Positions 1 to 64,000 of a stretch of DNA of 64,000 nucleotides are shown here, one piece after another. How positions within the stretch are numbered: position 1 is the first letter of the stretch; every line of letters begins with the position of its first letter. The notes under the pieces were generated by a model. The model searched no databases and was not told the origin of the DNA. It saw nothing but the letters and a program-made list of their open reading frames with translations. Source of the DNA: Candidatus Levyibacteriota bacterium (GTDB lineage Bacteria > Patescibacteriota > Microgenomatia > Levybacterales > UBA12049). Location of the stretch: contig JBDRBE010000001.1 of the NCBI GenBank assembly GCA_043823085.1, positions 47,267-111,266 on the forward strand. Direction: 5' to 3'. Made by a program: the position numbers and the translations under genes.

Positions 1-150
1 TCCATAACCAAACTGTGCTCCTGTTTGACTATAAGTAGCAATTCCGGAAGGATCATCATCTGCGGCACCAGTAGTCACACCCGGCCCAAAAACATGAATG
101 AGTTTATTTAACTTTTTTTTAACTTTCTGATATAAATTTTTATCTTCCAT
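1..150 (-). CDS. Nramp-family divalent metal transporter, N-terminal 50 aa only (gene continues past the window start)
   Basis: Reverse complement of 1-150 gives MEDKNLYQKVKKKLNKLIHVFGPGVTTGAADDDPSGIATYSQTGAQFGYG. The GPG...DPGN/S-IAT...Q-GAQFGY pattern matches the Nramp/MntH N-terminal signature. ATG is at 148-150 on the minus strand. Confidence 0.5.
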   Translation of the reverse strand, partial: MEDKNLYQKVKKKLNKLIHVFGPGVTTGAADDDPSGIATYSQTGAQFGYG

Positions 151-152
151 CC

Positions 153-581
153 TTAAATACCATCGCAGATTTTTTGACACATTTCTTTGGCTTGGTTTTT
201 TGGATAATTACCAAGTGATCTTATATCATTTACTACTTTTTGCATTTGTGGAGAAGACGAAGCAATTTCTTCCAAGTTTAGATTATTTGCCTCATTTTGT
301 ATTGATTTAATTTTTTGTGAAACATCAGTTTGCAATGTGTTTACCAAAGGAAGAGAAAAATTGACATTTTGATCCTTATCAGTTTCATTACTTTTTATAC
401 TTACTCCCTCAACCGTACCCAAAGATTTATTTGAGGACGGCTTTTGAACATATTTATTTACATCAAGCTTTAAAACTTTAAAGGATCCAATACACAAACC
501 AATAAAAATTCCAATTACAATTAATCCTAAAATTATCCTTTTTATATTCCATGATTCCCGGGTTTGGCTAATTTGTTCCAT
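153..581 (-). CDS. hypothetical protein with N-terminal transmembrane anchor
   Basis: 142-aa ORF with a hydrophobic segment (ILGLIVIGIFIGLCIGSF) near the N-terminus. No recognisable domain. Confidence 0.4.
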   Translation of the reverse strand: MEQISQTRESWNIKRIILGLIVIGIFIGLCIGSFKVLKLDVNKYVQKPSSNKSLGTVEGVSIKSNETDKDQNVNFSLPLVNTLQTDVSQKIKSIQNEANNLNLEEIASSSPQMQKVVNDIRSLGNYPKNQAKEMCQKICDGI

Positions 582-617
582 GAGGTAATTGTAGGTAAAA
601 CGCCAAACTTTTGCAAA

Positions 618-2594
618 CTAATTCGCAAGCTTTATAACTTTACTAACAATATGTTTTGCGCTGATTTGGGCATAAGCCAAGAGCTCTTCTGTGCTGCCCG
701 AGCGGGATATTTTAGGAACTGCCATTTTTAAAACTTTTGCACTACTTTCGGCCATTGCCTCTAAAACAAAATCACCTAAGCCTCCATGCTCGTAATGATC
801 TTCAACAGTGATAATTATTGGTTTTTTTGTTTCATTGGCACATTGTTTTATAGTTTTCTTATCAATTGGTTTAATACTATAACAATCTACAACTCTAATA
901 AAAATTCCTTTCTTTTTAAGCTCTTCATAAGCTTTTAACGCTTCAAAAACAGTGATGCCGCAACAAACAACAGTAAGAGTATCTTTTTTCGAACTTTTGA
1001 TAATTTTTGATCCGCCAATTAAAAATTTTTCGGTTGAATTATAAATTACAGATGTTTTAGGACGAAGTGTTCGAAAATAAGAAATACCAATATGTGAAAC
1101 CAAAAGCGGTAAAATTTTAGCAGTTGAAACTGCATCGCTTGGCTGAAAAATTAAAGACCCGGGAATAGTGCCAAACATGGCAATATCTTCAAGACCCATT
1201 TGAGACGGTCCGTCTTCGCCAATTGAAACTCCGGCATGCGAACCGCAAAACTTAATGTTAGCCTGCGAGATTCCCGCCATTCTAATTTGATCAAAAGCGC
1301 GGGTTAAAAAAGCGGCAAAAGTCGAAACAAAAGGAATTTTTTTCATTCTCGATAAGCCAACTGCAACTCCTACCATATTCTGCTCGGCAATAAAACATTC
1401 TATAAAACGCTCCGGATGATTTTTTTTGAAGATTTCCGAATATGTTGAATTTTTTGTGTCGCCGTCCAAGGCATAAATAAAAGGATTATTATTCCCAAGC
1501 TCTGATAATACGTGTCCATAAACCTCACGTGTTGCAATCTTATCACCAATTTTGTATGAAAGGCTTAAGCCGCGGGGAGGCACAAAATTTTCGCTGTTCG
1601 CATCTTGTCGAGCGCCGTTGACTTGATTAACAACTTGAGATCCTTCGCGAGACAACTGCGGAACAAGAAAATTTTCGTGCCGACCTAAGCGGCTTTTCCT
1701 ATTTAAATCAAACCTTAAACTATCGTCCGTTTTACGTAATTCCAAAAGCGCTTTCTCCAACTCATCTTTTTTAAGCGGTTTTCCATGCCATCCTTCTTTT
1801 CCTTCCAAAAATGAAACTCCTTTTCCTTTTTTAGTTTTAGCAATAATAACAAATGGTTTTTTATTCTTATTATTAGTTGCAAGTTTAAAAGCCTTAATAA
1901 TTTCTTCAAAATTATGTCCGTCAATTGCCAGTGTTTCAAAACCAAAAGAAGAAAATCTATTAAGATACTCGTTAACCTTATGATTAAACATTGTTTCCTG
2001 ACTTTGTCCCAAACCATTAACATCCACAATTGCGATTAAATTATCTAAATGGTAATAAGAAGAAAAATTTGCCGCCTCCCAAATATTTCCTTCCGCCGTC
2101 TCCCCATCTCCCATTAGAACATAAACTTTTGGTAAACTCTTAGTTCTTGATTCTGAATTTTTAATTCCCGCGCGTTGCGCATACGCTATTCCTGCGCCTA
2201 CTGATAAACCTTGTCCCAGTGACCCAGTTGCTGCTTCTGTGAAGGGGAAACGCGGAGTTGGATGACCTTCAAGCCGACTTTCAAATTTCCTAAGTGTTTT
2301 TAATTCTTCTAAAGGCAATCCTCCGCTTAAAGCAAAAAGTGTATAAAGGAGCGGCGCCGCATGACCTTTTGATAGAACAAACCTGTCATTGTTTAAATTA
2401 TGAGGATTTTTTAGATCGTAAGTAAAAAATTTATCAAACATAACAGTTGCGATATCTGCAGATGATAAACATGAGGTTGGATGCCCGGATCCTGCTTCAC
2501 TTGTTGCAATTAAAGACCATTTACGAATAAGCGCTGCTTTCTTTTCAAGATCCGAAGAGTCTACCATGATGCTATTGTAATGGTAATCGTTCAT
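618..2594 (-). CDS. tkt: transketolase
   Basis: 658 aa. TPP-binding signature SGHPTSCLSSADI, GDGETAEGNIWEA, and the central Pyr domain (ATREVYG...GDTKNS). Full-length single-chain transketolase architecture. Confidence 0.9.
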   Translation of the reverse strand: MNDYHYNSIMVDSSDLEKKAALIRKWSLIATSEAGSGHPTSCLSSADIATVMFDKFFTYDLKNPHNLNNDRFVLSKGHAAPLLYTLFALSGGLPLEELKTLRKFESRLEGHPTPRFPFTEAATGSLGQGLSVGAGIAYAQRAGIKNSESRTKSLPKVYVLMGDGETAEGNIWEAANFSSYYHLDNLIAIVDVNGLGQSQETMFNHKVNEYLNRFSSFGFETLAIDGHNFEEIIKAFKLATNNKNKKPFVIIAKTKKGKGVSFLEGKEGWHGKPLKKDELEKALLELRKTDDSLRFDLNRKSRLGRHENFLVPQLSREGSQVVNQVNGARQDANSENFVPPRGLSLSYKIGDKIATREVYGHVLSELGNNNPFIYALDGDTKNSTYSEIFKKNHPERFIECFIAEQNMVGVAVGLSRMKKIPFVSTFAAFLTRAFDQIRMAGISQANIKFCGSHAGVSIGEDGPSQMGLEDIAMFGTIPGSLIFQPSDAVSTAKILPLLVSHIGISYFRTLRPKTSVIYNSTEKFLIGGSKIIKSSKKDTLTVVCCGITVFEALKAYEELKKKGIFIRVVDCYSIKPIDKKTIKQCANETKKPIIITVEDHYEHGGLGDFVLEAMAESSAKVLKMAVPKISRSGSTEELLAYAQISAKHIVSKVIKLAN

Positions 2595-2625
2595 TAAATC
2601 AATAATATTTTGATATAATAGTTAA

Positions 2626-3399
2626 GTGAATTATTTTCAGACGTTAATTTATTCTCTTGTCGAAGGAGTAACTGAATTTTTACCAATATCTTCAACCGGT
2701 CATCTAATTTTAACTTCTGAATTATTAAAAATCCAACAAACAGAATTTATAAAAAGTTTTGAGATTTTTATCCAACTTGGGGCAATTCTTGCAATTGTCT
2801 TTTTATACTGGCAGACATTAACTAAAAATATTGAGGCTTGGAAAAGAATTATTGCCGCTTTTATTCCAACCGGATTTATTGGACTTCTTCTTTATAAAAT
2901 AATTAAAGATTCATTTTTTGAAAACACAAACATCACTCTTCTTGCTCTTTTTTTTGGAGGAATCTTGCTCATTCTTTTAGAATTTATTCATAAAGAAAAA
3001 GATCATCACATAGATAAAATAGAAAATTTAAGTCTAAAAAATTCTTTTCTAATTGGAATTTTTCAATCAATTTCTGTTATCCCCGGCGTTTCACGTTCTG
3101 CTGCAACTATTATTGGCGCGCTAATTTTGGGAACAAAAAGAAAAACAGCGGTTGAATTTTCTTTTCTTTTGGCAATTCCAACAATGTTTGCCGCAACCGG
3201 CTATGATCTTATTAAAAGCAGTTTTTCTTTTACACCTTTCGAATATTCTCTCTTGATTATTGGTTTTTTTGGATCATTTATTGTTGCAATTTTTGCTGTT
3301 AAATTCTTTTTAAATTTTATTAAAGAGCACACTTTTATTCCATTTGGCGTTTACCGAATTTTAATTTCATTTCTCTTTTGGTTCCTAATTATAAAATAA
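2626..3399 (+). CDS. uppP: undecaprenyl-diphosphatase (UppP/BacA)
   Basis: N-terminus LVEGVTEFLPISSTGHLIL is the canonical UppP motif. 257 aa with multiple TM segments. Confidence 0.9.
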   Translation: MNYFQTLIYSLVEGVTEFLPISSTGHLILTSELLKIQQTEFIKSFEIFIQLGAILAIVFLYWQTLTKNIEAWKRIIAAFIPTGFIGLLLYKIIKDSFFENTNITLLALFFGGILLILLEFIHKEKDHHIDKIENLSLKNSFLIGIFQSISVIPGVSRSAATIIGALILGTKRKTAVEFSFLLAIPTMFAATGYDLIKSSFSFTPFEYSLLIIGFFGSFIVAIFAVKFFLNFIKEHTFIPFGVYRILISFLFWFLIIK

Positions 3400-3407
3400 C
3401 ATCTCTG

Positions 3408-3431
3408 CTTTAATGATTTAAATCATTAAAG
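3408..3431. promoter_or_regulatory. 24-bp perfect palindrome ctttaatgatttaaatcattaaag in the uppP-MGMT spacer (operator-like, or hairpin without a U-tract)
   Basis: The first 12 nt are the exact reverse complement of the last 12. It lies 9 nt after the uppP stop and 28 nt before the next start. No T-run follows, so a classical terminator is less likely. Confidence 0.3.
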
Positions 3432-3459
3432 TGATGACATTAAAAATTGTTAAAGGCCA

Positions 3460-3762
3460 ATGAAAATTTTTGAAAAAATCTATGCTATTGTCTCGCTTGT
3501 ACCCAAAGGAAAAGTTCTTACCTATAAAAAAATCTCCGATATCCTAAATCTTAGAAATCCAAGAATTGTCGGCTATGCTTTGCATGCCAATAAAAATCCT
3601 CAAAAAATTCCCTGCCATAGAGTAGTGAAAAGCGACGGAACGCTGGCTTGCGGCTATGCTTTTGGCGGAATTAAAAAACAGAAAGAAAAACTAATAAAAG
3701 AAGGAGTTTCATTTTTGAATAACAATACTGTTGATCTTAATAAATCGATGAGAATTGTTTAA
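3460..3762 (+). CDS. MGMT-family protein (methylated-DNA-[protein]-cysteine S-methyltransferase DNA-binding domain)
   Basis: 100 aa. PCHRVV active-site motif and the pattern of the Ada/Ogt C-terminal domain, without the N-terminal domain. Confidence 0.75.
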   Translation: MKIFEKIYAIVSLVPKGKVLTYKKISDILNLRNPRIVGYALHANKNPQKIPCHRVVKSDGTLACGYAFGGIKKQKEKLIKEGVSFLNNNTVDLNKSMRIV

Positions 3763-3788
3763 TAGATTTTCTAACTCAATTCTATAAA

Positions 3789-4127
3789 TTAAGATCTTTT
3801 TAGAAGCGGTTCTTTATTATTTTGCTTTTTAAGCAGAACAACCACGCTGGATACTTCGACAATAAGTATCATAATCCACCAAATAATATCTTCAATAACT
3901 GCACCAAGGAAATAAATACCTAAAAATTTCTCAGATGAATACGACCATGCCTTAACATGCAATGCCACACTCATCATTATTGAACCATATATTGTAAATA
4001 ACACCACTATCAAAGTAATTAATCTAATGGCTTTTTTAAGAATAGGCCAATAATATATCCATATGCCTATTATTAATGGAAGCGTAATAATTAATGTATA
4101 GTCTAAATAAGTAAATTTACCAAACAT
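3789..4127 (-). CDS. small polytopic membrane protein, possible lycopene-cyclase-domain (CrtYcd-like) half
   Basis: 112 aa, three hydrophobic helices. It is paired and overlapping with the next ORF, which carries a PxEE motif. Assignment is weak. Confidence 0.3.
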   Translation of the reverse strand: MFGKFTYLDYTLIITLPLIIGIWIYYWPILKKAIRLITLIVVLFTIYGSIMMSVALHVKAWSYSSEKFLGIYFLGAVIEDIIWWIMILIVEVSSVVVLLKKQNNKEPLLKRS

Positions 4128-4449
4128 ATTTTTTCAAATATTTCCATGCGATAATGACAATTGTGCTGATAAAAAGAGGACATAAGGTGTTAAAAATTAT
4201 GAATTCCTCAAAAGGCAATCCGGTAGAAGGACCCCCAAAAAACCATACACCAAGAGTCGGTGAAGAATCATAACGCCAAAGTCCAGTTCTTACAGAAAGA
4301 AGATCCCAGGGGGCACCAAAAAGAAAAGTCGACATGACAGTAAAAAGAAATATCTTTTTATATTGCAGGAATGTTTTCCAAAAAAAAATCCAAAATACGA
4401 TAAGAGGAATCAAAAGAAATACAACAAGCAATGTTAAATAGGTATACAT
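4117..4449 (-). CDS. lycopene cyclase domain-like membrane protein
   Basis: 110 aa, three TM helices. GLPFEEFIIF resembles the conserved hPhEEhhF motif of CrtYc/CrtYd lycopene-cyclase domains. Confidence 0.4.
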   Translation of the reverse strand: MYTYLTLLVVFLLIPLIVFWIFFWKTFLQYKKIFLFTVMSTFLFGAPWDLLSVRTGLWRYDSSPTLGVWFFGGPSTGLPFEEFIIFNTLCPLFISTIVIIAWKYLKKYVW

Positions 4450-4496
4450 AGATTATATTTTAATTACTCTGTAGACAAAAAACAACTCAATAATAT

Positions 4497-5393
4497 TTAC
4501 GCATTTGAATTATTAACAATAAAATCTCCTGTCGCTTTTCCCAAACGCAATCCCTGCCTATCAACCTGCTTGTGGTCGCCAGATAATAGAGACATACGTT
4601 GAATTTTTTCTCTTATAACTAATGTTAAATTAGAGCCAAAATAAAAAGCAGTATTAAGAATTCCTACTTGTATTGGGTATTGTTTTTTTACCAGCGTAAA
4701 AATCATTCCTGCAGAGAATTGTGCCCACCAATGATATGCATCGCCCAAGGGATCCCTTACGTCGCTCATGGAAAAATCCGCGGTACTTCTAGCAATAGTC
4801 ATCATTGTAATAGGATCAGCCTCTGACTCTACCTTAAAAAGAAGTTTTTCACTTAGTCTCGTATCGCATAAACGCGCTACAGCTCGATAAGAAGCATGCG
4901 CAAGTAACGCAGCAGCAACGGGATTATTGTCTGTTTGCCTTAATGCAATATCAAATTGATCAACTACTGTTAATTGTCTTCCCATGGTTTGAGCTTGCTC
5001 TCTTACCGAATGTAAAAAATCAAAGATCTTCTCAATTGGGAAAAATTCAGATACTGTTTTTTTTCCATGATCATTTGAAAACGCAATAAGCGATGCTGTT
5101 AGTCGAGAAATCTTAATCCTCTTACTGTCCCATGGATTTATTAATAAATCGTTTACTGTATATTCTTTTTGCGAAATTACCCTAGTGATTCTCGAAAAAA
5201 GTTCATTTTTTATGACTGCCTCTTTAGGATTTTTAAAATAACAAGGCTCTTGTTTCATTTTATCTATATACACTCCAACGCCAGACGATAAATTCTCTGG
5301 TTTTGTGGCTGCTCCCAATGCTGCATCACTTAATACTTTTATATCTTCTATAAATGTTGGCAACGATCGCCCTGAATTAGCCTCTTTAGACAT
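4497..5393 (-). CDS. hypothetical protein
   Basis: 298-aa uninterrupted ORF. No motif recognised. Confidence 0.4.
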   Translation of the reverse strand: MSKEANSGRSLPTFIEDIKVLSDAALGAATKPENLSSGVGVYIDKMKQEPCYFKNPKEAVIKNELFSRITRVISQKEYTVNDLLINPWDSKRIKISRLTASLIAFSNDHGKKTVSEFFPIEKIFDFLHSVREQAQTMGRQLTVVDQFDIALRQTDNNPVAAALLAHASYRAVARLCDTRLSEKLLFKVESEADPITMMTIARSTADFSMSDVRDPLGDAYHWWAQFSAGMIFTLVKKQYPIQVGILNTAFYFGSNLTLVIREKIQRMSLLSGDHKQVDRQGLRLGKATGDFIVNNSNA

Positions 5394-5467
5394 TATAGGA
5401 TAATATCATTTTTTATTCTTAATATCAAAGATAAAGGCTTATTTAAAGAGTGATGATCCTAGAATAT

Positions 5468-5719
5468 TTAATCTAACTTATCAAAAAGCAGGAGTTGGTA
5501 GATTTTTTTCATAAATTTAATTAAAGCAACTTTTTCTATTTGCCTTATTCTTTCTGCGCTCAATCGGTATTTCTTGCCAATTTTTTCCAAGATTTTCCCC
5601 TTAACCCTTTTTACTAAAATATCTTTTTCTTTTTTATTTAATTTATCCGAACTCTCGATGAGCGATACAAAATATCCAATTGTTTTATTTCCCATTTTAA
5701 GAATGGGGCAGGGTTTCAA
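5468..5719 (-). CDS. sigma-70 region 4-like HTH protein
   Basis: LEKIGKKYRLSAERIRQIEKVALIKF fits the sigma-70 region 4.2 HTH consensus (TLEEIG..LGVSRERVRQIE..AL.KL). 83 aa. Confidence 0.45.
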   Translation of the reverse strand: MKPCPILKMGNKTIGYFVSLIESSDKLNKKEKDILVKRVKGKILEKIGKKYRLSAERIRQIEKVALIKFMKKIYQLLLFDKLD

Positions 5720-6023
5720 TGTCTTTATGTAATTCTTTAGTTAAATCCGCCGATGCATTTTTAATTTTATCTTCGATATTTTCTATTTTCCCATTTAAAA
5801 AATCCCATATTTTTTCGTGATTGTCAACTGAAAGATGCTCGAGAAATATTTTTTTATCTTCCTTTGAAAGTTCAGATAAAATCGCATCCAAAATTACATG
5901 GTATAAATTTGAATCGATAAGCGATATCAGATGCTCTCTTTCATCTTTTGATAAATTAATATTGTTTAGCTTAACGATTAATGAATCGATTTCAATAATA
6001 TGAGTGTAAAACTTTTTTTTCAT
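5697..6023 (-). CDS. hypothetical helical protein
   Basis: 108-aa ORF overlapping the downstream gene by 23 nt. No motif recognised. Confidence 0.35.
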   Translation of the reverse strand: MKKKFYTHIIEIDSLIVKLNNINLSKDEREHLISLIDSNLYHVILDAILSELSKEDKKIFLEHLSVDNHEKIWDFLNGKIENIEDKIKNASADLTKELHKDIETLPHS

Positions 6024-6916
6024 GATACTTTTTGATTGTAATTTTCAATAGGACCAAGGGGAACTTCGTCTTTTGGATCGTCAATAAAAAAATAAAGAAC
6101 AGGGCCTCTTTTTACTCCATCTTCACGTTCAAGATAGCTCATGACTTCAGGAGATCCTCCTAAATGTTTTCCTGTCCATTCTGCAGGCCCCGCATCTCCG
6201 ATAACTGCCACAACCGCTTTTCCATTGTTGGGATTCACTATCAGCATTTTCCTAAATTTAAAAAAGTCTAAAAGTTCTTTGGGATTTTTATCAAATCCGG
6301 GCGCTAAAAATGTTTGAACAGCTATATAATATTTTTCTCTTGCTTTATATTTTTCGTTCAACTGCTCGCCAAACGGCACAAAATATCCCCAACCTCCAAG
6401 GCCGGGAGCCATGCCGGATGAGGTATATTTTCTTGCGTCTTCATCCATATCAAAATGAACTATCATATTATCACCAGGGAATCTGGCCAGATGCTGTTCT
6501 GCTCCAATAATACCATAAGTTCTATTTAATCTTTTACCATTCAGTTGAGCCGCCACCTTAACATTAAAATCTCGAGAAAGGATATTTGCAATTTCCTCCT
6601 CTTCTTCTTTTGTTAATAACCGAACTTTATTTGGAACTAATTTTGAAAGATCGGAGATTAAAAATGTATTTTTATCAATGTTTTGCGCCAGCTGTTCTTT
6701 AGCCGGCAAAAAATGAGGCGCTGGAAGACTTTGTAAAAGCGGCGCGGTTAAAAGCATTAAACTTCCCAAAGAACCGACAGCCAAATGCTTAGTACGATCA
6801 GTTAACCAATTTAAAGAATCTTGATGTTTTGTCCAAAGTTTATTTTGAAGCTCCCTATGACGCGAAACCCACTTTTCTTTTAAGTGTTCAAAATTTGTTT
6901 TTTGTGTTTGCGGCAT
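6020..6916 (-). CDS. hypothetical protein with C-terminal RlpA-like double-psi beta-barrel-like segment
   Basis: LIVNPNNGKAVVAVIGDAGPAEW...LGGSPEVMSYL resembles the RlpA/DPBB core (V.V.N..NGKSVVVRVNDRGP...IDLS..A). Call made by eye only. Confidence 0.35.
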   Translation of the reverse strand: MPQTQKTNFEHLKEKWVSRHRELQNKLWTKHQDSLNWLTDRTKHLAVGSLGSLMLLTAPLLQSLPAPHFLPAKEQLAQNIDKNTFLISDLSKLVPNKVRLLTKEEEEEIANILSRDFNVKVAAQLNGKRLNRTYGIIGAEQHLARFPGDNMIVHFDMDEDARKYTSSGMAPGLGGWGYFVPFGEQLNEKYKAREKYYIAVQTFLAPGFDKNPKELLDFFKFRKMLIVNPNNGKAVVAVIGDAGPAEWTGKHLGGSPEVMSYLEREDGVKRGPVLYFFIDDPKDEVPLGPIENYNQKVS

Positions 6917-6978
6917 TTCTAACTACAATAATGACAAATTTTAATTAAATAGTCAATTGATGCAAGTCTTTCCGGAGT

Positions 6979-7215
6979 TTATCTCTTTTTCTTTGTTTTT
7001 GATATTTTCTGGTTATTAACCAGATATAGGAGACCAAGGAGAAAAGCCATTCCGACTGCAACGACAAAAACAAATGATTTCAGAGAATTGGTAGACATAA
7101 TATTATCTTGATAGGCTTTAAAAAGAATAAAAATACTAAAAGCAACTAAAAGAATTAAAAAGGCAATTACAGCTTTAAGAGTTGATTCATGATCTGATTT
7201 CTTAAAAGCTTTCAT
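6979..7215 (-). CDS. small two-TM membrane protein
   Basis: 78 aa, two hydrophobic helices, Lys-rich C-terminus. Confidence 0.3.
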   Translation of the reverse strand: MKAFKKSDHESTLKAVIAFLILLVAFSIFILFKAYQDNIMSTNSLKSFVFVVAVGMAFLLGLLYLVNNQKISKTKKKR

Positions 7216-7229
7216 TTATGAAGACCTGA

Positions 7230-7703
7230 TTATCGGGTAATTTCAATAATTGGTTCTATTTCTCCAACTGCTGACACTGTAACTCTGCCATCGCCATTTT
7301 TTACTACGCTATAACCCGTAGAATATGTTGTACAATCTGTTATTTCAGTGCCACCACCTGTCTGTGGATCCGATGGTAAAGCTGGAATATAATTAGGTAT
7401 TAAATCCGCACATATATCTGCGCCCGCATTTGATATTTCTGCAGCTGTAGTTAAGGGTATACCTACTGGCAAAACTCCCTGATTTTCGGCTGAATACTGT
7501 CCAATGGCACTTAGTATTTGAGCGATATCACTTTTTCTTTTGGTATCATTTGCCATGCCAAATTGTCTGGCAGGATTAACAGCTATTAAAACTATTGAAA
7601 GAAGGATTGCTAAAATTCCGATGACAACAAGAAGTTCAATTAATGTGAAGCCTTTATTTTTTTTACATTCCTTTGGGCAGCTTTTCATGTCTATAAAAAC
7701 CAT
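7230..7703 (-). CDS. type IV pilin (prepilin-type N-terminal cleavage/methylation domain)
   Basis: KNKGFTLIELLVVIGILAILLSIVLIAV is the canonical class III signal (G|FTLIELL). 157 aa. The real start may be the internal Met (MKSCPKECKKNKG|FTLIE). Confidence 0.8.
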   Translation of the reverse strand: MVFIDMKSCPKECKKNKGFTLIELLVVIGILAILLSIVLIAVNPARQFGMANDTKRKSDIAQILSAIGQYSAENQGVLPVGIPLTTAAEISNAGADICADLIPNYIPALPSDPQTGGGTEITDCTTYSTGYSVVKNGDGRVTVSAVGEIEPIIEITR

Positions 7704-7740
7704 AACATGTTAAAAAAGTCTTGTCAAGAGGGCAATTTGA
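7704..7740 (-). promoter_or_regulatory. candidate sigma-70 promoter for the pilin gene
   Basis: On the minus strand: cTTGACAag, then 17 nt, then TATGGT, about 10 nt upstream of the ATG. Confidence 0.35.
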
Positions 7741-7760
7741 GACTGAAAAATCTTATGTGA

Positions 7761-8594
7761 TTATTGAACAATTGCAGTTGTCGGCTGCAACAAAATTTCT
7801 CCTGTCGGACTGGGGTTAATAATCCCCGACGGACTACTGCTCTTTAATGTATCCTCAATATATTCTGTAGGACTGGGTTTGGGAGCTGTGTTTTTAATAG
7901 TCTTAGGTCTAGGAGCAGGCCTTGCTAAAACATTGGTAAAAATAAGAACAATTAATACTACTAACGATAATCCAACGACAACGGATAGAACTAATGTTTT
8001 TTTACTTTTTTCTTTTTTTTGCGTTTCTTCTTTTACAGCCTTACGCGTTTCCTGTTTGGTTAAAATACTAAACTGTTTAATAAATTCTACTTTATTTAAT
8101 ACGAGATTTAAATCAAGATTACTAGAGAGTTCCGGTATTGTTTCCTGTAAAACCGAGGTCGGAACAACCGCCGTAATAGAAAATCCCAGTCTTTCAAATG
8201 CATTTTTAAACGCCTCGCAAAATTCTTTGTTTATAGCAACAATTTTGCATTTTTTACCAATCATTATCTTCTTACTATCTATGTCCTGGAATGGAACCAA
8301 ATCAATGAATTTTTGTATTTCTTCTTCTAGGTCTTCGAGAACCGCCTCTTGAAAATCTTTTTCAAAAGTAACCATTGTAGAAAGAAGAATAAGCAAATTA
8401 GATGCTTCTATTTTATTGGATTGAACAAAAGCGGAAATAAGTGAAAACAACTTTTCTTTATCAAGAACCTCGACATCGCTAACAATTTCCAAAGGGATAT
8501 CCAAAGATAACATCTGCGAAACATTGCCGCCGTAGAATATAACTCTATTCCCTTCAATATAAAGGACAGCTGTTGATTTTTTAGAAAGCTCCAT
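7761..8594 (-). CDS. pilus-assembly-associated single-pass membrane protein (PilM/PilN-like?)
   Basis: 277 aa. A cytoplasmic N-domain, one TM segment (LVLSVVVGLSLVVLIVLIF) and a Pro-rich C-tail. Located inside the pilus cluster. Homology not established. Confidence 0.3.
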   Translation of the reverse strand: MELSKKSTAVLYIEGNRVIFYGGNVSQMLSLDIPLEIVSDVEVLDKEKLFSLISAFVQSNKIEASNLLILLSTMVTFEKDFQEAVLEDLEEEIQKFIDLVPFQDIDSKKIMIGKKCKIVAINKEFCEAFKNAFERLGFSITAVVPTSVLQETIPELSSNLDLNLVLNKVEFIKQFSILTKQETRKAVKEETQKKEKSKKTLVLSVVVGLSLVVLIVLIFTNVLARPAPRPKTIKNTAPKPSPTEYIEDTLKSSSPSGIINPSPTGEILLQPTTAIVQ

Positions 8595-8984
8595 TTAATA
8601 AATCTCCTTCCAAGACGATATGATAAGCATACCATTATTGTATACTATTTCTGCCTGAATTTTACGCAGGATATTATTTTCCACTGCTTGCGAAGTCATA
8701 ATGATTGGATTACCATGCACAACTTGTATTCCAACATTCCCCTCTGCAAGAGATAACGTTTCACCAGTATAATCAGGATTTCGCAGTAACCGCAAAATCC
8801 CATTTTCAATGCCGCTTTCTGCCAAATAATAATTATTTATTCCGTTTTCCATTTTACTTGCTGCTAATGAATTAACAAAAATGATTTCTATTGCCGATGT
8901 CACAATAGTTATGCCAACAACTATAAAAACAAGAAGCGTTACCAGCGCTTGTCCCTTTTGATAATTTTTATTAAAATTATGCAT
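8595..8984 (-). CDS. minor pilin-like protein
   Basis: 129 aa. N-terminal hydrophobic pilin-like helix GQALVTLLVFIVVGITIVTSAIEI, in the pilus cluster. Confidence 0.45.
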   Translation of the reverse strand: MHNFNKNYQKGQALVTLLVFIVVGITIVTSAIEIIFVNSLAASKMENGINNYYLAESGIENGILRLLRNPDYTGETLSLAEGNVGIQVVHGNPIIMTSQAVENNILRKIQAEIVYNNGMLIISSWKEIY

Positions 8985-9569
8985 TTATCTTAATCCTATT
9001 GCAGTTTGAAAAGTTTTACTTTCAGGCCCGGATTTTTTGATTGTTTTACTAGTTAAAGTAAAAGCTACTTTAATGGTGCTCTTCCCTTCTGTTTGCCCAA
9101 GTTGCATGAAGCTTAAATTTGATACACTTGTATCATTGCCATTTAATTGATCTGCTCCTAACATCAGATTACCATTGTTTAAGCTATAAACATAATCATC
9201 GCTATTTATAGTAATTGTTAAAGTTTGCGACTCGACTCCATAAGAAAGAGGAACCTTAACATCACTTGCTCTCCCAATGTCATAATTTAATCTTGAAAAA
9301 AGATATTTGCCGTCTTCCTGAACGCCGGACGTTGCTTCTGTATCAAGCTGTACATCTAAAATTGCCGTAAAAAGCTGAACCAAAACCAAAAGAAGCATCG
9401 AAAAAATACCAAGATAAATTAGAAGCTCAATAAGAGTAAACCCCGCACCTACGACTTTACGGCTCACCCCGCTGACTCGCCTCGCTTCGCGGACATTGAT
9501 TAACTCTTGTTTTAACGAACAGATATTGTGGTGCGGGGTAAATCCTTTTATTTTTTTGATTTTTAACAT
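8985..9569 (-). CDS. prepilin/pseudopilin with a 34-codon in-frame insertion in the leader (see mobile_element 9440-9539)
   Basis: ...KVVGAG|FTLIELLIYLGIFSMLLLVLVQLF is the class III signal. The leader is about 40 aa instead of the usual 6-25. Confidence 0.7.
   Translation of the reverse strand: MLKIKKIKGFTPHHNICSLKQELINVREARRVSGVSRKVVGAGFTLIELLIYLGIFSMLLLVLVQLFTAILDVQLDTEATSGVQEDGKYLFSRLNYDIGRASDVKVPLSYGVESQTLTITINSDDYVYSLNNGNLMLGADQLNGNDTSVSNLSFMQLGQTEGKSTIKVAFTLTSKTIKKSGPESKTFQTAIGLR
9440..9539. mobile_element. MITE-like insertion (about 100 bp) with perfect 10-bp terminal inverted repeats ACCCCGCACC / GGTGCGGGGT
   Basis: 9440-9449 accccgcacc is the exact reverse complement of 9530-9539 ggtgcggggt. 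The interior is GC-rich (ctcgcctcgcttcgcgg) in an AT-rich gene. Coding-strand direct repeats gGaTTTAC / gGgTTTAC flank it. Removing the 102 nt between them restores KG|FTLIELL. Confidence 0.45.
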
Positions 9570-9571
9570 GG

Positions 9572-11530
9572 TTATGGCGAATAATTAATAGTTATATCTT
9601 CTAATACCGGTGTCTGCGTTGAATCTTGAGTTGACAAATATGCCTTATATTTAAAACAGCGGCCAGGATTCTTATAATTTCCGTTCTCAATCACAGGTAT
9701 GGCAGATGACGTTGTAAAAAACGTTGTAGAGGTGGCGTCTGGACCAATAAAATTAAAAGTTGCTCCGCTGCAACTGCCGCCAACGGCATCTGCCACTGCG
9801 ACTTGGAATTTGATATTTGTTTGAGATGGTTTAAGAAAGTTGACTGAAAAGTTATTGAATGCTATCGAATAAGTGGCGTCAAATATCTTTGATTCAAATG
9901 TGCCCAGCGGTGATAATCCTCCTCCCGGTCCGCCAGCGATTATTTGAAACTCCTTACTTGCATTATCTGTCAAAATATAAGAATACGCATCTCCGTCGTC
10001 TTCAAGAACTGAAGCAATAGCATTTATACTTGTTGCTCCGTTGGGATTTGTTAATCCGCCGCAACGAAATGGAGGAAAGTCAGGAACTTTAGAAAGATTA
10101 AGAACCTGATATTGCTCCCCGCCAGATCCAACTATAATAACCATGTTTCCCGACACCGCCACTACTCCTTTGGGATTCATTGTGCCGGTATTGTAAACAC
10201 CAAGAGGTACTGGCAATGTTGTTATCTTACTGGAAGTATCGAGAATAAAAAAATCATTTTCCGGAGTTGACGCTTGTTTTGTCACTAAATAAACTCTAGT
10301 CCCGGTCGGATTAACAAAAAGGTCTGTTGCTTGTCGATCGTTAACATGCGCCGAAGAAACTTTTAAAATATTTAATGGATCGCTGATGTCATATATTGCC
10401 AACTGCTCCGTGGTGCTTGCTATGACTACATAAGCGTAATTTCCAATAACTATAACTCTTTTACCTGTTCCCGCGAGATCAATATGACCAAGCTCATTCC
10501 GAGATCCTGTTCTTTCTGAAAGATCAAACGTATAAAGCCTATTGCCAACCGTAACAAAACCAATATCTTTTCCAAGAATGCTGTTATACGCCACAAAAAC
10601 GCTAACGCCGCTTCCGCCTCCTGAACTGGCAAAAGTACCAACTTGGGCATAAGGTTTACTTGAAATCTCAATAATATCCACTGTTAATTTTGGGTGGTCT
10701 GATGTTAAATATGCATAAGAACTGTCTGTATAAATTCCATAAGTTTTATAGTTATTATAAGATGCATCATTTACAGCCACAGGCGGCGAAGAATTACTTA
10801 TTGCCATACTGTCCATAGAATTACCCGAAGCATTTCCTCCAGTTGTCGTATAAGCATGTCCTTGAACAGCGCTAATGGCTGTTGTTATACCCTGTCCAGG
10901 CAAGTCAAGCGGGTTAATCGAAAGATTGGGAGAACACCAATTTCCACTTCCGCCTGTGCCCAAAATTACTTCGCCTCCCCACATATTCGCAATAGTTACT
11001 CCATCTTTTATCCCAGAATTAAAATCGTCTTCTGTAGTTTCGGTATAAGTTATATTTGTATGGCGAGTAATATAAACCACCGAAGAAACAGTAGTTGCTA
11101 AGGGCGTATTCCAAGAAACATTAACTTGGACTTTTTTTGTTGAAGGGTCAATAATACCGCCGGTTAAAACAATCACACCGGATAAGTCCCTGTAAGCATC
11201 GCTAATAACTATCTGCCGAGTAAAATTATCAATTGTTTCCGAACCAGCAGAAAGAAACCAAGTTGTCCCCAAAGCTTCCGCATGAAAAGTTCCGTTAACC
11301 GCAAAATTGTTCCAATCTTTGTCGCGAACAATACGCACTGCTTCTTGAGCTTCTTTCACAAGCAGAGTTGCTCTTGTTCTTTGATCCTGCTGCGGTCTTC
11401 CTTCTTTTGAAGCCATAAAACTTGTAAAAAGAGCTGGTAAAAGGAGCGAGGCAACACCAATCGCCACTAAAAGTTCTATTAGCGACTGCCCTTTTCTCGA
11501 TTTAAAAATTGCAATCATCAAGCAATGCAT
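9572..11530 (-). CDS. large pilin-like protein (prepilin N-terminus plus LVIVD beta-propeller repeats), candidate pilus-associated adhesin
   Basis: 652 aa. N-terminus GQSLIELLVAIGVASLLLPALF is a prepilin-type signal. The central region has repeated YAYV.../LAIYDISDP/VYLV segments like LVIVD repeats. Confidence 0.6.
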   Translation of the reverse strand: MHCLMIAIFKSRKGQSLIELLVAIGVASLLLPALFTSFMASKEGRPQQDQRTRATLLVKEAQEAVRIVRDKDWNNFAVNGTFHAEALGTTWFLSAGSETIDNFTRQIVISDAYRDLSGVIVLTGGIIDPSTKKVQVNVSWNTPLATTVSSVVYITRHTNITYTETTEDDFNSGIKDGVTIANMWGGEVILGTGGSGNWCSPNLSINPLDLPGQGITTAISAVQGHAYTTTGGNASGNSMDSMAISNSSPPVAVNDASYNNYKTYGIYTDSSYAYLTSDHPKLTVDIIEISSKPYAQVGTFASSGGGSGVSVFVAYNSILGKDIGFVTVGNRLYTFDLSERTGSRNELGHIDLAGTGKRVIVIGNYAYVVIASTTEQLAIYDISDPLNILKVSSAHVNDRQATDLFVNPTGTRVYLVTKQASTPENDFFILDTSSKITTLPVPLGVYNTGTMNPKGVVAVSGNMVIIVGSGGEQYQVLNLSKVPDFPPFRCGGLTNPNGATSINAIASVLEDDGDAYSYILTDNASKEFQIIAGGPGGGLSPLGTFESKIFDATYSIAFNNFSVNFLKPSQTNIKFQVAVADAVGGSCSGATFNFIGPDATSTTFFTTSSAIPVIENGNYKNPGRCFKYKAYLSTQDSTQTPVLEDITINYSP

Positions 11531-11536
11531 TTAATT

Positions 11537-12031
11537 TTAATTTACTCCTGAAATTACACCATATTTATTAAAAGTTAATGTTTTTTGCTCATTGTCTTGA
11601 ATGTTTTTCAGTGTTAATGTATTTTGACCGCTTATAAAACCTGCTATTTCCCCGCTTCCTTTATTAAAAACAATCGTCTCTCCAGGCAAAGACGTAGAGC
11701 TAAATTCTAAATTTTGATCAAGATATATTATAAAATTCGTCGGATCATTAGCGTTATACGATGAGCCATGAAAAAGAATATATCTGTTTGCTTCAAAACG
11801 AACACCATAATCGTCTGATTGGGACCTTCCTTCTGTATCGCCAATCATAGCTTTTAATTGCTGCTCTCTAACATCCGCCACGAATTTTAAAAACTGACCA
11901 TTTAACGAGGATGAATATTGCGCCCGTAACAAATTGAAAGTTATCAAGCCAAATATAATAGCTGTGACTCCAAAAACTACTATTAATTCTACCACGCTGA
12001 ATCCCTTTTTATTGAATTTAAAACTTTCCAT
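11537..12031 (-). CDS. pseudopilin (GspH/FimT-like)
   Basis: KKGFSVVELIVVFGVTAIIFGLITFNL is a class III prepilin signal. 164 aa. Confidence 0.7.
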   Translation of the reverse strand: MESFKFNKKGFSVVELIVVFGVTAIIFGLITFNLLRAQYSSSLNGQFLKFVADVREQQLKAMIGDTEGRSQSDDYGVRFEANRYILFHGSSYNANDPTNFIIYLDQNLEFSSTSLPGETIVFNKGSGEIAGFISGQNTLTLKNIQDNEQKTLTFNKYGVISGVN

Positions 12032-12037
12032 TGTGGA

Positions 12038-13090
12038 TTATCTCGCACCGACTTGCCCAATTAAACCATATATTGGAGCAATTATCGAAATCATCATTGC
12101 CCCAACCAAAATTCCGACAATTACAAGCATTACCGGTTCCAAAACAACCGTAAGTGTTTTTAAAGTACTTGAAACTTCATTGTCAAGATATTCCGCTATG
12201 TCCTGCATTGATTTTTCTAAAGTTCCTGTTTTTTCTCCGGCCTCAATAATTTTTATCATGATGCTGGAAAAAACATCTTTTCTTTCTTTAAAACCTTCCG
12301 ACATTGGTCTTCCTGATAAAACTGTTTCTTTTGCATGAGCTATCGCCTTGGAAACATCTGACTTCAAAACAACATCTTGAGCCAATTCTAAAGCGCTATT
12401 TATTGTAATACCTGAAGCCAAAAGAAGATAAAGGCTTCTAGAAAACCGCGTCAAATCAATTTCTTTAATAAGTTTTTCAACTAAAGGCAGGGAAAAAACA
12501 ATATTGTAAACAAGACGTTTTTGCGCTCGATACAAAAGAATAAACCCAAAAACTACTCCTACTGTTGCAAGAATAATTGGAATAGTTTGATGAAGAAGAG
12601 CATCTGAGGCAAAAATAAGAATTTTTGTCGGAAGAGGTAATGAGATTTTTAATTTTAAGAAAACCGACGAGATTCTAGGAATAACGACAACCAACATTAA
12701 TAGCATTATTCCTGCAAAAACAATAAAAACCAAAACCGGATAAATAAGAGCGCCTTTTACCCTGCCTATAAATTCAATATCTTTTGTAATCTGCTGTTTT
12801 AAATCTTTTAAGGTAATATCAAGTGTTCCGGCCTCCTCCGAAGCCTTAATAATGTTTATCATAACCTTATCAAAAACATTTGGAAAATTAGAAAACGATG
12901 AATAAAGATGTTTGCCTTCGGCAAGATCATCTTGCACTGCTTCTAAAATTTTTTTTGTATTTCCTTTTGAACCTTCCATAAGAGATTGAACTGTTTCAAG
13001 AATAGGAATTCCGGCGTTAAGCATTGTAGCCATATTGCTTATTAAATTAAGTTTCTCGCTATTTGAAATGGAAATATTTTGATTATTCAT
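12038..13090 (-). CDS. pilC: type IV pilus / T2SS platform protein PilC (GspF family)
   Basis: 350 aa, 3 TM. Two GspF repeats with G..L...M......F..........EAGE..G.L motifs (IKASEEAGTLD; IIEAGEKTGTLE). Confidence 0.85.
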   Translation of the reverse strand: MNNQNISISNSEKLNLISNMATMLNAGIPILETVQSLMEGSKGNTKKILEAVQDDLAEGKHLYSSFSNFPNVFDKVMINIIKASEEAGTLDITLKDLKQQITKDIEFIGRVKGALIYPVLVFIVFAGIMLLMLVVVIPRISSVFLKLKISLPLPTKILIFASDALLHQTIPIILATVGVVFGFILLYRAQKRLVYNIVFSLPLVEKLIKEIDLTRFSRSLYLLLASGITINSALELAQDVVLKSDVSKAIAHAKETVLSGRPMSEGFKERKDVFSSIMIKIIEAGEKTGTLEKSMQDIAEYLDNEVSSTLKTLTVVLEPVMLVIVGILVGAMMISIIAPIYGLIGQVGAR

Positions 13091-14769
13091 AACGACTCTA
13101 CTTTTGTAACTCTTAGAATTTCTTCAATTGTTGTAACTCCTCTAGCAACTTTATCCAAACCATCATCTAACATAGTTGTCATTCCTTCATTAATTGCTTC
13201 TTTGGCAAGGATGTCGGAATCGTTTTTTTCGGTAATTAACTTTCTTATTTTTTCCGATGTTTCAATAATTTCAAAGATACCAAGTCTTCCGACATATCCT
13301 GTAAAATGACAGATCTTACAACCTTTTCCATGACAGGCTTTAATCGTTTCGCTTTCTCCAAAGTGTTTTTTAAAATCACTTTCTGAAAGATTTTTAAGAA
13401 TTTCGTTTCTATCAAGTGTTATCTCTTCTTTACAAGAGTCGCAAATTTTTCTAATTAATCTCTGTGCGACAATAACAGTAATTGTCGAGGCAACCAAAAA
13501 AGGCTCGACTTTCATATCAATAAGTCGAGGCAGGGCTGTTGCGGCATTGTTGGTATGAAGCGTTGAAACTACTAAATGTCCCGTCAATGCGGCATTAACG
13601 GCAATACCGGCAGTTTCCGTATCCCTTATTTCTCCGACAAAAACAACATTAGGATCTTGTCTTAGAATAGAACGAAGACCATTGGCAAAAGTCAAGTTTG
13701 TCTTAACATTCACCTGAATTTGATTAACACCTTTTATTCTGTATTCAACCGGATCCTCTATGGTTGTAATATTTTTTTCTCGGGTGTTTAAGATTTTTAA
13801 AATTGCATAAATAGAAGTTGTCTTTCCCGAACCTGTAGGACCGGTTGATAAAATCATGCCGTATGATTTATTGATGGCTGAGTTAACTTTTTGAAGATCC
13901 TTTTGGTTCATGCCAAGATCGAGAAGCGAAAACTCCCGAGAATGAGAAGATAAAAGGCGCAATACAACCTTCTCGCCGTCTGCAATTGGAACTACCGAAA
14001 CTCTCAAATCAAGATTGTCATTATCAATTGCCATCCGCATTTTACCGTCTTGAGCGCTTAAATGCTCATCTGTTCTAAGCCTCGATAAAACTTTGATTCT
14101 TGTTACAATTCTGTCATGAAGCACCTTCTCTACCGTCAAAACATCATGTAAAATTCCATCTATTCTAAACCTGATTAAAGAATCTTTTTCTTGCGGCTCA
14201 ATATGAATATCCGAGGCTTTATCATGATAGGCATAGGTTATTAAAAGATCGACTATTTTTATAATTGGCGCGTCATCCAAAACGCTATTAACGTTGCCTA
14301 TTTCTTCTAATAATAATTCATCAAAAGTCTTTTGCAAATCTTTACGGTAAAATTGCAAAGTGTTTTCGATATCTTTTTCTGTCGCAAAATAAGGAATAAT
14401 TTTTTGCCCTGTTTTTTTAGAAATCACAGTAAGGATTTCCGAATTTGAAGGATCATCCATGGCAAGCTTTACCCCATCGTTATCCCTGGCAAAAGCAATA
14501 ACTTTGTATTTTCGGGCAATTCTTTCCGGAACAATATTAAAAATATTGTCAGGAATTGTGATTTTGGAAAGCGTGACAAAAGGGCATTTCAAATAGTTTG
14601 CAACCAAGAGTCCTAATTTTTCATCGCTAATAAGATCTTTTTCTATTATCGCCTCCCGTAAAGAGGCTCTGGAATTTTTGGCAACTACAATCAGTTCATC
14701 AAGTGTTTTTTGGTCTACAATTCCACTTTGAATCAATAACGCCTTAAGCGAATCATCGGGCAGGATCAT
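13087..14769 (-). CDS. pilB: type IV pilus assembly ATPase PilB (GspE family)
   Basis: 560 aa. Walker A GPTGSGKTT. GspE N-domain and the C-terminal tetracysteine cluster (CDSC...CHGKGCKIC). Confidence 0.9.
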   Translation of the reverse strand: MILPDDSLKALLIQSGIVDQKTLDELIVVAKNSRASLREAIIEKDLISDEKLGLLVANYLKCPFVTLSKITIPDNIFNIVPERIARKYKVIAFARDNDGVKLAMDDPSNSEILTVISKKTGQKIIPYFATEKDIENTLQFYRKDLQKTFDELLLEEIGNVNSVLDDAPIIKIVDLLITYAYHDKASDIHIEPQEKDSLIRFRIDGILHDVLTVEKVLHDRIVTRIKVLSRLRTDEHLSAQDGKMRMAIDNDNLDLRVSVVPIADGEKVVLRLLSSHSREFSLLDLGMNQKDLQKVNSAINKSYGMILSTGPTGSGKTTSIYAILKILNTREKNITTIEDPVEYRIKGVNQIQVNVKTNLTFANGLRSILRQDPNVVFVGEIRDTETAGIAVNAALTGHLVVSTLHTNNAATALPRLIDMKVEPFLVASTITVIVAQRLIRKICDSCKEEITLDRNEILKNLSESDFKKHFGESETIKACHGKGCKICHFTGYVGRLGIFEIIETSEKIRKLITEKNDSDILAKEAINEGMTTMLDDGLDKVARGVTTIEEILRVTKVESL

Positions 14770-14907
14770 ATATTAATATAGTACCATATTTGTTTGAAAA
14801 TAAAAGTCAATTATTAATTGTTTTTATATACTATATATAGTAGCAACAAAAAACCAGCTGATTAAAATTAGGGATATTAACGTTTAGCTTGCCCTAAAAG
14901 CCTTTTA

Positions 14908-14926
14908 GAGGACTGTCTTTATAGGC
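14908..14926 (-). promoter_or_regulatory. conserved 19-nt upstream motif, copy 1 (upstream of pilB)
   Basis: gaggactgtctttataggc. Same motif as at 15386-15404 and 16841-16859 (15 of 19 positions conserved). Confidence 0.35.
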
Positions 14927-14949
14927 CAATAATAATTTTTTAGCTCTGC

Positions 14950-15378
14950 TTATAAATTCTTAAAAAAATGGTAGCCGTAGTTTTTATAACCTAGTGATTC
15001 GTAAAGTTTATGCCCCAATGTATGTTTATATTGAGACTCTATATATAAACGATAGCAATTTAATTTTTTTGCTTGTTTTTCAACTTCGCTCATTAATCGC
15101 TTGCCAATACCCTTCCCTCTATAGTTTGTGTCCACATACATTTCGTCAAGTTCTGCTATTGGCCTTTTATAACGTGTAACATTTCTTATGGAAAATGTCG
15201 CAAAGCCTACTAAATTATTCTTATCTTGGGCAACAAAGATAAAATTCGATCGGCTTCTTAAAACTTTATGAAAAGAGTCATTATCTTTTTTTGAATATCT
15301 GTCTTCTCCAACGAAATCATTATAAAGTTTTACTATTTGCTGATAATCCGTATCTTTTGCAGTTCTAATAATTATCAT
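14950..15378 (-). CDS. GNAT family N-acetyltransferase
   Basis: 142 aa. Acetyl-CoA motif A YRGKGIGKRLM and the VDTNY/ES fold pattern. Confidence 0.8.
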   Translation of the reverse strand: MIIIRTAKDTDYQQIVKLYNDFVGEDRYSKKDNDSFHKVLRSRSNFIFVAQDKNNLVGFATFSIRNVTRYKRPIAELDEMYVDTNYRGKGIGKRLMSEVEKQAKKLNCYRLYIESQYKHTLGHKLYESLGYKNYGYHFFKNL

Positions 15379-15385
15379 AATAATA

Positions 15386-15404
15386 GAGAACAGTCTTTAT
15401 ATGG
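15386..15404 (-). promoter_or_regulatory. conserved 19-nt upstream motif, copy 2 (upstream of the GNAT gene)
   Basis: gagaacagtctttatatgg, about 10 nt upstream of the GNAT start codon. Confidence 0.35.
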
Positions 15405-15418
15405 ATTTCTCTTATAAT

Positions 15419-16798
15419 TTATTTAGCTGTTGAAATAACTTTAATCTGGCAAAGTTCTCTAAAGCCTACAACTCCGTGCTCTCGTCCCATTCCGGAATTT
15501 TTATAACCGCCAAATGGATTACAGGATGATAACCATCTATTTGTTCCATTTATTTCAATACTGCCCGCGTCTATTCTCGATGCCACTCTTTGTGCTCTTA
15601 TCATATCTTTTGAAAATACTTTACTCCCTAATCCATAAATTGTGTCATTGGCAAGCTCTACCGCTTCTTGTTCTGTTTGAAATGTAAGCAATGAAAGTAC
15701 CGGTCCAAACACCTCTTCTTTCCATACGCGCATATTTCTTTTAATATTTCCTAAAACTGTTGGCGGACAAAATGCGCCTTTTAAATTATTTGGTGCGGGT
15801 AACTGAATAAGTATTTTTGCTCCTTTAGACATCGCATCATCAACTTGTCCTTTTAAAAGATCAAGCTGTCTTTTTGCCACTAAACTTCCTATATCTGTCT
15901 TTTCATCGCTAGGATCACCGACTTTTTTTGATTCGATGAGTTTCTTTAATTGCGAAATTATCTTATCTGCAACTGACTCATGTACAATCAGTCTTTTAAC
16001 GGAATTGCAAACTTGACCGCAATTCTGAAAGCGGCTTGCATAAACTGCTTCTGCGGCTTTAACAATATCAGCATCTTGAAAAACTACACAAGGGCTTGAA
16101 CCTCCCATTTCTAAAACAACTTTAATAAATTTATCAGCCGCGGTCTTATATAATAATCTCCCTACTTTTGTACTGCCGGTAAACCAAATGAGATTTATAT
16201 TATCTTCTGATAATCGTCTTCCTACCTCACCTGCCCCATAAATTTCTTCAAAAACGCCTTTTGGCAATTTATGGTTAAGAAATACTTTTTCCATAAATTT
16301 TCCAACAAGCGGAGATTCTTCGGAAACTTTAAAAACCACCACATTTCCTGCTAATAAGTTTGGGACAATACCCCATATTGCCATACCAAAAGGAAAATTC
16401 CACGGAGTAATAACCCCTGCTACGCCAAAAGGTTCATATACAATTTTATGAATTGAATCTTTGTCTTCATACGTTACCTCATCCGCCAAAGCAGATTCAG
16501 CGTTATTTAAAAACCATTCAAAATTTGTTATTTTACTTTCAACTTCCCCACGGCTTTGTACAATTGGTTTACCGGTTTCTTTTGTAATTAACTGCGCTAA
16601 TTCTTCACCGCGTTTAACAAACTCTTGGCAAATAGGACGAAGTAAATTAATACGTTTTTTGACGCCCAATTCTTTCCATATTAGCTTTACTCCGTTGGCT
16701 TTTTTAACTTTTTCTGCTATTTCGGCAGTGGTAGAAATTGCAACTTCTCCAACAATTGAATAATTGTCTGCTGGATTAGTGGATACAAGTTTATTCAT
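15419..16798 (-). CDS. aldehyde dehydrogenase family protein (NAD(P)+)
   Basis: 459 aa. FTGSTKVG, LEMGGSSP (catalytic Glu) and the NCGQVC catalytic Cys motif. Confidence 0.9.
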   Translation of the reverse strand: MNKLVSTNPADNYSIVGEVAISTTAEIAEKVKKANGVKLIWKELGVKKRINLLRPICQEFVKRGEELAQLITKETGKPIVQSRGEVESKITNFEWFLNNAESALADEVTYEDKDSIHKIVYEPFGVAGVITPWNFPFGMAIWGIVPNLLAGNVVVFKVSEESPLVGKFMEKVFLNHKLPKGVFEEIYGAGEVGRRLSEDNINLIWFTGSTKVGRLLYKTAADKFIKVVLEMGGSSPCVVFQDADIVKAAEAVYASRFQNCGQVCNSVKRLIVHESVADKIISQLKKLIESKKVGDPSDEKTDIGSLVAKRQLDLLKGQVDDAMSKGAKILIQLPAPNNLKGAFCPPTVLGNIKRNMRVWKEEVFGPVLSLLTFQTEQEAVELANDTIYGLGSKVFSKDMIRAQRVASRIDAGSIEINGTNRWLSSCNPFGGYKNSGMGREHGVVGFRELCQIKVISTAK

Positions 16799-16840
16799 GC
16801 CAATATTATAACATAGGTAAATAAAATTTTAACTAACGAG

Positions 16841-16859
16841 GGCAACAGTCCTTATAGGG
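16841..16859 (-). promoter_or_regulatory. conserved 19-nt upstream motif, copy 3 (upstream of the ALDH gene), with an extended -10
   Basis: ggcaacagtccttataggg. On the minus strand it is followed about 33 nt later by tgTTATAAT, 6 nt before the ALDH ATG. Confidence 0.4.
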
Positions 16860-16914
16860 ATAGCAAAATCAACCCAATTGCGGATAGTGGCTCATTCGAC
16901 TGCGCTCAGAGTCA

Positions 16915-19632
16915 TTATCTAATTTGGGGATAATGACATTTTTTCCACTTTTTCTTACTTCCGCACCAACAAGGATCGTTGCGGCCCAATTTTCTGCTCT
17001 GTGCATCCGAATTCCTACTTTCCGAATTCCCATTCGACATGTGGGAAGCTGATTTTTTTACATCCGTTTTAATCGACGGTTGTTGTGGCGCAACTTGTAC
17101 TGAAATTTTATAAATTCTGTGGACGATCTGGTCATCAATTGCCGACATTAATTGTTCGAACATTGTAAAAGCTTCATTTTTATATTCTACCAATGGATCG
17201 CGTTGACCATAGCCCCGAAGTCCGATTCCCTGACGAAGATTTTCTATAGCATCTAAGTGATCCATCCATAAATTATCAATAACCGAAAGCATCACAAACC
17301 GCTCAATTTGTCTTGTTAAATCGCTACCCATTTGCTCTTCTCTTTTTTGATAAATATCCAAAGAAACTTTTGAAAGAAAATTTATTTTTTCATCCGTTTC
17401 TAATAACTGCTCAAGTTGTTTTGCAAGTTGTTTTTGCGATAATTCGTCAAATGGAATAATGGTTGAAAATTCTTCAACAATTTTTTCGTCAGGTAATTTA
17501 TCTACCTCATAATTTTGTACGCTATTAACATTAACAATTGCCGAAATAATATTGTTAATTTTATTAAATATTTCCTCTTTTAGTGAATTTTGCTCTGATG
17601 CTTTTTCGTCCAAAGGACGATCAGCCCTTGGCTGAGATACCTCTAGTACTTTTCTTCTTGCTTTGTAAATTATTTCTCTTTGTTTGTTTAAGACATCGTC
17701 ATATTGAACTAAATGCTTTCTAATGTCAAAATTAAATCCCTCGACTTTAATTTGCGCCTGTTCTATCGCTCTTGACACAACCGGATGTTGTAAGGGTACG
17801 TCTTCTGGCATATTAAATCTTGTCATTAAACCGGCAATTCTGTCTCCGCCAAAAAGTCTCATAATCTCATCGTCTAACCCAACAAAAAATCTTGAAACTC
17901 CGGGATCTCCCTGACGGCCGGAGCGGCCCCTTAACTGATTATCAATTCTTCTCGACTCATGACGCTCTGTTCCAATAACATAAAGTCCTCCTAAATCCAC
18001 AACCTCCTTGTGTTTTTTTTCCCATTGTTCCCACTCCTTTGTTCCTCTTTTTTCCCTGCCATCCTCAAATTTTGGACTATCACCGCCCAAAATAATATCA
18101 ACACCACGACCTGCCATATTAGTTGCAACTGTGACTGCTCCCTTAACGCCTGCCATCGCCAAAATTTCTGCTTCTCTTTCGTGATTTTTAGCATTCAAAA
18201 CCTCATGTTTTATTCCACGTCTTCGTAACAACTCGGAAATAATTTCATTTTTATCAATAGCTGTTGTTCCAACTAATATTGGTTGTCCAATTTTATGCGC
18301 TTCTTCTATTTCGAGAGCCACTGCAGATAATTTTGCCCGTCCTGTTTTATAAACCGCGTCGGAATTATCAACTCTTATCATTTTTTTATTAGTCGGAACA
18401 ACAACAACATTAAGTTTATAAATTCTATGAAATTCCTCCGCTTCTGTAAGTGCAGTTCCGGTCATTCCCGCCAGTTTCTCATACATTCTAAAATAATTTT
18501 GTAAAGAAACCGTTGCTAAAGTTTTTGATTCCCGTTGTATCGGTACTCCTTCTTTTGCTTCTATTGCTTGATGAAGTCCTTCAGAAAGTCTTCGTCCTAT
18601 CATCAAACGACCGGTAAATTCATCGACTAAAATTACCTGATTATCTTTGACAATGTAATCTTTTTCTTTTTGGAAAAGAGTTCTTGCTTTTAGCGCTGCT
18701 TCTAAATGATAAACCGTATCAAAGTCTCTTTCATAAATGTTGGTAACACCATACATTTTTTCAATTTTTGCAATCCCATGATCGGTTAAATGAGCTGTCC
18801 GTAATTTTTCATCAACTTTGTAATCAATACTTGACGTTAACTTATCAACTAATTTTGAATATTCATAATATTTTTCCGATGGTTCGCTTTGCGGCGCGGA
18901 AATAATATGGGGAGTCCTTGCTTCATCAATCAAAACCGAATCAACTTCATCAACTATGGCAAAATTATGTCCTGTTTGAACAACCTCGGGAATACTTTGA
19001 GCCATATTATCTCTTAGATAATCAAAGCCAAATTCCGAATTAATGCCATAAATAACATTTGCCTGATAAGCTTCTTTTCTTGTAATTGGTCTTAAATGAA
19101 CTAGTCTAAAATCTGTTGTATCTTTATTGTGGAACGACGGATCAAAAATAAAAGATTGATCGGAAATAATTGAAGAAACAGAAATTCCCAAAAGATTAAA
19201 AATAGACCCCATCCAACCGCAATCTCGTCTTGCCAAATAATCGTTAACTGTCACCAAATGAACACTTTTGCCAGTTAAGCTGTTAAGATATAATGCTGGA
19301 ACTGCCGACAAGGTTTTTCCTTCTCCTGTTTTTTGTTCTGCAATTTTTCCCTGCGAAAGAACAATCGCCGCCATTAGCTGTACATCAAAATGTCTTTGAC
19401 CCAAAGTTCGTCTGGCCGCTTCTCTTACAAGTGCAAAAGTCTCCGGGAGTATTAAGTCTAAAGATTCTCCGTTTTCAATTCTTTTACGAAAATCTTCTGT
19501 TTTTTTTAGAAAATCTTTTTCTTTTAATTTTAAAGTTTCTTTCTCAAAAGAATTTATTTCTAAAACAATGGGTTTTAATTTATTTATTTCTTTTTCGTTA
19601 TTACTAAATATTTTATTTAAAAAAGAAAACAT
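16915..19632 (-). CDS. secA: preprotein translocase ATPase SecA
   Basis: 905 aa. DEAD-like motor domains. C-terminal zinc-binding tail CWCGSKKKWKKCH. Confidence 0.95.
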   Translation of the reverse strand: MFSFLNKIFSNNEKEINKLKPIVLEINSFEKETLKLKEKDFLKKTEDFRKRIENGESLDLILPETFALVREAARRTLGQRHFDVQLMAAIVLSQGKIAEQKTGEGKTLSAVPALYLNSLTGKSVHLVTVNDYLARRDCGWMGSIFNLLGISVSSIISDQSFIFDPSFHNKDTTDFRLVHLRPITRKEAYQANVIYGINSEFGFDYLRDNMAQSIPEVVQTGHNFAIVDEVDSVLIDEARTPHIISAPQSEPSEKYYEYSKLVDKLTSSIDYKVDEKLRTAHLTDHGIAKIEKMYGVTNIYERDFDTVYHLEAALKARTLFQKEKDYIVKDNQVILVDEFTGRLMIGRRLSEGLHQAIEAKEGVPIQRESKTLATVSLQNYFRMYEKLAGMTGTALTEAEEFHRIYKLNVVVVPTNKKMIRVDNSDAVYKTGRAKLSAVALEIEEAHKIGQPILVGTTAIDKNEIISELLRRRGIKHEVLNAKNHEREAEILAMAGVKGAVTVATNMAGRGVDIILGGDSPKFEDGREKRGTKEWEQWEKKHKEVVDLGGLYVIGTERHESRRIDNQLRGRSGRQGDPGVSRFFVGLDDEIMRLFGGDRIAGLMTRFNMPEDVPLQHPVVSRAIEQAQIKVEGFNFDIRKHLVQYDDVLNKQREIIYKARRKVLEVSQPRADRPLDEKASEQNSLKEEIFNKINNIISAIVNVNSVQNYEVDKLPDEKIVEEFSTIIPFDELSQKQLAKQLEQLLETDEKINFLSKVSLDIYQKREEQMGSDLTRQIERFVMLSVIDNLWMDHLDAIENLRQGIGLRGYGQRDPLVEYKNEAFTMFEQLMSAIDDQIVHRIYKISVQVAPQQPSIKTDVKKSASHMSNGNSESRNSDAQSRKLGRNDPCWCGSKKKWKKCHYPQIR

Positions 19633-19662
19633 GATGTTTATATTTTACCATAATTGAGTTTT

Positions 19663-19694
19663 AAAAAATCCCCCCGATGTTAATTCGGGGGGAT
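19663..19694 (-). terminator. rho-independent terminator / attenuator hairpin 35 nt upstream of the secA ATG
   Basis: Minus-strand reading: CCCCCCGAattaacaTCGGGGGG (8-bp GC stem), followed by a 6-nt T-run. Confidence 0.6.
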
Positions 19695-19745
19695 ACCAAT
19701 TGATCAATTGGTAACAATTAATCCGTTGTTAACGGAATTACCAAT

Positions 19746-19775
19746 TTATCTCTTCTTCTTTTTTTTCTTTGCCAT
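19746..19775 (-). CDS. tiny lysine-rich upstream ORF, MAKKKKKKR* (candidate leader peptide)
   Basis: ATG GCA AAG AAA AAA AAG AAG AAG AGA TAA, preceded 11 nt upstream by GGGAGGAGGTGA, the strongest SD-like sequence in the region. Too short to call by length statistics. Confidence 0.25.
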   Translation of the reverse strand: MAKKKKKKR

Positions 19776-20026
19776 GGTATAAATCACCTCCTCCCGTCTC
19801 CGCTCTTTTTAGCAGATCCGAGAGTTATTCTCGGGCAGCTTTAGCAGAATTAATTTAATGTTGTAATAATTTTTATATTTTGTCAAGATTTTTTCTTTGC
19901 TTCAAAACTAGTCGTTTAGATTGACAGCTGGGCAAAAATCACAGAGGCTATTTTTTCATTTTTTATTATAATTTTATTACAAAAATTAAAAATTTAAAAT
20001 TGAAAATTAAAAATTAAATGAAGAAT

Positions 20027-21265
20027 TTATTTTTTGATGTTGATTTCTGAAAATCCTGTATATTTTTGCAGAACTTCAGGAATTAAAACACTTCCATCTT
20101 TCTGTTGATAATTTTCTAAAATTGCAATAATTGTTCTTGATGTTGCAATTGCTGTTCCATTTATCATATGAATAAACCCTGTCGTTCCATTTTTCTGTTT
20201 AAAACGTATATTTAAATTTCTCGCCTGATAATCTGTACAATTTGAAGTTGAAGTTATCTCTCCATATTCTTTACGTCCCGGCATCCATGCTTCAACGTCA
20301 AATTTTCTTGCCGCCATTGCCCCTAAATCACCGCTGCACATTTCCACAACTCTATATGGAATTTCTAAATTTTGATAAATTTTTTCTTCTAAAGATAAAA
20401 GCCATTGATGCATCTTTTCCGAATCTTGCGGAAGACAATAAATAAATATTTCTGCTTTTGTAAATTGATGAACGCGAAATAAACCTCGAGAATATTTTCC
20501 ATAAGCCCCTGCTTCTTTACGAAAACAGTGAGAATATCCAACATATTTTAATGGCAATTTATCTTCTGGAATAACTTCATCTGCATGTTTACCAGCTAAA
20601 GCAACTTCTGCAGTTGCAATAAGTCCTAAGTCCTCATCTTTTATTTCATAGATTTGTGCTTCATTCCCTTTTGGGAGATAACCAGTACCAAGATAATATC
20701 TTGACTTTGCTAAATCAGGAGTGATAACCGGAATAAAACCTTCTTGACGCAATAAATCAAAAGCGTATTGAATTAATGCCAGCTCTAAAATCGCTCCTTC
20801 ATTATAAAGAAAATAAAATTGCGACCCTGAAACTTTAGCTCCGGTTTCAAAATCAAACAGATTAAGAAGCGCTCCTAATTCTACATGATCTTTTTGTTGG
20901 AAATCATTTTTTTTTATCTCTCCCCATTTTCTTAATTCAACATTTTCTTTTTCATTTTTTCCAACCGGAACGCTGGACAAAGGCAAATTTGGAATTTTTA
21001 ACATCCATTCTTTTAATTCTTCCTCAACCGCTTTTAATGCATTTTCTTCTTTTTCCAGCTTATCTTTTAACTCTTTTCCTTTTTCAATATTTTTCTCTTT
21101 AGCAAATTTATTTCTTTCTTCTCTTAATTTTTGGACAGATAATGAAAGTTCATGATATTTTTTATCAATTTCTAAAATGTGATTGACGTCAATATCAATA
21201 TTCTTACTCTTTGCAGCTTTCTGAACAACTTGCGGATTTTCTCTTAGTAACTTTACGTCTATCAT
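20027..21265 (-). CDS. serS: seryl-tRNA synthetase
   Basis: 412 aa. N-terminal coiled-coil arm and the class II core (motifs 2 and 3, GYSHCFRKEAG, GTAIATSRTI). Confidence 0.95.
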   Translation of the reverse strand: MIDVKLLRENPQVVQKAAKSKNIDIDVNHILEIDKKYHELSLSVQKLREERNKFAKEKNIEKGKELKDKLEKEENALKAVEEELKEWMLKIPNLPLSSVPVGKNEKENVELRKWGEIKKNDFQQKDHVELGALLNLFDFETGAKVSGSQFYFLYNEGAILELALIQYAFDLLRQEGFIPVITPDLAKSRYYLGTGYLPKGNEAQIYEIKDEDLGLIATAEVALAGKHADEVIPEDKLPLKYVGYSHCFRKEAGAYGKYSRGLFRVHQFTKAEIFIYCLPQDSEKMHQWLLSLEEKIYQNLEIPYRVVEMCSGDLGAMAARKFDVEAWMPGRKEYGEITSTSNCTDYQARNLNIRFKQKNGTTGFIHMINGTAIATSRTIIAILENYQQKDGSVLIPEVLQKYTGFSEINIKK

Positions 21266-21364
21266 ATTAAATAATTTTTAATTTGAAATTTTAAATCAAA
21301 TCTGAATGTTTAAAAATTTAAATTTTGAAAATTTATTAAAAATTAGAAATTGAAAATTTTAAAT

Positions 21365-21976
21365 TTAAGAAATTAATTCTTTTTTAATTGTTGGAATTAA
21401 TTTCTTTATTGCCTTATACCTATGATTGTATAACTTTTGTTCTTCCTGCGTCAATTCGCTTTCGTGATAATATTTTTTAATTTTTGGAAGATAAAAAAAC
21501 GAACGAAAAGGATAACCTTTAACGTGTTTTAATAACGGTTCTTTAGCAATAATTCCCTCAATCTCACCATTGATCGACCAAACTTCGCCATTTGGCAGCG
21601 CAAACGTCACCACATCTTTAAAAAATGCTTTTCTGTTATTATCCGGTAACTCTTTTGAAATTTTAGAAAGTTGAGAAAGAATTTCTTGGTCTGTCATCTC
21701 ATATCCTTGCCATCTTCTGGTTTTAACTCCCAACTGACCTTTTAGGGCTTCTATTTCTATTCCTCCGTCATCGGCAATGGTTGGCAAATTAGAAAGCTTG
21801 GCAAAAAATTTTGCTTTTTTTTGCGAGTTTTCTTTATAAGTTTTTCCGTCTTCTTGGATATCCTCTGTAATATTTAAATCGAAAAGTGAAACGATATCAA
21901 ATGGCAAGTCCGAAAGAAAATTTTTAAATTCTCCCAGTTTCCCCTCATTTCTTGTCGCAATAAGAAGTTTTAGCAT
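21365..21976 (-). CDS. rdgB: non-canonical purine NTP pyrophosphatase (RdgB/HAM1 family)
   Basis: 203 aa. LLIATRNEGKLGEF and IADDGGIEIEAL motifs of Ham1/RdgB. Confidence 0.85.
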   Translation of the reverse strand: MLKLLIATRNEGKLGEFKNFLSDLPFDIVSLFDLNITEDIQEDGKTYKENSQKKAKFFAKLSNLPTIADDGGIEIEALKGQLGVKTRRWQGYEMTDQEILSQLSKISKELPDNNRKAFFKDVVTFALPNGEVWSINGEIEGIIAKEPLLKHVKGYPFRSFFYLPKIKKYYHESELTQEEQKLYNHRYKAIKKLIPTIKKELIS

Positions 21977-24256
21977 TTATGCAGTTTCTACTCCAAATAA
22001 ATCAATTTTTCCGCCGCAATATTTAATAATAATATTACACGCTTCTTGTAAGACTTTTTCTACCATAAAAGGTGCAATATCATAAACTCCATCAACATTT
22101 ATATATAAATTTTTTGTTTTTACCTCTACTGCAGTTCTTTTTGCATCGCGATAGTTAAAATCCATATTATATCCGCCAATTTTATCAAAATATGCAATTT
22201 CTGTTTCTCTATATACTGTTGGTTTTGCGTCTCCTAAAAGTAAAATTTCTTCATCGTTTTTTGCAAATCTTAAAACGGTTGGAAATTCTATTTTATCGAG
22301 ATCAAATGCGCCAACCGAAATATGATGCTTCATTACAATTAAATTGTATGCATCTACGCAAGTATTGATATTATATAAACCCTTATTTAATGCAACTCTT
22401 CGCAAAAGCGCCTCGGGGCTTGGACGCCTTGAATGCCAATCAACTTTCATTTCTTTATATAATCTTCTGTAACTTATAATCTCCGGATATTGACCAAGTT
22501 TCTCTGTTGTTAATCCATTAAGCGAAGAAAGCAATTCTTCTTTTTCTTTTTCCAAACCCTCATTTGATTTTTCAATACTGACGCCTTTTATAATTGCTAT
22601 ACCAATTGAAATCGAAGGAAACCTATTTTTTAGCTCTTTACTAATTGAAAAGACCTTTAGATTATTAAATATTTTCAACGAATCTTTTTTCTCATCACTA
22701 CTTAAATGATATATATCATTTAAGTAAATATCCTTGAATCTTTTTTGGACGAATTTTTTATCCAGAGATAAAATTAACCAGCCAGCTTTAGGACCGTGAT
22801 CTTTACCGATTAATGAAAGATAAATTGCAGAGAATGCTTCTTTTGAAGAAACTTCTAATTCCTTTGCTAATTCATAAAGATTTTTTTGAAAATCTTGGGC
22901 GGTCCATTTTTTATCAAGTTCCAATGAAACTTTTTCCAAAAACTTTTTTTGTTTATCGGATAAACTCTTTGCAGTTTTGGGTATAGTTTTACTGACAGAA
23001 AATTTTTCCGATTCCGGAGCAAATTTTTCAACCCAAATTCTTGCATATTTTGCCCATTCTTGGAGTCCTTTTTTTTTAATCACGTCTTCCATATTCGGCA
23101 TCTGTATCCATTGGGCAAGAACTGAAAAACGAATTTTTGGCGGTTTTTTAAACTTGTCTATTTGGGATAATTCAAAAGTCCTTGCCAAATCATTATCGCC
23201 CTTATTAAAATATGCCTCTGCAGCTTTTTGATATTCATCTAATAAATTTGGAATTGCTAATGTACCAACCGGATTGAATTCTATCGCTTTTTTATAATCA
23301 GTTTTCGCAAATAAAAATCTTGCAATTTCTGGCGGTAAAAGATCAGTTAATTCTCTAGCTTTTAAACCCAAACCTTTTGAAGTACCCATTTTTTTACCGC
23401 CAATAAGAAAAAATTCATAAGGAAGATTAAAAGGATTTGGATAATTAAAAATTTCTTTGCATAATTCTTTTGCAATATCTCTTGAACCGCCGGCCGATGA
23501 ATGATCTTTTCCTGCACCCTCAATTGTCACTCCCAATACCTTCCAATGCGCCGGCCAATCAACTTTCCAAGGTAATTTTCCATTCCCGTCAAACGGACTA
23601 ATTTTCCCCGAGTATCCGCATCCTTTTGCCCATTTAACCATTTCCGGTTCACAAATATAGGAAACTTCCCTGCCGTCCCATTTGTAAACGCGAGTTGTGC
23701 CAATTTTTCCGCAATGCTGGCAAATGACTTGCAAAGGAAGCCATCCTTTTTCTTTTTTCTTGCTTCCCGAAACTTTTTGATAAATATCTTGAATTTTATC
23801 TGCATTATCTAAAGCAATTCTTACAACCTCATTGAATTTACCTTGATGATACATATCCCACGATGATAAAAATTGCGCTGAAACTCCTAAATCTCTTAAA
23901 ACTTTTTGGAAATCTTTGGCAAAATAATCGGCAAAACTTGAATAGCCTTTTTCGGGAGATGGAGCACTGCGAAGAGGAATACCAAGATATTTCTCGAAAC
24001 TTGATAAGTCTTGCGGCAATCCATCAATAGGATCAAAATCATTAAAAATGTATGTCCATTTAACCTCTTTTCCGGCATCTTTAATAGACCTAAATAATAT
24101 GTCATGAATCAGAGGCCCTCGCAACGAACCGACTGTTGCATAACCCGATGGAGTAAACATATCATCTACCCAATAATGTTTATGATTTCCAGATGAAATT
24201 ATTTCTTTGGTAACTTTATCCGCCCAAAACATATACTCGAATTGATTATAATACAT
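21977..24256 (-). CDS. lysS: class I lysyl-tRNA synthetase fused to a C-terminal B3/4 (PheT-like) tRNA-binding domain
   Basis: N-terminus WADKV...TPSGYATVGSLRG (degenerate HIGH), a Cys-rich insertion with the LPWKVDWPAHW motif, and a KMSKS-like GKKMGTSKG. The C-terminal roughly 230 aa carry VDAYNLIVMKHHISVGAFDLDKI, matching the B3/4 signature VDxTNYVMLExGQPLHAFDLDKI. Confidence 0.8.
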   Translation of the reverse strand: MYYNQFEYMFWADKVTKEIISSGNHKHYWVDDMFTPSGYATVGSLRGPLIHDILFRSIKDAGKEVKWTYIFNDFDPIDGLPQDLSSFEKYLGIPLRSAPSPEKGYSSFADYFAKDFQKVLRDLGVSAQFLSSWDMYHQGKFNEVVRIALDNADKIQDIYQKVSGSKKKEKGWLPLQVICQHCGKIGTTRVYKWDGREVSYICEPEMVKWAKGCGYSGKISPFDGNGKLPWKVDWPAHWKVLGVTIEGAGKDHSSAGGSRDIAKELCKEIFNYPNPFNLPYEFFLIGGKKMGTSKGLGLKARELTDLLPPEIARFLFAKTDYKKAIEFNPVGTLAIPNLLDEYQKAAEAYFNKGDNDLARTFELSQIDKFKKPPKIRFSVLAQWIQMPNMEDVIKKKGLQEWAKYARIWVEKFAPESEKFSVSKTIPKTAKSLSDKQKKFLEKVSLELDKKWTAQDFQKNLYELAKELEVSSKEAFSAIYLSLIGKDHGPKAGWLILSLDKKFVQKRFKDIYLNDIYHLSSDEKKDSLKIFNNLKVFSISKELKNRFPSISIGIAIIKGVSIEKSNEGLEKEKEELLSSLNGLTTEKLGQYPEIISYRRLYKEMKVDWHSRRPSPEALLRRVALNKGLYNINTCVDAYNLIVMKHHISVGAFDLDKIEFPTVLRFAKNDEEILLLGDAKPTVYRETEIAYFDKIGGYNMDFNYRDAKRTAVEVKTKNLYINVDGVYDIAPFMVEKVLQEACNIIIKYCGGKIDLFGVETA

Positions 24257-24283
24257 TTTATCTTTTTGAGGAACTAAAAGATT

Positions 24284-24757
24284 TTACTTTACTTCAACAA
24301 CCGTGTAGACGATTTCGCCGGCTGGGGCTTCGACTTTAACTTTTTCTCCAACTCCTTTTCCCATTAATGCTTTACCAAGAGGTGATTCGTGAGAAATTTT
24401 TTTCTCCATTGGATCTGCTTCCCATTCTCCAACAACCATAAAGATTTCTTTTTTACCGTTAACATGAAGTGTTACTTGCGAACCGAGTTTTACAATCCCT
24501 TTGCCATTTCCTTTAGAACTTCCGTGAATTAAACTTACCTGTTTTAGAAGCTCTTCTAATTCATCAATCCTGCCATCTATAAACGAGAGCTCTTCCCTTG
24601 CTGCGACATATTCCGCGTTTTCAGATAAATCTCCTAAATTTCTAGCTTGAGAAACTCTCGAAAGGACATCCGGTCTTTTTACGTTGGCCAGCTCATCATG
24701 CTCTTTTTTGAGTTCGGCCAACCCTTCTTTTGTTAGATAAATTTTTTTGTCGTTCAT
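24284..24757 (-). CDS. greA: transcription elongation factor GreA
   Basis: MNDKKIYLTKEGLAELKKEHDEL...GDLSENAEY is the GreA N-terminal coiled-coil plus FKBP-like C-domain. The listed ORF starts at an upstream TTG, and the ATG at 24757 is the likely start. Confidence 0.9.
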   Translation of the reverse strand: MNDKKIYLTKEGLAELKKEHDELANVKRPDVLSRVSQARNLGDLSENAEYVAAREELSFIDGRIDELEELLKQVSLIHGSSKGNGKGIVKLGSQVTLHVNGKKEIFMVVGEWEADPMEKKISHESPLGKALMGKGVGEKVKVEAPAGEIVYTVVEVK

Positions 24758-24765
24758 ATGTTTCC

Positions 24766-24794
24766 AAAAAAAACCCTCATTTAATACTGAGGGG
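24766..24794 (-). terminator. rho-independent terminator after the nucleotidyltransferase-like gene, 9 nt upstream of greA
   Basis: Minus strand: CCCTCAgtattaaaTGAGGG followed by T8. Confidence 0.5.
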
Positions 24795-24840
24795 AACAAT
24801 TACTTAGCAGGGAGATATTATCAATAAACTCGCCTTCTTG

Positions 24841-25758
24841 TCAATGACCTCTAGTAAGACGGTCCAATCTCTTTTTGTAAGCAGATAAAACCTTATCTTT
24901 ATAATCTAAAGGGTGAAAAGCTAGCAAATGGTCGGAAATAATTTCTTTTGTTCGATGTTTTTTTATCGAACGGAGTTGTATTTTTTTTGCAAGTGCCTCA
25001 AACGCCCAAAAACGCAGAACCGGACATTCCGCATGATTCCGCGCAGCAATCTGCGTAGTTCCACGCTCAAGCGCATTTGGCAGAAATTTTCTAACCCATG
25101 AATTTACAGCAACGAATTTTTGATAAGTATTGCCCCGATTAAATACCGGCATGAGCTGGGCAAGTTCATGTGCACCGTATAAATTCTGCATTTCTTTTGG
25201 AAGCAAAATAGCGTCTTCATCAATTAAAAAATTTAAACAAAATTTATCTTTAATATCTTTATCATTTCTTCCCCTATGCTTTCCTAAAATCTTTAAAAAA
25301 ATAATAAGCAATAACCTTGTCAGCCATAAAGTATGTTTCTTTGCAATAATAAATAAATCAATATCATCATCCTTTTGCGAATTCTTCATCGATAGGGCAC
25401 CGCTAATGCCAATAACCTGAACCGTTGGAATATAAGAAAGACGAGAAATTATTTTTTTCGCTAAGCGGAATTTTTCATTGCTTTCTTTTTCCTTTTTTAA
25501 TCGTTTACTGACAATGTCTCCTCGATTTCGTAAGCAGTAGAACCCGTCCTTCTTGACAATAAAATGAGTAAGATTGGAGAGTTCCATTTCTAGCCTTACA
25601 CTTAACCTTACACCCTTGGGGTGGAAAACTAGATTTTCCGATGAATCATTTATTAAAAATCGCCAAATCTCATCTTTTGTCAGGGGATAATCAAAAACAT
25701 CCGAATAACTAATGGTTTTTAAAATTGCTTTCTTTATCTGCGAGGTACTTTCAATCAT
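24841..25758 (-). CDS. nucleotidyltransferase-domain protein (Pol-beta-like superfamily)
   Basis: 305 aa. GISGALSMKNSQKDDDIDLFII fits the GS...DxD nucleotidyltransferase signature. Confidence 0.45.
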   Translation of the reverse strand: MIESTSQIKKAILKTISYSDVFDYPLTKDEIWRFLINDSSENLVFHPKGVRLSVRLEMELSNLTHFIVKKDGFYCLRNRGDIVSKRLKKEKESNEKFRLAKKIISRLSYIPTVQVIGISGALSMKNSQKDDDIDLFIIAKKHTLWLTRLLLIIFLKILGKHRGRNDKDIKDKFCLNFLIDEDAILLPKEMQNLYGAHELAQLMPVFNRGNTYQKFVAVNSWVRKFLPNALERGTTQIAARNHAECPVLRFWAFEALAKKIQLRSIKKHRTKEIISDHLLAFHPLDYKDKVLSAYKKRLDRLTRGH

Positions 25759-25772
25759 CGAGGTCTATTATA

Positions 25773-27206
25773 CTATTGTAATTTGTATTGACCAAGTATT
25801 TGATCTACTCCTTTTGTCAGAGTATCAACAGCACTTTGGGCAGAGGTATTGGCAAGCATAGATCTTACAGCATTTCCAATATAGGCGTTCATTTGAGCAT
25901 TTAAACCGTCATCAAAAGTATCGCTTGCAAAAAATGACGACGAGGCATCGTTTGCCTGACTGACAAAAGGGAAAACTAAAGGATTATCTTTTAAGCTATC
26001 TGCTAAATCAACTCTTGCATAGGGTTCGCCAAAGAATCTTGTCTTTGCAACTTCCGAAAATAATTTTTGCGCAGTTTCTTTTTGCGATAAATATTTTATA
26101 AAAACCAATGCTTCTTTTTGATGTTTACTTTTAGCGCTAACCCCTTCTGCCCAATAACTTGCAATCGTTGTATTTCTGTCCGGAAGATGAGGAACCGGAT
26201 AAATGGCAAACTTTAAATCGGGATTCAGCGCCTTAATTGTAAACACATCCCAAGAATAACCAAAATACATCGAGAGATTTCCTTTCGCAAAAGCAAGAAT
26301 TGACGAATCAAGATTATTATCCCAAACTTTTCCCTCGTCCTTGGCAAAGCTGGTATAAAAAGTTAACGCGTCAATTGCATTTTGAGATGTTTTGGAAAAA
26401 TTTTCTAAATCTGTTCCATTTTGGATTAAAAGAAGAGAAATAATATCCGGAGCATGAGTAATATTATCGAACGTCCCCATTGCCGCACCCGAATTCTTTA
26501 TCTTACCATTTTCATCAACAACTGTTAACGACCGGCTAACTCTTGAAAAATCATCCCAGGTTTTTGGGATATCAACGCCTGCCGCCTTAAAACTATCTGT
26601 ATTTACAAATAGAGCTAAAGTATCGATGCCTAAAGGAATTCCGTAAATGGCCCCATTTTTTACAAGATCTTTTTGAATAACCGGGTAAAACCATTTTTGA
26701 AAATCTTCTTTTTTAATTGTGTCCGAAGAAAGCGGAACTAGTATTTCTGCAAACATTGGCAGCCAAGAATTATGAAAACGAAAAATATCCGGTCCATCAC
26801 CATTGCCAATTCTTGTGGTAAGACGCTCTCTGTATTGCTTTATATCTTGCTTTGTATAGTCAATTTTTATATTCGGATTTTGTTTTTCAAAGTCGGCAAT
26901 CAAAGGATCTATGACCTGCTTATCTTCCCATAATCCCCAATACAAAAGGGTGACTTTTTGATTCTTATTTTGTAGAAATTTTGGAGCAACAAAATTAAAA
27001 ATCAAAAAGCCGATTATAAACAAAAAAATCGCGCCGATAAGTATTTTTAGAATTTTTCCAAAAAAGGAAGAAGATTCGTAATCCGGCGGCGATTCAAAAG
27101 GAAGAATAGGCGCAGTTTCTTTTTGAACAGGCTGTGGAGCTATATCTTTTGACAAAGAACTAATATCTTTTTTACCTTGAAAAACCGTATTCTCGTCTAT
27201 AGACAT
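25773..27206 (-). CDS. extracellular solute-binding protein (ABC transporter SBP, family 1), TM-anchored
   Basis: 477 aa. An N-terminal TM anchor then a sugar-type SBP fold (TLLYWGLWEDKQ...NPNIKIDY). No permease or ATPase genes are adjacent. Confidence 0.7.
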   Translation of the reverse strand: MSIDENTVFQGKKDISSLSKDIAPQPVQKETAPILPFESPPDYESSSFFGKILKILIGAIFLFIIGFLIFNFVAPKFLQNKNQKVTLLYWGLWEDKQVIDPLIADFEKQNPNIKIDYTKQDIKQYRERLTTRIGNGDGPDIFRFHNSWLPMFAEILVPLSSDTIKKEDFQKWFYPVIQKDLVKNGAIYGIPLGIDTLALFVNTDSFKAAGVDIPKTWDDFSRVSRSLTVVDENGKIKNSGAAMGTFDNITHAPDIISLLLIQNGTDLENFSKTSQNAIDALTFYTSFAKDEGKVWDNNLDSSILAFAKGNLSMYFGYSWDVFTIKALNPDLKFAIYPVPHLPDRNTTIASYWAEGVSAKSKHQKEALVFIKYLSQKETAQKLFSEVAKTRFFGEPYARVDLADSLKDNPLVFPFVSQANDASSSFFASDTFDDGLNAQMNAYIGNAVRSMLANTSAQSAVDTLTKGVDQILGQYKLQ

Positions 27207-27241
27207 GAGTATAGTATAATACTAGATGCAAACGTTGGCAA

Positions 27242-28681
27242 ATGAAAAAAAACTCATTTTCAAAATTCATTGACCATGAAAAAAAAGAACTAATTTTATT
27301 AGTTTCAAAAAGTTTTTTCTGGTTTTTGGTTGGAATATTCTTAGGCCTATTCTTCTTAATAAGCTTTGTTTTTTTAATCTTCCAAAAAATGTATTCTGAT
27401 GTCGTTTATCCCGGAGTTATGGTAAACAATATTCTGCTTGAAGGAAAAACGCAGGATCAGGTAAAAAAGTTTTTTGTTGAAAAAAATAAAAATATTAGCA
27501 ATACAAAATTCATTTTTATAAACCAGGAAGATATTGCCACTATTTCTGCTAAAGAACTGGAATTTAGCTATAATGAAGATCTTTTAGCAAAACAGGCCTA
27601 CAGCATTGGAAGATCTAACAGCCCACTTTCAAATATCAGTCTTCTTTTCCAAGCATATGTAACAGGAATTAATCTGGCTCCATCGTATCATTACTCCGAA
27701 GACAAACTACAAAAAATACTTCTTCCTATGACTGAAAAAATAAATACGCCTGCGATAGACGCGCTTTTCAATTTTGAGAATAGAAAAGTTATAGCGTTTA
27801 AACCTTCATCTGATGGACAAGAAGTTGATATGAAAGAATTAGAAAACAAGCTTAACTCCAAGCTGGTAGAAGTTATTAGTTCTAAAAAACCACTGACAAT
27901 CAACATTGTAATTCCCATCAAAATTCTTAAGCCAAAAATTACAACCGATAAAGCAAATAATTTAGGAGTAGAAGAATTAATCAGTCAAGGCACATCACTT
28001 TTTTATCACTCTATCCCAAACAGAATTTACAATATAACTCTTGCCTCGGAAAGACTTAATGGAATTTTAGTTGCGCCGCAAGAAATCTTTTCTTTTAATC
28101 AAGCTCTAGGAGATGTTTCGGCCTTCACTGGCTATCAACAAGCATACGTGATTCAAAATGGAAAAACAGTTCTTGGAGACGGAGGAGGAGTTTGCCAAGT
28201 TTCAACCACGCTTTTTAGAGCTGTTTTAAATGCGGGACTACCTGTTATTGAAAGACGCGCTCATGCTTATAGAGTCGGCTATTATGAACAAGATTCCGAT
28301 CCTGGTCTTGATGCAACTGTTTATAGCCCAAGTCCTGACTTAAAATTCAAAAACGACACCCCAAATTATATTCTTATTCAAACTAATGTTGATGGCGAGT
28401 CTCAACGTTTAACCTTTATGCTCTATGGAAAAAAAGACGGCAGAGAGGTTATTCTTAATAAGCCTGTCATTGTTTCACAAACACCTCCTCCGCCCGCAGT
28501 TTATCAAGATGACCCAACGCTTCTAAAAGGAGTAACAAAACAAGTAGATTTTCAAGCCTGGGGCGCCAGTGTTTATTTTACAAGAAAGGTGATAAAAAAT
28601 GGCAAAACTATTATTTCTGATAAATTTGTTTCCAATTATCAACCCTGGGCAGCGGTATATCTGAGGGGAACAAAAGAATAA
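27242..28681 (+). CDS. VanW family protein
   Basis: 479 aa. N-terminal TM, then a VanW domain with GGGVCQVSTTLFRAV. Confidence 0.8.
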   Translation: MKKNSFSKFIDHEKKELILLVSKSFFWFLVGIFLGLFFLISFVFLIFQKMYSDVVYPGVMVNNILLEGKTQDQVKKFFVEKNKNISNTKFIFINQEDIATISAKELEFSYNEDLLAKQAYSIGRSNSPLSNISLLFQAYVTGINLAPSYHYSEDKLQKILLPMTEKINTPAIDALFNFENRKVIAFKPSSDGQEVDMKELENKLNSKLVEVISSKKPLTINIVIPIKILKPKITTDKANNLGVEELISQGTSLFYHSIPNRIYNITLASERLNGILVAPQEIFSFNQALGDVSAFTGYQQAYVIQNGKTVLGDGGGVCQVSTTLFRAVLNAGLPVIERRAHAYRVGYYEQDSDPGLDATVYSPSPDLKFKNDTPNYILIQTNVDGESQRLTFMLYGKKDGREVILNKPVIVSQTPPPPAVYQDDPTLLKGVTKQVDFQAWGASVYFTRKVIKNGKTIISDKFVSNYQPWAAVYLRGTKE

Positions 28682-28831
28682 GCAAATAACTCAATAAGCA
28701 AATTTCAAATCAATATCAAATGACAAATAAATACAAATAAACAAATATAAACGTAGAATTTGTAATATTTGAAATTAAAAATTTTTAATATTGATTTGTT
28801 TATTTGACATTTGTAGTATTCCAAAACAACT

Positions 28832-29314
28832 ATGAACAAAATAATAACTCCCGAAATTGCAATAAAGACTTCAGAGGTATTAAGAGGAAAGGGTAAACAT
28901 ATTATTTTGGCCGGTGGTTGTTTTGACATTTTACATATTGGACACATTGAGTTTTTAAAACAAGCAAAAAAATACGGTGACTATCTTTTTATTCTTTTGG
29001 AAAGCGACGAAAGTTGCGCCAAAAAAGGGAAAAACCGTCCGATAAATATGCTCTATGACCGCGCTAAAATTTTATCGGCAATCGGATTAGTTGACTATAT
29101 TATTCCAATTCCAGAATTTGACGACCAAGGTTATATTGATTTGATTAAGCAATTAAAACCTGATACAATCGCGATAACAAAAAACGATCCTTTTAAGGAT
29201 CGTAAAGAAGAACAAGCCAAATTGATAAATGCAAAAGTAGTTGAAGTTATAAACCATTTGTCAAATAAATCAACTACGCAGTTATTAAAACTATTATCCG
29301 AGAATAACATATGA
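28832..29314 (+). CDS. cytidylyl-/adenylyltransferase family protein (RfaE domain II-like, HIGH nucleotidyltransferase)
   Basis: GGCFDILHIGHIEFLKQAKKYGDYLFILLESDES...KGKNRP matches the HldE-C / TagD HxGH nucleotidyltransferase core. 160 aa. Confidence 0.65.
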   Translation: MNKIITPEIAIKTSEVLRGKGKHIILAGGCFDILHIGHIEFLKQAKKYGDYLFILLESDESCAKKGKNRPINMLYDRAKILSAIGLVDYIIPIPEFDDQGYIDLIKQLKPDTIAITKNDPFKDRKEEQAKLINAKVVEVINHLSNKSTTQLLKLLSENNI

Positions 29315-29793
29315 AAACAGTTTTTGGATTATTTGCCCTGCTCATAATTATTGCCTTGGGAATTGCTTTTTATCAAAACAGTTCAAAAAATAATCCTTCA
29401 TTTTTAACAAATTTTTTTGGTAAAAAAACAACCGTAACGATTGATAAGCAAATTTTTGTGGTTACGGTTGCAAAAAGCGATTTGGATAAAGAAAAAGGAT
29501 TATCTGTTAAAAACTCTATTGCGCAAAACGAGGGCATGCTTTTTCCTTTTACAAAAGAAGATTATTATGCTTTTTGGATGAAAGATATGAAATTTTCTAT
29601 TGATATAATATTTATTAATAAAAATCGTATTATCACAATTTATCAAAGTGTGCCTGCGCCCAAATCGCCTAGCGAAAGCTTGACATTATACAAACCCGAA
29701 AAGCCGGCCGACATGGTTTTGGAAATTAATGCCGGACTTTCCCAAAAATATAATTTTAAAAAGGGCGACGAAGTTAAAATAGAAAATCTTTAA
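29311..29793 (+). CDS. DUF192 domain protein
   Basis: 160 aa with a signal/TM segment. EGMLFPF...FWMKDMKFSIDIIFIN pattern typical of DUF192. Confidence 0.5.
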   Translation: MKTVFGLFALLIIIALGIAFYQNSSKNNPSFLTNFFGKKTTVTIDKQIFVVTVAKSDLDKEKGLSVKNSIAQNEGMLFPFTKEDYYAFWMKDMKFSIDIIFINKNRIITIYQSVPAPKSPSESLTLYKPEKPADMVLEINAGLSQKYNFKKGDEVKIENL

Positions 29794-29811
29794 AACTTCC
29801 TCTTTTAAAAT

Positions 29812-30933
29812 ATGCTCATTTTAGGAATTGAAACTTCTTGCGACGAAACATCAGCGGCAATTGTGGAAGACGGAACAAAAGTTCTTTCTAATGTTATTTC
29901 TTCATCTCTTCCTCTTCACGTTAAAACAGGCGGAATAATTCCGGAAGTTGCCGCAAGACAACAAATTAAATATATTATTCCTGCAATCAATCAAGCTTTA
30001 TTAGATGCATTTGACGTGGGAAGTGAGAAGTGGGATCTTGATGTTTTGAAATCAAGAAATCTTGACGTCAAGAATTCAAGATCAAAAATATCTCACCTCT
30101 CACGTCTCATTTCTAAAATCGATGCCATTGCCGTCACTGTTGGTCCGGGGCTAATTGGTTCACTTCTTGTCGGCGTTGAAACAGCCAAAACTTTAGCCTA
30201 TGTTTGGAAAAAACCGATAATACCGGTCAATCATTTAATCGGCCACATCTACGCTAACTTCGTTAGCGAAATTTCAAATTTCAAATTTCAAATTTCAAAT
30301 TCGTCAATTACTTTCCCCGCTCTTGTTTTAATCGTTTCCGGCGGACATACTGATTTACTATTGATGAAAAATCATGAAAAATTAAAGTGGCTGGGCGGAA
30401 CCCGTGACGACGCAGCCGGCGAAGCATTTGATAAAATCGCAAGACTTCTTGGCCTTCCTTACCCCGGGGGACCAATAATTGAACAAAAAGCAAAAAACGG
30501 AAACCCTAAAGCTTTTAATTTTCCAAGGCCGATGATTGATTCAAATGATTTTGATTTTAGTTTCAGCGGTTTAAAAACAGCAGTTTTACGCGAAACCAAA
30601 ACAATTAAACAATTAAGCAATGAAACAATCGCTAATCTTTCCGCTTCTACCCAACAAGCCATTGTTGACATTTTAGTTGCCAAGACTTTAAAAGCCGCAA
30701 AAGAATATAATGTTAAATCAATTCTTCTTTCCGGTGGCGTCTCGGCGAATGATAAATTACGAGAACAATTTCAACTAGATGCTAGACGCTACTTACTAGA
30801 TGCTAATATTTTTTATCCCGATAAAAAATATTGTACAGATAATGCTGCTATGATCGCCTCGGCCGCATTCTTCAACTACAAACCCCTAGACTGGAGAAAA
30901 ATTACCGCTAATCCTGAACTTTACTTTATTTAA
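29812..30933 (+). CDS. tsaD: tRNA N6-adenosine threonylcarbamoyltransferase TsaD
   Basis: MLILGIETSCDETSAAIV N-terminus and the Kae1/TsaD fold. Contains the in-frame tandem 7-mer repeat (30271-30300) encoding NFKFQISN. Confidence 0.9.
   Translation: MLILGIETSCDETSAAIVEDGTKVLSNVISSSLPLHVKTGGIIPEVAARQQIKYIIPAINQALLDAFDVGSEKWDLDVLKSRNLDVKNSRSKISHLSRLISKIDAIAVTVGPGLIGSLLVGVETAKTLAYVWKKPIIPVNHLIGHIYANFVSEISNFKFQISNSSITFPALVLIVSGGHTDLLLMKNHEKLKWLGGTRDDAAGEAFDKIARLLGLPYPGGPIIEQKAKNGNPKAFNFPRPMIDSNDFDFSFSGLKTAVLRETKTIKQLSNETIANLSASTQQAIVDILVAKTLKAAKEYNVKSILLSGGVSANDKLREQFQLDARRYLLDANIFYPDKKYCTDNAAMIASAAFFNYKPLDWRKITANPELYFI
30271..30300. repeat. tandem heptanucleotide repeat (ATTTCAA)x4 plus 2 nt, in-frame inside tsaD
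   Basis: Exact 7-mer copies at 30271, 30278, 30285 and 30292. 30 nt in total, so the frame is preserved. Confidence 0.8.
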
Positions 30934-31011
30934 CCGCTTGCCCTTCCGAAGCCTTGGCGAAGGAGGACCAACCCCGAATTATATTTTGAATAGCTTAGAG
31001 TATTAACGTTG

Positions 31012-31830
31012 TTATTTTTTCCTTAGAATTTTTTCTACCGTAATAGATATGACTTCTAATATCTCCTCCATCGTATTTTTCCCACCCGATAAATGATCCC
31101 ATAATTCCGAAGCTATAAGCACTTCGTCTGGACTAAAAAATTTCTTGAATTCTATTAAATAACTAAAGAATCTCTCTTTATCATATCCTGTTGGGCTATC
31201 CGATGTTGGATCAAAAGGAAACCCAATATAATATCTTGTCTCCTTTTCTGGATTTTTATTCTTAAATGCAGCCTTTGCATGTAAAATCTTCTGTTTTTCT
31301 CCTCTTCCTTCACCCGAGTTAGGCCTAACTGATTTAAGTTCAATTCCTTCTATAAATATCTCTGTTTCTATGTAATTATCTACAGTAAATCCTAAAGCAT
31401 CCACTTCCGGCTCAGATTTTCTAAAATTGAATATTAACTTATTTTCTCTGTCTAAATTAGGCGCTATTCCATCTCTGCGTTTTAGTTCCCTAATAATATT
31501 ATCTATATCTTCCGCTTGGCTTTTTTTAATCCTTAATGTAAACGCACCGGTAAATTCTCTTTTATAGCCTCCTGAAATTATGTGTGACAGGTCTTCAAAG
31601 CTATTACCCAAAGATGTGCTTAAACCATGCAGCCAACTAGAAATAGCAAATAAATAAGGCGTTGGTATATTTATATTCCTGAATTGCTCTTCAAATCTTT
31701 TTATAATCAGTTCATGAAAAGGAGCATTTCTATTCTTATGATCAATTTTGGGAAAGTTTTCAGCTCTGGAAGCTAGTATCTTTTTTATGACCTCCGAGAT
31801 TCTTTCCTTCTTTTCTACATTTAACGCCAT
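31012..31830 (-). CDS. putative type II restriction endonuclease (partner of the adjacent methyltransferase)
   Basis: 272-aa ORF 7 nt downstream of the DNA methyltransferase gene and apparently co-oriented with it. No recognisable housekeeping domain. Assigned by context only. Confidence 0.4.
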   Translation of the reverse strand: MALNVEKKERISEVIKKILASRAENFPKIDHKNRNAPFHELIIKRFEEQFRNINIPTPYLFAISSWLHGLSTSLGNSFEDLSHIISGGYKREFTGAFTLRIKKSQAEDIDNIIRELKRRDGIAPNLDRENKLIFNFRKSEPEVDALGFTVDNYIETEIFIEGIELKSVRPNSGEGRGEKQKILHAKAAFKNKNPEKETRYYIGFPFDPTSDSPTGYDKERFFSYLIEFKKFFSPDEVLIASELWDHLSGGKNTMEEILEVISITVEKILRKK

Positions 31831-31837
31831 ATGCTTA

Positions 31838-33436
31838 TTAAGCCTCTTTTAAATGAAATATTATTTCTGAATAGGGAGATTTATCTCTTTCCGTTCTATT
31901 TAAAACCGGCCTTTTATACATATTAACTATTTTCATGCCTGATTTATAGGCAATACCAGGGTACAGATTATATTTGTCATTTGCAACTATAAAAACATTA
32001 TAACCCTCCACCAAGTATTTTCTTGAATTTAGCAACACTTTAGAAATATCCTCTACATAGGATTGTCTCGCCTCAAGGCCTTGCCCTTTGTATAACGGCC
32101 CTATCTCTAAATCATCTTTTCGTTTAAAACCAAAAAGATCATATGCGTAAGCATGCTGTTCATGATAATCTATTTGTCCAACATACGGCGGTGAAGTAAA
32201 TATTCCTTTTATTTTTTTCTTTAATAATAACTTATAAAAATTAGGTCTAATTTTTCTAATTTCATCCTTAATATTTACCGTTCTCGAATCACCGCAAATT
32301 ATGGCTGAAAAGGCATCAGTTTTTAATTTACTAAATTCTCTTAGCCGAAATAGCGTATCTAAAGAATACCTAATGAACATTTTATTTATTGAAAAAATTG
32401 GCTTGCATATTTTCATGTGTTTATAGCAATAATAAGTTGTCAATTGAGGTGCTTTAAGCGTTGCTAAATCAGAGTGCGTTGTTGCCCTGCATGAACGAAT
32501 TGTCCTGCTTAATATGATTGCTAATATTTTTTTATTTTTTTTATTTTCTATTTTCTTTATTCGTTCGAAAGCGTAATTAAACTCTTTTCGAACATTATCA
32601 GTATACCATTTGTCTAAAAAATTATTTTTTCCGATCTGTTCTAATTTAACTTTATATTTTTGAATTAATGCATTGTAAATTTTCAAAAACTCTTTTTCTT
32701 TATCGCTTATATAATCTCTTCCTATTTCGTTTCTTGCTAATTTATACTTGAAATCTGGGCTTGGAAAATATTTATGGTTAAATTCATTAATCGCTTCTGT
32801 GAGTTCCCCATCAAAAGCTTTAATTTTATTATCTGATTCATAGGAAGTTACTAATTCCATTAAGGTTTTTATTTCTTTTTCTAAAATGTTTAAATCATAA
32901 TTTAATAATTTAACCTCTGCTATTAAACAATTAAAACGCGATATCTCAATTCCCACAGAGTGAATCCCTAATTCGTTAGCTTGAATTAGAGTTGTGCCAG
33001 AACCAACAAATGGATCCAATACGATGTCTCCTTTATTGAAATAAATCTTCTTCTTAAAATCATCCGTATGTGTATCGAGAAAATAATTAACTAGCTGCGG
33101 AATAAATTTTCCCTTATATGGGTGCAGTCTGTGAACATGTTTAGTCGTATCCTTTTCCCTATAATTATCAAAGGATAATGTCCAATTTAAATCTTGCCCT
33201 AGCCTCTTTTTCCAATCTAATTCTTTTGTCCATTTGGATGAAATGTAATATTTTTTTAAATCATCAACATCTATTAGAGTAGAACCATTATTGTTGAATT
33301 TATGAACTTTACCATATTGGACTAAATAGGAAATATTTAAGACACTAATTTCCTTGTTGAGTAATTTACTGGCTAGCTCACTAGCCTCTTTTATGGAAAT
33401 TAACTGCTGCGGCATAAATTTATTATAACAACTCAA
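31838..33436 (-). CDS. DNA methyltransferase (N4-cytosine or N6-adenine, N-4/N-6 MTase family)
   Basis: 532 aa. Motif I DPFVGSGTT (AdoMet binding) near residue 140, and motif IV SPPY near residue 415. SPPY is more typical of m4C enzymes. Confidence 0.85.
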   Translation of the reverse strand: MSCYNKFMPQQLISIKEASELASKLLNKEISVLNISYLVQYGKVHKFNNNGSTLIDVDDLKKYYISSKWTKELDWKKRLGQDLNWTLSFDNYREKDTTKHVHRLHPYKGKFIPQLVNYFLDTHTDDFKKKIYFNKGDIVLDPFVGSGTTLIQANELGIHSVGIEISRFNCLIAEVKLLNYDLNILEKEIKTLMELVTSYESDNKIKAFDGELTEAINEFNHKYFPSPDFKYKLARNEIGRDYISDKEKEFLKIYNALIQKYKVKLEQIGKNNFLDKWYTDNVRKEFNYAFERIKKIENKKNKKILAIILSRTIRSCRATTHSDLATLKAPQLTTYYCYKHMKICKPIFSINKMFIRYSLDTLFRLREFSKLKTDAFSAIICGDSRTVNIKDEIRKIRPNFYKLLLKKKIKGIFTSPPYVGQIDYHEQHAYAYDLFGFKRKDDLEIGPLYKGQGLEARQSYVEDISKVLLNSRKYLVEGYNVFIVANDKYNLYPGIAYKSGMKIVNMYKRPVLNRTERDKSPYSEIIFHLKEA

Positions 33437-33482
33437 AAAAATATTACCACTATGGAAATAAAATTTCTGCTACAATATAAGC

Positions 33483-34505
33483 GTGCAAAATGAATTTTTA
33501 GTGATTATTTTAGTGATTGCCGGCTTTGGGGCGATACTTTATTTGCTGAATAAAAAACTTTCGGAAATAAACCAGCCAAAAACCGATGAAACACTTTTGG
33601 AATGGCTAAAAAGCATGCAATCATCGGTTGAAGCAACTAAAAAAACTTTAAATGAAGTACTTCGATCAAATTCCAATGATATGGTAAAGACCTTGCAGGA
33701 AAATTCCAAACAACTTAATGAAAGATTAGACAAAGCGGCAACTGTAATTAGAGATGTCGGAAAAGAAGTCGGGCAAATGAGTGAAATTGGCCGCAACATG
33801 AAAGAACTGCAGGAATTTTTAAAAAGTCCAAAATTGCGTGGAAATATCGGAGAACATATATTAAAAGATTTAATTTCCCAAATCTTTCCCAAAAACAGCT
33901 TTCATCTTCAATATCAATTTAAATCGGGTGAAAAAGTTGACGCCGCCATAAAAACCGACGCCGGGATTCTTCCTATTGATTCAAAGTTTCCTATGGAAAA
34001 TTTTCAAAAAATGGTCAAGGCCGAAAACGAGAAAGAGAGAGAAGAATTTAGAAAAGAATTTGCCAGGGATGTTAAGAAACATATTGAAGTAATTTCCAAA
34101 AAGTATATTCTGCCTGAAGAAGGAACTATGGATTTTGCCCTCATGTATCTTCCAAGCGAATCAGTTTATTACGAATTGGTAAATATGACTGAAATTATTG
34201 ATTACGCAAGAAGAGCAAGAGTTTATGTTGTCTCACCAAGTACGCTTTATGCTCATCTCCAAACTATTCTTCTGTCTTTCGAAGGTAAGAAAATTGAAAC
34301 CCGCTCACGCGAAGTTTTTCGAATGCTTAGAGCATTAAAAATCGACTATGACAAGGTTGATGACAATTTAGGCGTTCTTGGTAAACACATAAACAATGCC
34401 TCGTCTCAATTTAATAATGTAACAAGCGGTTTTTCCCAATTAGGCAGAAAACTTAATTCAACTAAAATTCTAGATGAAAAAATTACCGAACAATTGGAAG
34501 CATAA
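33483..34505 (+). CDS. rmuC: DNA recombination protein RmuC
   Basis: 340 aa. N-terminal TM, a long coiled coil, and a C-terminal RmuC domain (DFALMYLPSESVYYEL). Confidence 0.8.
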   Translation: MQNEFLVIILVIAGFGAILYLLNKKLSEINQPKTDETLLEWLKSMQSSVEATKKTLNEVLRSNSNDMVKTLQENSKQLNERLDKAATVIRDVGKEVGQMSEIGRNMKELQEFLKSPKLRGNIGEHILKDLISQIFPKNSFHLQYQFKSGEKVDAAIKTDAGILPIDSKFPMENFQKMVKAENEKEREEFRKEFARDVKKHIEVISKKYILPEEGTMDFALMYLPSESVYYELVNMTEIIDYARRARVYVVSPSTLYAHLQTILLSFEGKKIETRSREVFRMLRALKIDYDKVDDNLGVLGKHINNASSQFNNVTSGFSQLGRKLNSTKILDEKITEQLEA

Positions 34506-34540
34506 TCTCCTTTAAAAAATTATTGTGGTAAAATAACTCC

Positions 34541-37500
34541 ATGTCAGATGTTAGAATTTTAAATGTTGAACAAAGCAAAGCGGTTAAACACGAAGTTGGT
34601 CCTCTTTTAATTATCGCCGGAGCAGGATCCGGAAAAACTACTGTTATTACCGAGCGAATAAAACATTTAATTCTTAAAAAGAATATTCTTCCTCAAAATA
34701 TTCTTGCTCTTACTTTTACCGAAAAAGCGGCACGCGAAATGGAAGAACGCGTTGATATTGCCATGCCTTACGGCTACACTCAAATGTGGATTTCTACTTT
34801 CCATGCTTTTTGCGACCGGATTTTGCGAAACGAAGCAATTCATATCGGGCTTAATCCTTCTTATAAATTAACAACAGAGGCCGAATCTGTAATGTTTTTG
34901 CGCCTTAATTTATTTAAATTTGACTTTAATTATTTTCGTCCGCTTGGCAACCCCAATAAATTTTTAGAAGGACTTTTGCAGCATTTTTCAAGACTAAAAG
35001 ACGAAGACATTAACCCTTTGCAATACCTTGAATATGCAAAGGGAATTTTAAATGTCAAATTTCAAATATCAAATAAAAAATTAGACGCTAAACGCTATCC
35101 GCTAGACGCTGACGACGATGAGGTTAAAAAGAACATTGAACTTGCAAATGCCTATAAAACCTACGAAGATTTGAAAGTAAAGGAGGGCATTATGGATTTT
35201 TCCGATCTTATATCCAACACCTTAAAACTTTTTCGGCAAAGAAAAAATATTTTAAAAAATTACCAAGAACAATTCAAATATATTCTGGTTGATGAATTTC
35301 AGGATACCAACTTTGCCCAAAACGAATTAGCAATTTTACTTTCGGGAAGTAAGAAAAACATTACGGTTGTTGGCGACGACGATCAGGCAATTTACCGCTG
35401 GAGAGGAGCGGCAATTTCAAACATTATTCAATTTCGAAAACATTTTCCAGATGCAAAAGTTATAACTCTGATTAAAAATTACCGCTCGACAAAAGAAATC
35501 CTTGATAAGTCTTATGCTCTTATTCAAAATAATAATCCCGATAGATTAGAAGTAAAAGAAAAAGTAAATAAAAAACTTGTTTCAATGAGGAAATTAAAAG
35601 GAGAACAAATTGAATTTCTATTTGCTCCAAGGGTTGAAGACGAAGCAGATCTTGTTGCTAAAAAAATTGAAGAACTCACTACGAGCCACGCGCCATCTGC
35701 AAATTACCACTTTCACGATATTGCCATTCTTGTTCGTGCTAACGACCATTCTCAAGCTTTTACAAGAAGTTTGGAAAGACATAATATCCCTTTCCAATTT
35801 TTAGGCCCCGGTCAGCTTTTTAAAAAAGAAGAAATAAAAGATTTAATTGCCTATTTAAAAGTTCTTTATAATTTCGAAGACTCCGCATCGCTTTATCGCA
35901 TAATGAATATGCCAATTTTCAAATTTGAAGCAATAGAAATTGCCACTCTTTTAAATTATTCAAAAAGAAAAAACCTCGGTCTTTTTAAGACATTAGAAGT
36001 TGCCGCGCAAAAAGATCCGCCAGCTGGCGGAGAAATTTCTTTCAAAGAAAAAACTAAGGAAAAAATAAAACATATTTTTGAAATGATAAACAAACATTTA
36101 AAAAGGGTCCCCAAAGACACTGCTGGTCAAATCCTTTATTATTTTCTACAAGATACCGGTCTTCTCAAAGAAAGCTTGAATATCAAATCACAAAGTGATG
36201 AAAAAAAATATCAAAACATTGCGAGGTTCTTTGAGAAACTAAAAGCTTTTGAAGCAGATCATGAAGATGCTTCTATTTTTGCTGTAGTTGACTGGATTGA
36301 TCTTTCAATGCAAATGGGCGAAAGTCCGCTTGCTCAAAATTCGGACTGGCAGGATATTAATGCCGTTAATATTCTAACAATTCATTCAAGTAAAGGACTT
36401 GAATTTCCAATTGTTTTTTTAGTTAATCTTGTCACGCAAAGATTTCCAACCAGAGACAGAAAAGAACAAATTCCAATCCCGCAAGAGCTAATTAAAGAAA
36501 TTCTGCCGGAGGGAGATTATCACTTAGAAGAAGAGCGCCGTTTATTTTATGTTGGCGCAACCCGTGCAAGAGATTTACTTTTTTTAACAGCGGCAAATTT
36601 TTACGGCGAAGGAAAAAGAGAAAGAAAAATTTCTCCCTTTGTTTATGAAATGCTGGGAGAAAAAACAGTTGAAAATCAAACACTGAAACAATCAAACACT
36701 GAAACAATCAAACAATTATCTCTTCTTGCATGGTCAACACCAAAACAAGAAATTCCAGCTTCCAGCTTCCAGCTTCCAGCTTCGCCACCCCTCACTTATC
36801 TTTCTTACTCGCAGATTCAAACTTTTGATATCTGCCCCCTGCATTACAAACTTAAATATATTCTAAAAATCCCGACTCCGCCTTCTTGTGCCCAAAGCTT
36901 TGGAACAAGTATACACAGCGCTCTTCGCGATCTTTATCAAAATTTAATTGGAGGATTAAAAATTTCCGAAAAAGAGCTTTTAAGGATTTTAGAAAACGAT
37001 TGGATAAACGAAGGCTATCAAAGTAAAGCGCACGAAGAAAAAGCATACGAGGGCGCAAAAAAAATAATTTTAAATTATTTTGAAAATAATTTTAACCCAA
37101 AAAAAATTCCGGCTGCTCTTGAAACTCCTTTTAAATTCAGTTTAAGAAGACAAGAAGTAAATTCACCAAGCTTAATGGTTGGCGGGAGGATTGATAGGAT
37201 TGATGAAATTGATAATAATAAAATTGAAATTATTGATTATAAAACCGGCAATAATGTCCCCGATGAAAAAAAACTGGCGGATGATTGGCAATTAACCTTT
37301 TATGCTTTGGCTGCAACAGAAGTTAGAGATAATTTATTAAATAAGAAACCCGAGAACGTTACTCTTTCTCTTTATTATTTGGAACCGAATATAAAACTTA
37401 CAACTATTAGAACAAGAGAACAATTGGAAGAGGCAAAAAAGAAAATTTTGGAAAAAGCAGATGAAATTGCAAACAGTGAATTTAAATGCAGTCAAAACAA

Positions 37501-37546
37501 TCTTTGCAAAACCTGCGAATACAAAATCCTGTGCAATACAAGCTAA
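34541..37546 (+). CDS. UvrD/PcrA-family DNA helicase fused to a C-terminal RecB/Cas4-like PD-(D/E)XK nuclease with Cys cluster
   Basis: 1001 aa. Walker A IIAGAGSGKTTVITERI, a DEFQDTN Walker B-like motif and UvrD motifs. The C-terminus has IDRIDE...IIDYKTGN (RecB-family nuclease) and C-x(n)-CKTCEYKILC. Confidence 0.85.
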   Translation: MSDVRILNVEQSKAVKHEVGPLLIIAGAGSGKTTVITERIKHLILKKNILPQNILALTFTEKAAREMEERVDIAMPYGYTQMWISTFHAFCDRILRNEAIHIGLNPSYKLTTEAESVMFLRLNLFKFDFNYFRPLGNPNKFLEGLLQHFSRLKDEDINPLQYLEYAKGILNVKFQISNKKLDAKRYPLDADDDEVKKNIELANAYKTYEDLKVKEGIMDFSDLISNTLKLFRQRKNILKNYQEQFKYILVDEFQDTNFAQNELAILLSGSKKNITVVGDDDQAIYRWRGAAISNIIQFRKHFPDAKVITLIKNYRSTKEILDKSYALIQNNNPDRLEVKEKVNKKLVSMRKLKGEQIEFLFAPRVEDEADLVAKKIEELTTSHAPSANYHFHDIAILVRANDHSQAFTRSLERHNIPFQFLGPGQLFKKEEIKDLIAYLKVLYNFEDSASLYRIMNMPIFKFEAIEIATLLNYSKRKNLGLFKTLEVAAQKDPPAGGEISFKEKTKEKIKHIFEMINKHLKRVPKDTAGQILYYFLQDTGLLKESLNIKSQSDEKKYQNIARFFEKLKAFEADHEDASIFAVVDWIDLSMQMGESPLAQNSDWQDINAVNILTIHSSKGLEFPIVFLVNLVTQRFPTRDRKEQIPIPQELIKEILPEGDYHLEEERRLFYVGATRARDLLFLTAANFYGEGKRERKISPFVYEMLGEKTVENQTLKQSNTETIKQLSLLAWSTPKQEIPASSFQLPASPPLTYLSYSQIQTFDICPLHYKLKYILKIPTPPSCAQSFGTSIHSALRDLYQNLIGGLKISEKELLRILENDWINEGYQSKAHEEKAYEGAKKIILNYFENNFNPKKIPAALETPFKFSLRRQEVNSPSLMVGGRIDRIDEIDNNKIEIIDYKTGNNVPDEKKLADDWQLTFYALAATEVRDNLLNKKPENVTLSLYYLEPNIKLTTIRTREQLEEAKKKILEKADEIANSEFKCSQNNLCKTCEYKILCNTS
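35054..35074. repeat. tandem 7-mer (NTCAAAT)x3 inside the helicase gene, encoding VKFQISN
   Basis: gtcaaat ttcaaat atcaaat. Related to the tsaD repeat unit, and it encodes the same KFQISN peptide. Confidence 0.6.
36674..36714. repeat. tandem 16-mer (AATCAAACACTGAAAC)x2.5 inside the helicase gene
   Basis: Exact copies at 36674-36689 and 36690-36705, plus a partial copy. Encodes TLKQSNTETIKQ. Confidence 0.8.
36754..36784. repeat. tandem 7-mer (TCCAGCT)x4 inside the helicase gene
   Basis: Four exact copies at 36754-36781. Encodes PASSFQLPAS. Confidence 0.8.
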
Positions 37547-37552
37547 ATCAAA

Positions 37553-37978
37553 TTATCTAAGCCTATGACAGGTTCTTACTGGAATATCCAATATCTCCCA
37601 TATAGAAGCATTATTTAGATATTCTTCCTCTTCTACCACTCCTGCTTCAGGATCAACAATTTTTCCTTCAACATTTAAAACACAATGCCTCCTATTACCT
37701 ATTTTAACCAATAACAATTTAAGATATCCATTGCAACCGCCATCTGCTTGCGGATCTTTCTTAATAAGAAAATCAATATCCTCGGGAGTTAAACCTTTAT
37801 CTCTTTTAGGTAAACTTGCAGATGGATATCCCAACATCTCCAGACAAGTGTGAACGCAATCGAAGGGACCCTGTTGTATAAGTACAGGAACTCCAAGTTC
37901 TCTATCATTAAAAGGAACATATGGTTGTCCACTTTTGCTGTCAAATATAATTTGCGGGCGTCGTGATTCAGCGCTCAT
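37553..37978 (-). CDS. standalone peptidase C39-like (papain-fold cysteine peptidase) domain protein
   Basis: 141 aa. QQGPFDCVHTCLEMLGYP fits the C39 N-terminal motif (Q...DCG.A.L.MIL.YYG), and RRHCVLNVEGKIVDP fits the His/Asp region (H.VV....I.DP). Confidence 0.4.
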   Translation of the reverse strand: MSAESRRPQIIFDSKSGQPYVPFNDRELGVPVLIQQGPFDCVHTCLEMLGYPSASLPKRDKGLTPEDIDFLIKKDPQADGGCNGYLKLLLVKIGNRRHCVLNVEGKIVDPEAGVVEEEEYLNNASIWEILDIPVRTCHRLR

Positions 37979-38023
37979 AAAAAAGAATTATACTAATTAG
38001 GACACTAAAAAATCAAGACTTAT

Positions 38024-38052
38024 TTTGATTTTCAGGATTTTTTTGCTATAAT
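38024..38052 (+). promoter_or_regulatory. sigma-70 promoter of rnpB
   Basis: TTGATT (38024-38029), 17-nt spacer, TATAAT (38047-38052), then 8 nt to the first base of the P1 helix. Confidence 0.6.
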
Positions 38053-38060
38053 TAACATGT

Positions 38061-38480
38061 CCTAGGAAGAAGGATCGCTACCCGCCAATATTTGCGCCAT
38101 GAGCCGTGTACGAATAGTACTGAAAAGGCGAATGGCAAAAATTAGGCGGGAGGAAAGTCCAGACAGGTGTAAAGCCCGGGACGGAGCGTAAACTCCGATT
38201 AGCAATAACTAGTGTTTTGATGCTTTACCCCGCTCAGCGGGGTGAACCCACATGTGGCATCAAAAACAAATTCTGAATTGACAGAATTTGAGAGCAACAG
38301 AGACGAGTGGGAGTGAAACGAGCAATCCTACCGGCTGCAACCTCCGAATGGTACGTCAAAACTTGCTTTACAGGAGTACCGAAGTTTGAGGGCACCGCGT
38401 CAAACGCGGCAGGGGTGACTAAATATCACAACTGAGATAGATTGCGATTAGAACAGAATCTGGCTTATTCTCTTCCTAGG
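38061..38480 (+). ncRNA. rnpB: RNase P RNA, bacterial type
   Basis: Conserved P4 5' strand GGAGGAAAGUCC at 38149-38160 and the 3' strand ACAGAAUCUGGCUUA at 38452-38466, with compensatory changes (AGUCCAGA / UCUGGCUU). GAGUGAAACGAG and GUAAACUCCG motifs are present. P1 pairs cctaggaaga (38061-70) with tcttcctagg (38471-80). A T-run follows. Confidence 0.85.
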
Positions 38481-39531
38481 ATATTTTTTGTTTTTGAGTC
38501 GCTAGCATTCCTCTCTCGTTTATCTTGTCTAAAAAATATTCAAGGAGAATTTTAATTGTCGCGGTAATTGGAACGGCAAGAATTAATCCCATCCAACCCC
38601 AAATATGTCCTCCGGCCAAAACCGCAAAGAAAACAACCAAGGGATGAAGCTTTGTCACTTTACCCAAAACAAAAGGATTTACAAAGTAATCTTGAAATTG
38701 TCGAGTCAAAAAATAAATTAGACCAACGACAACCGACGCCATAATCGGAGTCAGACCGAAGTTATTAACACCTGTTATAAAAACCACAAGACCTGCAACC
38801 ACTCCGGCTGTAATCGGTCCGATAATGGGGATTATTTCGGCAAATCCGGAAAATATCGCCAAAATCAACGCAAATCTTGCCCCTAAAATGGAAAGGGCAA
38901 TAAAAAGAACTAATGATACGAAGAAAACTAAAAAAAGCTGACCGCGTAAATATCCCGCAAACACGGCATTTATTTTTCGCAAAAGTATTTCAACTTCTAT
39001 TCTGTAATCTTTTGGGATAAAAAGTAAAATTTGATTAACAAAATTTTTCCCTTCTTTAAGAAAATAAAAGCCGGCGAAGAGAAAAATAAAAATACTGATA
39101 ATCCGAGAAATAGCTTGGGGAAAAATCATAAAAAGTGAAACAGGCGAAAAAAGTTTTGATTTTTCAAGAGAGTTAAAAGTATCATTGACTACAGGTCTCG
39201 CCCAATCCGGAAGATTCGTTATTTCCTTTTTTGTGGCCTCTAAAAACGTTGCTATATATGACTTAAATTCTGAAGATTCGCTAATTACTTCTTTAGTTAA
39301 AAAAATACTGAAAATAGAAATCGCCGAAATAATCAATAAATAAATAAAAATTATTGAAATAATTCTTGGAACCTTAATTTTATTTGAAAAAAAATTGACT
39401 ACCGGATTAAAAATATAGGCAAAAATTGCAGCTAAAATAAACGGGGCAAGAATCGCCCTTTCGATATATAAAAACCAAATTATAATAAGACCCAGAGCAA
39501 TAAAAAAAGCGGTTCGAAGTCTAATTGTCAT
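38476..39531 (-). CDS. AI-2E family transporter (PerM/YhhT-like)
   Basis: 351 aa, about 8 TM helices, family-typical N-terminus. The stop codon overlaps the rnpB P1 3' strand (convergent). Confidence 0.8.
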   Translation of the reverse strand: MTIRLRTAFFIALGLIIIWFLYIERAILAPFILAAIFAYIFNPVVNFFSNKIKVPRIISIIFIYLLIISAISIFSIFLTKEVISESSEFKSYIATFLEATKKEITNLPDWARPVVNDTFNSLEKSKLFSPVSLFMIFPQAISRIISIFIFLFAGFYFLKEGKNFVNQILLFIPKDYRIEVEILLRKINAVFAGYLRGQLFLVFFVSLVLFIALSILGARFALILAIFSGFAEIIPIIGPITAGVVAGLVVFITGVNNFGLTPIMASVVVGLIYFLTRQFQDYFVNPFVLGKVTKLHPLVVFFAVLAGGHIWGWMGLILAVPITATIKILLEYFLDKINERGMLATQKQKIS

Positions 39532-39565
39532 ACCGGCTCAATTATACCATTTGTAATTGAAATAA

Positions 39566-39598
39566 CAAAAAAGAAATCTTCCGCAATTTACGGAAAAC
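39566..39598 (-). terminator. candidate terminator downstream of hup
   Basis: Minus strand: TTCCGtaaattgCGGAA followed by gaTTTCTTTTTTgtt. Short stem, T-rich tail. Confidence 0.4.
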
Positions 39599-39621
39599 TT
39601 CTTTTAGATTTCAAGCAAGAA

Positions 39622-39894
39622 TCATCTTACCGCTTTTTTAAGAGTTTTACCCGGTGTAAAACCAGGAGCCTTTCTGGCTTGAATTGTTATCTTTTCGCCA
39701 GTCTTTGGATTTCGTCCAGGTCTTGCTGCTCTCTTTCGAACAGAAAATGTTCCAAAACCGGTAATTACTACTTTTTCTCCTCTTTTAAGAGAATCTCTTA
39801 TTGCATTTAGAAATGTATAGACTGATTCTCTTGCGGCTTTGTTGGTAAGATTTGCTTTTTTAGCAACGAGTTCAATTAAATCTTTCTTTGTCAA
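39622..39894 (-). CDS. hup: DNA-binding protein HU
   Basis: 90 aa. GFGTFSVRKRAARPGRNPKTGEKITI arm motif. Confidence 0.9.
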   Translation of the reverse strand: MTKKDLIELVAKKANLTNKAARESVYTFLNAIRDSLKRGEKVVITGFGTFSVRKRAARPGRNPKTGEKITIQARKAPGFTPGKTLKKAVR

Positions 39895-40045
39895 TTTCTT
39901 TCACCCCCATCTGGACAGAATATTAATTTTGATTAAAAAAACAATACAATGAAAACAGAAGATTGTCAAGCCCTAAAGTGATCGGAACGAAGACCCTGAG
40001 CGAGTGAAACGAGTCGAATGGGTCAAGATAACAAAATCTATCAAC

Positions 40046-41305
40046 TTACGAGGGCTGCAGGGATTCGGTTCTAAATTCACGAATTGCAGTAACTTTTACG
40101 TCGCCCGGAACTGCCAAGGCTTTGCTTACTTCTTCTCTAATTTTTTGCGCAACCAAAATAGTTTGCGAATCATCAAGTTTTCCCGGATTTATAATCACTC
40201 TTAATTCTCTTCCTGCTTCAAAAGCATACGCGTCGTCAACGCCTTCATATTTTTTGGCAATTTCTTCCATCTGGCTTAATCTTTTAACATATTCTTCGTA
40301 ATCTTCAAATCTTGCTCCGGGTCTTGCTCCCGAAATTGCATCGCCAATATAAACAATAACCGATTCTATCGAAGAAAAAGGCTTATCTTCATGATGCTCT
40401 GCCACACAATCAATTACGGCTTGAGGAATATTAAAACGCTTAAGAAAGTCAACCCCAAGCTTAATATGATTTCCCTCGCCTTCTAAAACTTTTCCAATAT
40501 CATGGAATAAACATCCAAGTCTAATAATATTGGCATCTGCTCCAAGCTCAAGCGCGATATGAACGCTAATTTTTGTTTCTTCAAGAGTATGTGCTATTAA
40601 ATTTTGTCCGTACGATGTTCTAAATTTAAATTTTCCAAGAACGGATAAAAGTTCAACCGGAAGGTTGTAAACGCCTGCGGCATGCGCCAATTTTTCTCCC
40701 TCTTCAAGCATTATTTTTTCCACTTCTTCTTTGGTTTGCTTAACAATTTCCTCAATTCTAAACGGCTGAATCCTTGTGTCTTTAAGAAGTTTTTCAAGAG
40801 CACGTCTTGCAACTTCTCTTCTTACCTGATCAAAAGAAGAAAGCCTAATAATTCCTTCTTCATCCAAATCTACATCAACGCCGGTTGCTTGTTCAAATGC
40901 CCTAATATTTCTTCCCTCTTTGCCAATAATTCTTCCTTTCATCTCTTCATCGGGTATTTTAACTGCGGAAACCGTATATTCGGCAATATAATTAAGAACT
41001 CCATGACGCATACTGTCTACCACAATTTCCCGCGCTTTTTTATCGGCTGTTTTTTTGGCTTCGTCTTCTTTTTCCTTGATGATTTTAGCAATTAATTGGC
41101 TTTCTTTTTTTTCAACTTCTTCCAAAAGCGAGCGTTTTGCTTCTTCTTTTGTAAGGCCAGAGGCTTTTTCAAGTTTTTGTTCGTAGTTATCGATTTTTTC
41201 TTCGAGTGAACTTTTTTCTTTTTCAAGCTCTTCTTTTTCTTTTTCTAATTTTTCCTCTTTTTCCAGAAGTTTTTTTTCTAATTGAATTAAATCCTGATTT
41301 GACAT
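40046..41305 (-). CDS. rny: ribonuclease Y (KH + HD domains; no N-terminal TM)
   Basis: Coiled-coil N-terminus, KH motif IGKEGRNIR, HD motif LFHDIGK. 419 aa. Confidence 0.85.
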   Translation of the reverse strand: MSNQDLIQLEKKLLEKEEKLEKEKEELEKEKSSLEEKIDNYEQKLEKASGLTKEEAKRSLLEEVEKKESQLIAKIIKEKEDEAKKTADKKAREIVVDSMRHGVLNYIAEYTVSAVKIPDEEMKGRIIGKEGRNIRAFEQATGVDVDLDEEGIIRLSSFDQVRREVARRALEKLLKDTRIQPFRIEEIVKQTKEEVEKIMLEEGEKLAHAAGVYNLPVELLSVLGKFKFRTSYGQNLIAHTLEETKISVHIALELGADANIIRLGCLFHDIGKVLEGEGNHIKLGVDFLKRFNIPQAVIDCVAEHHEDKPFSSIESVIVYIGDAISGARPGARFEDYEEYVKRLSQMEEIAKKYEGVDDAYAFEAGRELRVIINPGKLDDSQTILVAQKIREEVSKALAVPGDVKVTAIREFRTESLQPS

Positions 41306-41435
41306 ATTTTTATTTTTTGGAAAACAACAAAAAGAAGCGGCAATTTTGCCTTAAAATGTTTAGATTAAAAAGTAGATTTTAGCCATTTTTGACAATCTCA
41401 TAAACACTTGACTATCTTTTTTGTCTTCAAAACTA

Positions 41436-41942
41436 TTATACTCCATTTTCCAACACCTCGTCAATGCTTTGTTTAATCGTCTCCCAATTAAATCCTTTGC
41501 TTGCCAAAAACCGCCCCAGTTTCTGATAAATCTCAAGTTTTGGCAGAGTTTGATATTTTTTAATCTTTTTTCTTATTAGCTTTTTCGCCATTTCTGTTTC
41601 ATTGAAAATTGAAAATTGAAAATTGAAAATTTCATCAATGATATCGTCCGCAATTCCCTTTCCCTTCAGTTCAATTTTTATCAGCCGCATCGACCGCGGT
41701 TTAAAATTTGTTCTACTCTCAATCCACCACCTGGTAAACTCCGCATCATCAAGAAATTTATGTTCTTTAAGCTTACTAATTATTTTTTCGATTATTTCTT
41801 CCGGAGCCTTTTTGCTTTTCAACTTTTCTCTTATTTCTTGCTCTGACCGAGGACGGTAGGAAAGAAACTTAAGGGCACTATTATATTCGCGTTCGAATAA
41901 ATGCGAACGCTTATTAATGTTTCGCATTATAATATTTCTCAA
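41436..41942 (-). CDS. recX: recombination regulator RecX
   Basis: 168 aa. Three-repeat helical RecX pattern (LSYRPRSEQEIREKL ... FLDDAEF). Contains the in-frame tandem 7-mer repeat 41602-41630. Confidence 0.8.
   Translation of the reverse strand: MRNIIMRNINKRSHLFEREYNSALKFLSYRPRSEQEIREKLKSKKAPEEIIEKIISKLKEHKFLDDAEFTRWWIESRTNFKPRSMRLIKIELKGKGIADDIIDEIFNFQFSIFNETEMAKKLIRKKIKKYQTLPKLEIYQKLGRFLASKGFNWETIKQSIDEVLENGV
41602..41630. repeat. tandem heptanucleotide (TTGAAAA)x4 in-frame inside recX
   Basis: Four exact copies. Encodes NFQFSIFN on the minus strand. Confidence 0.8.
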
Positions 41943-41992
41943 AAGGATCCATATTATACAAAAATGTCAAAGACCCTGAGCTTGCCGAAATG

Positions 41993-42063
41993 TCGGGGTG
42001 CTGGGAATTGAACCCAGGCCTTACGCACCCCATGCGCAAATACTTCCGTTATACTACACCCCG
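41993..42063 (-). tRNA. tRNA-Pro (anticodon GGG)
   Basis: The minus-strand 71-nt sequence folds as a cloverleaf. Acceptor stem CGGGGUG/CACCCCG with the bacterial tRNA-Pro C1:G72 pair. D-loop GG. Anticodon stem UGCGC/GCGUA with loop A-U-GGG-G-U. T arm CUGGG-UUCAAUU-CCCAG. Discriminator A. No encoded CCA. Confidence 0.75.
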
Positions 42064-42110
42064 TTTTGACCTCTTGTATTTTAGCATAAAAGTAATAAAA
42101 TGGGGATGAT

Positions 42111-43187
42111 ATGGGCAGGACACCAAACGCACAAAAAACTCAAAGCCCCAATGGCCCGGCAGAATCATCTCAAAAACTAGAAGCAGTACGCATTGCCATG
42201 GATCAGATTGAAAAACAATATGGCCGCGGTTCAATTATGCGATTTGGACAGGCTGGAGAAAAATTTGACGTTTCGGTCATCTCCACAGGTTGTCTTCCCT
42301 TGGATTTGGCGCTTGGTGTTGGCGGAGTGCCAAGGGGAAGAATCATTGAGATTTTTGGTCCCGAGGCTTCCGGAAAAACTACAATTTGTTTATCAATTAT
42401 TGCCCAAGCCCAAAAGCATGGAGGAGTGGCGGCATTCATTGACGCCGAACATGCACTTGATCCATTATGGGCAGGGACAATCGGCGTCAAACTCGATGAT
42501 CTTTTAATTTCCCAGCCCGATACCGGCGAGCAGGCTTTGGAAATTGCCGAAAGCCTTATTCGTAGCGGCGGAATTGATGTTTTGGTTATTGATTCGGTTG
42601 CGGCTCTTGTGCCGCGCGCCGAAATCGAGGGAGAAATGGGAGACTCAATGATGGGACTTCAAGCGCGTCTTATGTCACAAGCCCTTCGAAAATTAACCGG
42701 AGTAATTTCTAAATCCAAAACAGTCTGTATTTTTACCAATCAATTACGTCAGAAAATCGGCGTAATGTTTGGTAATCCCGAAACAACAACAGGTGGTTTG
42801 GCGCTTAAATTTTATTCGTCAGTGAGAATGGATGTTCGAAAAATAGAAACTCTTAAAGACGGCGACAGGGTTGTTGGTTCGCGCCACAGAGTAAAAATTG
42901 TTAAAAATAAAGTTTCTTCCCCTTTTAGAATTGCCGAGTTTGATGTGACGGGCGAAAGCGGAATTTCGCGCGAAGGCGGAATTTTGGATGTTGGAGTTGA
43001 AATGGAAATTATTCAAAAGAGCGGCGCATTTTTGCGATTTGGAGACTTGATGCTTGGTCAGGGGAAAGAAGCGGCAAAAATGCTTCTTAAAGAAAAAAGT
43101 GATATTGCCAAAAAGATTGTTGACGAAATTTTGAAAAAAAGCAAAACCTCCGGTTCTCCTGTTGTTGTCGGCGCAGAAGAAAAATAA
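42111..43187 (+). CDS. recA: recombinase RecA
   Basis: [12 protein letters not shown], Walker [10 protein letters not shown] and the complete RecA core. 358 aa. Confidence 0.95.
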
Positions 43188-43244
43188 ACCACCCTAAATT
43201 TTAGTCGGCATCATGGTCAAAAAGCTAAAGGTCTAAATTTTTAA

Positions 43245-43727
43245 ATGATGAACATTCAAATTCAGCTGATAAATAAAACTGACGAAAGTTGGATAATTAA
43301 TCTCCTTAAAAATCATTGGTTTTCAACAAAAATTGTTAGTCGGGGAAAAATTTATAATGCGAGTAAATTACTGGGTTTTATTGCTTGGCAAAATAATAAA
43401 CCAGTTGCACTTATAACTTATCACATAGAGAATAATGAATGCGAAATTGTTACACTTGATAGTTTAGTTGAGAGGAAAGGAATCGCATCCAACCTGGTCA
43501 AAAGAGTTAGAAAAGAAGCAGTAAACAAAAAATGTAAAAGATTTTGGGCAATAACGACCAATGATAACAAAAAAGCAGTTAAATTTTACCAAAATCAAGG
43601 ATTTAAAATAAAAGCTATTCACAAAAATGCCATGGAAGTTTCCAGAAAGCTAAAACCATCAATCCCACTAATTGGCATTGATGGAATTCCAATTAAAGAT
43701 GAGATAGAGCTTGAAATTAATTTATAA
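43245..43727 (+). CDS. GNAT family N-acetyltransferase
   Basis: 160 aa. ERKGIASNLVKRV (motif A) ... FYQNQGF. Confidence 0.7.
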   Translation: MMNIQIQLINKTDESWIINLLKNHWFSTKIVSRGKIYNASKLLGFIAWQNNKPVALITYHIENNECEIVTLDSLVERKGIASNLVKRVRKEAVNKKCKRFWAITTNDNKKAVKFYQNQGFKIKAIHKNAMEVSRKLKPSIPLIGIDGIPIKDEIELEINL

Positions 43728-43768
43728 AGTTTCTCTTACTAATTCGTAATTAGCATCTTAAAAAGATT

Positions 43769-43812
43769 TAGCTTCGCAAGGCGACGCCTTGCGAAGCTAG
43801 CTAAGTATCTAT
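43769..43812 (+). terminator. terminator-like perfect 31-nt palindrome after the GNAT gene
   Basis: tagcttcgcaaggcg-a-cgccttgcgaagcta (43769-43799), 15-bp arms. A T-rich tract (tatattttt) begins about 12 nt later. Confidence 0.5.
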
Positions 43813-43943
43813 ATTTTTCATAATTTTTAAAGTAGCAAAATTATACGCTCATCCTTGAAGATTGGCAATGGAGTTAATAAAATTCTTTTTGTGTCTGCGG
43901 GAATTGGAAAAAAGGTGCCAAAAGTGATAATATTCTAGAACTT

Positions 43944-44294
43944 ATGGCAAAATGTGAAAAAGAGGGTCCCAAAATTCCCGACACGACAGTTAGTTTTAAT
44001 AAGATCTGGGAACTGGGAGGAGAATACCCTGTGGTATCTTTTCCTACAAAAGACTATGAAATCGTTTTGATTCGATATTCCTGGGGTAACCATGCAACTC
44101 CTGATGAAAGAAGAATGGTTATCTGCTTAACAAAGCATGGAGCAAAAGGAACAATGATATTTCGTATGTCCCCTGTGGAACTTGATGTGGTTGACCTTAA
44201 ACCACCTGTAAACACAACAAATGAGGGCAACTTTTTACAAGTTCAACAATTTTTATCCAATCAATTTGAGCTCGGAGCCAGAGAGACTGTTTAA
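43944..44294 (+). CDS. hypothetical protein
   Basis: 116-aa ORF. No motif recognised. Confidence 0.35.
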   Translation: MAKCEKEGPKIPDTTVSFNKIWELGGEYPVVSFPTKDYEIVLIRYSWGNHATPDERRMVICLTKHGAKGTMIFRMSPVELDVVDLKPPVNTTNEGNFLQVQQFLSNQFELGARETV

Positions 44295-44300
44295 AATTTT

Positions 44301-44831
44301 CTACTCTATACAGCAGTCAACTACTTTTTTAACAAGGACGGAGAGTGTTCCCATAAAGCCGGATTTTTCCTTATCATGGCGGTTTAGCGCTTTCTCATCT
44401 ATTTTTTTAATATCTTTAGAATCAACCAGTTTCATATTCACTCCCCAAAAAAGAGAATACAAATCAAAAGATTTTTTAAAGAGGTCATAAGCCTCTTCTT
44501 TTTTGCCCATTCCCAATTGCTTTGTCCCAACTTCCATAAGTCGCATGGAAGCGGCAAGTAAATGTTTTGAAATGCACCAAATTTCTCCCTCATATTCTTT
44601 AATAATTTTTTTAAGGAGTTCTTTTCGCATTTCTCTTACTTCTTTGAGTAAATCGAAATATTTATTTTTTCCGGTCTTTTGGGCCGTAAAAAACAAGTGT
44701 TCCTCAATACTTACCAAATTCATAATGGCTATTGATAAATCTTGATCCGAGGAAAGATCCATTTTATCCTGTTTTTTCATTTTGTTGACTTTTGATAATA
44801 GTTCTTCCAGCTCTTTTGTTTTATTTTCCAT
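44301..44831 (-). CDS. hypothetical helical protein
   Basis: 176-aa ORF. No motif recognised. Confidence 0.4.
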   Translation of the reverse strand: MENKTKELEELLSKVNKMKKQDKMDLSSDQDLSIAIMNLVSIEEHLFFTAQKTGKNKYFDLLKEVREMRKELLKKIIKEYEGEIWCISKHLLAASMRLMEVGTKQLGMGKKEEAYDLFKKSFDLYSLFWGVNMKLVDSKDIKKIDEKALNRHDKEKSGFMGTLSVLVKKVVDCCIE

Positions 44832-44835
44832 AAAA

Positions 44836-45390
44836 TTATTTTTTTGTTATAAACCAAAATATGATACTTAAAATTACTAAAGGAATAACCGGCATTAGAG
44901 CTTTTTGGAATGGAAAATGAGCGCGCCCATCATTTTTTTCTTTCATTTTAAAATACCAAATCCCGCCCATAAAAAAGAAAATGCTGCCAAAAATTATTCC
45001 AATCAATAATTTATCCATTCCCCAAATTCTATTATAAGGATGTCCCATGATATCGGTTTTGTAAAGCGGCAAAACAATTAAAAGATAATAACCAAGAGTT
45101 GTGATTATTTTCCGTCCTTTGAAAACAATTTTTCTTGAGTCTAAAAAACTTATGGTCCACATAATCATCGAAACTGTAAGACCTCCAATCCAAAGACCGG
45201 TAATAGTATCGTCAATTCCAAACCAGCGGGAAAGACCAACTCCGCCAATAACTGCAACTGTGCAAACCGGACATACTGCTAAAGCTTTTTGGGTAAAAGA
45301 AAGAAATAATGGTAAAAAAATTGCGGCTGAAAGAAATAGGCAGAATATTTTTCTCATAACGATTAATGTTTTGGAGATTGTTTGGCCCAT
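44836..45390 (-). CDS. hypothetical polytopic membrane protein
   Basis: 184 aa, four or five TM helices, CPVC motif after the first helix. Confidence 0.45.
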   Translation of the reverse strand: MGQTISKTLIVMRKIFCLFLSAAIFLPLFLSFTQKALAVCPVCTVAVIGGVGLSRWFGIDDTITGLWIGGLTVSMIMWTISFLDSRKIVFKGRKIITTLGYYLLIVLPLYKTDIMGHPYNRIWGMDKLLIGIIFGSIFFFMGGIWYFKMKEKNDGRAHFPFQKALMPVIPLVILSIIFWFITKK

Positions 45391-45478
45391 CTGGTCCCCC
45401 AGATCTTACCACTTGCCTTTTAATTCTATTCGAATACGGCTCGTGGAGCGATCAAAGTGGGACTTCGTCGGGCAAAAC

Positions 45479-45976
45479 TTATCTCTTTGGGCTCTGTTTG
45501 GCCCTCCTCGCTTTTCCGCCGGTACCAACTTTTCTTCTTTCTCTAATTCTTGAGTCGCGAGTCAGCATTCCTTTTTTCTTTAAAACCTTTCTGTGTTTTT
45601 CTCTATCAAGTGTCGAAAGTGCTCTTGCTAAACCATGAATCACCGCATCTAACTGCCCTTCTTTTCCTCCGCCTGAAACTACAATTGTTATTGTATATTT
45701 ATCAAGTGTGTCTGTCGCTTTAAAAGGCTCCATGTAGCTTGCCATCTGAACTTGCCCACCAAAATACTTTTCTATTGGCATTTTGTTTACATAGACTTTG
45801 CCTTCTTCCACTTTTTGCTCGCCAAAGAAAAGCTCTTCGCTAAGATTTTTATAAAGCCTGACTCTTGCCACAGCATTTTTTCTCCTGCCGACACTGGCAA
45901 TATAATCCTTCTTAGATTTTTTAATGTTTTTTGGTTCCTCAATTTGTTCTTCTTTTTTTTCTTCAGTTTTCGCCAT
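45479..45976 (-). CDS. rpsI: 30S ribosomal protein S9 (with Lys/Glu-rich N-terminal extension)
   Basis: C-terminus GGGKEGQ...RRKVGTGGKARRAKQSPKR. Confidence 0.9.
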   Translation of the reverse strand: MAKTEEKKEEQIEEPKNIKKSKKDYIASVGRRKNAVARVRLYKNLSEELFFGEQKVEEGKVYVNKMPIEKYFGGQVQMASYMEPFKATDTLDKYTITIVVSGGGKEGQLDAVIHGLARALSTLDREKHRKVLKKKGMLTRDSRIRERRKVGTGGKARRAKQSPKR

Positions 45977-46009
45977 AATAGTTATTTCGTACCTTTGATT
46001 TTGATTTTT

Positions 46010-46444
46010 TCAGCCAGAGGCTGATCGGCCTTTGGCCGAGATTTTATCTTGGTATGGATGCTCTTGCCCTTTAAAAACAAAAAGTCTCCCAAGCATCCTG
46101 TCTCTTAATTTATTCTGGGGAAGCATTCCTTTTACTGCATGAATTATAACATCTTCCGCTTTTCTTTGTTTTAATTTTCCTAAAGTTTCTGTTCTTAATC
46201 CTCCGGGGTATCCGGAGTAATTATAATATTTTTTCTGCTCGTCCTTTTTACCGGTTGTTTTTACCAAACTGCAATTAATTGCAACAACAAAATCGCCGCA
46301 ATCTAAATTTCTTACAAAATAAGGTTTTGACTTTCCTATAAGCAAATTTGTGATTTCGCTAGAAACTCTCCCTAAAACTTTACCCTTTAAATCTATCAAA
46401 TGCCACGCCCTTTTGATATCCGATTGTTTTGTTGATGTTGTCAT
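46010..46444 (-). CDS. rplM: 50S ribosomal protein L13
   Basis: KRAWHLIDLKGKVLGRVSSEI ... YSGYPGG. Confidence 0.9.
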   Translation of the reverse strand: MTTSTKQSDIKRAWHLIDLKGKVLGRVSSEITNLLIGKSKPYFVRNLDCGDFVVAINCSLVKTTGKKDEQKKYYNYSGYPGGLRTETLGKLKQRKAEDVIIHAVKGMLPQNKLRDRMLGRLFVFKGQEHPYQDKISAKGRSASG

Positions 46445-46465
46445 TATTTCTTCTCCTTCTTTGTT

Positions 46466-46936
46466 TTAGTCTTGGGTTTGGTTGTCGCTACCTGTATGGT
46501 TTTTTTTGGTTTTAGTTTCATTTTTAACTTCTCCCTTTGGCGATACAGGTTGCGACACCGACACCTTAGAACCTTCTTCTTTCTGCTCCCCCTCTGTCCA
46601 TTCTAAAAAAACCATTAATGAACCGTCTTGCCTTCTTCCAATTTTAATAATTCTTGTGTAACCGCCATTTCTTTTTGAAAATCGTTTAGCCGTATCGGAA
46701 ATAAATTTATCCATTGCGTTTGGAGCAAGATATCGCTGCAAAAAATTATTTGCCAACACTCCGTTTTTCTTAACCTGCGTCACCAATTTGTCAACCTGGC
46801 CTTTTATTGACTTTGCCTTTGCCTCGGTTGTTTTTATTCTTTCCTCTAAAACCAAAGATGACATTAAACCCTTGAAAAGAGCTTTTCTTTCATTTTTATC
46901 TCTCTTTAATTTTCTTCCAAAAACATTCTTTCTCAT
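46466..46936 (-). CDS. rplQ: 50S ribosomal protein L17 (C-terminal extension)
   Basis: The true start is MRKNVFGRKLKRDKNER at 46936. The listed ORF start at 46984 reads through the repeat-rich intergenic region. Confidence 0.85.
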   Translation of the reverse strand: MRKNVFGRKLKRDKNERKALFKGLMSSLVLEERIKTTEAKAKSIKGQVDKLVTQVKKNGVLANNFLQRYLAPNAMDKFISDTAKRFSKRNGGYTRIIKIGRRQDGSLMVFLEWTEGEQKEEGSKVSVSQPVSPKGEVKNETKTKKNHTGSDNQTQD

Positions 46937-47052
46937 AATAAAAATCTCAAACCTCAAAACGCAAATCTCAAAACTACAATGCAAATCTTAAATCTTGATA
47001 TTTTGAGATTTACAGACGTAGATTTGACATTTGAGATCTAAGATTTGAGATT

Positions 47053-47976
47053 CTATACTGTTAGTGAAATTCCTTTTTCGCGAAGTTTTTCTTCAATAAT
47101 TGAAATGGATTTTCCGCCCATATTGCGCATACTCATCAAATCTTTTTTGGTTGTTCCCAAAAGCTGACCCAATGTTTCTATCCCGCCGTTTCTTAAACTA
47201 TTATAAATTCTTGTCGGTAAATCCAACTCATCGATTGTCAATTTTAATATATCTTCCGAAATTGAAGGACTAATGGCAACTCCTTCGTTTGGCATAGGCG
47301 CTTTTGGTTCATAAATTTGTAAAAAATAAGAGGCAATAATTTTGGCCGCTTGGGTAATAGTTTCTATGGGTGTTACCGTACCGTTTGTCCAAACGTTCAT
47401 GATTAATTTATCAAGATTTGTTTGTCTTCCAACACGTGTAGCAGAAACTTCATAATTAACGCGAGTAACAGGCGTAAAAATTGCGTCTGTTGGAATAACT
47501 CCTAAAGTACTTACTTTTCTATCTTCCGCCAAAGAATAACCAAATCCTTTTTCAATCGTTAATTCCATCTCGAGTTTTGCCTTTTTATCCGAAAGTGCTC
47601 CCAAGTAATGATCTTCATTAGTAACTTCTACCGATTCGGGTAAATCAAGGTCTTTTGCCTTAATTTCTTTGGGGCCATTAACCGAAAGTTTAACAATAGC
47701 GCTGTTTTTTGAATCAAGCAGTTTAAAATTTATTCCTTTTATATTAAGCAAAAGATCAACAACATTTTCCTTTAATCCCGGTATTGTTGAGAATCTGTGT
47801 TTTACCGAAGTTATTTTAACCGAGGTTACAGCCGCACCAGGAATTGAGGTCAAAAGAACTCTTCGCATAGCATTTCCAATTGTGTGACCAAAACCAGGCT
47901 CTAATGGCTCGATAACAAATTTCCCAAAATCCTGGGATGATGTTTCTTCTTTAACTTTAAAAATCGGATCAGTCAT
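47053..47976 (-). CDS. rpoA: DNA-directed RNA polymerase alpha subunit
   Basis: N-terminal domain FVIEPLEPGFGHTIGNAMRRVLLTSIPG and C-terminal alphaCTD helix-hairpin-helix. 307 aa. Confidence 0.9.
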   Translation of the reverse strand: MTDPIFKVKEETSSQDFGKFVIEPLEPGFGHTIGNAMRRVLLTSIPGAAVTSVKITSVKHRFSTIPGLKENVVDLLLNIKGINFKLLDSKNSAIVKLSVNGPKEIKAKDLDLPESVEVTNEDHYLGALSDKKAKLEMELTIEKGFGYSLAEDRKVSTLGVIPTDAIFTPVTRVNYEVSATRVGRQTNLDKLIMNVWTNGTVTPIETITQAAKIIASYFLQIYEPKAPMPNEGVAISPSISEDILKLTIDELDLPTRIYNSLRNGGIETLGQLLGTTKKDLMSMRNMGGKSISIIEEKLREKGISLTV

Positions 47977-47999
47977 AGATACAAAGAATTATTTTACCA

Positions 48000-48602
48000 C
48001 TATCTTGAATAATATTCAATAATCAATTGCGTGTCGAATGGAACCTGGAAATCGTCTTTTTTTGGCACTCTTACAAGTTTTCCCAAAAATCCTTTTCGTT
48101 TTAGAAAATCCAACATTTGTGGTTTTTCCTCTCCAGCATCAGGGGGAACCACATTTTTTTGCATTTTTTCCTCCAAAACAATTGTATCACCTTCTTTTAC
48201 CTGATAAGAAGGAATTGTTACTTTTTTACCATTAACCAGGATGTGTCCATGACCAACGTACTGCCTTGCCTGAAATCTGCTTTTTGCAAAACCCAAACGA
48301 TAAACAACACTATCAAGTCTTGTTTCCAAAAGCGCAATTAAAAGTTCCCCTGTTTCTCCCTTTTTACTTTGAACTTTATCAACTAAACCCTTTAACTGTT
48401 TTTCCAAAACTCCATAAATGGCCTTTGCTTTTTGTTTTTCTCGAAGCTGCTGACCAAATTCGGAAGGAGCTCTCCTTCTTTTTTTGCCATGAACTCCCGG
48501 TCGGACATTTAAACGCCTTTGCAGGCTTTGTGATGTCTTATCTAAAATATTTATTCCTTCTCTTCTTGCTAATTTATGTTTTGGTCCTCTATATCTCGAC
48601 AT
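48000..48602 (-). CDS. rpsD: 30S ribosomal protein S4
   Basis: [16 protein letters not shown]... Confidence 0.9.
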   Translation of the reverse strand: MSRYRGPKHKLARREGINILDKTSQSLQRRLNVRPGVHGKKRRRAPSEFGQQLREKQKAKAIYGVLEKQLKGLVDKVQSKKGETGELLIALLETRLDSVVYRLGFAKSRFQARQYVGHGHILVNGKKVTIPSYQVKEGDTIVLEEKMQKNVVPPDAGEEKPQMLDFLKRKGFLGKLVRVPKKDDFQVPFDTQLIIEYYSR

Positions 48603-49024
48603 TATACTCTCCTTTTCTTTTTGGGCCTTGGGCCGTTATGAGGAATCGGCGTGATATCAGCTATCATTGCTATTGAAAGACCGGCGCTGCGTATTGCCCT
48701 AAGCGCAGAATCTCTACCCGATCCAGGCCCTTTAACAAACACTTCAACTGTTTTTAATCCCTTTTCAAATGCCTTTTTGGCCACATCTTCCATGGCCAGC
48801 GTTGCCGCATATGGCGTTGATTTACGAGTTCCTTTAAAACCACGGGCACCTGCGCTGCTCCAAGCAATAGTATCGCCTTTATCATTGGTTATAGTTATCA
48901 AAGTATTGTTAAATGTAGAAATAATATATGCTTTACCTTTTTCGGAAATTTTAACTCCTGATTTTCTTTTTATTGCTTTCTTAACTTCTCTGCCCAAGGG
49001 TCGGGCCTCTTTTTTATCTACCAT
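48602..49024 (-). CDS. rpsK: 30S ribosomal protein S11
   Basis: [29 protein letters not shown]. Confidence 0.9.
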
Positions 49025-49026
49025 AA

Positions 49027-49440
49027 TTATTCTTTCTTTTCCTCTTCTTTAACAACAATTCCCATTTTTTGAGCAGCCTCTTTCTTAATCGCACCAATCG
49101 TAACTCTCTTTCCTCTTTTGGTTCTGGCATTAGAACGAGTTCTCTGACCTCTAACCGGTAAATTTTTAGTATGCCTTGTTCCACGATATGCACTTATTTC
49201 TTTCAGCTGTTTAATATTCCCCATGACTTCTGTCCTTAAATCTCCTTCAATTTTATATTCTTCAAGGATTTTCTGAATTCTTTTTTGTTCGTCTTCGTTT
49301 AAAGCTTTTACTCTTTTAGAAATATCAACATTTGCTTTTTTAAGAACAACATAAACATTGCTTCTTCCTATTCCATAAAGGTAGGTTAAAGCAATGTCAA
49401 TTCTTTTTTCGTCCGGAATGTTTATACCTGAAATCCTCAT
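49027..49440 (-). CDS. rpsM: 30S ribosomal protein S13
   Basis: [25 protein letters not shown]. Confidence 0.9.
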
Positions 49441-49492
49441 ATATTTTTTTAATCTTAAACTATACGCTATGCGCTATTTGCCAAACACCATT

Positions 49493-49606
49493 TCATCCTT
49501 GTCTTTGCTTGTGCCTTGGATTATCACAAATTACACGTAAAACTCCTCTTCTTTTGATAACCTTGCATTTTACGCATCTTGGTTTAACACTTGCTTGCAC
49601 TTTCAT
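49493..49606 (-). CDS. rpmJ: 50S ribosomal protein L36 (37 aa; absent from the ORF track)
   Basis: The minus-strand translation is [37 protein letters not shown], with the C-x2-C...C-x5-H zinc-ribbon L36 signature. It sits in the canonical infA-rpmJ-rpsM position. Confidence 0.8.
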
Positions 49607-49686
49607 AATAACTAGCGTTTAGTTTACTAGCGTCTAGCGGTTAGTTGATTTCTTGAACTAGACGCTAAACGCTAATCTTCTAGACG

Positions 49687-49905
49687 CTACCTGTACCTGT
49701 AAACTATTCTTCCTTTTGTTTTATCGTATTCTGTCATTTCGACTCGAACTTTATCCCCCGGCAAAATCTTAATGAAATTCATTCTCATTTTGCCGGATAA
49801 ATGACAAAGCACAATATTTCCATCGGAAAGTTCTACTCTAAAAAGAGTATTCGGAAGAGATTCCTTAACTACTCCTTCAACCTCAAACGATCCCTGATGA
49901 ACCAT
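49687..49905 (-). CDS. infA: translation initiation factor IF-1
   Basis: 72-aa S1-like OB fold ([31 protein letters not shown]). Confidence 0.9.
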
Positions 49906-50053
49906 ACAATAAAAATTTCTAATTACTAATTGACCTAATGACTAATCAATTTTCTAAATTACCAATTTCAAATTTGGGATTTGATTAGAAATTAGACATT
50001 AGAAATTAGAAATTAATTGAACCTATTATAGCAAAATAAACAGAACTCTGCAA

Positions 50054-50815
50054 TTATGCAGTCAAAATGATTGGTCCTTCTTTGGTAACTGCAACCGTGT
50101 GCTCAAAGACGGCTGATAAACTACCATCTTTAGTAACAATTGTCCAGTTATCTCTGCCCGAAAGCACAACCTCGCTTTTTCCCATATTGTAAATTACCTC
50201 AATGGCAATAGTCATCCCCTCTCTTAAAGCAGGAGTTTTTTCAATTTGAGTACCATCTAAAAATCCGGGAATTCCCGGCTTTTCATGCAGATTTTTTCCT
50301 ACACCATGCCCAATAAGCCTTCTAACCACAGAATATCCATTTCCCTCAACAATCTCCTGAATGGTCTTTGAAATGTGCCCGATTCTATTTCCGACTACAG
50401 CCATTTTTATCGCTTCTTCAAGCGCTTTTTCACCCGTTTTTAAGAATTTATCAACCTTGTCATTTTTATTGAGTGGCAAAACCCTTTTGGTTTTACAAGC
50501 ATCTGTATTAAATCCTTTGTAAAAGACTCCGCAATCAATTCCCGCAACATCGTCTTCCTTGAACCTGTAATTGGTAGGTATACCATGAACAACCGCATCA
50601 TTGGTTGAGGTGCAAAGTGTGTAATTATATCCTGGTACTTTTTTAAATCCCGGCTCGCCACCCCTTTTTATAATAAAATCTTGCGCCAACTTATCAAGTT
50701 CTAATTCCGAAACCCCCACTTTAAGATGATTTAAAACTTCTGTTATAACCCCTGACAATATTTTCCCTCCCTGTGCCATTTTTTCCAAATCTTGCTTTGA
50801 TTTAATGGTGATCAT
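50054..50815 (-). CDS. map: methionine aminopeptidase type I
   Basis: 253 aa. Metal-ligand pattern (D...D...H...E...E) of MetAP-1. Confidence 0.9.
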   Translation of the reverse strand: MITIKSKQDLEKMAQGGKILSGVITEVLNHLKVGVSELELDKLAQDFIIKRGGEPGFKKVPGYNYTLCTSTNDAVVHGIPTNYRFKEDDVAGIDCGVFYKGFNTDACKTKRVLPLNKNDKVDKFLKTGEKALEEAIKMAVVGNRIGHISKTIQEIVEGNGYSVVRRLIGHGVGKNLHEKPGIPGFLDGTQIEKTPALREGMTIAIEVIYNMGKSEVVLSGRDNWTIVTKDGSLSAVFEHTVAVTKEGPIILTA

Positions 50816-51378
50816 TTTGCTTTTATCCCTATTCTCTCAAGAAGAGCGTCCACACCGGAGTATAAATCACTGATTGAATTACTATTGTTATCAATCGAAT
50901 AGTCGGCTATGGCTATTGGTCCGGCTTTGTTAAGATTTTCAATCTCTTTAATATCCCGAAGATAACATTTTTCCAAAGGAACCGGACGGACTTTTCTTTG
51001 TGATAGTCTTTGATAACGTTTTTGCGCTTCGACAAAAAGATGGATTAAGATAAGATTATCCAATTTTTCTTTTAAGAATTTATATTCCTCCCAGGAATAA
51101 AGACCGTCGAGAACTAAATAATCGCTTGCTCTCAATGCTTCTTCAATTTGTGACCATGATTTAACAGCATATGCATTCATTCCAAAATCTTTTCTAATTT
51201 TCTCTCTAAAATTCTGTTCGTTCTCTGGAGTTAAAGGAAGATTTGCACTTTCTAATCCATCGTCTGTAATATTACCGAATCTTACAAAAGGGATTCCTTT
51301 TTTTTCTAAATAAACTGTTGCTTCACTTTTACCTGACCCTGGCATTCCAACAAATGCCAAAACTATTTTTTTATTCAC
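50812..51378 (-). CDS. P-loop nucleotide kinase-like protein (adenylate/dephospho-CoA-kinase fold) inserted between adk and map
   Basis: 188 aa. P-loop GMPGSGKSE and NMP-kinase-like length. Not the canonical adk, which is adjacent upstream. Confidence 0.45.
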   Translation of the reverse strand: MNKKIVLAFVGMPGSGKSEATVYLEKKGIPFVRFGNITDDGLESANLPLTPENEQNFREKIRKDFGMNAYAVKSWSQIEEALRASDYLVLDGLYSWEEYKFLKEKLDNLILIHLFVEAQKRYQRLSQRKVRPVPLEKCYLRDIKEIENLNKAGPIAIADYSIDNNSNSISDLYSGVDALLERIGIKAK

Positions 51379-51919
51379 TTTCTTTCTTAATTTTTTCCAT
51401 TATCTCTTTATGAATTTCTCCAACCGATTTTTCCCCATCAACCTCAATTAAAATTCTTTTTTTACGGTAAAAGTCCAAAACCGGCTCTGTAAATTTATGA
51501 AATGAATGGATTCTTTTTCGAATAGCCGCCAAGGTTTCATCGTCGCGCGATTCGCCGTTTCGATAAGAAAGTCTCCATAACGCTTCTTTATCGGAAACGT
51601 TTAAATAAACGACGTCGTTAACATGATTTTCGAAAGCTTTTGCCTGACCTAGCGTTCTTGGAAAACCATCAAGAATATAACCTTTTTGATATTCATCGCG
51701 CTTAAGATAAGTTGAAACGATTAAAAGTGTTTTTCTGTCAGGAATAAGATACCCGGCATTCATAACTTCTTTAATGTAACGACCAAGTTTAGAATGTTCC
51801 TTGGTCAAACTTCTGAAGATGTGGCCGGTTGAAAGATAAGGAACATTAAACTTTTCGGACAATAAATTCCCTTGCGTTGATTTTCCCGAACCTTGAATAC
51901 CAATTAAAATAATCTTCAT
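51371..51919 (-). CDS. adk: adenylate kinase (short form, no zinc lid)
   Basis: [32 protein letters not shown] ... GFPRTLGQ. Confidence 0.85.
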
Positions 51920-53202
51920 TTTAAAAAGCCTTCGTAATTTCTCATTACCAGTTGCGACTCAATATTTTTAACTGTTTCCAAAACTACCGAAACGACAATC
52001 AAAATTCCTGTTCCTCCCAAAAGAAGTGTTTCAACCCCAGTAATCATTCTACCAATTGTAGGAAAAATTGCAATTGTTCCCAAGAAAATTGCGCCGGCCA
52101 ATGTAATCCTTGTTAAAATATAATTTAAAAAATTGGCTGTTGGAATACCCGGTCTAATGCCCGGAATAAACCCGCCGTACTTTTGTATTTCTTCGGCTAT
52201 TTTTTTTGGATTAAAAATTACTGCCGTATAAAAATAAGTAAAACCAACCACTAAAATAAAGTAAAGAACGTTATAAATAACTCCTTCCGGATTAAAAAAC
52301 GAGGTCATACCAACTGCCAGATTATGCAAGCCAGGATTTTTTGATGCAGTTAAATAATTAGCAATTAACGATGGCATTAACACCAGGGAAACGGCAAAGA
52401 TAATCGGGATTACACCCGCCTGATTTAATCTAAGAGGAATATGTGTTGATTGCCCCCCATACATTTTATTACCTCTTACTCTTTTGGCATAATAAACCGT
52501 AATCCTTCTTGTGGCCTCATTAATGATTATGATTGAGGAAATAACAAGAAGAGCAAGTCCTAAGAAAACAAGAATGTTAAAACTGTTTTCGGCAGTTGTT
52601 GTCGAAGCGGTTTGACCAAAAGCAATCGGTAGTCTTCCGACAATTCCCGCAAAAATAAGAAGGGATATTCCGTTCCCAATACCTTTTTCCGAAATCAACT
52701 CTCCAAGCCAAACCAAAAGCATCGTTCCCGCTGTCATGGTAAGAATAAATGAAACAAGACCAAGAGGCTGTAAAGTCGTAATAATATTTTGACTCCGAAG
52801 AAGCGCGTACATGCCAACTGCCTGCATCATTGCAAGCGGAACTGTAATCATTCTTGTATATTGATTTATTTTTTGACGGCCACTCTCTCCTTCTTTGGAT
52901 AACTCTTCAAGCTTTGGAATAACCATCGTTAAAAGCTGCAAGATAATTGAAGCATTGATATAAGGATTAAGCCCCAGGGCCATAACCGAAAAATTTGCCA
53001 GCGTCCCTCCGGAAAAAATATCCAAAAGACCTAAAAATTGATTCTGGGAAAAAAGTGCTTTGAGGCTGACTAGATTTACTCCCGAAACAGGAATATGAGC
53101 AAAAAGTCTAAAAACAACAAATATTGCCATCGTAAACAGAAGTTTTTTTCTAACATCTTCTGCTTTAATGGCATTTCTAAAAATCGAAAGATAATTTTGC
53201 AT
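51916..53202 (-). CDS. secY: preprotein translocase SecY
   Basis: 428 aa, 10 TM helices, SecY signatures. Confidence 0.95.
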
Positions 53203-53206
53203 AAAA

Positions 53207-53650
53207 TTATCCTAAATCTATTTTACCACCGGCTTTTTTAATTTTCTCTGCCGCTTTTTTAGATGTTTTTAATCTAACTGTTAATGGAACTTTAATTTCG
53301 CCTTCACCCAAAATTTTTACCCCGTAAGATTTTGCCTGATTTTCATCGACAATTCGGTGTTGAACTAAAGTTTTAATATCAACAATACTATTTTTTGGTA
53401 AAAGATTTAACACTTTAATATTGATAATTATCGGTGCTTTTTTAAAAGCTTTATTCTTATCTTTTCCGCGTCTAAAAGGAAGGCGTTTGATAAGCGAAAC
53501 TGCTCCTCCTTCGAAAGAAAGAGAAATTTTTCCTCTCGCCTTTTGTCCTTTAGTGCCTCTTCCCGAAGTTTTAACCCGACCGGAACCATGTCCCTGGCCA
53601 AGTCTTCTTTTTGTTCTCTTTTTTATTTTAGTTAAATTTTGTAAATTCAT
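53207..53650 (-). CDS. rplO: 50S ribosomal protein L15
   Basis: [25 protein letters not shown]. Confidence 0.9.
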
Positions 53651-53681
53651 ATTTTATTTTCGGTTGAGAAAAGACAATATG

Positions 53682-54176
53682 TCATTTTTTCAATTCTTTT
53701 TTTATTTGCAATTTTTCATACCTTTGGGAAAGAATTTCAAGGGCTTTCATGGCGGCGTAAACATTGCTTGCTTGATTTTTTGTTCCAAGCACTTTTGAAG
53801 AAATATTGTGTATCCCTGCCGCTTCCACAATGCTTCTGATTGCTCCTCCGGCAATAACTCCGCTTCCAAGCGGTGCTGGTTTTAACAAAATTTTGGCTGC
53901 TCCAAGCTTCATACGAACTTCAAACGGAATTGTTCCGTTTACAGTCGGAACTTTAAGCATGTGTTTTTTAGCAACAGATATACCTTTTTTAATTGCCGAT
54001 GAAACATCCGGCGCTTTTCCAAGACCAACTCCAACCGACCCATTTTTATCACCAACCACAACAAGTGCAGAAAATCCGATTTTATTTCCACCCTTAGTTT
54101 TTTTGGAAACTCGGTTTACTTGAACTATTTTTTCTTCAAATTCGCTTTGATTGCCAAAATTATAATTATTCATCAA
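53682..54176 (-). CDS. rpsE: 30S ribosomal protein S5
   Basis: [36 protein letters not shown]. Only 31 nt separate it from rplO, so there is no rpmD (L30). Confidence 0.9.
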
Positions 54177-54559
54177 AATTCCAAACCTCCTTCTCTTGCG
54201 CCTTGTGCAAGAGATTTAATTCTACCATGATAAATATAACCTCCTCTGTCAAAAACAACTTTCTTAATTTTTTTCTCCAATGCTTTTTTTGCCAAAACCA
54301 TCCCCAGATTTTTAGCCTGAATTGATTTTTGTCCCCCTTGCCTGCCGGCAGGCCCGCCTGCCGAGCGGGCAGGCTGGTTTTTTTCTTCCAAGTGACTTTC
54401 TGTCATTCCTAATATTGTTTTTCCTTCTTCGTCATTAATTAACTGAACGTAAATGGCTTTATTTGACCTAAAAACAGAAAGCCTTGGCCTTTCTTTGGTC
54501 CCCCTGACTTTACTTCTTACTCTGGATTGTCTTTTTATTTTATTTTTGTTCTTATTCAT
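54173..54559 (-). CDS. rplR: 50S ribosomal protein L18 with a GC-rich in-frame insertion
   Basis: [18 protein letters not shown] ... [28 protein letters not shown]. It carries an extra [15 protein letters not shown] segment encoded by palindromic GC-rich DNA at 54338-54380. Confidence 0.9.
54338..54380. repeat. GC-rich palindromic in-frame insert within rplR (cctgccggcagg ... gcctgccgagcgggcaggc)
   Basis: 12-nt perfect palindrome cctgccggcagg (54341-54352), followed by the hairpin gcctgcc-gagcg-ggcaggc. It sits in an otherwise AT-rich gene. Confidence 0.6.
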
Positions 54560-54570
54560 ATACTATACGC

Positions 54571-55122
54571 TTACTTTGCTCCAACTGTTTTTGCAGCCTT
54601 ACCTGCTTTTCTCTTAATTTTTTCTCCAAAATAAGATATTCCTTTTGCTTTGTATGGATCCGGCGGACGTATCGCTCTAATTTTGGCAGCCATATCTCCA
54701 ACTATTGTCTTATCAATTCCCATCACCGTAATTACATTTTCCGTAACTGAAAATTTAATTCCATTTTTAGCTTCAACCTTTACAGGATGCGAAAATCCAA
54801 GTGATAATATAAGATCATCGCCTGTTAAACTGACTCTATATCCGACACCTGACAATTCCAATTTTTTTTCAAAACCCTGCGATACTCCTTTAACCATATT
54901 GGCAATTAAAGCCCTTGTTAATCCAAATAGTGCTTTTGAATCTTCGGAACTTTCTTTCTTTTGAGAAACAATTACCTTTTTATCAAGAACTTTTACCTCA
55001 ATTTGTTTTGGGAACGAGTAAGACAATGATCCTTTAGGACCACCAACTTCAACAGTTCCATCATTGATGGTAACTGTAACTCCCTCTTTTATTTCAACTG
55101 GTATTTTCCCTATTTTTGACAT
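54571..55122 (-). CDS. rplF: 50S ribosomal protein L6
   Basis: MSKIGKIPVEIKEGVTV ... two L6 repeats. Confidence 0.9.
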   Translation of the reverse strand: MSKIGKIPVEIKEGVTVTINDGTVEVGGPKGSLSYSFPKQIEVKVLDKKVIVSQKKESSEDSKALFGLTRALIANMVKGVSQGFEKKLELSGVGYRVSLTGDDLILSLGFSHPVKVEAKNGIKFSVTENVITVMGIDKTIVGDMAAKIRAIRPPDPYKAKGISYFGEKIKRKAGKAAKTVGAK

Positions 55123-55128
55123 AGATTT

Positions 55129-55518
55129 CTACCAAATTTTAAAAAGAATTTCTCCTCCAAGACCCTTTTTCCTTGCTTGATACCCTGCCATAATTCCCTG
55201 ATTTGTCGAAACAACTGAAATTCCCAAACCGCCCTGAATTTTTGTCAGGTTTTTTGCGCCAATATAAATTCTAAGAGAAGGTTTTGAAACAACCTCGCAA
55301 TCGGAAAAAACCGGTACTCTTTTTTCGTAGCGTATTTTTCCAACTAAAATTTTCTTACCATTTGTAGTCTCTTCCTTTAAATCCTCAAGATAATTTTCTT
55401 TAACCAAAACCTTAGCGATTTCCTTACCCATTTTTGAATAAGCAAATTCAACTTGTTTTCGTTTTGCCATACAAGCATTTTTTAGCCTAATAACCAAATC
55501 CGAAACTAAATAATTCAT
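55129..55518 (-). CDS. rpsH: 30S ribosomal protein S8
   Basis: DLVIRLKNACMAKRKQVEF ... GGEILFKIW. Confidence 0.9.
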   Translation of the reverse strand: MNYLVSDLVIRLKNACMAKRKQVEFAYSKMGKEIAKVLVKENYLEDLKEETTNGKKILVGKIRYEKRVPVFSDCEVVSKPSLRIYIGAKNLTKIQGGLGISVVSTNQGIMAGYQARKKGLGGEILFKIW

Positions 55519-55523
55519 ATTAT

Positions 55524-55709
55524 TTACCAGGTCGCTTTATAAACCCCCGGAAGTTCTCCTTTCATTGCTAATTCTCTAAAGCAGATACGACAAATGCCAA
55601 AACGTCTCATATAAGCTCTTGGTCTGCCACAAAGTTTACATCGATTCTTGTTTCTGACCGCGAATTTTTGTTTCTTTAAAAGATTAACAACGTTTGATTT
55701 TTTTGCCAT
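55524..55709 (-). CDS. rpsZ: 30S ribosomal protein S14, type Z (zinc-binding)
   Basis: 61 aa. [25 protein letters not shown]. Confidence 0.9.
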
Positions 55710-55735
55710 ATTTTTGATTTTTGATATTTAATTTT

Positions 55736-56308
55736 TTATTTTGCGAATGGCATGCCCAATATTTTCAAAAGTGCGCTGCCTTCCTCATTGTTTTTAGCCG
55801 TTGTGACAATAACCACTTCAAGTCCTTGTATTTTATCAACTTTCGAAGGATCAATTTCAGGGAAAACAGTATACTCATTAAAACCAAGTGAGTAATTACC
55901 GCGTCCGTCAAAACTCTTTTGGCTTACGCCATGAAAATCTCTAAGTCTTGGAAGCACAATATTTGTCAATTTTTCGAAAAAAGAATACATTCTTTTTCCC
56001 CTTATTGTTACTGTCAATCCAATCTCGTCTCCTTGTCTTAATTTAAAAGAAGAAATTGCCTTTTTTGCCTTTGTGACTTTTGGTTTTTGACCTGAAAGGG
56101 CAGCTAGAATTACAGACGCTTTCTCAACATTCTTTTTATCGGAGAGTGCATCTTTTACGCCCAAATTAAGCACAATTTTTGATAGCTTGGGTAGAGCCAT
56201 CAAATTTTTTGCACCAAGTTCTTCTTTTAATTTTGTCCGCCAGTCGGCGGATTCTGAATTAAATCTTGTTTGTAAAGCACTCATATTGTTTGTTTGCATT
56301 TCTTGCAA
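55736..56308 (-). CDS. rplE: 50S ribosomal protein L5
   Basis: NLMALPKLSKIVLNLGV ... ITIVTTAK. Confidence 0.9.
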   Translation of the reverse strand: MQEMQTNNMSALQTRFNSESADWRTKLKEELGAKNLMALPKLSKIVLNLGVKDALSDKKNVEKASVILAALSGQKPKVTKAKKAISSFKLRQGDEIGLTVTIRGKRMYSFFEKLTNIVLPRLRDFHGVSQKSFDGRGNYSLGFNEYTVFPEIDPSKVDKIQGLEVVIVTTAKNNEEGSALLKILGMPFAK

Positions 56309-56619
56309 ATTCTTAATTTTTTGTCTTTTTCAATTGAAAATCCGACCCTTGTTGCCAAATGACATTTCGGACAAACCAATACAACGTTTGTAATAGACAT
56401 TGGTTTGGTTATGGTTATAATTTCCGATTTTTGATTCTGTGCCCTTGCTTTTAAATGCCTTTTGTACTGATTAATTCCGGCAATCAAAATAAGACCTTTT
56501 TTAGAAAAAACTTTTTCTATTTTTCCGCTTTTTCCTTTATCTTTTCCCAAAACTACTTTGACTTCATCTCCTTTTCGCAACTTATAACTTATAACTTGTA
56601 ATTTATAACTTTTTTTCAT
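56281..56619 (-). CDS. rplX: 50S ribosomal protein L24 with C-terminal C4 zinc-ribbon extension
   Basis: [25 protein letters not shown] (KOW). The C-terminus has CPKC...CKKC. The N-terminus contains the TTATAAC tandem-like repeat ([12 protein letters not shown]). Confidence 0.85.
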
Positions 56620-56990
56620 ACTATCTCAACTGCCATGCTGGCAATTTTAGCAAATCCTTTATTTTTAATTTCTCTTGCGATTGGTCCAAAAATTCTTGTC
56701 CCTATAGGATTTTTATCTTTTGGATTATCTATTAAAACAGCCGCATTTTCAGAGAAACGAACATATGACCCATCCGGTCTTCTTTGTTCTTTTTTACATC
56801 TGACCAAGACTGTCTTAACAATTTCTCCATCCTTTACATTCCCTGCCGGATTAGCTTCTTTAACCACACAGTTCAAAATATCTCCTATATATCCAAATTT
56901 TCTTTTCGAACCGCCGAAGATATGAATTACCATGAGTAATTTCGCTCCGGAATTATCTGCAACTTTTAACATTGTTCTATGCTGAATCAT
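56616..56990 (-). CDS. rplN: 50S ribosomal protein L14
   Basis: [17 protein letters not shown]. Confidence 0.9.
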
Positions 56991-57295
56991 TTGGCCTCCT
57001 TCTTCTTAACCTGTTTTTTAACCTTAATTTCAGCTTTTACCGTAACTGGCGCCTTTGGCTCTTCGGTTTTAATAATTTTTGAAATTTTAAAGTGTTTTTC
57101 TTTAGAAATGGGCCTAATTTTGAAAAACTCCACAAAATCTCCTACTAAAACATTAAAACCTTGAGTATCAACTTTATAACTCTTATTCTTTTTAGAAACC
57201 CTTTTATAGAGCTTATGAACAGTCTTTCGCGTAACCTGCACAACTGCTGTGTTATTCATTTTATTTGAAACAATAATTCCTTCAAATTTTTGCAT
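56987..57295 (-). CDS. rpsQ: 30S ribosomal protein S17
   Basis: [38 protein letters not shown]. Confidence 0.85.
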
Positions 57296-57299
57296 AATT

Positions 57300-57515
57300 T
57301 TATTTTTTTAAGCTAACCTCCAATTTTTTTTCTTCCAAAATAGTCAAGATTCTTGCGACTTCTTTTCTTTTTTCAAAGACAGAACGTAAATTCTTAAGTT
57401 TTTTTTGAAATTTATCCAGTTTTAATTGAAAAAGCTCGTTTTTTAATTCCAAAAATCTTGCTTTTAACTCCGGTATTGTTTTTGTATGTAATTCTTTTTT
57501 TGCTTTTGTTTTCAT
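57300..57515 (-). CDS. rpmC: 50S ribosomal protein L29
   Basis: 71 aa. ELHTKTIPELKARFLELKNELFQLKL. Confidence 0.85.
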   Translation of the reverse strand: MKTKAKKELHTKTIPELKARFLELKNELFQLKLDKFQKKLKNLRSVFEKRKEVARILTILEEKKLEVSLKK

Positions 57516-57523
57516 TTTATTTA

Positions 57524-57940
57524 TTAATCAAACATTTGCTTTTCTACAATTCTTGTTTTAACAGGCAATTTGTGAGACGCCAGGCGAAGAGCAGACATAG
57601 CAATATCACGAGTTATGCCTCCCATCTCAAACATCATCCTGCCGGGCTTTACAGATGCCACGTACTCATATACTTCTCCCTTACCGCTGCCCATTCTTGT
57701 TTCGGCCGGTTTCTTGGTAATTGGTTTATCAGGAAAAATCCGAATCCAAATCCGACCGCCTCTTTGGGTATAATGAGTAATTGCTCTTCGTGCCGCCTCG
57801 ATTTGCCGGCTGGTCACCCATCCCATTCCCAGTGAAATGAGTCCGAATTCTCCAAAGGAAATTTTTGTGCCGTTATGGGCATTTCCTCTCATCATTCCTC
57901 TTTGCTGTTTTCTAAATTTCGCTCTTTTTGGAACTAACAT
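57524..57940 (-). CDS. rplP: 50S ribosomal protein L16
   Basis: [15 protein letters not shown] ... RMGSGKG. Confidence 0.9.
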
Positions 57941-57942
57941 AA

Positions 57943-58594
57943 TTATTTCTCCTCCGGTCTATTTATCCAAACTTTTACTCCAATATAGCCTTTTTTAGTT
58001 AAAGCCGGAACACTGGCAAAACTAATATGCTCGCGGATCGTTGAAAGCGGAACCTTACCGATATGTAATTTTTCCCTGCGGCTGATTTCCGCTCCGGCTA
58101 TTCTCCCCGATAGTAAAATTCTTACTCCTTTTGCTCCTGAACTCATAACCCTTTCTCCGGCCGAAAACAGTGCACGTTTATAAGGCATTCTCTTAATCAA
58201 CTGCTCGGAAATGTTCTTTGCAACCAAGTATGCGTCGAGATTTGGTTCTTTAATTGGTTCAACTTTAATATCTAGTTTTGGCAAATTCTTTGTATTTTTT
58301 TTTAGTTTTATTTAAAATAGCAACAAGGAATTTTTTTAAATCATCAAGTCCTGTTCCGCCTCTGCCAATTACGATTCCAGGCCTTGAAACATAAATTATC
58401 AATTTTAAACTATTTATTGATCTTTCAATTTCTACCCTGGCAATGCCGGCAATTCTTAATTTTTCCATTAAAGCTTTTCGAAGAGTATAATCTTCAAAAA
58501 GAACATCTTTATATCTTTTACTGTCAAACCAACGGCTTTCCCAGTTATAAATTGTTCCAAGTCTTAAAACTTGCGGATTAACTTTTTGCCCCAC
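57943..58594 (-). CDS. rpsC: 30S ribosomal protein S3, interrupted by a frameshift at an A9 homopolymer (two ORFs: 58265-58594 N-part from a GTG start, 57943-58284 C-part)
   Basis: The N-part reads [13 protein letters not shown]...GIVIGRGG (KH domain) and ends 8 codons after the A9 run at 58295-58303. The C-part ([19 protein letters not shown]...[20 protein letters not shown]...YIGVKVWI) is in the +1 frame. Deleting one A joins them into a normal S3. Confidence 0.85.
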
Positions 58595-58595
58595 A

Positions 58596-58896
58596 GAACC
58601 TCCTTCCAGCCCGCCCCGCTTCGCTTGGCGAGGCCGGGGTCGGTAATAAACCAATGCTACAAATAAACAAATAATTTAATTTGCGGACAACCCGAAGCGG
58701 GTGACGCGAGGAAGTTTGGCGCGGGGAGGCGTAAAATTTTCGCAGTTCGCATTTCGAGCTTACAACTTTTGATGGAAATTTCAAAAGACTCCAGGGTTTT
58801 ATTCTGTTTCGAATTAAATCCAAACTGTTGCGAGTTGCGGAACAAGAAAACTTTTGCGCCGACCTAAGCGCCTTCTGCAACTTTTGACAGACACAA
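58596..58896. repeat. roughly 300-nt GC-rich mosaic insert between rpsC and rplV (hairpin 58610-58643; 20-mer shared with the rplC-rplD insert at 58692-58711; transketolase-homologous block 58716-58872)
   Basis: Normally rplV and rpsC abut. The sequence cccgaagcgggtgacgcgag is identical to 61265-61284. The 58721-58759 and 58823-58872 segments match transketolase 1572-1613 and 1651-1700 at roughly 85% identity, including identical runs of 15 and 13 nt. Confidence 0.6.
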
Positions 58897-59241
58897 TTAT
58901 TTCTTTTCATTTTTTTCCTCCAATACTATTCTTATATTACTTGATCTTTTTTTAAAAGGATGAACCCTGCCTCTGGTTGAGGGTTTAAACCTTTTAAGAG
59001 CCGGGCCGCCTGAAACATTAATACTTTTAATAATTAAATTCTCTTTTTGCAGCTTTGCATTATTAATTGCATTTGCCAAAGCGCTTTTTAAAGTTTTTAA
59101 AAGCGAAGTTGCCGCTCTTTTATTTGCCAGACTTAAAGCATTTATTGCTTGCTCAATTGACATATTGCGCACCATATCGGCAAGTAAACTCACCTTTCTT
59201 GGACTTATTTTAACTGATTTGCTTTCTGCTTTTATTTCCAT
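58897..59241 (-). CDS. rplV: 50S ribosomal protein L22
   Basis: KISPRKVSLLADMVRNMSIEQAINAL. Confidence 0.9.
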   Translation of the reverse strand: MEIKAESKSVKISPRKVSLLADMVRNMSIEQAINALSLANKRAATSLLKTLKSALANAINNAKLQKENLIIKSINVSGGPALKRFKPSTRGRVHPFKKRSSNIRIVLEEKNEKK

Positions 59242-59245
59242 ATTC

Positions 59246-59530
59246 TTAAGTTTTTGAAATCTCTCTTGCTACAACTCTTCCATGAGTTCTAAAAGTTCTG
59301 GTTGGAGAAAATTCTCCAAGCCTGTAACCCACCATCGCTTCTACAATATAAACATTGATAAAAACTCTTCCGTTATGAACGGAGAATGTATGGCCAACAA
59401 ATTCCGGCGGAATCTGGCACGCCCTGCTCCATGTTTTAATAGGGTTTTTATCACCTGTTTCTTTTTGTTTTAAAACTTTTTTAAGTATTCTTTTGTCCAC
59501 ATATGGACCTTTTTTTGCACTTCTTCCCAT
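59246..59530 (-). CDS. rpsS: 30S ribosomal protein S19
   Basis: [18 protein letters not shown] ... [10 protein letters not shown]. Confidence 0.9.
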
Positions 59531-60270
59531 TATTTTTTCCTCCTCTGTATTATATATTTATTCGAATATTTATTTCTGTCTCTGGTTTTTCCAACCGCTC
59601 TTCTCCCCGTATAAGTCTTTTGATACTTAAGACCAACGCTGCTTCTTCCTTCTCCTCCGCCGTGAGGATGAGATCTCGGATTCTGAGCAACTCCTCTAAC
59701 CGTTGGCCTTATACCCATATGTCTTTTTCTTCCGGCTTTGCCAAAAAATTCATTTTTCCAATCAATATTACCAAGCTGTCCAATTGTTGCAAAACATTCC
59801 TCGCGAATTCTGCGCATTTCCCCCGATGGCATTTTAAGATGGGCAAAATTATTCTCAATGGCCGAAATTATAATCGATGTTCCGGCGCTTCTTGCCAATT
59901 GCCCGCCTCTGCCTTTAACAATTTCAACGTTGTGAATAATTGTTCCAATTGGCATCTTTTTTAAAGGAAGAGTATTACCAACTTTTGTTTCAGCATCCTG
60001 CCCGGAAATAACTTCATCGTTTAAATTTAAACCCTCGGGTTTGAGAATATATCTCTTTTCTCCATCTGTGTATTGTATCAAAGCTATGTCACAAGTTCTA
60101 TTGGGATCATATTCTACTGAAATGACTTTTCCTTTAATATTAATCTTGTCTCTTTTAAAATCAATCACTCTAAGAAAACGCTTCTGTTCTCCGCCTTGAT
60201 GCCTAACAACGACTTTTCCGCTTACGTCTCTTCCCGAATTTTTCTTTCTGATAAATTTTAATTTACTCAT
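59530..60270 (-). CDS. rplB: 50S ribosomal protein L2
   Basis: GRNYNR ... PHGGGEGR signature ([19 protein letters not shown]). Confidence 0.9.
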
Positions 60271-60303
60271 AACTTATAATTAGTAATTAGTAATTAGTAA
60301 TTT

Positions 60304-60597
60304 TTATGTGCCTGCTTCAAAAAGATCAATTTTTTGACCTTTCAAAAGTTCTACAACCGCTTTTTTAAAATCTGCTTTTTTGACTTCTTTTCTTCTTATT
60401 CCAACTCTCGCCGATCTTCCTTTAATAATAATCGTTGAAACTCCTATCACTTTTACTTTAAATTTTTCTTCAACTGCTTTTTTAATTTCTTTTTTATTTG
60501 AATCTTTAGCTACCAAAAAAGTAAATTTTCCCTTACCAACATCATTCATTGATTTTTCCGTAATAATTGGCTTAATAATAATTTGTCCTGCATCCAT
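60304..60597 (-). CDS. rplW: 50S ribosomal protein L23
   Basis: IIKPIITEKSMNDVGKGKFTFLVAKDSNKKEIKKAVEEKFKVKV. Confidence 0.9.
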   Translation of the reverse strand: MDAGQIIIKPIITEKSMNDVGKGKFTFLVAKDSNKKEIKKAVEEKFKVKVIGVSTIIIKGRSARVGIRRKEVKKADFKKAVVELLKGQKIDLFEAGT

Positions 60598-60600
60598 AAT

Positions 60601-61242
60601 TTATTTCTCCTTTAAAAAATAATCCTTGGCTTCCTCTAATGCCTCTTTGGCAAAAATAAGCACTTTATTATTTAAAATTTGATAAGTATTAATTGTATTT
60701 ACCAATATAAAGCTTGTATTTTCAATATTTCTTACAGCCCTCATAATATTTTCCGCGTCTTTTGGCAAAACCAGCATAATTTTTTTACCAGAAAGTTCCA
60801 AGTTTTTTAAAGTGTTTGCCATATTTTTTGTTTTTGGCTCCAGGGTTTTTAGCCCTTTTATAATTTTTATTTCTTGGTCTTTTAATTTTGCAGAAAGTGC
60901 CGAAAATAAAGCCGATCTTTTCATTTTTTTAGAGAGTTTTAGCGAATAATCTCTTGGTTTTGGTCCAAAAGCAAGTCCTCCCTTAACAAAAATCGGAGCT
61001 CGTATTGATCCATGTCTTGCCCGGCCTGTTCCTTTTTGCTTATATATTTTTCGACTTGATCCTTTGACCTCACTTCTGGTTTTGGTTGAAGCTGTTCCTG
61101 TTCTCTGATTTGCTAAATAAACTCTGACTGCTTGACTTATTAATACTTTATTTACTTTTACACCAAACATTTCTTTTGGTAATTCCATTGATTCAACAAC
61201 TTTTCCTTTTAAATCGTAAACGTCAACTTTTAAACTACCCAT
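60601..61242 (-). CDS. rplD: 50S ribosomal protein L4
   Basis: The true start is MGSLKVDVYDLKGK... at 61242. The listed ORF extends to 61431 only because the GC-rich insert has no in-frame stop. Confidence 0.85.
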   Translation of the reverse strand: MGSLKVDVYDLKGKVVESMELPKEMFGVKVNKVLISQAVRVYLANQRTGTASTKTRSEVKGSSRKIYKQKGTGRARHGSIRAPIFVKGGLAFGPKPRDYSLKLSKKMKRSALFSALSAKLKDQEIKIIKGLKTLEPKTKNMANTLKNLELSGKKIMLVLPKDAENIMRAVRNIENTSFILVNTINTYQILNNKVLIFAKEALEEAKDYFLKEK

Positions 61243-61402
61243 CTTGCTTCTCAAATCGCGGGGAGCCCGAAGCGGGTGACGCGAGCCAGAGACCTTGCTG
61301 GCACGCAGTCCGCCAGTTGGCGGATTAGCCGTACGAGTACCAGCGAGATGGCGAGCGGCAGGACCCGCGAGGGCGACCTTTGATTTTTGATTTTTGATTT
61401 TT
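61243..61402. repeat. 160-nt GC-rich insert (about 65% GC) between rplC and rplD, with internal palindromes
   Basis: It contains cccgaagcgggtgacgcgag (61265-61284, identical to 58692-58711), the palindrome ccgccagttggcgg, inverted ends tcgcgggg...cccgcga, and then (GATTTTT)x3. Confidence 0.6.
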
Positions 61403-62182
61403 TTAACTGGCATTTTCATCCTCTTTACCATCCGTAGCTTTAGCGGAGGATGGCTTTACCTCCTTGCCCTCTGAAGCTTTAGCGAAAGAGGGCTTTTTTT
61501 CTGGCTCTTTTGATTCTTCAATTAAAGCTTCTTTGTAAAGCGGTACGAACTTTTTATCTTCCCCGACTTTTTTAATTGAAACAAGGCTATTTTTTGGCCC
61601 AGGAACCAATCCTTTTATTAAAACTAAATTGTCTAAGACATCCGCTACAATTTGGTTTTTGATTGTCACATTTTCATGCCCCATTCTCCCTGCCATTCTT
61701 TTTCCTTTGTAAACTCTTCCCGGTGTAGTGGTTTGACCGATTGACCCCGGCGCTCTTTCTCTGTCTGACTGACCGTGAGTTCTTGGTCCGCCTTTAAAAT
61801 GATGTCTTTTAACAACGCCTGCGTAACCTTTTCCTTTGGAAACGCCTGAAACATCAACAATATCTCCCGGCTTTAATACATCTTGAGCATTGATAGTCTC
61901 TCCAAGTTTTGGAGAATCGGAGATTTCGTTTACTCTTACTTCGCGCAAAAAATGAGGAGCAACTTTTAAGTTTGCTCCTTTGATATGCCCTTGCAATGCT
62001 TTTGACGGATGCTTTTTAGTTCCAAGACCAATTTGAAGGCTGTTATAGCCATTTTTATCTTTATTCTTAACCATGGCAACAACATTACCGGAAACATTAA
62101 TTTCCGTCACAGGTATTCTTGTTCCATCTTCCAAAAACTTTTGTGTTTGTTTTTGTTTTATTCCAAAAATTTGATTAATCAT
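61403..62182 (-). CDS. rplC: 50S ribosomal protein L3 (with Lys/Glu-rich C-terminal extension)
   Basis: MINQIFGIKQKQTQKF ... GVSKGKGYAGVVKRHHF. Confidence 0.9.
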   Translation of the reverse strand: MINQIFGIKQKQTQKFLEDGTRIPVTEINVSGNVVAMVKNKDKNGYNSLQIGLGTKKHPSKALQGHIKGANLKVAPHFLREVRVNEISDSPKLGETINAQDVLKPGDIVDVSGVSKGKGYAGVVKRHHFKGGPRTHGQSDRERAPGSIGQTTTPGRVYKGKRMAGRMGHENVTIKNQIVADVLDNLVLIKGLVPGPKNSLVSIKKVGEDKKFVPLYKEALIEESKEPEKKPSFAKASEGKEVKPSSAKATDGKEDENAS

Positions 62183-62210
62183 ATTCTTAAGTCTTCAAAG
62201 AAGCGGAAAA

Positions 62211-62238
62211 CCAAAAAAGCGACCCCATAGAGTCGCTT
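62211..62238 (-). terminator. rho-independent terminator / attenuator between the deaminase gene and rplC
   Basis: Minus strand: AAGCGACtctatgggGTCGCTT (7-bp stem) followed by TTTTTTggTTTT. The hairpin ends only about 25 nt before the rplC ATG. Confidence 0.6.
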
Positions 62239-62393
62239 AAATATTCAGGATTTCTCCCAAAAACTAGCTATACTATGAAGTCAGAACCACCTCCTCGCGT
62301 TTTGTCATGACTAAGTAATTGATGTAATTATATAACGAGTGTGTACGAAATGCAATAAGCCAGGAGTAAAACGGAAATGAGACAATTTTGAAA

Positions 62394-62888
62394 TTATGTG
62401 TATGGAGCTAATAGAGCGCGGACAAACTCTAGTCTGGGAAAATTCGGATTCTTATTTAAAAACTCCCGCATGAGAACAATTTCTTCATTCTCCAAAATAT
62501 CACCTACCATTTCAGGAACTTTTTGCCCACTTTTTTTAATGACATTAACAAATTGCGAGCCTCCATTAGGCACAGCACGCATACCAAAAACAATTTTATC
62601 AACAGCCGTTAACATGGCAGCGCCCAAGCACATCACACAAGGTTCGAGTGTTGTATATAATACAAGAGGTCTAGGCGCAGTCCAAACCAAATCTTTTGCT
62701 TTTCGAAGAGTAAGCCATTCTGCATGTACAGTAATAGATTTTGATCGAAGTTGTTGGCTATGTCCTTTTCCAATTAACCGATCATTGGCTACGAGCACCG
62801 AGGCAATTGGTAATTCACCTATCGCCAATGCTCTCTTTGCCTCTTTTAAAGCAAGACGCATCCAGTGTTCATCGCGATTGACTGCCAT
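62394..62888 (-). CDS. CDA-fold nucleoside/nucleotide deaminase (TadA/guanine-deaminase-like) embedded between rpsJ and rplC
   Basis: 164 aa. Zinc ligand motifs HAEWLTL (H-A-E) and EPCVMC (PCxxC). Confidence 0.75.
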   Translation of the reverse strand: MAVNRDEHWMRLALKEAKRALAIGELPIASVLVANDRLIGKGHSQQLRSKSITVHAEWLTLRKAKDLVWTAPRPLVLYTTLEPCVMCLGAAMLTAVDKIVFGMRAVPNGGSQFVNVIKKSGQKVPEMVGDILENEEIVLMREFLNKNPNFPRLEFVRALLAPYT

Positions 62889-62965
62889 AAAATACTAAAT
62901 TATTGAAATATTTTATCTTCACGAATATTTTACCAAAAACATGAAGGGGTTTCACATTTTTTGCA

Positions 62966-63274
62966 TCACATTCTTATTTCAACATCAACACCTGCGGGGA
63001 GTTCGAGATGGGTGAGGCTGTCGATAGTTTTATCGGTTGGGGAAATAATATCAATTAGCCTTTTGTGGACTCGCATTTCAAAATGATCGCGGGCATCTTT
63101 ATCAATATATGGAGATTTGTTAATTGCGTAAATGCTTCTTTGGGTTGGAAGAGGTATTGGACCTATAACCTTGGCGCCGGTTCTTATCGCCGTATCTAGA
63201 ATTTGTTGACAGCAAGCGTCAATGACTCTTGCGTCATAACTTTTTAAACGTACTCTAATTCTTCCTTTTGGCAT
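62966..63274 (-). CDS. rpsJ: 30S ribosomal protein S10
   Basis: RIRVRLKSYDARVIDACCQQILDTAIRTGAKVIGPIPLPT. Confidence 0.9.
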   Translation of the reverse strand: MPKGRIRVRLKSYDARVIDACCQQILDTAIRTGAKVIGPIPLPTQRSIYAINKSPYIDKDARDHFEMRVHKRLIDIISPTDKTIDSLTHLELPAGVDVEIRM

Positions 63275-63305
63275 TTTTTTAAAGTTCTTAAGCTATTAAA
63301 AATAC

Positions 63306-64000
63306 TTAAGCAATTATCTTGGAGATAACTCCTGCTCCGACTGTTTTTCCGCCTTCGCGGATAGCAAATCTTAGACCTTCCTCGAGGGCCACGGGGACGA
63401 TAAGTTTAACTGACATTTTGGTGTTATCGCCGGGCATGACCATTTCGACGCCTTTTGGAAGATTAACTTCTGCTGTAACATCGGTTGTTCTAATATAAAA
63501 TTGCGGTCGGTAGCCTGTAAAGAAAGGTGTATGGCGTCCGCCCTCTTCTTTGGTAAGAATATACGCTTCTGCTTCAAACTCTTTGTGAGGAGTAATACTT
63601 CCCGGCTTTGCAATAACTTGTCCTCTTTCGACATCTGCTTTTTCTACTCCGCGGAGAAGTAATCCGACATTGTCTCCGGCTTGACCCTCGTCAAGCTGCT
63701 TTCTAAACATTTCAACTCCCGTAACAACTGTTGCTTTTGTGTCTTTGATTCCGACAATTTCGGCCGGTTCATTGATTTTTATCTTTCCTCTTTCAATTCT
63801 TCCGGTTACAACTGTTCCTCGGCCTTTAATTGAAAAAACGTCTTCAACCGGCATAAGGAATGGTTTTTCTGTGTCTCGAACCGGAGTTGGAATATAATTA
63901 TCAACCGCGTCCATTAAAGCCATAATTTGTTTTTCAGCCTCCGCATCGCCTTCCAAAGCTTTCAAGGCTGAACCTCTTATAATTGGCACATCATTACCGG
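63306..64000 (-). CDS. tuf: elongation factor Tu, C-terminal domains 2-3 only (the gene continues past the window end)
   Basis: ...[26 protein letters not shown] ... [17 protein letters not shown]. Confidence 0.9.

Follow-up and report, generated by a model that had tools for sequence, protein, structure and literature searches.

An in-frame hairpin insertion in a prepilin leader and its relatives in uncultivated bacteria

Introduction

The prepilin-type (pseudopilin) gene at 8985..9569 of the window (the whole 64-kb stretch of DNA that was analysed) encodes 194 amino acids and lies in a T2SS/type IV pilus-like operon, as judged from the list of open reading frames and from Pfam N_methyl matches, which extend to the adjoining genes. 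The gene, and all features of the gene and its insert given below, lie on the minus strand. Its product begins MLKIKKIKGFTPHH...RKVVGAGFTLIELL, and the N_methyl domain (PF07963), which is also carried by prepilin homologues, is matched only at residues 42-63 (21.4 bits; cut-off, 21.2), in agreement with the initial annotation, in which the leader was described as unusually long and ascribed to a small mobile element. The question raised by this locus is what the extra leader sequence is, how it arrived there and whether related sequences occur elsewhere. The evidence supports the view that it is a 102-base selfish DNA hairpin in a removable pilin leader, and that its family is also found in frame in housekeeping genes of other uncultivated bacteria.

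An insertion upstream of the cleavage site

A clean empty site was found in a syntenic orthologue (L002), whose protein is 67% identical and which lies in the same T2SSE/T2SSF/pseudopilin neighbourhood; T2SSE/T2SSF synteny of the prepilin locus is seen in both L001 and L002. The uninterrupted site is AAAATAAAAGGATTTACTCTTGTTGAGC, and the gene reads ...AAAGGATTTACTCTT... straight through. In DNA alignment the window carries exactly 102 nt more than L002, a second TTTAC included. The empty site thus has a single TTTAC and the filled site two, a pattern that is also expected if the right-hand TTAC is owned by the element, as in the IS200/IS605 model. The 34 extra residues are absent from 19 of 19 homologues, and excision of the 102 nt in silico yields, as had been predicted, a normal short-leader prepilin, MLKIKKIKG/FTLIELL (the slash marks the cleavage site); the N_methyl score then rises to 29.8 bits at residues 5-29. 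As shown by comparison with the empty site, a 97-nt non-coding hairpin and a second TTTAC were inserted at the DNA level at the Phe-Thr TTTAC of the G/FT motif, an event that parted KIKG-FT from LIELL and rebuilt GFT at the 3' side.

The prepilin peptidase recognition and N-methylation motif (GAG/FTLIELL..., 9381..9446) is intact, being matched by N_methyl and aligning with the GFTLIELL of homologues, and the insert is confined to the leader, all of it upstream of the G/FTLIELL cleavage site. Because the 102-nt insertion is in frame and stop-free, the gene now encodes a leader of 43 residues, behind which the mature pseudopilin is unaltered. Reading of the sequence also reveals an in-frame GTG within the element (Val35, 9465..9467), a hypothetical alternative start that would give a short MSRKVVGAG leader, although a weak one because the sole SD-like GAGG lies 12 nt upstream. 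The insertion presumably persists because the leader is cut off by prepilin peptidase or because translation starts at the internal GTG, the mature protein being the same either way. Tolerance through leader location is consistent with the position of the insert upstream of G/FTLIELL.

Anatomy of the element

The element core of 97 nt (CCCGCACC...GGTGCGGGG), delimited at 9441..9537 by DNA alignment with the L002 empty site, makes up the 102-nt insertion together with one TTTAC. Its flanks on the coding strand read GGATTTAC...GGGTTTAC, with TTTAC at either side, so that the direct repeats of the initial annotation were found again. The upstream TTTAC (9538..9542), single in the empty site, is the target site and supplies the Phe-Thr codons of the first GFT; the downstream TTTAC (9436..9440) may have arisen by duplication of the target or may be the cleavage motif of the element's right end. 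The terminal inverted repeats proved as perfect as described: on the coding strand, the 5' arm ACCCCGCACC (9530..9539) and the 3' arm GGTGCGGGGT (9440..9449), 80 nt apart, are complementary at 10 of 10 bp (100%), are invariant or nearly so in alignment A3, and pair as a 10-bp stem in both RNA and DNA folds, the RNA fold reaching -39.6 kcal/mol (z = -2.6). Perfect GC-rich inverted repeats of at least 8 bp number only 6 in all 64 kb, and a perfect GC-rich 10-mer with its reverse complement within 150 nt occurs at 2 positions in the window, versus 0.07 expected from first-order Markov simulations; chance is thus an unlikely source of the repeat. Local GC content is 0.48, against a window mean of 0.35.

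The covariance model R1 scores the window copy at 75.8 bits over 9434-9544. In its interior, the subterminal hairpin H1 (TCTGTTCGTTAAAACAAGAG, 9504..9523) is AT-shifted and shows compensatory pairs (alignment A3, pair counts), the pairs at A3 columns 27-46 and 29-43, which are C-G in the consensus, being U-A in the window copy, and has AATA on its 5' side where the family consensus is AATG. A central mini-hairpin (CGCGAAGCG, 9483..9491) is conserved in the subfamily and is 100% paired at A3 columns 63-71. By copy comparison and in A3, a variant 3' module (AGGCGAGTCAGCGGGGTGAGCCGTAAAGTCGTA, 9450..9482) takes the place of the canonical guide and H3 hairpin, and is misaligned and unpaired against the consensus H3; across the 3' half of about 52 nt, the window copy differs from copy L142 at 4 positions, as counted by eye. 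With its left guide reading AATA and its right hairpin module replaced, the window copy looks inert. The core (97-100 nt) has no coding capacity of its own, and no Rfam 15 model matched it, either in the window, at the gathering or the E-value threshold, or in 19 copy-carrying loci at the gathering threshold.

A link to two GC-rich blocks in the ribosomal operon, drawn initially from shared GC-rich words, held in part. Both blocks are insertions relative to two relatives with overlapping L3/L4 and L22/S3 genes, and 14 copies of a 130-nt family variant contain a nested 30-nt GC hairpin from which window positions 58610-58639 hardly differ, this hairpin being present in the L22-S3 spacer. These inserts are real insertions and have the 30-nt hairpin module in common with family variants, without being copies of the element itself. 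No second full copy was found in the 64-kb window by blastn-short or by covariance model R1 with filters off; the next best window match falls in the RNase P RNA gene, on a hairpin of 28 nt (E = 0.019). Among the shared words, cgcttcgc does recur at 58617, but tcaccccgc (as its reverse complement) lies at 38237, in the RNase P RNA gene and not in the ribosomal operon.

A repeated family in uncultivated lineages

The further copies with the same terminal repeats that the initial annotation anticipated are absent from the rest of the window but are many in other genomes and metagenomes. A genome scan returned at least 120 loci with the same ends, from CPR, Omnitrophota, Planctomycetota and other MAGs, and a metagenome scan returned 64 loci, from groundwater and other metagenomes, with about 40-45 copies of the same 100-nt subfamily and many copies per metagenome. 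The covariance model gave 58 matches in the metagenome loci and last genome loci combined and 19 in the first 100 genome loci. Across many uncultivated lineages the family ends are invariant (CCCCGCACC...GGTGCGGGG, with TTNA flanks), lengths range from about 85 to 135 nt and the arms are often extended to 14-16 bp. The arms are the most conserved part across subfamilies, whose interiors are unrelated and whose flanks are subfamily-specific (TTTA, TTGA and TGAA/TTCA classes); minimal forms consist of the arms alone, and solo ends are short minimal forms or chance matches.

Flank statistics were drawn from the 109 copies in loci of at most 58% GC among the genome-scan matches listed; in this set the flanking dinucleotides are identical in 66 of 109 copies, versus about 6% expected, with T at -3 in 84/109 and A at +3 in 85/109. 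All full-length subfamily copies from the metagenome scan have TTT on their left, although the search pattern had not imposed TTT. In a cluster oriented by its interior (n = 47), TTTA stands on the left in 46/47 copies and C follows the right-hand TTTA in 45/47. That many further copies share these ends and flanks supports the view that the family is repeated and mobile, with a large spread over uncultivated lineages. It was not found in Rfam or in the searchable literature, where the only matches to the end sequences were unrelated primers and CRISPR repeats and no paper was found joining MITEs with these phyla. Plasmids and phages yielded no matches, and viral contigs yielded only 1 GC-rich chance match. 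A word search of proteins with the concatenated consensus peptide returned a single 100-aa protein and is therefore uninformative on prevalence.

Most copies are intergenic, and about 10% of the 109 among the matches listed are in clear genes. Seven in-gene hosts are confirmed by Pfam: Mur ligase, dCTP deaminase, MurA, homocysteine S-methyltransferase, TrmD, AbiEii and DNA polymerase III delta. Convincing in-gene copies are all multiples of 3 in length and all stop-free, and among the in-gene copies examined none breaks the frame of an otherwise intact gene. As with Rickettsia palindromic elements, such copies would be read through as extra peptide segments. Homing specific to prepilin genes was rejected, as other copies lie in unrelated genes and spacers. 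At one further locus (L134) a GFT-like context was seen, but no convincing pilin.

Hairpins, guides and target site

Within the subfamily, two bulged subterminal hairpins (H1 and H3) stand in direct orientation, with compensatory changes at 7 pairs. Of the H1/H3 cells, 95.7% are paired, versus 31-47% with the partner slid, and 34 double-change cells were observed versus 8.1 in shuffles, with 0 of 500 shuffles reaching 34. Directly 5' of the hairpin foot stands AATG or AAAG (family guide form AA(T/A)G), and these tetranucleotides match TTAC under a pairing rule derived from the IS608 papers (G1:C2, G2:C1, G4:C4), in which we infer G4:C4 from both IS608 ends; the guide contacts described for IS608 include A+16:T-3 and A+17:T-4 (PMC5934647). 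The distances from cleavage site to hairpin are 14 nt and 8 nt in the subfamily and 19 and 10 in IS608 (PMC3201880), and the known IS200/IS605 target motifs include TTAC, TTGAT, TTTAT and TTCAT (PMC10055086; PMC5934647). Covariation of guide and target is seen in one clean lineage, L093, whose two guides are GAAG and whose two ends carry TCAC, and in its degenerate relative L080, with guides GAAA and a left flank of TCAC; guides were read by eye, automated calling of hairpin feet being unreliable because bulges break the stems. One copy (L007:1992-2105) keeps TTAC, AAAG and both hairpins while its terminal arms differ, and the orientation of the interior relative to TTTAC is the same in 46/47 copies.

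Other observations fit an IS200/IS605-like anatomy less closely. The TTGA and TGAA/TTCA subfamilies have no obvious pair of direct hairpins, and perfect terminal inverted repeats of 10-16 bp do not belong to the described features of IS200/IS605 elements. For the TTTA class, loci with the top strand on the G-rich strand number 39, versus 16 with the reverse, a count confounded with gene orientation, and this bias is reversed in the TTCA class (2 versus 12) and absent in the TTGA class (9 versus 11). No transposase flanked by these ends was found in the 1.3 Mb of fetched loci, where ends paired 0.5-3.5 kb apart represent only neighbouring small elements around ordinary genes. A tblastn search with a single IS200 TnpA sequence gave no Y1 TnpA match in these loci or in the window.

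Weighing of alternative explanations

The initial annotation had itself raised a native leader and an assembly artefact as alternatives. If the leader were native, the 34 residues would be ancestral or functional and the inverted repeat coincidental; some homologues have leaders of 20-27 residues, and therefore long leaders are tolerated in this protein family. This reading is already contradicted and scarcely credible, since none of the 19 homologues has the residues, the site is cleanly empty in the nearest syntenic orthologue and the same sequence family recurs in unrelated genes and intergenic DNA. A mis-join of the segment into the pilin gene deserves hardly more credence: the source is a metagenome-assembled genome, but an identical protein of 194 aa is encoded in a Logan assembly made independently (SRR27458547), the boundaries coincide exactly with the family ends and target motif, and the reading frame is kept. 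Removal from RNA as a small intron, or ribosomal bypass by a gene 60 / 'byp'-like hop, could take place between GGA-TTT-AC and GGG-TTT-AC, where codons match at both flanks and the 10-bp terminal stem, with the fold energy given above, draws the two junctions together. Removal is not needed, however, because the insert is open in frame, and the multiple-of-3, stop-free constraint would be superfluous if elements were removed. The reading, which we hold to be very improbable, was rejected on the ground that every in-gene copy keeps the frame and lacks stop codons; nor was a frame-breaking copy in an otherwise intact gene or an Rfam ribozyme or intron match found. The hairpin or the longer leader might have been exapted to regulate pilin expression or export, as the terminal stem is perfect despite an interior diverged from consensus and a stable structure lies 30 nt into the ORF; the insert is present in no second related pilin gene found so far and its interior modules are degenerate, and exaptation is considered improbable. 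Insertion of a family element in the prepilin gene, joined with mobilisation in trans and with single-strand chemistry as its likeliest form, is together the best explanation, and one in which we place high confidence.

How such an element would move is less certain. A classical MITE would be the deletion derivative of an IS encoding a DDE transposase, moved by cut-and-paste; its terminal inverted repeats (CCCCGCACC) would span 9-10 bp, and insertion would duplicate 4 or 5 bp of the target (TTTA or TTTAC). The perfection of the terminal repeats, the direct repeats around 66/109 copies among the matches listed, the greater conservation of the arms than of the unrelated subfamily interiors, the TTCA on both sides in L093, as from duplication, and the minimal forms made of arms alone would all fit. 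Against it stand an asymmetric interior near-fixed relative to an asymmetric target (46/47), flanks that are subfamily-specific instead of variable, covarying direct subterminal hairpins each with a guide-like tetranucleotide matching the flank, the copy L007:1992-2105, which keeps hairpins, guides and TTAC but not the arms, and the finding of no IS with these ends in 1.3 Mb, and we regard this origin as rather unlikely. Because of the direct covarying hairpins, the guides fitting TTAC, the GAAG/TCAC pairing of L093 and the fixed orientation, single-strand mobilisation of the IS200/IS605 (PATE) type is favoured, with confidence a little better than even. The initial label of MITE holds as to small size, lack of coding capacity and terminal inverted repeats, but may be imprecise as to chemistry, the anatomy being nearer to an IS200/IS605-type PATE than to a DDE-type MITE.

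Under the favoured single-strand 'peel-and-paste' mechanism, the element would be mobilised in trans by a Y1/HUH transposase that binds both bulged subterminal hairpins, with the AA(T/A)G tetranucleotide 5' of each hairpin pairing with the cleavage site. The element would enter in one orientation, 3' of TTAC, and its right end would bear the same TTAC. More tentatively still, the ACCCCGCACC...GGTGCGGGGT elements of CPR, Omnitrophota and Planctomycetota might constitute an unrecognised multi-phylum superfamily of hairpin transposons of about 100 nt, moved as ssDNA by HUH/Y1 enzymes, reading a TTNA target via an internal guide, routinely translated in essential proteins and nesting in each other, and thus a minimal, natively re-targetable relative of IS200/IS605.

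Implications

If confirmed, these observations would mean that an active family of tiny hairpins enters coding sequence in frame in the streamlined genomes of uncultivated bacteria, a behaviour so far documented mainly for Rickettsia palindromic elements. In AT-rich genomes the Phe-Thr codons of the prepilin motif, which is universal, coincide with the target TTTAC, and any prepilin gene in them could serve as a landing site. In MAGs, inserts of this kind inflate and distort the calling of genes, the limits of domains and the alignment of ribosomal-protein markers. An element of 100 nt with terminal inverted repeats and an IS608-like anatomy of guides and hairpins would, if the reading is true, provide a compact natural system for guide-directed single-strand transposition.

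Comparison with known systems

The GC clusters of yeast mitochondria are short GC-rich hairpin inserts that spread in an AT-rich genome, sometimes nested and sometimes in genes. They resemble the 30-nt GC hairpin nested in family variants and in the L22-S3 spacer, but are organellar, eukaryotic and unrelated in sequence. The REP/REPIN sequences share with the present family their nature as GC-rich hairpin repeats and are believed to be mobilised in trans by RAYT (TnpA-REP), an HUH/Y1 enzyme encoded in single copy (PMC8266576; PMC3333891). REPs are extragenic, 20-40 nt long and marked by a 5' GTAG, whereas the present elements are 100-nt composites with a TTNA site that enter coding sequence.

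Classical MITEs (Correia, ERIC, RUP, Nezha and others) are likewise small and non-coding, with terminal inverted repeats, flanking direct repeats and many copies in some genomes, and occasional in-frame fusions are known for bacterial MITEs (PMC10969869). The present family differs in its fixed orientation at an asymmetric site, its covarying internal hairpins and the same 10-bp ends across many phyla, with no related DDE-encoding IS found. With PATEs, the gene-less derivatives of IS200/IS605 for which IS608 is the paradigm, it shares the lack of coding capacity, a single orientation, insertion 3' of a T-rich 4-5-nt motif (TTAC, as in IS608) and a pair of directly oriented, bulged subterminal hairpins, each foot having on its 5' side a tetranucleotide that fits the cleavage site under the IS608 pairing rule. 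It departs from them in its perfect 10-16-bp terminal inverted repeats, in left and right cleavage motifs that are identical and so mimic a target duplication, in its very small size (100 nt) and in sister subfamilies without recognisable direct hairpins, and the 1.3 Mb of fetched loci yielded no partner of the TnpA, TnpB or omega-RNA kind.

Rickettsia palindromic elements are palindromic repeats of about 100-150 bp that lie in frame in protein-coding genes and are translated (summarised in PMC10969869). The likeness is in the in-frame palindromic inserts, the host genes here being those for prepilin, Mur ligase, MurA, dCTP deaminase, TrmD and DNA polymerase III delta; as compared by description, the host organisms differ, here comprising CPR, Omnitrophota, Planctomycetota and others. 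The present family is set apart by its invariant GC-rich ends, its strict TTNA(Y) site, its fixed orientation and its mostly intergenic location.

An insertion in the prepilin leader

The prepilin ORF at 8985-9569 on the minus strand (194 aa, MLKIKKIKGFTPHHNICSLKQELINVREARRVSGVSRKVVGAG/FTLIELL...) carries the long leader and inverted repeat that the initial annotation had described accurately: ACCCCGCACC occupies 9440-9449 on the plus strand and its exact reverse complement 9530-9539, with 80 nt between them, and the coding strand reads AAA GGA TTT AC/CCCGCACC...GGTGCGGGG TTTAC/T CTT ATT GAG across the element. The GC content is 0.48 at the element versus 0.35 window-wide, and two GC-rich perfect 10-mers with a reverse complement no more than 150 nt away were seen, against 0.07 expected per 64 kb in Markov simulations. 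The sole flaw of that description concerned word recurrence: the further occurrence of tcaccccgc (38237) falls within the RNase P RNA gene and outside the ribosomal operon.

The window comes from a Candidatus Levybacteria (CPR) MAG, and an identical protein is encoded in an independent Logan assembly. The segment is a mobile-element insertion, as first proposed, apparently tolerated in the cleaved leader. Its 34 residues are absent from all 19 homologues, whose leaders reach approximately 27 residues, and an uninterrupted site, of the kind that the initial annotation suggested seeking in orthologous pilin genes, was found in the syntenic T2SSE-T2SSF-pseudopilin locus of the nearest homologue, P0002 (67% identity, MISKIAKIKGFTLVELL). 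Compared with the corresponding P0002 DNA (AAAATAAAAGGATTTACTCTTGTTGAGC), the window has exactly 102 nt extra, flanked on each side by TTTAC. Excision of the insert in silico raised the N_methyl Pfam score from 21.4 to 29.8 bits.

Because the ATG lies 2 nt past the end of the upstream gene, the long-leader prepilin is probably made through translational coupling. An in-frame GTG within the element (9467-9465), in a poor Shine-Dalgarno context, could serve as an alternative start yielding the leader MSRKVVGAG. The predicted mature protein is unaltered whichever start serves, which would explain why the cell tolerates the insert.

A large family of elements

Neither blastn nor a covariance model run with filters off revealed a second full copy in the 64-kb window. 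Copies elsewhere with the same terminal inverted repeats proved to be numerous in other genomes and in metagenomes. A scan of species-representative genomes, requiring both arms 65-95 nt apart, returned at least 120 loci. Among those listed, only approximately 10 were high-GC chance-type matches; the remainder came from AT-rich or moderate-GC MAGs in which several copies within 8 kb were common; these MAGs were labelled as Saccharibacteria, Paceibacterota and other CPR, Omnitrophota, Planctomycetota, 'Bdellovibrionales', Stahlbacteria, WOR-3, Nitrospirota and Ignavibacteria. Across the 109 non-high-GC copies among the matches listed, the stem was typically 4-5 bp longer than the imposed 10 bp and the dinucleotides flanking the arms were identical in 66 (approximately 6% expected). 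These were preceded by T in 84 and followed by A in 85, giving TNNA flanks, which take the form TTTA, TTGA/TCAA or TGAA/TTCA depending on the subfamily.

A metagenome scan for the window's subfamily yielded 64 loci with approximately 40 full copies (100-nt consensus, tttACCCCGCACCACAATGCCCCGTTCGTCAGAACGAGGGTTCATAATAAAACGCGAAGCGAAACTTCCAAATGCCCCGACCGTAAGGTCGTGGGTGCGGGGTttac), every one of which had TTT at the left flank, though the pattern left those bases free. Searched with a covariance model trained on 27 copies, the first 100 genome-scan loci gave 19 matches and the other genome-scan loci, together with the metagenome loci, gave 58. Rfam, plasmids and phages contained no match to the element, viral contigs gave a single GC-rich chance match and nothing else, and a literature search found no paper describing such elements. 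The pilin element belongs to a large family, and the main value of the pilin-gene finding is that it revealed this family.

Several forms depart from the common pattern. Copies with the constant non-TTNA flanks AAACCTT/.../GCTCAAT occur in several CPR genomes (L120 5154-5255; also L049, L043, L063, L086, L026 and L104, all database loci retrieved for comparison), at sites including an rpsK-rpsD spacer and a position upstream of a prepilin gene; their hairpin appears to belong to a bigger repeated unit or to sit nested within one. Minimal forms consist of two arms and a 4-5-nt loop (TTTACCCCGCACC-CATCA-GGGTGCTGGGTTTAC; L071 ~5200-5236, L143 ~1975-2006, L132, L139, L175 and L177), and some of these are followed by a T-run and resemble intrinsic terminators. 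At L110 2344-2444, in a Saccharibacteria MAG, the family's arms ACCCCGCACCTTG...CAAGGTGCGGGGT enclose an antisense tRNA gene that is complete (Rfam tRNA match at 2358-2429) and lies within a cluster of tRNA genes.

Anatomy of the window's subfamily

Inside the terminal stem, two bulged hairpins, H1 and H3, lie in direct orientation, with a central CGCGAAGCG mini-hairpin. In the subfamily alignment, 95.7% of cells were paired, versus 31-47% with partners slid, and 34 cells showed double changes versus 8.1 in shuffles, the observed value being reached in 0 of 500 shuffles. The putative guides, the four nucleotides 5' of each hairpin foot, are AATG, or AAAG in diverged members, and the distances from putative cleavage motif to hairpin are 14 nt and 8 nt. 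A copy in L007 has kept TTAC, AAAG and both hairpins despite different terminal arms. Interior orientation relative to TTTAC was constant in 46 of 47 copies. The lone exception (L147 2110-2250), together with L186 5256-5417, is a 130-nt copy with the usual TTT...TTAY flanks and an inverted interior, as if recombination had occurred between the terminal arms.

In the window copy, the arms and both TTTAC motifs are perfect, H1 is retained through U-A pairs in place of C-G, and the left guide is AATA, while the right guide and H3 have been replaced by GCGAGGCGAG-TCA-GCGGGGTGAG. This variant is shared with L142, with four differences over the ~52-nt 3' half (counted by eye). Judged from its sequence, the window copy is probably no longer mobile.

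Copies within genes

Approximately one-tenth of the family copies among the matches listed lie within a clear gene, with Pfam-confirmed hosts encoding Mur ligase, dCTP deaminase, MurA, homocysteine S-methyltransferase, TrmD, AbiEii and DNA polymerase III delta. All in-gene copies lack stop codons and add a multiple of three nucleotides (102, 105, 108, 111, 132...), and no frame-breaking copy in an otherwise intact gene was found among the family copies examined. This pattern argues for insertion in DNA followed by selection, and disfavours splicing or ribosomal bypass of the element. The consensus insertion lengths, 100 + 2 nt and, for the longer variant, 130 + 2 nt, are themselves divisible by three. 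Pilin genes are natural targets, since TTTAC is what encodes Phe-Thr in the GFT motif of prepilins; nothing among the in-gene copies examined pointed to homing specific to pilins. An Omnitrophota-type subfamily has the flanks ATGA/.../GAA (e.g., L005 368-470, L036 1583-1685 and L022 881-988). Since insertion at ATG-AAA would restore GTG-AAA after the element, many of these copies may be situated exactly at gene starts.

GC-rich hairpins in the ribosomal operon and RNase P RNA

In two relatives (L2 76% identical), the L3/L4 and L22/S3 genes overlap and S3 is a single ORF of 212-215 aa. In the window, the Lys-rich N-terminal extension of rplD (L4; 60601-61431, minus strand) includes a GC-rich block of ~147 nt (61243-61389) that keeps the reading frame and is predicted to form one long hairpin (-59 kcal/mol, z = -3.1). 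The block is absent in the relative L189; the corresponding position in the relative L188 is occupied by another long insert, different from this block, in which a similar hairpin, TCCGCCA..TGGYGGA, occurs. The rplV-rpsC genes are separated by a spacer of ~310 nt (58595-58896, minus strand), whose GC-rich blocks sit after TTTAC and TTAC and past which the S3 Shine-Dalgarno sequence and start codon are re-created (GGAAGGAGGTTCTGTG). The rplD and rplV-rpsC blocks share one 20-mer, and the spacer segment 58610-58639 agrees at every specified position with a 30-nt GC hairpin, CCCGCCCCGCTTCGCnnnGCGAGGCCGGGG, nested 3' of TCAG within the H1 loop of 14 copies of the 130-nt variant. The initially proposed link between these inserts and the pilin element holds insofar as small GC-rich hairpin modules move in these AT-rich genomes; by blastn and the covariance model, neither block is a copy of the pilin element itself.

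The rpsC gene is split into overlapping ORFs (58265-58654 and 57943-58284), with a frameshift at or just after an A9 run (58295-58303), which could reflect an assembly error in the homopolymer, a pseudogene or programmed slippage. The bacterial RNase P RNA gene at 38066-38479 (plus strand) is divergent (Rfam RF00010, only 24 bits, E = 0.001) and contains a hairpin at 38222-38249, TTTACCCCGC-TCA-GCGGGGTGAA, that is the element model's second-best match (17.8 bits, E = 0.019) and may be a minimal-form insertion at a helix tip.

Mobilisation and comparison with known elements

The IS608 transposase binds two subterminal hairpins. On the left it cleaves at TTAC, which is outside the element and 19 nt 5' of that side's hairpin; on the right it cleaves inside the element, 10 nt 3' of the hairpin there. 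Each site is recognised by the tetranucleotide 5' of a hairpin foot (GL AAAG-TTAC, GR GAAT-TCAA), with guide pairs A+16:T-3 and A+17:T-4 (PMC3201880, PMC5934647). Under a pairing rule that we derived from both IS608 ends (G1:C2, G2:C1, G4:C4), AA(T/A)G matches TTAC at three of three pairing positions, and the varying base is the unpaired third. The spacing is 14 + 8 nt in the subfamily and 19 + 10 nt in IS608. Guide and target change together in one lineage: L093 has GAAG at both guides and TCAC at both ends, and its relative L080 has GAAA guides and a TCAC left flank. IS200/IS605 targets include TTAC, TTGAT, TTTAT and TTCAT (PMC10055086, PMC5934647), resembling the three flank classes of the family.

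On these grounds, together with the covarying direct hairpins and the near-constant orientation, we lean towards single-strand mobilisation resembling that of PATEs, gene-less IS200/IS605 derivatives. Against it, no feature is as conserved between subfamilies as the perfect terminal inverted repeats, recognisable direct hairpins are missing in other subfamilies, and a tblastn search of 1.3 Mb of retrieved loci with an approximate IS200 TnpA query found no Y1 transposase. Guide-target covariation also depends on the one lineage of L093. A DDE-type MITE that duplicates 4-5 bp of its target is a possible but doubtful alternative, and some other or unknown mechanism is improbable. IS608 inserts into the lagging-strand template. 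Lagging-strand insertion would fit the bias of the TTTA class, in which the top strand is the G-rich one in 39 loci and the other in 16, although gene orientation confounds this count; the TTCA class is biased in the opposite direction and the TTGA class shows no bias.

Rickettsia palindromic elements (RPEs) have been described as behaving in the same way within genes (PMC10969869), and the present family is like them in its in-frame, stop-free insertions. With its enzyme and chemistry putative, the family is RPE-like in behaviour and PATE- or MITE-like in build.

Follow-up and report, generated by a model that had tools for sequence, protein, structure and literature searches.

The closest described counterparts of the element reported here are the trp, his, leu, thr, and pheA attenuators of Proteobacteria, in which a Shine-Dalgarno (SD)-led short open reading frame (ORF) likewise carries a run of codons for a single amino acid. 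In the trp/his type, a 1:2 hairpin after the ORF shares an arm with a 2:3 hairpin, and a terminator precedes the next gene, an arrangement that the element also follows. It resembles SecM-secA, MifM-yidC2, and VemP-secDF2 in placing a small ORF directly 5' of a protein-export gene. SecM, MifM, and VemP are 95 to 170 aa long, combine an export signal with a specific arrest motif, and unmask the ribosome binding site (RBS) of the downstream gene. Dual-function small RNAs (sRNAs), such as SgrS/SgrT, RNAIII/hld, and SR1/SR1P, are comparable to its short predicted terminated transcript in combining a small peptide with conserved, structured noncoding parts. Small polybasic ribosomal proteins include eL41 (25 aa), mycobacterial bL37 (24 aa), bS22 (33 aa), and Thermus Thx (26 aa); we take the likeness, which concerns size and composition only, to lie in their being extremely short and almost purely Lys/Arg, with some starting MAK(R/K). 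Mycobacterial polycysteine small ORFs (polyCys sORFs; the “Cys ribulon”) are leaderless, and the RBS of the gene 3' of them, carried on the same transcript, is masked by a duplex (bioRxiv 10.1101/834739). They share with the present element a tiny, near-single-amino-acid ORF, the remodeling (predicted for the present element) of a downstream RNA duplex by ribosome position, and a host rich in leaderless mRNAs. Finally, Lys codon runs in a coding frame form the poly(A)-track attenuators, which act through consecutive AAA codons (PMC4363877, PMC4552401); AAA runs, unlike AAG runs, slide Escherichia coli ribosomes (PMC4363877). Of the ribosomal proteins, bS22 has been described in PMC10081302.

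The element, here called the oligolysine unit, lies on the minus strand of a 64,000-nucleotide stretch (the window) of a Levybacteria genome, between serS (positions 20027 to 21265; stop codon, 20027 to 20029) and secA (16915 to 19632), both assigned by Pfam, the latter through its SecA domains. A first-pass annotation had placed the SD, ORF, hairpins, and terminator correctly on this strand and had read them as a leader-peptide attenuator of secA, naming poor conservation of the ORF and SD as evidence that would count against its reading. The ORF, SD, terminator, and alternative pairing are in fact strongly kept in relatives (45 other loci). The 46 loci with the unit comprise 18 complete loci anchored on SecA, 26 found by the palindrome described below, 1 partial locus, and the window; retrieval of the SecA-anchored loci was independent of the search pattern, and all 18, at ≥68% SecA identity, contain the unit. 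Every genome sampled from the Levybacteria (candidate phyla radiation [CPR]) has it between serS and secA; a protein search lists at least 120 Levybacteria SecA clusters. The order serS-unit-secA is fixed wherever flanking sequence suffices, with serS upstream in 39/39 loci with enough sequence, and no unit was encountered away from secA in the loci examined. Within the 64-kb window, the palindrome, the SD 8-mer, and the combination of a K/R-rich sORF with an SD are each single copy, the last being represented only by the mini-ORF for MAKKKKKKR. The oligolysine unit is real and not a product of chance, and its conservation extends across a CPR lineage of order or phylum level, while a 9-codon ORF escapes gene callers. 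It is also undescribed, as the first-pass annotation had supposed for a poly-Lys leader: an Rfam search of the whole window at the gathering threshold returned tRNA only, a search of the unit region at an E value of ≤10 gave only subthreshold, terminator-driven matches, the variant loci L010, L017, and L019 gave no Rfam match, and a full-text literature search found no description of the element.

The mini-ORF (19746 to 19775, minus strand) reads ATG GCA AAG AAA AAA AAG AAG AAG AGA TAA. Across loci, it exists in 36 distinct nucleotide versions encoding 24 distinct peptides of 9 to 19 aa, all of which begin M-A/G-K-K. Length differences are of whole codons only, and an in-frame stop closes the purine run in 40/41 loci. 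The ORFs hold 6 to 12 Lys/Arg codons, and the peptides consist of K, R, A, and a few T, V, S, G, or H residues with no hydrophobic stretch, the longer variants (MAAKKKAKKAKKAKKK and MAKKTVKRKVAKRKTKSRK) resembling real basic peptides. D and E are absent from all 24 peptides, and G nucleotides in the codons occupy the third or second position, with next to none in the first. Arg AGA codons number 28, compared to 0 for GAA plus GAG (P = 7e-9), and AAG accounts for 67% of mini-ORF Lys codons, compared to 16% in the ribosomal protein genes of the window (P = 4e-43), both P values overstating independence because the loci are phylogenetically related. Taken as codon statistics, these patterns show selection for coding and positive charge, i.e., selection at the peptide level on a homopolymeric basic frame that is served by the strongest ribosome-binding site of the region. 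The lack of Glu codons could in part reflect avoidance of internal SD-like AAGGAG or AAGGAA rather than charge selection. The preference for AAG suggests that frame fidelity is favored. In contrast to poly(A)-track attenuators, the mini-ORF is AAG dominated and its A runs are mostly 4 to 6 nt, and its sequence looks selected to avoid the poly(A)-track effect; the earlier suggestion that the Lys run makes ribosomes slide is contradicted by this composition, which is the opposite of a sliding design. A second mini-ORF, UUG AUC AGU UGG UAA, following a GGAG loop, was considered and discarded, as its stop codon and the GGAG are missing in several loci, including the window.

A sigma-70-type promoter is predicted for the unit at 19858 to 19886 (minus strand). 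Its −35 box, TTGACA (19886 to 19881), is invariant in 35/35 aligned loci and is followed by a 17-nt spacer and a weak −10 box, CAACAT (19863 to 19858), which varies among CACGAT, CAACAT, and CAAGAT with A2 and T6 kept (35-locus alignment); CTTGACAAA, from this promoter, occurs once in the window. Further upstream (19898 to 19942, minus strand), the same alignment contains three conserved blocks, GTGATTTTTGC (19942 to 19932), CAATCTAAAC (19923 to 19914), and TTTTGAAGCA (19907 to 19898), which are candidates for an UP-like element, a factor site, or serS 3' untranslated region (UTR). They co-occur at this locus alone within the window, and the idea of a regulon defined by common upstream boxes was rejected on this ground. 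No terminator belonging to serS itself is evident before the unit. The 5' UTR (19776 to 19857, minus strand, from the inferred start) has a variable structure and ranges from ∼25 to ∼150 nt across loci. The SD, GGAGGTGA (19784 to 19791, minus strand), sits inside GGGAGGAGGTGA, 8 nt before the mini-ORF ATG, and is the strongest SD in the window, where it occurs once with both strands counted. Its consensus among module loci is G(G/A)(A/G/T)GGTG(A/G), 5 to 10 nt 5' of the ATG. Masking of the SD by the 5' arm of the terminator was rejected, since a reading of the aligned sequences gave ≤5 bp, limited to loci with the CCCTCACC arm.

Three segments downstream of the mini-ORF (all minus strand) form two mutually exclusive hairpins. 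Segment 1 (AATTGGTAA, 19738 to 19746), the 5' arm of P1, begins in or beside the stop codon, the gap being 0 to 2 nt in 36/41 loci. Segment 2 (TTACCAATT, 19706 to 19714) is the shared arm and pairs either with segment 1, giving P1, or with segment 3 (19701 to 19694), giving P2. Segment 2, a GATC loop, and segment 3 form the palindrome TACCAATTGATCAATTGGTA (19694 to 19713), which the first-pass annotation had rightly called perfect but had measured as 16 rather than 20 nt. It had also noticed that AATTGG after the stop codon can base pair with the palindrome's 5' half; this pairing is P1 and is borne out by compensatory changes (GC to GU to AU and CG to UA), by pairing in 99% of cases, and by a covariation score matched by 0/500 shuffles. 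To judge from this covariation, P1 is a genuine RNA structure. Its apical extension, CCGTTaacAACGG (19723 to 19735, minus strand), recorded earlier as the first palindrome, is replaced elsewhere by the compensatory helices CCGCC/GGCGG, CCGTC/GACGG, and CCCGC/GCGGG or by the loop (A/T)ATTTGGA. P2 is weaker, with a mean energy of −6.8 versus −12.1 kcal/mol for P1, and is invariant in the SecA-anchored loci save for single-base differences in L007 and L162. Variation within the palindrome is limited to U-A versus U·G, and the A-to-G change in segment 2 of L162 keeps a U·G wobble with both partners. Compensatory changes are absent from P2; its sequence does not vary, and it was the means by which 26 of the loci were ascertained. 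The 18-nt palindrome core is single in the window, and shuffles gave 0.17 matches even at 3 mismatches. Two further relationships of these segments were rejected: hairpin homology in L020 (Shapirobacteria) through TTACCAAT, an 8-mer found ∼10 times per 64 kb, so that the match is not significant, and base pairing between segment 2 and GGTAAA (Gly-Lys) in the 5' coding region of secA, which is not conserved across loci. A possible mimicry of tRNA-Lys or a D-loop by segment 3, suggested by a resemblance to E. coli tRNA, is presumably weak; the Levybacteria DNA that was retrieved contained no tRNA-Lys.

The intrinsic terminator (19663 to 19694, minus strand) has a 10-bp G+C-rich stem and a 7-nt loop (19694 to 19668), followed by T6 (19668 to 19663). 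All loci have a terminator, whose stem covaries freely; its mean energy is −19.1 kcal/mol, and its U run is 4 to 9 nt (median, 6). In the window, 30 nt separate the end of the T run from the secA ATG at 19632, near but not at the ∼35 nt of the earlier estimate; the estimated ∼330 nt from the serS stop agrees with the ∼330 to 360 nt measured to the hairpin. In constrained folding of 38 loci, free RNA adopted P1 plus the terminator and ribosome-masked RNA adopted P2 plus the terminator in essentially all loci. The terminator thus folds in both states, no structure competing with it was found in these loci, and P2 overlaps it by ≤∼1 bp. Such modeling indicates that the terminator is constitutive and that P1 should give way to P2 when a ribosome sits at the stop codon. 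Frameshift read-through into the terminator was dismissed, as translation in the +1 or −1 frame would mostly end in the P1 region, and neither frame is reliably open.

secA itself appears to be served separately. The motif TGnTAnnAT lies 6 to 9 nt 5' of the secA ATG in 34/35 loci, in the window as TGGTAAAAT (19642 to 19650, minus strand), 9 nt before the ATG, and it is also present before secA in sister lineages without the unit. The absence of an SD before secA, noted in the first-pass annotation and confirmed here, is attributed to a leaderless mRNA, and we infer that secA is translated from a leaderless transcript with its own extended −10 promoter. The U tract of the terminator is 4 nt (9 loci) or 13 to 17 nt (17 loci) from this −10 (range, 4 to 20 nt), so cis effects on secA by leaky termination or promoter occlusion are possible.

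The unit differs from the described systems in several features. In trp/his-type attenuators the 2:3 hairpin competes with termination, whereas its equivalent here (P2) is clear of the terminator, so that there is no antiterminator; secA is predicted to have its own promoter rather than to depend on read-through, the gene is unrelated to lysine, and the codon run is biased toward the rare synonymous codon of the genome. The unit does not look like a classical secA attenuator, and the proposal of one fails for want of an antiterminator and given the extended −10 of secA. More generally, a leader ORF with hairpins and a terminator should not be equated with an attenuator before checks for an antiterminator and a downstream promoter. 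A SecM-like arrest, also raised earlier, does not fit either: at 9 to 19 aa and purely basic, the peptide cannot engage Sec, its lack of a hydrophobic or export segment excludes a SecM-like monitor, and there is no RBS to unmask. Unlike the polyCys sORFs, the sORF here is SD led, is followed by a strong terminator and a leaderless 3' gene, and has no link to its amino acid; P1 and P2 involve post-stop segments only, with no 3' RBS for sequestration.

The explanation that we favor, with somewhat less than even confidence, is that the unit is an autonomous, highly expressed oligolysine micro-gene whose 3' structure senses ribosome traffic and that it is not a secA leader. A −35-dependent predicted promoter would drive an RNA of ∼130 to 250 nt, on which the strongest SD of the window would load ribosomes onto the 9- to 19-codon oligo-Lys/Arg ORF. 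As P1 begins at the stop codon, each terminating ribosome would have to melt it; melting would free the shared arm and let the weaker, palindromic P2 form, a toggle suggested by the pairings and their energetics. Ribosome-free RNA would relax to P1, leaving segment 3 single stranded before the terminator, which would fire in either state and insulate secA, itself probably transcribed separately and leaderless from the extended −10 just downstream. The likely purpose would be high-level output of a genetically encoded polycationic micropeptide, with the toggle tying mRNA lifetime or usability to ongoing translation, e.g., if idle mRNA exposes the segment 3 linker to RNases. The toggle may not be the selected property, as several lineages break parts of it: L007 and L128 have a second copy of segment 2, which allows P1 and P2 to form together; an additional hairpin lies between the stop codon and P1 in L014, L127, and L164; and the L010/L019 variant shows the opposite predicted dependence of P2 on ribosomes.

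That the stand-alone gene yields a functional product, with oligolysine (AKKKKKKK after Met removal) acting as an encoded polycation that is bound to ribosomes or nucleic acid or serves as a polyamine surrogate, is a possibility that we hold more tentatively. To our knowledge, no established stand-alone bacterial protein is as short as 9 residues, and such a peptide might just be degraded. In contrast to eL41, bL37, bS22, and Thx, its gene lies outside any ribosomal gene neighborhood and is confined to a single CPR lineage. The mini-ORF gives a concrete candidate, open to test, either for a functional oligolysine micropeptide or for a ribosome-traffic sensor of a new class. If the former is true, it would be the shortest conserved bacterial protein-coding gene known with its own promoter and terminator, and the P1/P2 toggle would be a new coupling of mRNA fate to ribosome traffic.

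The fixed site beside secA and the U tract 4 or 13 to 17 nt from its −10 hint at a cis relationship that the micro-gene explanation does not cover. In a ribosome-sensing cis-regulator, secA would be modulated according to the supply of Lys-tRNA or general translation capacity, as read out by translation of the poly-Lys ORF. Classical antitermination would not be involved; the effect would come from leaky read-through, from upstream polymerases that block the secA promoter as they terminate inside it, or from reuse of terminated polymerases at the extended −10. We regard this as doubtful. The layout is leader-like (codon-run ORF, P1 as a possible pause hairpin, the P1/P2 alternative, and a terminator), the stop codon abuts P1 in most loci, the unit was not found apart from secA, and homopolymeric sensory sORFs are known from the mycobacterial polycysteine case (bioRxiv 10.1101/834739). 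The two spacings of the U tract from the −10 are about one helical turn apart, and at such proximity the unit and secA share DNA. However, the terminator is strong and has no competing structure; at secA there is no RBS that could be unmasked, and a leaderless promoter of its own is predicted for the gene in lineages with and without the unit. Neither does secA, the gene 3' of the unit, have any tie to lysine metabolism; the class I LysRS gene is upstream rather than downstream. The serS-secA adjacency is older than the unit, being seen in the unit-less L020 and L030, and the synteny of unit and secA can thus be inherited, with the overlap of the terminator and the secA promoter keeping it in place. 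L002 retains an intact secA −10 with an insertion sequence (IS) element directly upstream, its transposase gene ending 45 nt away, and the AAG bias speaks against designed stalling or sliding.

A dual-function sRNA, in which segment 3 (UGAUCAGUUGGUAA) is single stranded between P1 and the terminator and acts in trans until translation of the ORF turns the seed off by forming P2, seems to us unlikely. A 5' hairpin, a single-stranded linker, and a terminator are typical of base-pairing sRNAs, and segment 3 is invariant and exposed in the minimum-free-energy fold. Nevertheless, no convincing trans target was found in the 64 kb, the sole near match (17294 to 17311, 3 mismatches) falling within the coding sequence of secA; complementarity to the 5' region of this gene is not shared across loci, the three-way pairing constraint suffices to explain the invariance of segments 1 to 3, and the seed would be permanently sequestered in L007 and L128. 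The peptide is also far shorter than those of SgrS/SgrT, RNAIII/hld, and SR1/SR1P and is of low complexity. Least probable is a DNA operator in which the palindrome and an extra half-site bind a dimeric factor controlling the secA promoter or the unit, with the RNA pairings incidental: the perfect 18- to 20-bp palindrome is invariant rather than covarying, lies upstream of the secA promoter, and has half-site duplications in L007 and L128, but its spacing to the secA −10 varies from ∼40 to >150 bp, the sole substitutions within it are transitions that keep a U·G wobble on the transcribed strand, and the variable spacing of the third half-site, with covarying hairpins inserted between, is sensible only for RNA.

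Many further genes in the window repeat the extended −10 and leaderless layout inferred for secA, a pattern taken to be genome wide. Operon-first genes in Levybacteria, secA among them, are predicted to be predominantly leaderless with extended −10 promoters, and such genes bear on the annotation of CPR genomes. In sister Microgenomates without the unit, the slot upstream of secA is occupied by a spermidine-synthase-like gene, a coincidence that merits attention in view of the possible role of the peptide as a polyamine surrogate.

The serS-secA spacer holds, on the minus strand, every element that the first-pass annotation had listed there. Between serS (21265-20027) and secA (19632-16915), both assigned by Pfam, lie an SD, GGAGGTGA (19791-19784); a mini-ORF, ATG GCA AAG AAA AAA AAG AAG AAG AGA TAA, encoding MAKKKKKKR (19775-19746); segment 1, AATTGGTAA (19746-19738), which begins within the stop codon; a hairpin, CCGTTaacAACGG (19735-19723); a perfect 20-nt palindrome, TACCAATTGATCAATTGGTA (19713-19694); and an intrinsic terminator (stem-loop 19694-19668, T6 to 19663). 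The secA ATG follows 30 nt beyond T6 and, as had been correctly noted, lacks an SD. The palindrome core occurs once in the window (shuffles gave 0.17 matches even at a tolerance of 3 mismatches), GGAGGTGA occurs once in the 128 kb of the window's two strands, and the mini-ORF is the window's sole K/R-rich short ORF with an SD.

SecA relatives place the window in “Candidatus Levybacteria” (CPR, Microgenomates). The unit is present in 13 SecA-anchored genome loci having enough upstream DNA and in 5 more that were fetched without reference to the element; in 1 further locus, the sequence breaks off within the unit. Metagenomes scanned for exact matches to the palindrome yielded 120 DNA stretches with 128 strand-oriented matches, 30 of which have a K-rich frame, all directly 5′ of a secA start; removal of duplicates and one false positive left a metagenomic contribution of 26 loci. 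Where the sequence suffices, serS is upstream in 39/39 cases and secA downstream in 37/37. The unit is absent from lineages of lower SecA identity: four loci have different genes 5′ of secA (L013, L015, L016, and L018), and two with the serS-secA adjacency (L020 and L030) have no unit between these genes. Another, L017, retains promoter and terminator with neither Lys frame nor palindrome. The unit is thus restricted to Levybacteria, and this distribution places its origin in the serS-secA spacer of the Levybacteria ancestor, followed by vertical inheritance. Rfam and the searched literature contain no description of it. In one MAG (L002), the contig begins in the C terminus of an IS-type transposase (…WYNYQRPHASLRYMSPMTF…*; positions 1-168), whose gene ends 45 nt 5′ of an intact secA extended −10, so that the unit is either not next to secA there or cut off by an assembly break at the IS element.

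Comparison of 41 loci indicates that the mini-ORF is translated and selected for charge, and such peptide-level selection on a 9-codon gene is the reason for interest in the unit. The loci hold 36 distinct nucleotide versions encoding 24 peptides of 9 to 19 residues, all starting M-A/G-K-K and composed of K (172), A (33), R (24), and a few T, V, S, G, or H, with zero D or E. Length varies by whole codons, and an in-frame stop falls exactly where the purine run ends in 40/41 loci, the exception (L125) having a 1-nt deletion relative to a near-identical locus; the SD lies 5 to 10 nt 5′ of the start. Among purine-only codons (AAG, 171; AAA, 85; AGA, 28; GGA, 2; GAA, GAG, AGG, and GGG, 0), position-2 transitions (Lys to Arg) are tolerated and position-1 transitions (Lys to Glu) are absent (binomial p=7e-9, uncorrected for phylogeny). 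This three-base periodicity argues against a pure polypurine RNA constraint, which would not yield it. Of the Lys codons, 67% are AAG, compared with 16% for ribosomal-protein genes of the window (Fisher p=4e-43); such usage is not codon-optimal. E. coli ribosomes slide on iterated AAA, not AAG (PMC4363877), and the interspersed AAG codons break the A-runs (mostly to 4 to 6 nt); the design therefore favors frame maintenance, which contradicts the earlier suggestion that the Lys run is a slippery sensor. Two genes 5′ of the mini-ORF lies a class I (archaeal-type) lysyl-tRNA synthetase with a fused C-terminal B3/4 domain (21977-24256, minus strand); no regulatory link between the two was found.

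The predicted promoter of the unit has an invariant TTGACA, a 17-nt A/T-rich spacer, and a weak −10 (CACGAT/CAACAT). Upstream of it lie three conserved boxes (GTGATTTTTGC, CAATCTAAAC, and TTTTGAAGCA), a combination that the window has nowhere else. The promoter is −35 dependent, in contrast to the extended −10 promoters of leaderless genes. In a subclade, the promoter is followed by a conserved 5′ element, AACCTGCTC(A)CTTTC(A/G)GTTTGGGAAAGAT (L010, 2585-2615; L019, 2685-2710; L017, 2740-2770), which has no Rfam match and is kept even in L017, where the Lys ORF is lacking. A further motif, TAGCCTC(A/G)AA, is found repeatedly in Levybacteria intergenic regions, within promoter spacers and immediately 3′ of terminators (window 19944-19950, minus strand; also L001, L009, L019, L085, L147, and L157).

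An extended −10 (TGnTAnnAT) lies 6 to 9 nt 5′ of the secA ATG in 34/35 loci and is also found in lineages without the unit. First-in-operon genes of the window commonly have TAnnnT, often TGnTAnnAT, 6 to 10 nt 5′ of an ATG without an SD (e.g., at 5393, 14769, 16798, 25758, 27206, 33415 [minus], 34541 [plus], 37978, and 39531 [minus]), and it is mainly genes within operons that have SDs. This genome appears to use leaderless mRNAs by default, and because the secA −10 shares this geometry, secA is predicted to have its own promoter and a leaderless mRNA, a simpler explanation of its missing SD. We infer the transcription start sites of both secA and the unit from these motifs. At another gene (24757-24283), a terminator-like hairpin with T8 (24757-24800, minus strand) ends 8 nt 5′ of the called ATG with no −10 between; the start may be miscalled or the arrangement unusual.

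The layout had been read as a leader-peptide attenuator controlling secA. That reading stands as far as the leader ORF and the terminator are concerned, but there is no antiterminator, secA is predicted not to depend on read-through, and the gene has no metabolic link to lysine. With a mean of −19.1 kcal/mol and a median U-run of 6, the terminator folds in both alternative states of the upstream RNA. The adjoining palindrome hairpin has no more than about one base pair in common with it, neither the folds nor the aligned sequences showed another conserved competitor for its arms, and no alternative reading frame is open into it. A classical attenuator is therefore rejected. Nor can the unit be a SecM-type monitor, since a purely basic peptide of 9 to 19 residues cannot engage the export machinery. 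No terminator of serS itself is evident, so the unit's terminator probably ends serS transcripts too.

The two alternative states share segment 2 (TTACCAATT), which pairs with segment 1 to form P1 or with segment 3 to form the palindrome hairpin, P2. The suspected pairing of the post-stop sequence with the palindrome's 5′ half proved to be P1: over 12 distinct sequences it is 99% paired (11 to 55% in slid registers), its two apical pairs show compensatory changes (GC to GU to AU and CG to UA), and its covariation score was reached by 0/500 shuffles. Elsewhere, the apex is a G+C-rich covarying helix (CCGCC/GGCGG, CCGTC/GACGG, CCGTT/AACGG, or CCCGC/GCGGG), with a bulged base that varies (A/T/G). 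Segment 1 begins 0 to 2 nt from the stop in 36/41 loci. P2 is invariant but for U-A versus U·G, so covariation neither supports nor refutes it, and P2 itself served to find 26 of the loci. In the closest relative (L162), an A-to-G change in segment 2 retains a U·G wobble with both partners. P1 and P2 pairing both constrain segment 2, which suffices to explain its invariance. P1 is more stable than P2 in 43/43 loci (mean, −12.1 versus −6.8 kcal/mol); the free RNA is predicted to fold as P1 plus terminator, and when the ORF and the first 10 nt after the stop are masked, to mimic a terminating ribosome, it is predicted to fold as P2 plus terminator. Several exceptions weaken a strict switch reading. 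Segment 2 is duplicated in L007 and L128, where P1 and P2 may coexist; L014, L127, and L164 have an additional small hairpin, which differs in sequence among them, between the stop and segment 1, then a second TAA+ATTGG, which looks like an insertion with TAA duplication; and L010 and L019, with 19-residue peptides, have TTGATCAAT in place of segment 1, pairing with the palindrome center, and a reversed predicted ribosome dependence. What stays constant is a hairpin that starts at the stop codon, a palindrome for which some sequence 5′ of it competes, and the terminator.

The best-supported reading, which we hold tentatively, is of a micro-gene, autonomous and highly expressed, that encodes an oligolysine/arginine peptide; in its 3′ region, P1 would be the idle state and P2 the state during translation, and its terminator would shield the leaderless secA promoter. 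The toggle would operate in vivo and may affect mRNA stability; a function of the peptide itself is likewise putative. Less likely, at perhaps one chance in a few, is that the unit senses translation and regulates secA in cis through interference or leak. The distance between the end of the terminator U-tract and the secA −10 hexamer is 4 nt in 9 loci and 13 to 17 nt in 17 others, so that polymerases from the strong predicted upstream promoter would terminate inside the secA promoter, and occlusion, leaky read-through, or polymerase reuse is conceivable. Synteny is weak evidence for such a link: serS and secA were neighbors before the unit arose, and a rearrangement that broke the DNA between terminator and secA would cost secA its promoter. 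We consider a dual-function sRNA that uses segment 3 as its seed improbable, and a DNA operator at the palindrome still more so. The unit is an element of the sORF-plus-RNA-switch kind, whose nearest analogues are trp-type attenuators, mycobacterial polycysteine sORFs (bioRxiv 10.1101/834739), and dual-function sRNAs; it works partly like each and is a member of none. The earlier observation is thus confirmed and its interpretation partly supported.

Sister lineages have other features at this position. In L020 (Shapirobacteria), the serS-secA spacer (∼2240-2380) is one long imperfect hairpin with CAATTACCAAT/ATTGGTAATTG, abutting the secA extended −10; an 8-mer common to this hairpin and the unit is statistically not significant. 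In sister Microgenomates without the unit, a spermine/spermidine-synthase-like small methyltransferase (PF01564), with no homologue found in the window or the fetched Levybacteria loci, is encoded one gene further upstream of secA in L018 (∼917-1489) and directly 5′ of leaderless secA in L013 (2352-2993), L015 (2332-2973), and L016 (2331-2993), so that, in position, the gene for a polyamine-type enzyme there corresponds to the Levybacteria gene for a polycationic peptide.

Follow-up and report, generated by a model that had tools for sequence, protein, structure and literature searches.

A class I lysyl-tRNA synthetase fused to a CtdA-like B3/4 module in Microgenomates bacteria: a candidate editing domain shared with class II enzymes

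Editing domains are hydrolytic units that clear mischarged tRNA, either fused in cis to a synthetase, as are CP1 in IleRS, ValRS and LeuRS, N2 in ThrRS, the INS domain in ProRS and the editing domain of AlaRS, or free in trans, as are the paralogues AlaX and ProX/YbaK. In PheRS, a hydrolytic post-transfer editing site is built into the synthetase as the B3/4 domain of the beta subunit (PheT). LysRS occurs in two unrelated classes, as is known for no other synthetase, and a hydrolytic editing domain is not known from either of them.

Pre-transfer editing of homocysteine, homoserine and ornithine takes place in the synthetic site of class II LysRS (PMC5370406), and ArgRS has been stated to have no editing domain (PMC10018355). 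The canavanyl-tRNA-Arg deacylase CtdA (PDB 9f7e, 9mkl; PMC10018355, PMC12449066) is inactivated by mutation of N105 or G116, residues that are not substrate-specific (PMC12449066). On a few LysRSs of Microgenomates, a domain resembling B2 of PheRS beta has been described (Mukai 2017, PMC5370408). No LysRS or ArgRS fusion with the module described here came up in full-text literature searches or in term searches of the CtdA papers and of a Nat Chem 2026 paper on deacylases.

The fusion gene and its locus

The window, i.e. the whole 64-kb stretch of DNA that was analysed, contains one 759-aa open reading frame (Table 1) that starts with ATG and has no internal stop. Its product has a class I LysRS body at aa 10-514, then a disordered tether of about 15 aa and, at aa 530-759, a B3/4 module 230 aa long; an identical protein is present at NCBI under the title 'lysine--tRNA ligase [Ca. 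Levyibacteriota]'. The best 120 database homologues align over 95-100% of the query, 115 of them over 99-100%, and every one carries both domains. The frame of class I LysRS plus module is continuous in 75 of 80 loci from independent GTDB genomes, and the fusion is found in at least 194 GTDB species genomes. It is a real gene, conserved in uncultured Microgenomates bacteria.

The first-pass annotation of this DNA had proposed the same non-textbook architecture, which the Pfam domains and the uninterrupted reading frame bear out, and had named failure of an HMM to detect B3_4, or a missed stop or frameshift between two genes, as what would undo it. It had given no strand; the gene lies on the minus strand. 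An artefact of the frameshift kind, or one that arose from chimeric assembly or from the joining of two neighbouring genes on reading, is extremely improbable. Split versions or sequencing frameshifts do occur, as seen in one locus (L081) where class II LysRS and the module form two overlapping open reading frames. However, a frameshift or missed stop is refuted by the continuous frame here and in the independent GTDB genomes (75 with class I and 5 with class II bodies) and by the two-domain coverage of the best 120 homologues; moreover, the module is, judging from its conservation, under strong purifying selection.

The gene context is a housekeeping one, with the order GreA-LysRS-Ham1-SerRS-SecA. 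There is no second LysRS or any ArgRS in the 64-kb window, the fusion being the sole LysRS within it, and no tRNA-Lys or regulatory RNA was found near the gene, the sole tRNA being tRNA-Pro at 41992-42063.

By profile, the protein classifies as a class I LysRS: both Pfam tRNA-synt_1f (PF01921; aa 10-366, E 8.8e-90, 301.7 bits against a cutoff of 27) and NCBIfam TIGR00467 lysS_arch (aa 9-508, 355.2 bits against 147.55) score above their thresholds, Pfam Anticodon_2 matches aa 418-509 (E 4.6e-6), and the class I LysRS of P. horikoshii (PDB 1IRX) aligns end to end with the body (aa 10-507, E 1e-74). The class I hallmarks that had been listed beforehand (WADKV, TPSGYATVGSLRG, LPWKVDWPAHW and KMGTSKG) are all found in the reading frame, and alignment A2 shows no variation at K289, S293 and G295. 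The gene is read as encoding the class I lysyl-tRNA synthetase of a Microgenomates (Ca. Levyibacteriota) bacterium, with lysylation of tRNA-Lys as its predicted activity.

The signature motifs of this particular copy (TVGS, KMGTSKG) are unusual, and I count them against the explanation favoured below. Among about 127 homologues showing the motif pattern, the histidine of the HIGH-type consensus H-[IV]-G-[NSA] is replaced by threonine in the window copy and in one other. Threonine is tolerable in a HIGH-type motif, as TIGN in TrpRS illustrates.

Table 1. Features of the LysRS-module gene and its downstream neighbour (positions in the window; residues of the 759-aa protein)
Feature	Position	Strand	Basis
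Whole gene, 759-aa class I LysRS with CtdA-like B3/4 module	21977..24256	-	uninterrupted ORF, Pfam/NCBIfam matches, identical NCBI protein, 120 homologues
Stop codon of the LysRS-module gene	21977-21979	-	ORF reading
Ham1/RdgB gene, downstream, abutting the LysRS stop codon; part of the conserved order LysRS-module/Ham1/SerRS/SecA	21365..21976	-	
Catalytic (Rossmann) domain with Cys4 Zn insertion, aa 10-366	23159..24229	-	PF01921 E 8.8e-90; 1IRX alignment
HIGH-type signature, aa 41-44, TVGS here, H[IV]G[SA] in homologues	24125..24136	-	motif census, codons read directly
KMSKS-type signature, aa 289-295, KMGTSKG here, mostly KMSSSKG in homologues	23372..23392	-	1IRX alignment, motif census
Helical anticodon-binding and C-terminal domain, aa 367-514	22715..23158	-	Anticodon_2, 1IRX alignment to aa 507, AF2 helices
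Flexible tether, aa 515-529	22670..22714	-	pLDDT, poorly conserved A2 columns
CtdA-like B3/4 aminoacyl-tRNA deacylase-type module, aa 530-759	21980..22669	-	
Pfam B3_4 part of the module, aa 596-748	22013-22471	-	PF03483
Conserved motif SRRPSPEALLRR, aa 609-620, common to CtdA (S-A-E-A-L-r-k-R)	22397..22432	-	(near-)invariant in A1 and A2; CtdA alignment
VDAYN, aa 634-638; N638 = CtdA N105 = E. coli PheRS-beta N254	22343..22357	-	alignment, invariant
G649-A650-F651; G649 = CtdA G116 = PheRS H265; F651 = CtdA E118 = PheRS F267	22304..22312	-	alignment
N697...NYRD704; N697 = CtdA C166; D704 = CtdA Q173 = PheRS G318	22145..22168	-	alignment
N720 = CtdA I189, pocket residue	22097..22099	-	alignment

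The B3/4 module and its pocket

A C-terminal B3/4 domain had been recognised earlier from the motif VDAYNLIVMKHHISVGAFDLDKI; the motif is present, and the Pfam B3_4 model (PF03483) detects the domain with 74.2 bits (E 1.2e-20; gathering cutoff 29.3), the match spanning positions 2-174 of the 174 in the profile. The module is a unit of about 230 aa with a B3/B4 fold and a CtdA-type insert. Its earlier label as PheT-type holds with respect to Pfam family only, as structure matches and alignment place it with CtdA rather than PheT, and a PheT-type origin was dropped. TIGR00472 (pheT_bact) reaches 19.9 bits over a local 70-aa stretch, far below the equivalog cutoff of 402.65, and Pfam finds none of the other PheT domains (B1/B2/B5-B8) in the window protein.

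Whether the editing-site residues are retained had also been raised, and those of PheRS mostly are not. From the editing-site set of E. coli PheRS (R244, N254, H265, F267, G318, E334) only N254 and F267 are kept, with R244 replaced by Y, H265 by G and G318 by D. Compared with CtdA, the two essential residues N105 and G116 are matched by N638 and G649, whereas the specificity residues E118, C166, Q173 and I189, of which C166 is invariant in CtdA-1 and Q173 may also be E, correspond to F651, N697, D704 and N720. The asparagine equivalent to N638 positions the catalytic water (PMC12449066). The position of D704 forms the specificity wall of the pocket (Q173 in CtdA, G318 in PheRS).

N638, G649 and D704 are highly constant. 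In modules linked to class I LysRS, N638 is N in 111 of 112 and G649 is G in 109 of 112, both being kept in more than 97% of LysRS-linked modules in general; D704 is D in 110/112 modules linked to class I and in 24/25 linked to class II. The resulting pocket signature, N-G-F-N-D-N, is common to the LysRS-linked C-terminal modules of both classes, while modules fused to ArgRS show the CtdA signature N-G-E-C-E/Q-V/I in six out of six cases. The signature tracks the partner synthetase, with a Lys-type and an Arg-type. As the module lacks PheRS H265 and G318 and differs from CtdA in four of six pocket residues, it is, on these alignments, a distinct LysRS-associated subfamily. For the same four residues, the substrate of CtdA is not transferable to the module; canavanine is an unlikely substrate because of the LysRS partner and the pocket residues F, N, D and N, and on these two observations orthology to CtdA in the sense of canavanine editing was rejected as well.

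No part of the protein is more conserved than the module. In alignment A2, whose first 98 rows come from a whole-protein search free of module selection and whose last 11 are census matches found by module profile, 84 of 234 module positions are conserved at 90% or more, against 104 of 520 in the body. Over 72 loci, modules are on average 67% identical to that of the window protein and bodies 52%, although the former value is inflated, as the 80 loci were picked by module similarity. The clustering of conserved residues round the pocket is a mapping of sequence onto CtdA and PheRS.

This conservation bears on the possibility that the module is an appendage which binds tRNA without catalysis, in the manner of the OB/B2 or EMAP-type domains of other synthetases, and makes LysRS bind tRNA-Lys more tightly, for instance by gripping the acceptor end. 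CPR synthetases often carry additional RNA-binding domains, the B2-like domain of Mukai and co-workers (2017, PMC5370408) sits on LysRSs of this very group, one member of the present family (P0251) carries tRNA_bind and B3_4 in one protein, and non-hydrolytic B3/4 folds are known from LRRC47 on pre-40S ribosomes and from the TilS C-terminal domain. However, the (near-)invariant N638, G649, F651 and D704 correspond to residues lining the aminoacyl pocket of CtdA and of PheRS, they include the water-positioning asparagine that is essential in CtdA, and the pocket co-varies with the partner amino acid (Lys or Arg), as expected for amino-acid recognition rather than for generic binding of tRNA. 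I therefore consider a purely tRNA-binding role unlikely.

Exchange of class I and class II bodies

In sister genomes the module is also fused C-terminally to class II LysRS, with five full-length cases among the 80 GTDB loci and 25-26 in total, and the modules of the two classes are up to 88% identical. When class I and class II fusions are compared, homology begins exactly at the module boundary. The downstream order Ham1-SerRS-SecA is identical for both classes, which places them at the same chromosomal locus. A neighbour-joining tree groups the modules of both classes in a single mixed clade and implies about 11 switches of partner (NJ/Fitch), a rough number best read as 'several', as the trees are distance-based and include fragments. 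Since the module is shared across the classes, the locus is the same and homology starts at the module boundary, the synthetase bodies were swapped in place while the module stayed. The retention of the module throughout these exchanges suggests that its function lies in the handling of lysine or tRNA-Lys, and not in one synthetase fold.

Alternatively, the module could be a conventional trans-editing factor that serves a different tRNA and was fused to LysRS by chance, acting on canavanyl-tRNA-Arg or, to offset the reduced PheRS of CPR bacteria, on Tyr-tRNA-Phe. CtdA is the closest solved structure to the module and works stand-alone, without its synthetase (PMC10018355), the flexible tether would permit action in trans, and PheRS beta of CPR bacteria often lacks some domains (Mukai 2017, PMC5370408). 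I nevertheless regard this as very unlikely, as the specificity residues of CtdA and H265/G318 of PheRS are all replaced, the partner within the clade is LysRS of either class, kept through repeated exchanges of the body, and the modules with a genuine CtdA signature are those fused to ArgRS.

The nearest stand-alone relatives score 163-272 bits against the module profile, compared with 67-69 bits for CtdA-1, and include one archaeal member; they may be equivalent to the uncharacterised 'CtdA-2' clade. The neighbourhoods of the distant stand-alone relatives L082-L086 show no link to lysS and no functional hint, with the exception of one archaeal context.

Putative function and comparison with known systems

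The best reading, which I consider probable though far from certain, is that the tethered module serves as a domain for post-transfer editing of mischarged tRNA-Lys. LysRS would charge tRNA-Lys, the tethered module would sample the 3' aminoacyl end as the charged product leaves, and it would hydrolyse the ester bond wherever a non-cognate look-alike of lysine is attached, Lys-tRNA-Lys being spared. Candidates for the rejected amino acid are thialysine, 4-oxalysine, ornithine, arginine and homoarginine. The editing step would then be held beside the synthetase, rather than in a rigidly integrated second active site. The full-length AF2 model (pTM 0.68) consists of two confident bodies and a disordered linker, with pLDDT below 50 at residues 515-524, and shows no fixed geometry between the two active sites; this picture fits a tethered, semi-autonomous unit that could act from two different attachment points. 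Architecture, conservation and the partner-specific pocket support a cis-editing synthetase. Observation covers the architecture and fold, the conservation and pocket signature, the distribution, the sharing across classes and the synteny, whereas hydrolysis, the choice of tRNA-Lys as substrate and the amino acid that is rejected are predictions. However, class I LysRS reportedly discriminates by itself against many lysine analogues, so that the need for editing is not obvious. As to the tRNA-binding or trans-editing-like function that the first-pass annotation had suggested for the fusion, an appended editing or tRNA-handling role stands as a putative one, in a LysRS-associated subfamily of its own that lacks the PheRS residues H265 and G318.

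A different lysine-linked role, such as amino-acid sensing, regulation of LysRS, or hydrolysis of Lys-tRNA-Lys or lysyl-adenylate to control the supply of charged tRNA for non-translational uses, would agree with the polar pocket (N, D, N), which could bind lysine itself, and with the additional C-terminal HD and DUF2000 (Atu0240-like) domains of some members, which hint at more complex chemistry. Such a role is even less probable than action on another tRNA: it has no known precedent in the B3/4 family, hydrolysis of the cognate product would be wasteful in energy-poor CPR cells, and the closest characterised relatives are proofreading deacylases.

If post-transfer editing is indeed its function, the fusion amounts to a natural experiment, in which a conserved module of deacylase type remains in place as LysRS bodies of class I and class II replace each other ahead of it. 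The constancy of the module under these swaps suggests that selection comes from the amino-acid pool, i.e. a lysine look-alike, and not from a weakness of one active-site architecture. This raises the question which non-cognate amino acid threatens lysine decoding in ultra-small, scavenging bacteria. It would also extend the newly discovered CtdA family beyond canavanine, and a compact, portable, putative proofreading module linked to tRNA-Lys could be a tool for genetic-code engineering. In its widest form I give the proposal an even chance: these would be the first LysRSs, of both classes, with a dedicated post-transfer editing domain, the N-G-F-N-D-N modules being a CtdA-like deacylase subfamily specialised for a lysine antimetabolite on tRNA-Lys and kept at one locus through repeated exchange of class I and class II bodies, and forming, together with the ArgRS-fused modules of CtdA signature, a cis-proofreading family for basic amino acids in two synthetases that have been taken to have no editing domain.

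Like 1IRX and other class I LysRSs, the window protein has a Zn insertion, a loop of KMSKS type and a helical domain for anticodon binding, but it differs by 245 additional C-terminal amino acids and by the threonine in place of the first HIGH-type histidine. The B2-like domain reported by Mukai and co-workers (2017) occurs in the same lineage and is likewise a PheRS-beta-related C-terminal addition to LysRS; however, it is a B2/tRNA_bind OB fold and not B3/4, and P0251 shows that both can co-occur. With PheRS beta the module has in common the Pfam B3_4 family, the catalytic-water asparagine (N254 = N638) and the A-F-D segment (F267 = F651). It is only 14-18% identical to CtdA, which is free-standing, whereas the module is fused to a synthetase, and to LysRS rather than ArgRS. 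The logic would be the same as that of the established cis and trans editing domains, but unlike those of IleRS, ValRS, LeuRS, ThrRS, AlaRS and ProRS, this module has been swapped between two unrelated synthetase folds.

The reading frame and its appended unit

The gene is a single uninterrupted open reading frame of 759 aa, and the fusion of a class I LysRS to a B3/4 domain, as proposed in the first-pass annotation, is borne out by this frame, by its matches to Pfam families and to the NCBIfam class I LysRS equivalog TIGR00467 (see the feature table), and by 120 two-domain homologues. These best 120 database homologues, at 56-69% identity, cover 95-100% of the query (99-100% in 115 of them), and both the LysRS and the B3_4 domain are present in every one. 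Since the frame is continuous, B3_4 is detected well above its gathering score and the homologues share both domains, neither a missing B3_4 domain nor a missed stop or frameshift accounts for the gene, and an artefactual fusion is extremely improbable. The LysRS body aligns from end to end with the P. horikoshii LysRS-I structure 1IRX (E 1e-74), and an identical NCBI entry is named 'lysine--tRNA ligase [Candidatus Levyibacteriota bacterium]'.

The B3/4 domain had initially been labelled PheT-type; its B3/4 nature stands, the origin from PheT does not. In a sequence search of solved structures the module finds the canavanyl-tRNA-Arg deacylase CtdA first, with PheRS beta behind, and in a family-profile search CtdA scores 4e-18 versus 3e-8 for PheRS beta. 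I rejected the module as simply a piece of PheT, as TIGR00472 reaches 19.9 bits where the cutoff is 402, and neither H265 nor G318 is present. Because of the structure and profile matches and of a very confident AlphaFold model of aa 526-759 (pLDDT 97.3, pTM 0.93), I conclude that LysRS carries a whole CtdA-type unit as an appendage, complete with the helical insert by which CtdA differs from PheRS (PMC12449066). Fold and scaffold residues are those of the CtdA family; the specificity residues are not, nor is the module free-standing. Its closest stand-alone relatives score 163-272 bits against the module profile and CtdA-1 scores 67-69 bits; as they include an archaeal member, these relatives may represent the uncharacterised 'CtdA-2' clade. 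The full-length model is confident for LysRS and module alike, and the low pLDDT of residues 515-524 (below 50) together with a pTM of 0.68 indicates a flexible tether between LysRS and module rather than a fixed two-site machine.

Features of the LysRS gene, its surroundings and a related locus
Feature	Sequence	Position	Strand	Remark
LysRS-module gene	window	21977-24256	minus	759 aa
tRNA-synt_1f	protein	aa 10-366		Pfam, E 8.8e-90
TIGR00467	protein	aa 9-508		355 bits
Anticodon_2	protein	aa 418-509		Pfam
B3_4	protein	aa 596-748		Pfam, E 1.2e-20, 74 bits (gathering score 29.3)
Start region	window	24230-24256	minus	ATG at 24254-24256 or 24230-24232
HIGH-type motif	window	24125-24136	minus	TVGS
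KMSKS-type motif	window	23372-23392	minus	KMGTSKG
ORF, 305 aa	window	24841-25758	minus	no Pfam family at E<=1e-5
ORF, 652 aa	window	9572-11530	minus	no Pfam family at E<=1e-5
Housekeeping surroundings	window	12038-14769	minus	ordinary
Housekeeping surroundings	window	16915-19632		ordinary
Housekeeping surroundings	window	51916-53202		ordinary
Housekeeping surroundings	window	42111-43187		ordinary
tRNA-Pro(GGG)	window	41992-42063		sole RNA gene found
LysRS2 and separate module ORF	locus L081	2647-4699		14-nt overlap

Both signature motifs of this copy are atypical. The HIGH-type motif has Thr for the first His of H[IV]G[SA], a variant seen in only 2 of about 127 homologues with a recognisable motif pattern, and the Thr codon, ACA, is more than one step away from any His codon; the KMSKS-type motif, usually KMSSSKG, is unique among 191. 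Because the homologue consensus opens with MFWAD, at Met9 of the frame, the true start may be the second ATG and not the first. No second LysRS is present within the 64-kb window. The neighbours include a type II/IV secretion or pilus ATPase and platform protein (T2SSE, T2SSF), SecA, SecY, RecA, RpoA, RNase Y, TsaD, transketolase and a UvrD/PD-(D/E)XK helicase-nuclease, and in at least three related loci a conserved counterpart of the 305-aa ORF lies upstream of GreA. GC skew is negative in 31 of the 32 2-kb bins over window positions 1-64000 (cumulative -4.15), AT skew is mostly negative, and the minus strand encodes about 42 of the 54 ORFs that reach 150 aa; an unusual strand composition disparity is reported for a Microgenomates genome (PMC7143001).

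Distribution of the module and its two synthetase partners

Scanning one genome per GTDB species, I found the module encoded in 194 genomes. The best 80 of these loci belong to Microgenomates-type MAGs (Levy-, Gottesman-, Davies- and Roizmanbacteria) and many implausibly labelled records, and at 75 of the 80 a LysRS1 frame of about 750-800 aa ends in the module. In an alignment of 109 LysRS1-module proteins, nearly all full length (98 from a whole-protein search, 11 census hits), conservation reaches 90% or more at 84 of the module's 234 positions (36%), versus 104 of 520 in the body (20%). Mean identity to the window copy across 72 loci is 67% for the module and 52% for the body, a comparison biased upward because these loci were chosen by module similarity. 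As judged from the alignments, the module is under constraint at least equal to that of the essential catalytic body. Of the GTDB records with this Microgenomates-type gene in the same gene order, many bear titles such as 'uncultured Gammaproteobacteria', 'Lysobacterales', 'Methylomirabilota', 'Eisenbacteria' and 'Sulfotelmatobacter' (among them loci L003-L006, L009, L012, L013, L016, L019, L027, L028 and L036), which are probably wrong taxonomic labels on deposited MAGs.

Searched for on its own, the module also turned up C-terminally on fragments of class II synthetases, which are LysRS2 by their best NCBIfam matches (lysS_bact/PRK00484). Full-length LysRS2-module genes of 732-755 aa occupy five of the 80 GTDB loci (L034, L043, L044, L052, L078), Pfam showing an OB anticodon domain, a class II core and B3_4 in L034 and L078; in total 25-26 LysRS2-linked modules were gathered. 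These form no separate lineage, because the modules of LysRS2-linked P0143 and LysRS1-linked L046 are 88% identical, those of P0121 (LysRS2-linked) and L032 (LysRS1-linked) 82%, and a neighbour-joining tree mixes both kinds in a single clade of 128 modules (103 LysRS1-linked, 21 LysRS2-linked), with, by a rough count, eleven partner switches. In cross-class pairs the similarity sets in precisely where the module begins, with (K)PE(I/L)F(S/T)I, and extends to the C-terminus, and Ham1-SerRS-SecA follow in the same orientation downstream of both kinds of gene, as in the window. From this confinement to the module and the shared downstream genes it follows that one catalytic body was swapped for the other at an unchanged locus, in either direction between class I and class II, and that the module was retained. 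At L081 a LysRS2 of 455 aa is followed by a second ORF of 232 aa that encodes the module alone (P0129; 69% identity to the window module), with SecA downstream; here the fusion is either naturally split or interrupted by a frameshift in the linker. Since the module sits on two unrelated LysRS, an argument of the Rosetta-stone type would tie its job to lysine or tRNA-Lys, not to a synthetase fold. That the module is a deacylase for another tRNA, fused incidentally, seems improbable, and some other lysine-linked role less probable still.

The pocket and the proposed function

Six CtdA pocket residues, N105, G116, E118, C166, Q173 and I189 (PMC12449066), map by profile alignment to 9mkl onto N638, G649, F651, N697, D704 and N720 of the module. 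N105, the counterpart of the water-positioning N254 in PheRS, and G116 are both essential in CtdA (PMC12449066); their counterparts are kept, and the four side-chain-facing residues are changed.

Residues at the six pocket positions, by partner (ArgRS-fused proteins from the profile census)
Partner	n	Pocket	Counts
LysRS1, C-terminal module	112	N-G-F-N-D-N	F 106, N697 99, D 110, N720 100
LysRS2, C-terminal module	25	N-G-F-N-D-N	F 21, N 16, D 24, N 16
ArgRS, N-terminal module	6	N-G-E-C-E/Q-V/I (CtdA signature)	
Stand-alone relatives	90	variable: Y/F, C/T/S, D, F/V/L	

In these sequences the pocket co-varies with the amino acid of the fused synthetase, as predicted for an amino-acid-recognising editing site. 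A generic, non-catalytic tRNA-binding appendage does not predict this and is an unlikely reading. The window gene encodes a class I LysRS to which a strongly conserved unit of CtdA fold is tethered. In this unit the catalytic scaffold residues are intact and the pocket is specific to LysRS partners, and I consider it fairly likely that the unit is an active editing domain for tRNA-Lys. As a putative post-transfer editing deacylase, it would sample the 3' end of new aminoacyl-tRNA-Lys and hydrolyse the non-cognate product. Capture on release would be expected rather than an intramolecular shuttle of the CCA end, because the tether is flexible and the module would work from either of two places of attachment: in LysRS1 it follows the helical C-domain, in LysRS2 the end of the catalytic domain. 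The substrate that CtdA removes is an oxa-analogue of arginine; by analogy, and from general knowledge, candidates for rejection could be oxa- and thia-analogues of lysine, ornithine, arginine and homoarginine.

Other fusions and relation to known systems

Six database proteins (P0266, P0300, P0308, P0325, P0328, P0333) carry a CtdA-like B3/4 module N-terminally on full-length ArgRS, in two tandem copies in P0266, with a canavanine-type pocket (E, C, E/Q, V/I). From its sequence this module has the appearance of an ArgRS editing domain acting in cis. In the CtdA discovery paper Hauth et al. note that ArgRS had no known editing domain, none ever having been described (PMC10018355). Modules with a CtdA-like pocket (D/E, C, E) are also N-terminal on a class I LysRS (P0327) and on a D/K/N-type synthetase of class II (P0287); these represent another kind of LysRS fusion, independent of the first and distinct in its pocket. 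Extra domains follow the module in P0246, P0215, P0217, P0251 and P0072 and at L036, L038 and L040 (about 200 additional C-terminal aa). The architectures include LysRS2-module-DUF2000, the DUF2000 matching PDB 2GAX Atu0240, LysRS2-tRNA_bind-module-HD, and LysRS1-module with an HD-like tail; the tail at L038 has an HD...D motif and no Pfam match at E<0.001. P0130 (338 aa, on a 2.6-kb contig) joins a UvrC RNase H-like fragment (aa 1-72) to a complete module (aa 175-327); this could reflect a further fusion partner, or an artefact of gene calling or assembly.

In the literature searched I found no description of a LysRS-B3/4 or ArgRS-B3/4 fusion, and the CtdA papers mention neither fusions nor LysRS; what Mukai et al. 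2017 report for Microgenomates LysRS is limited to a B2-like OB domain in a few of them (PMC5370408). The LysRS-module proteins themselves are already public, annotated plainly as lysine--tRNA ligase, and are of real interest to the field of synthetase fidelity. CtdA, with 231 aa, is a B3/4 protein that stands alone; the LysRS module is fused to its synthetase, and the whole would be a synthetase with a putative appended editing domain, known in kind, with an unusual evolutionary twist.
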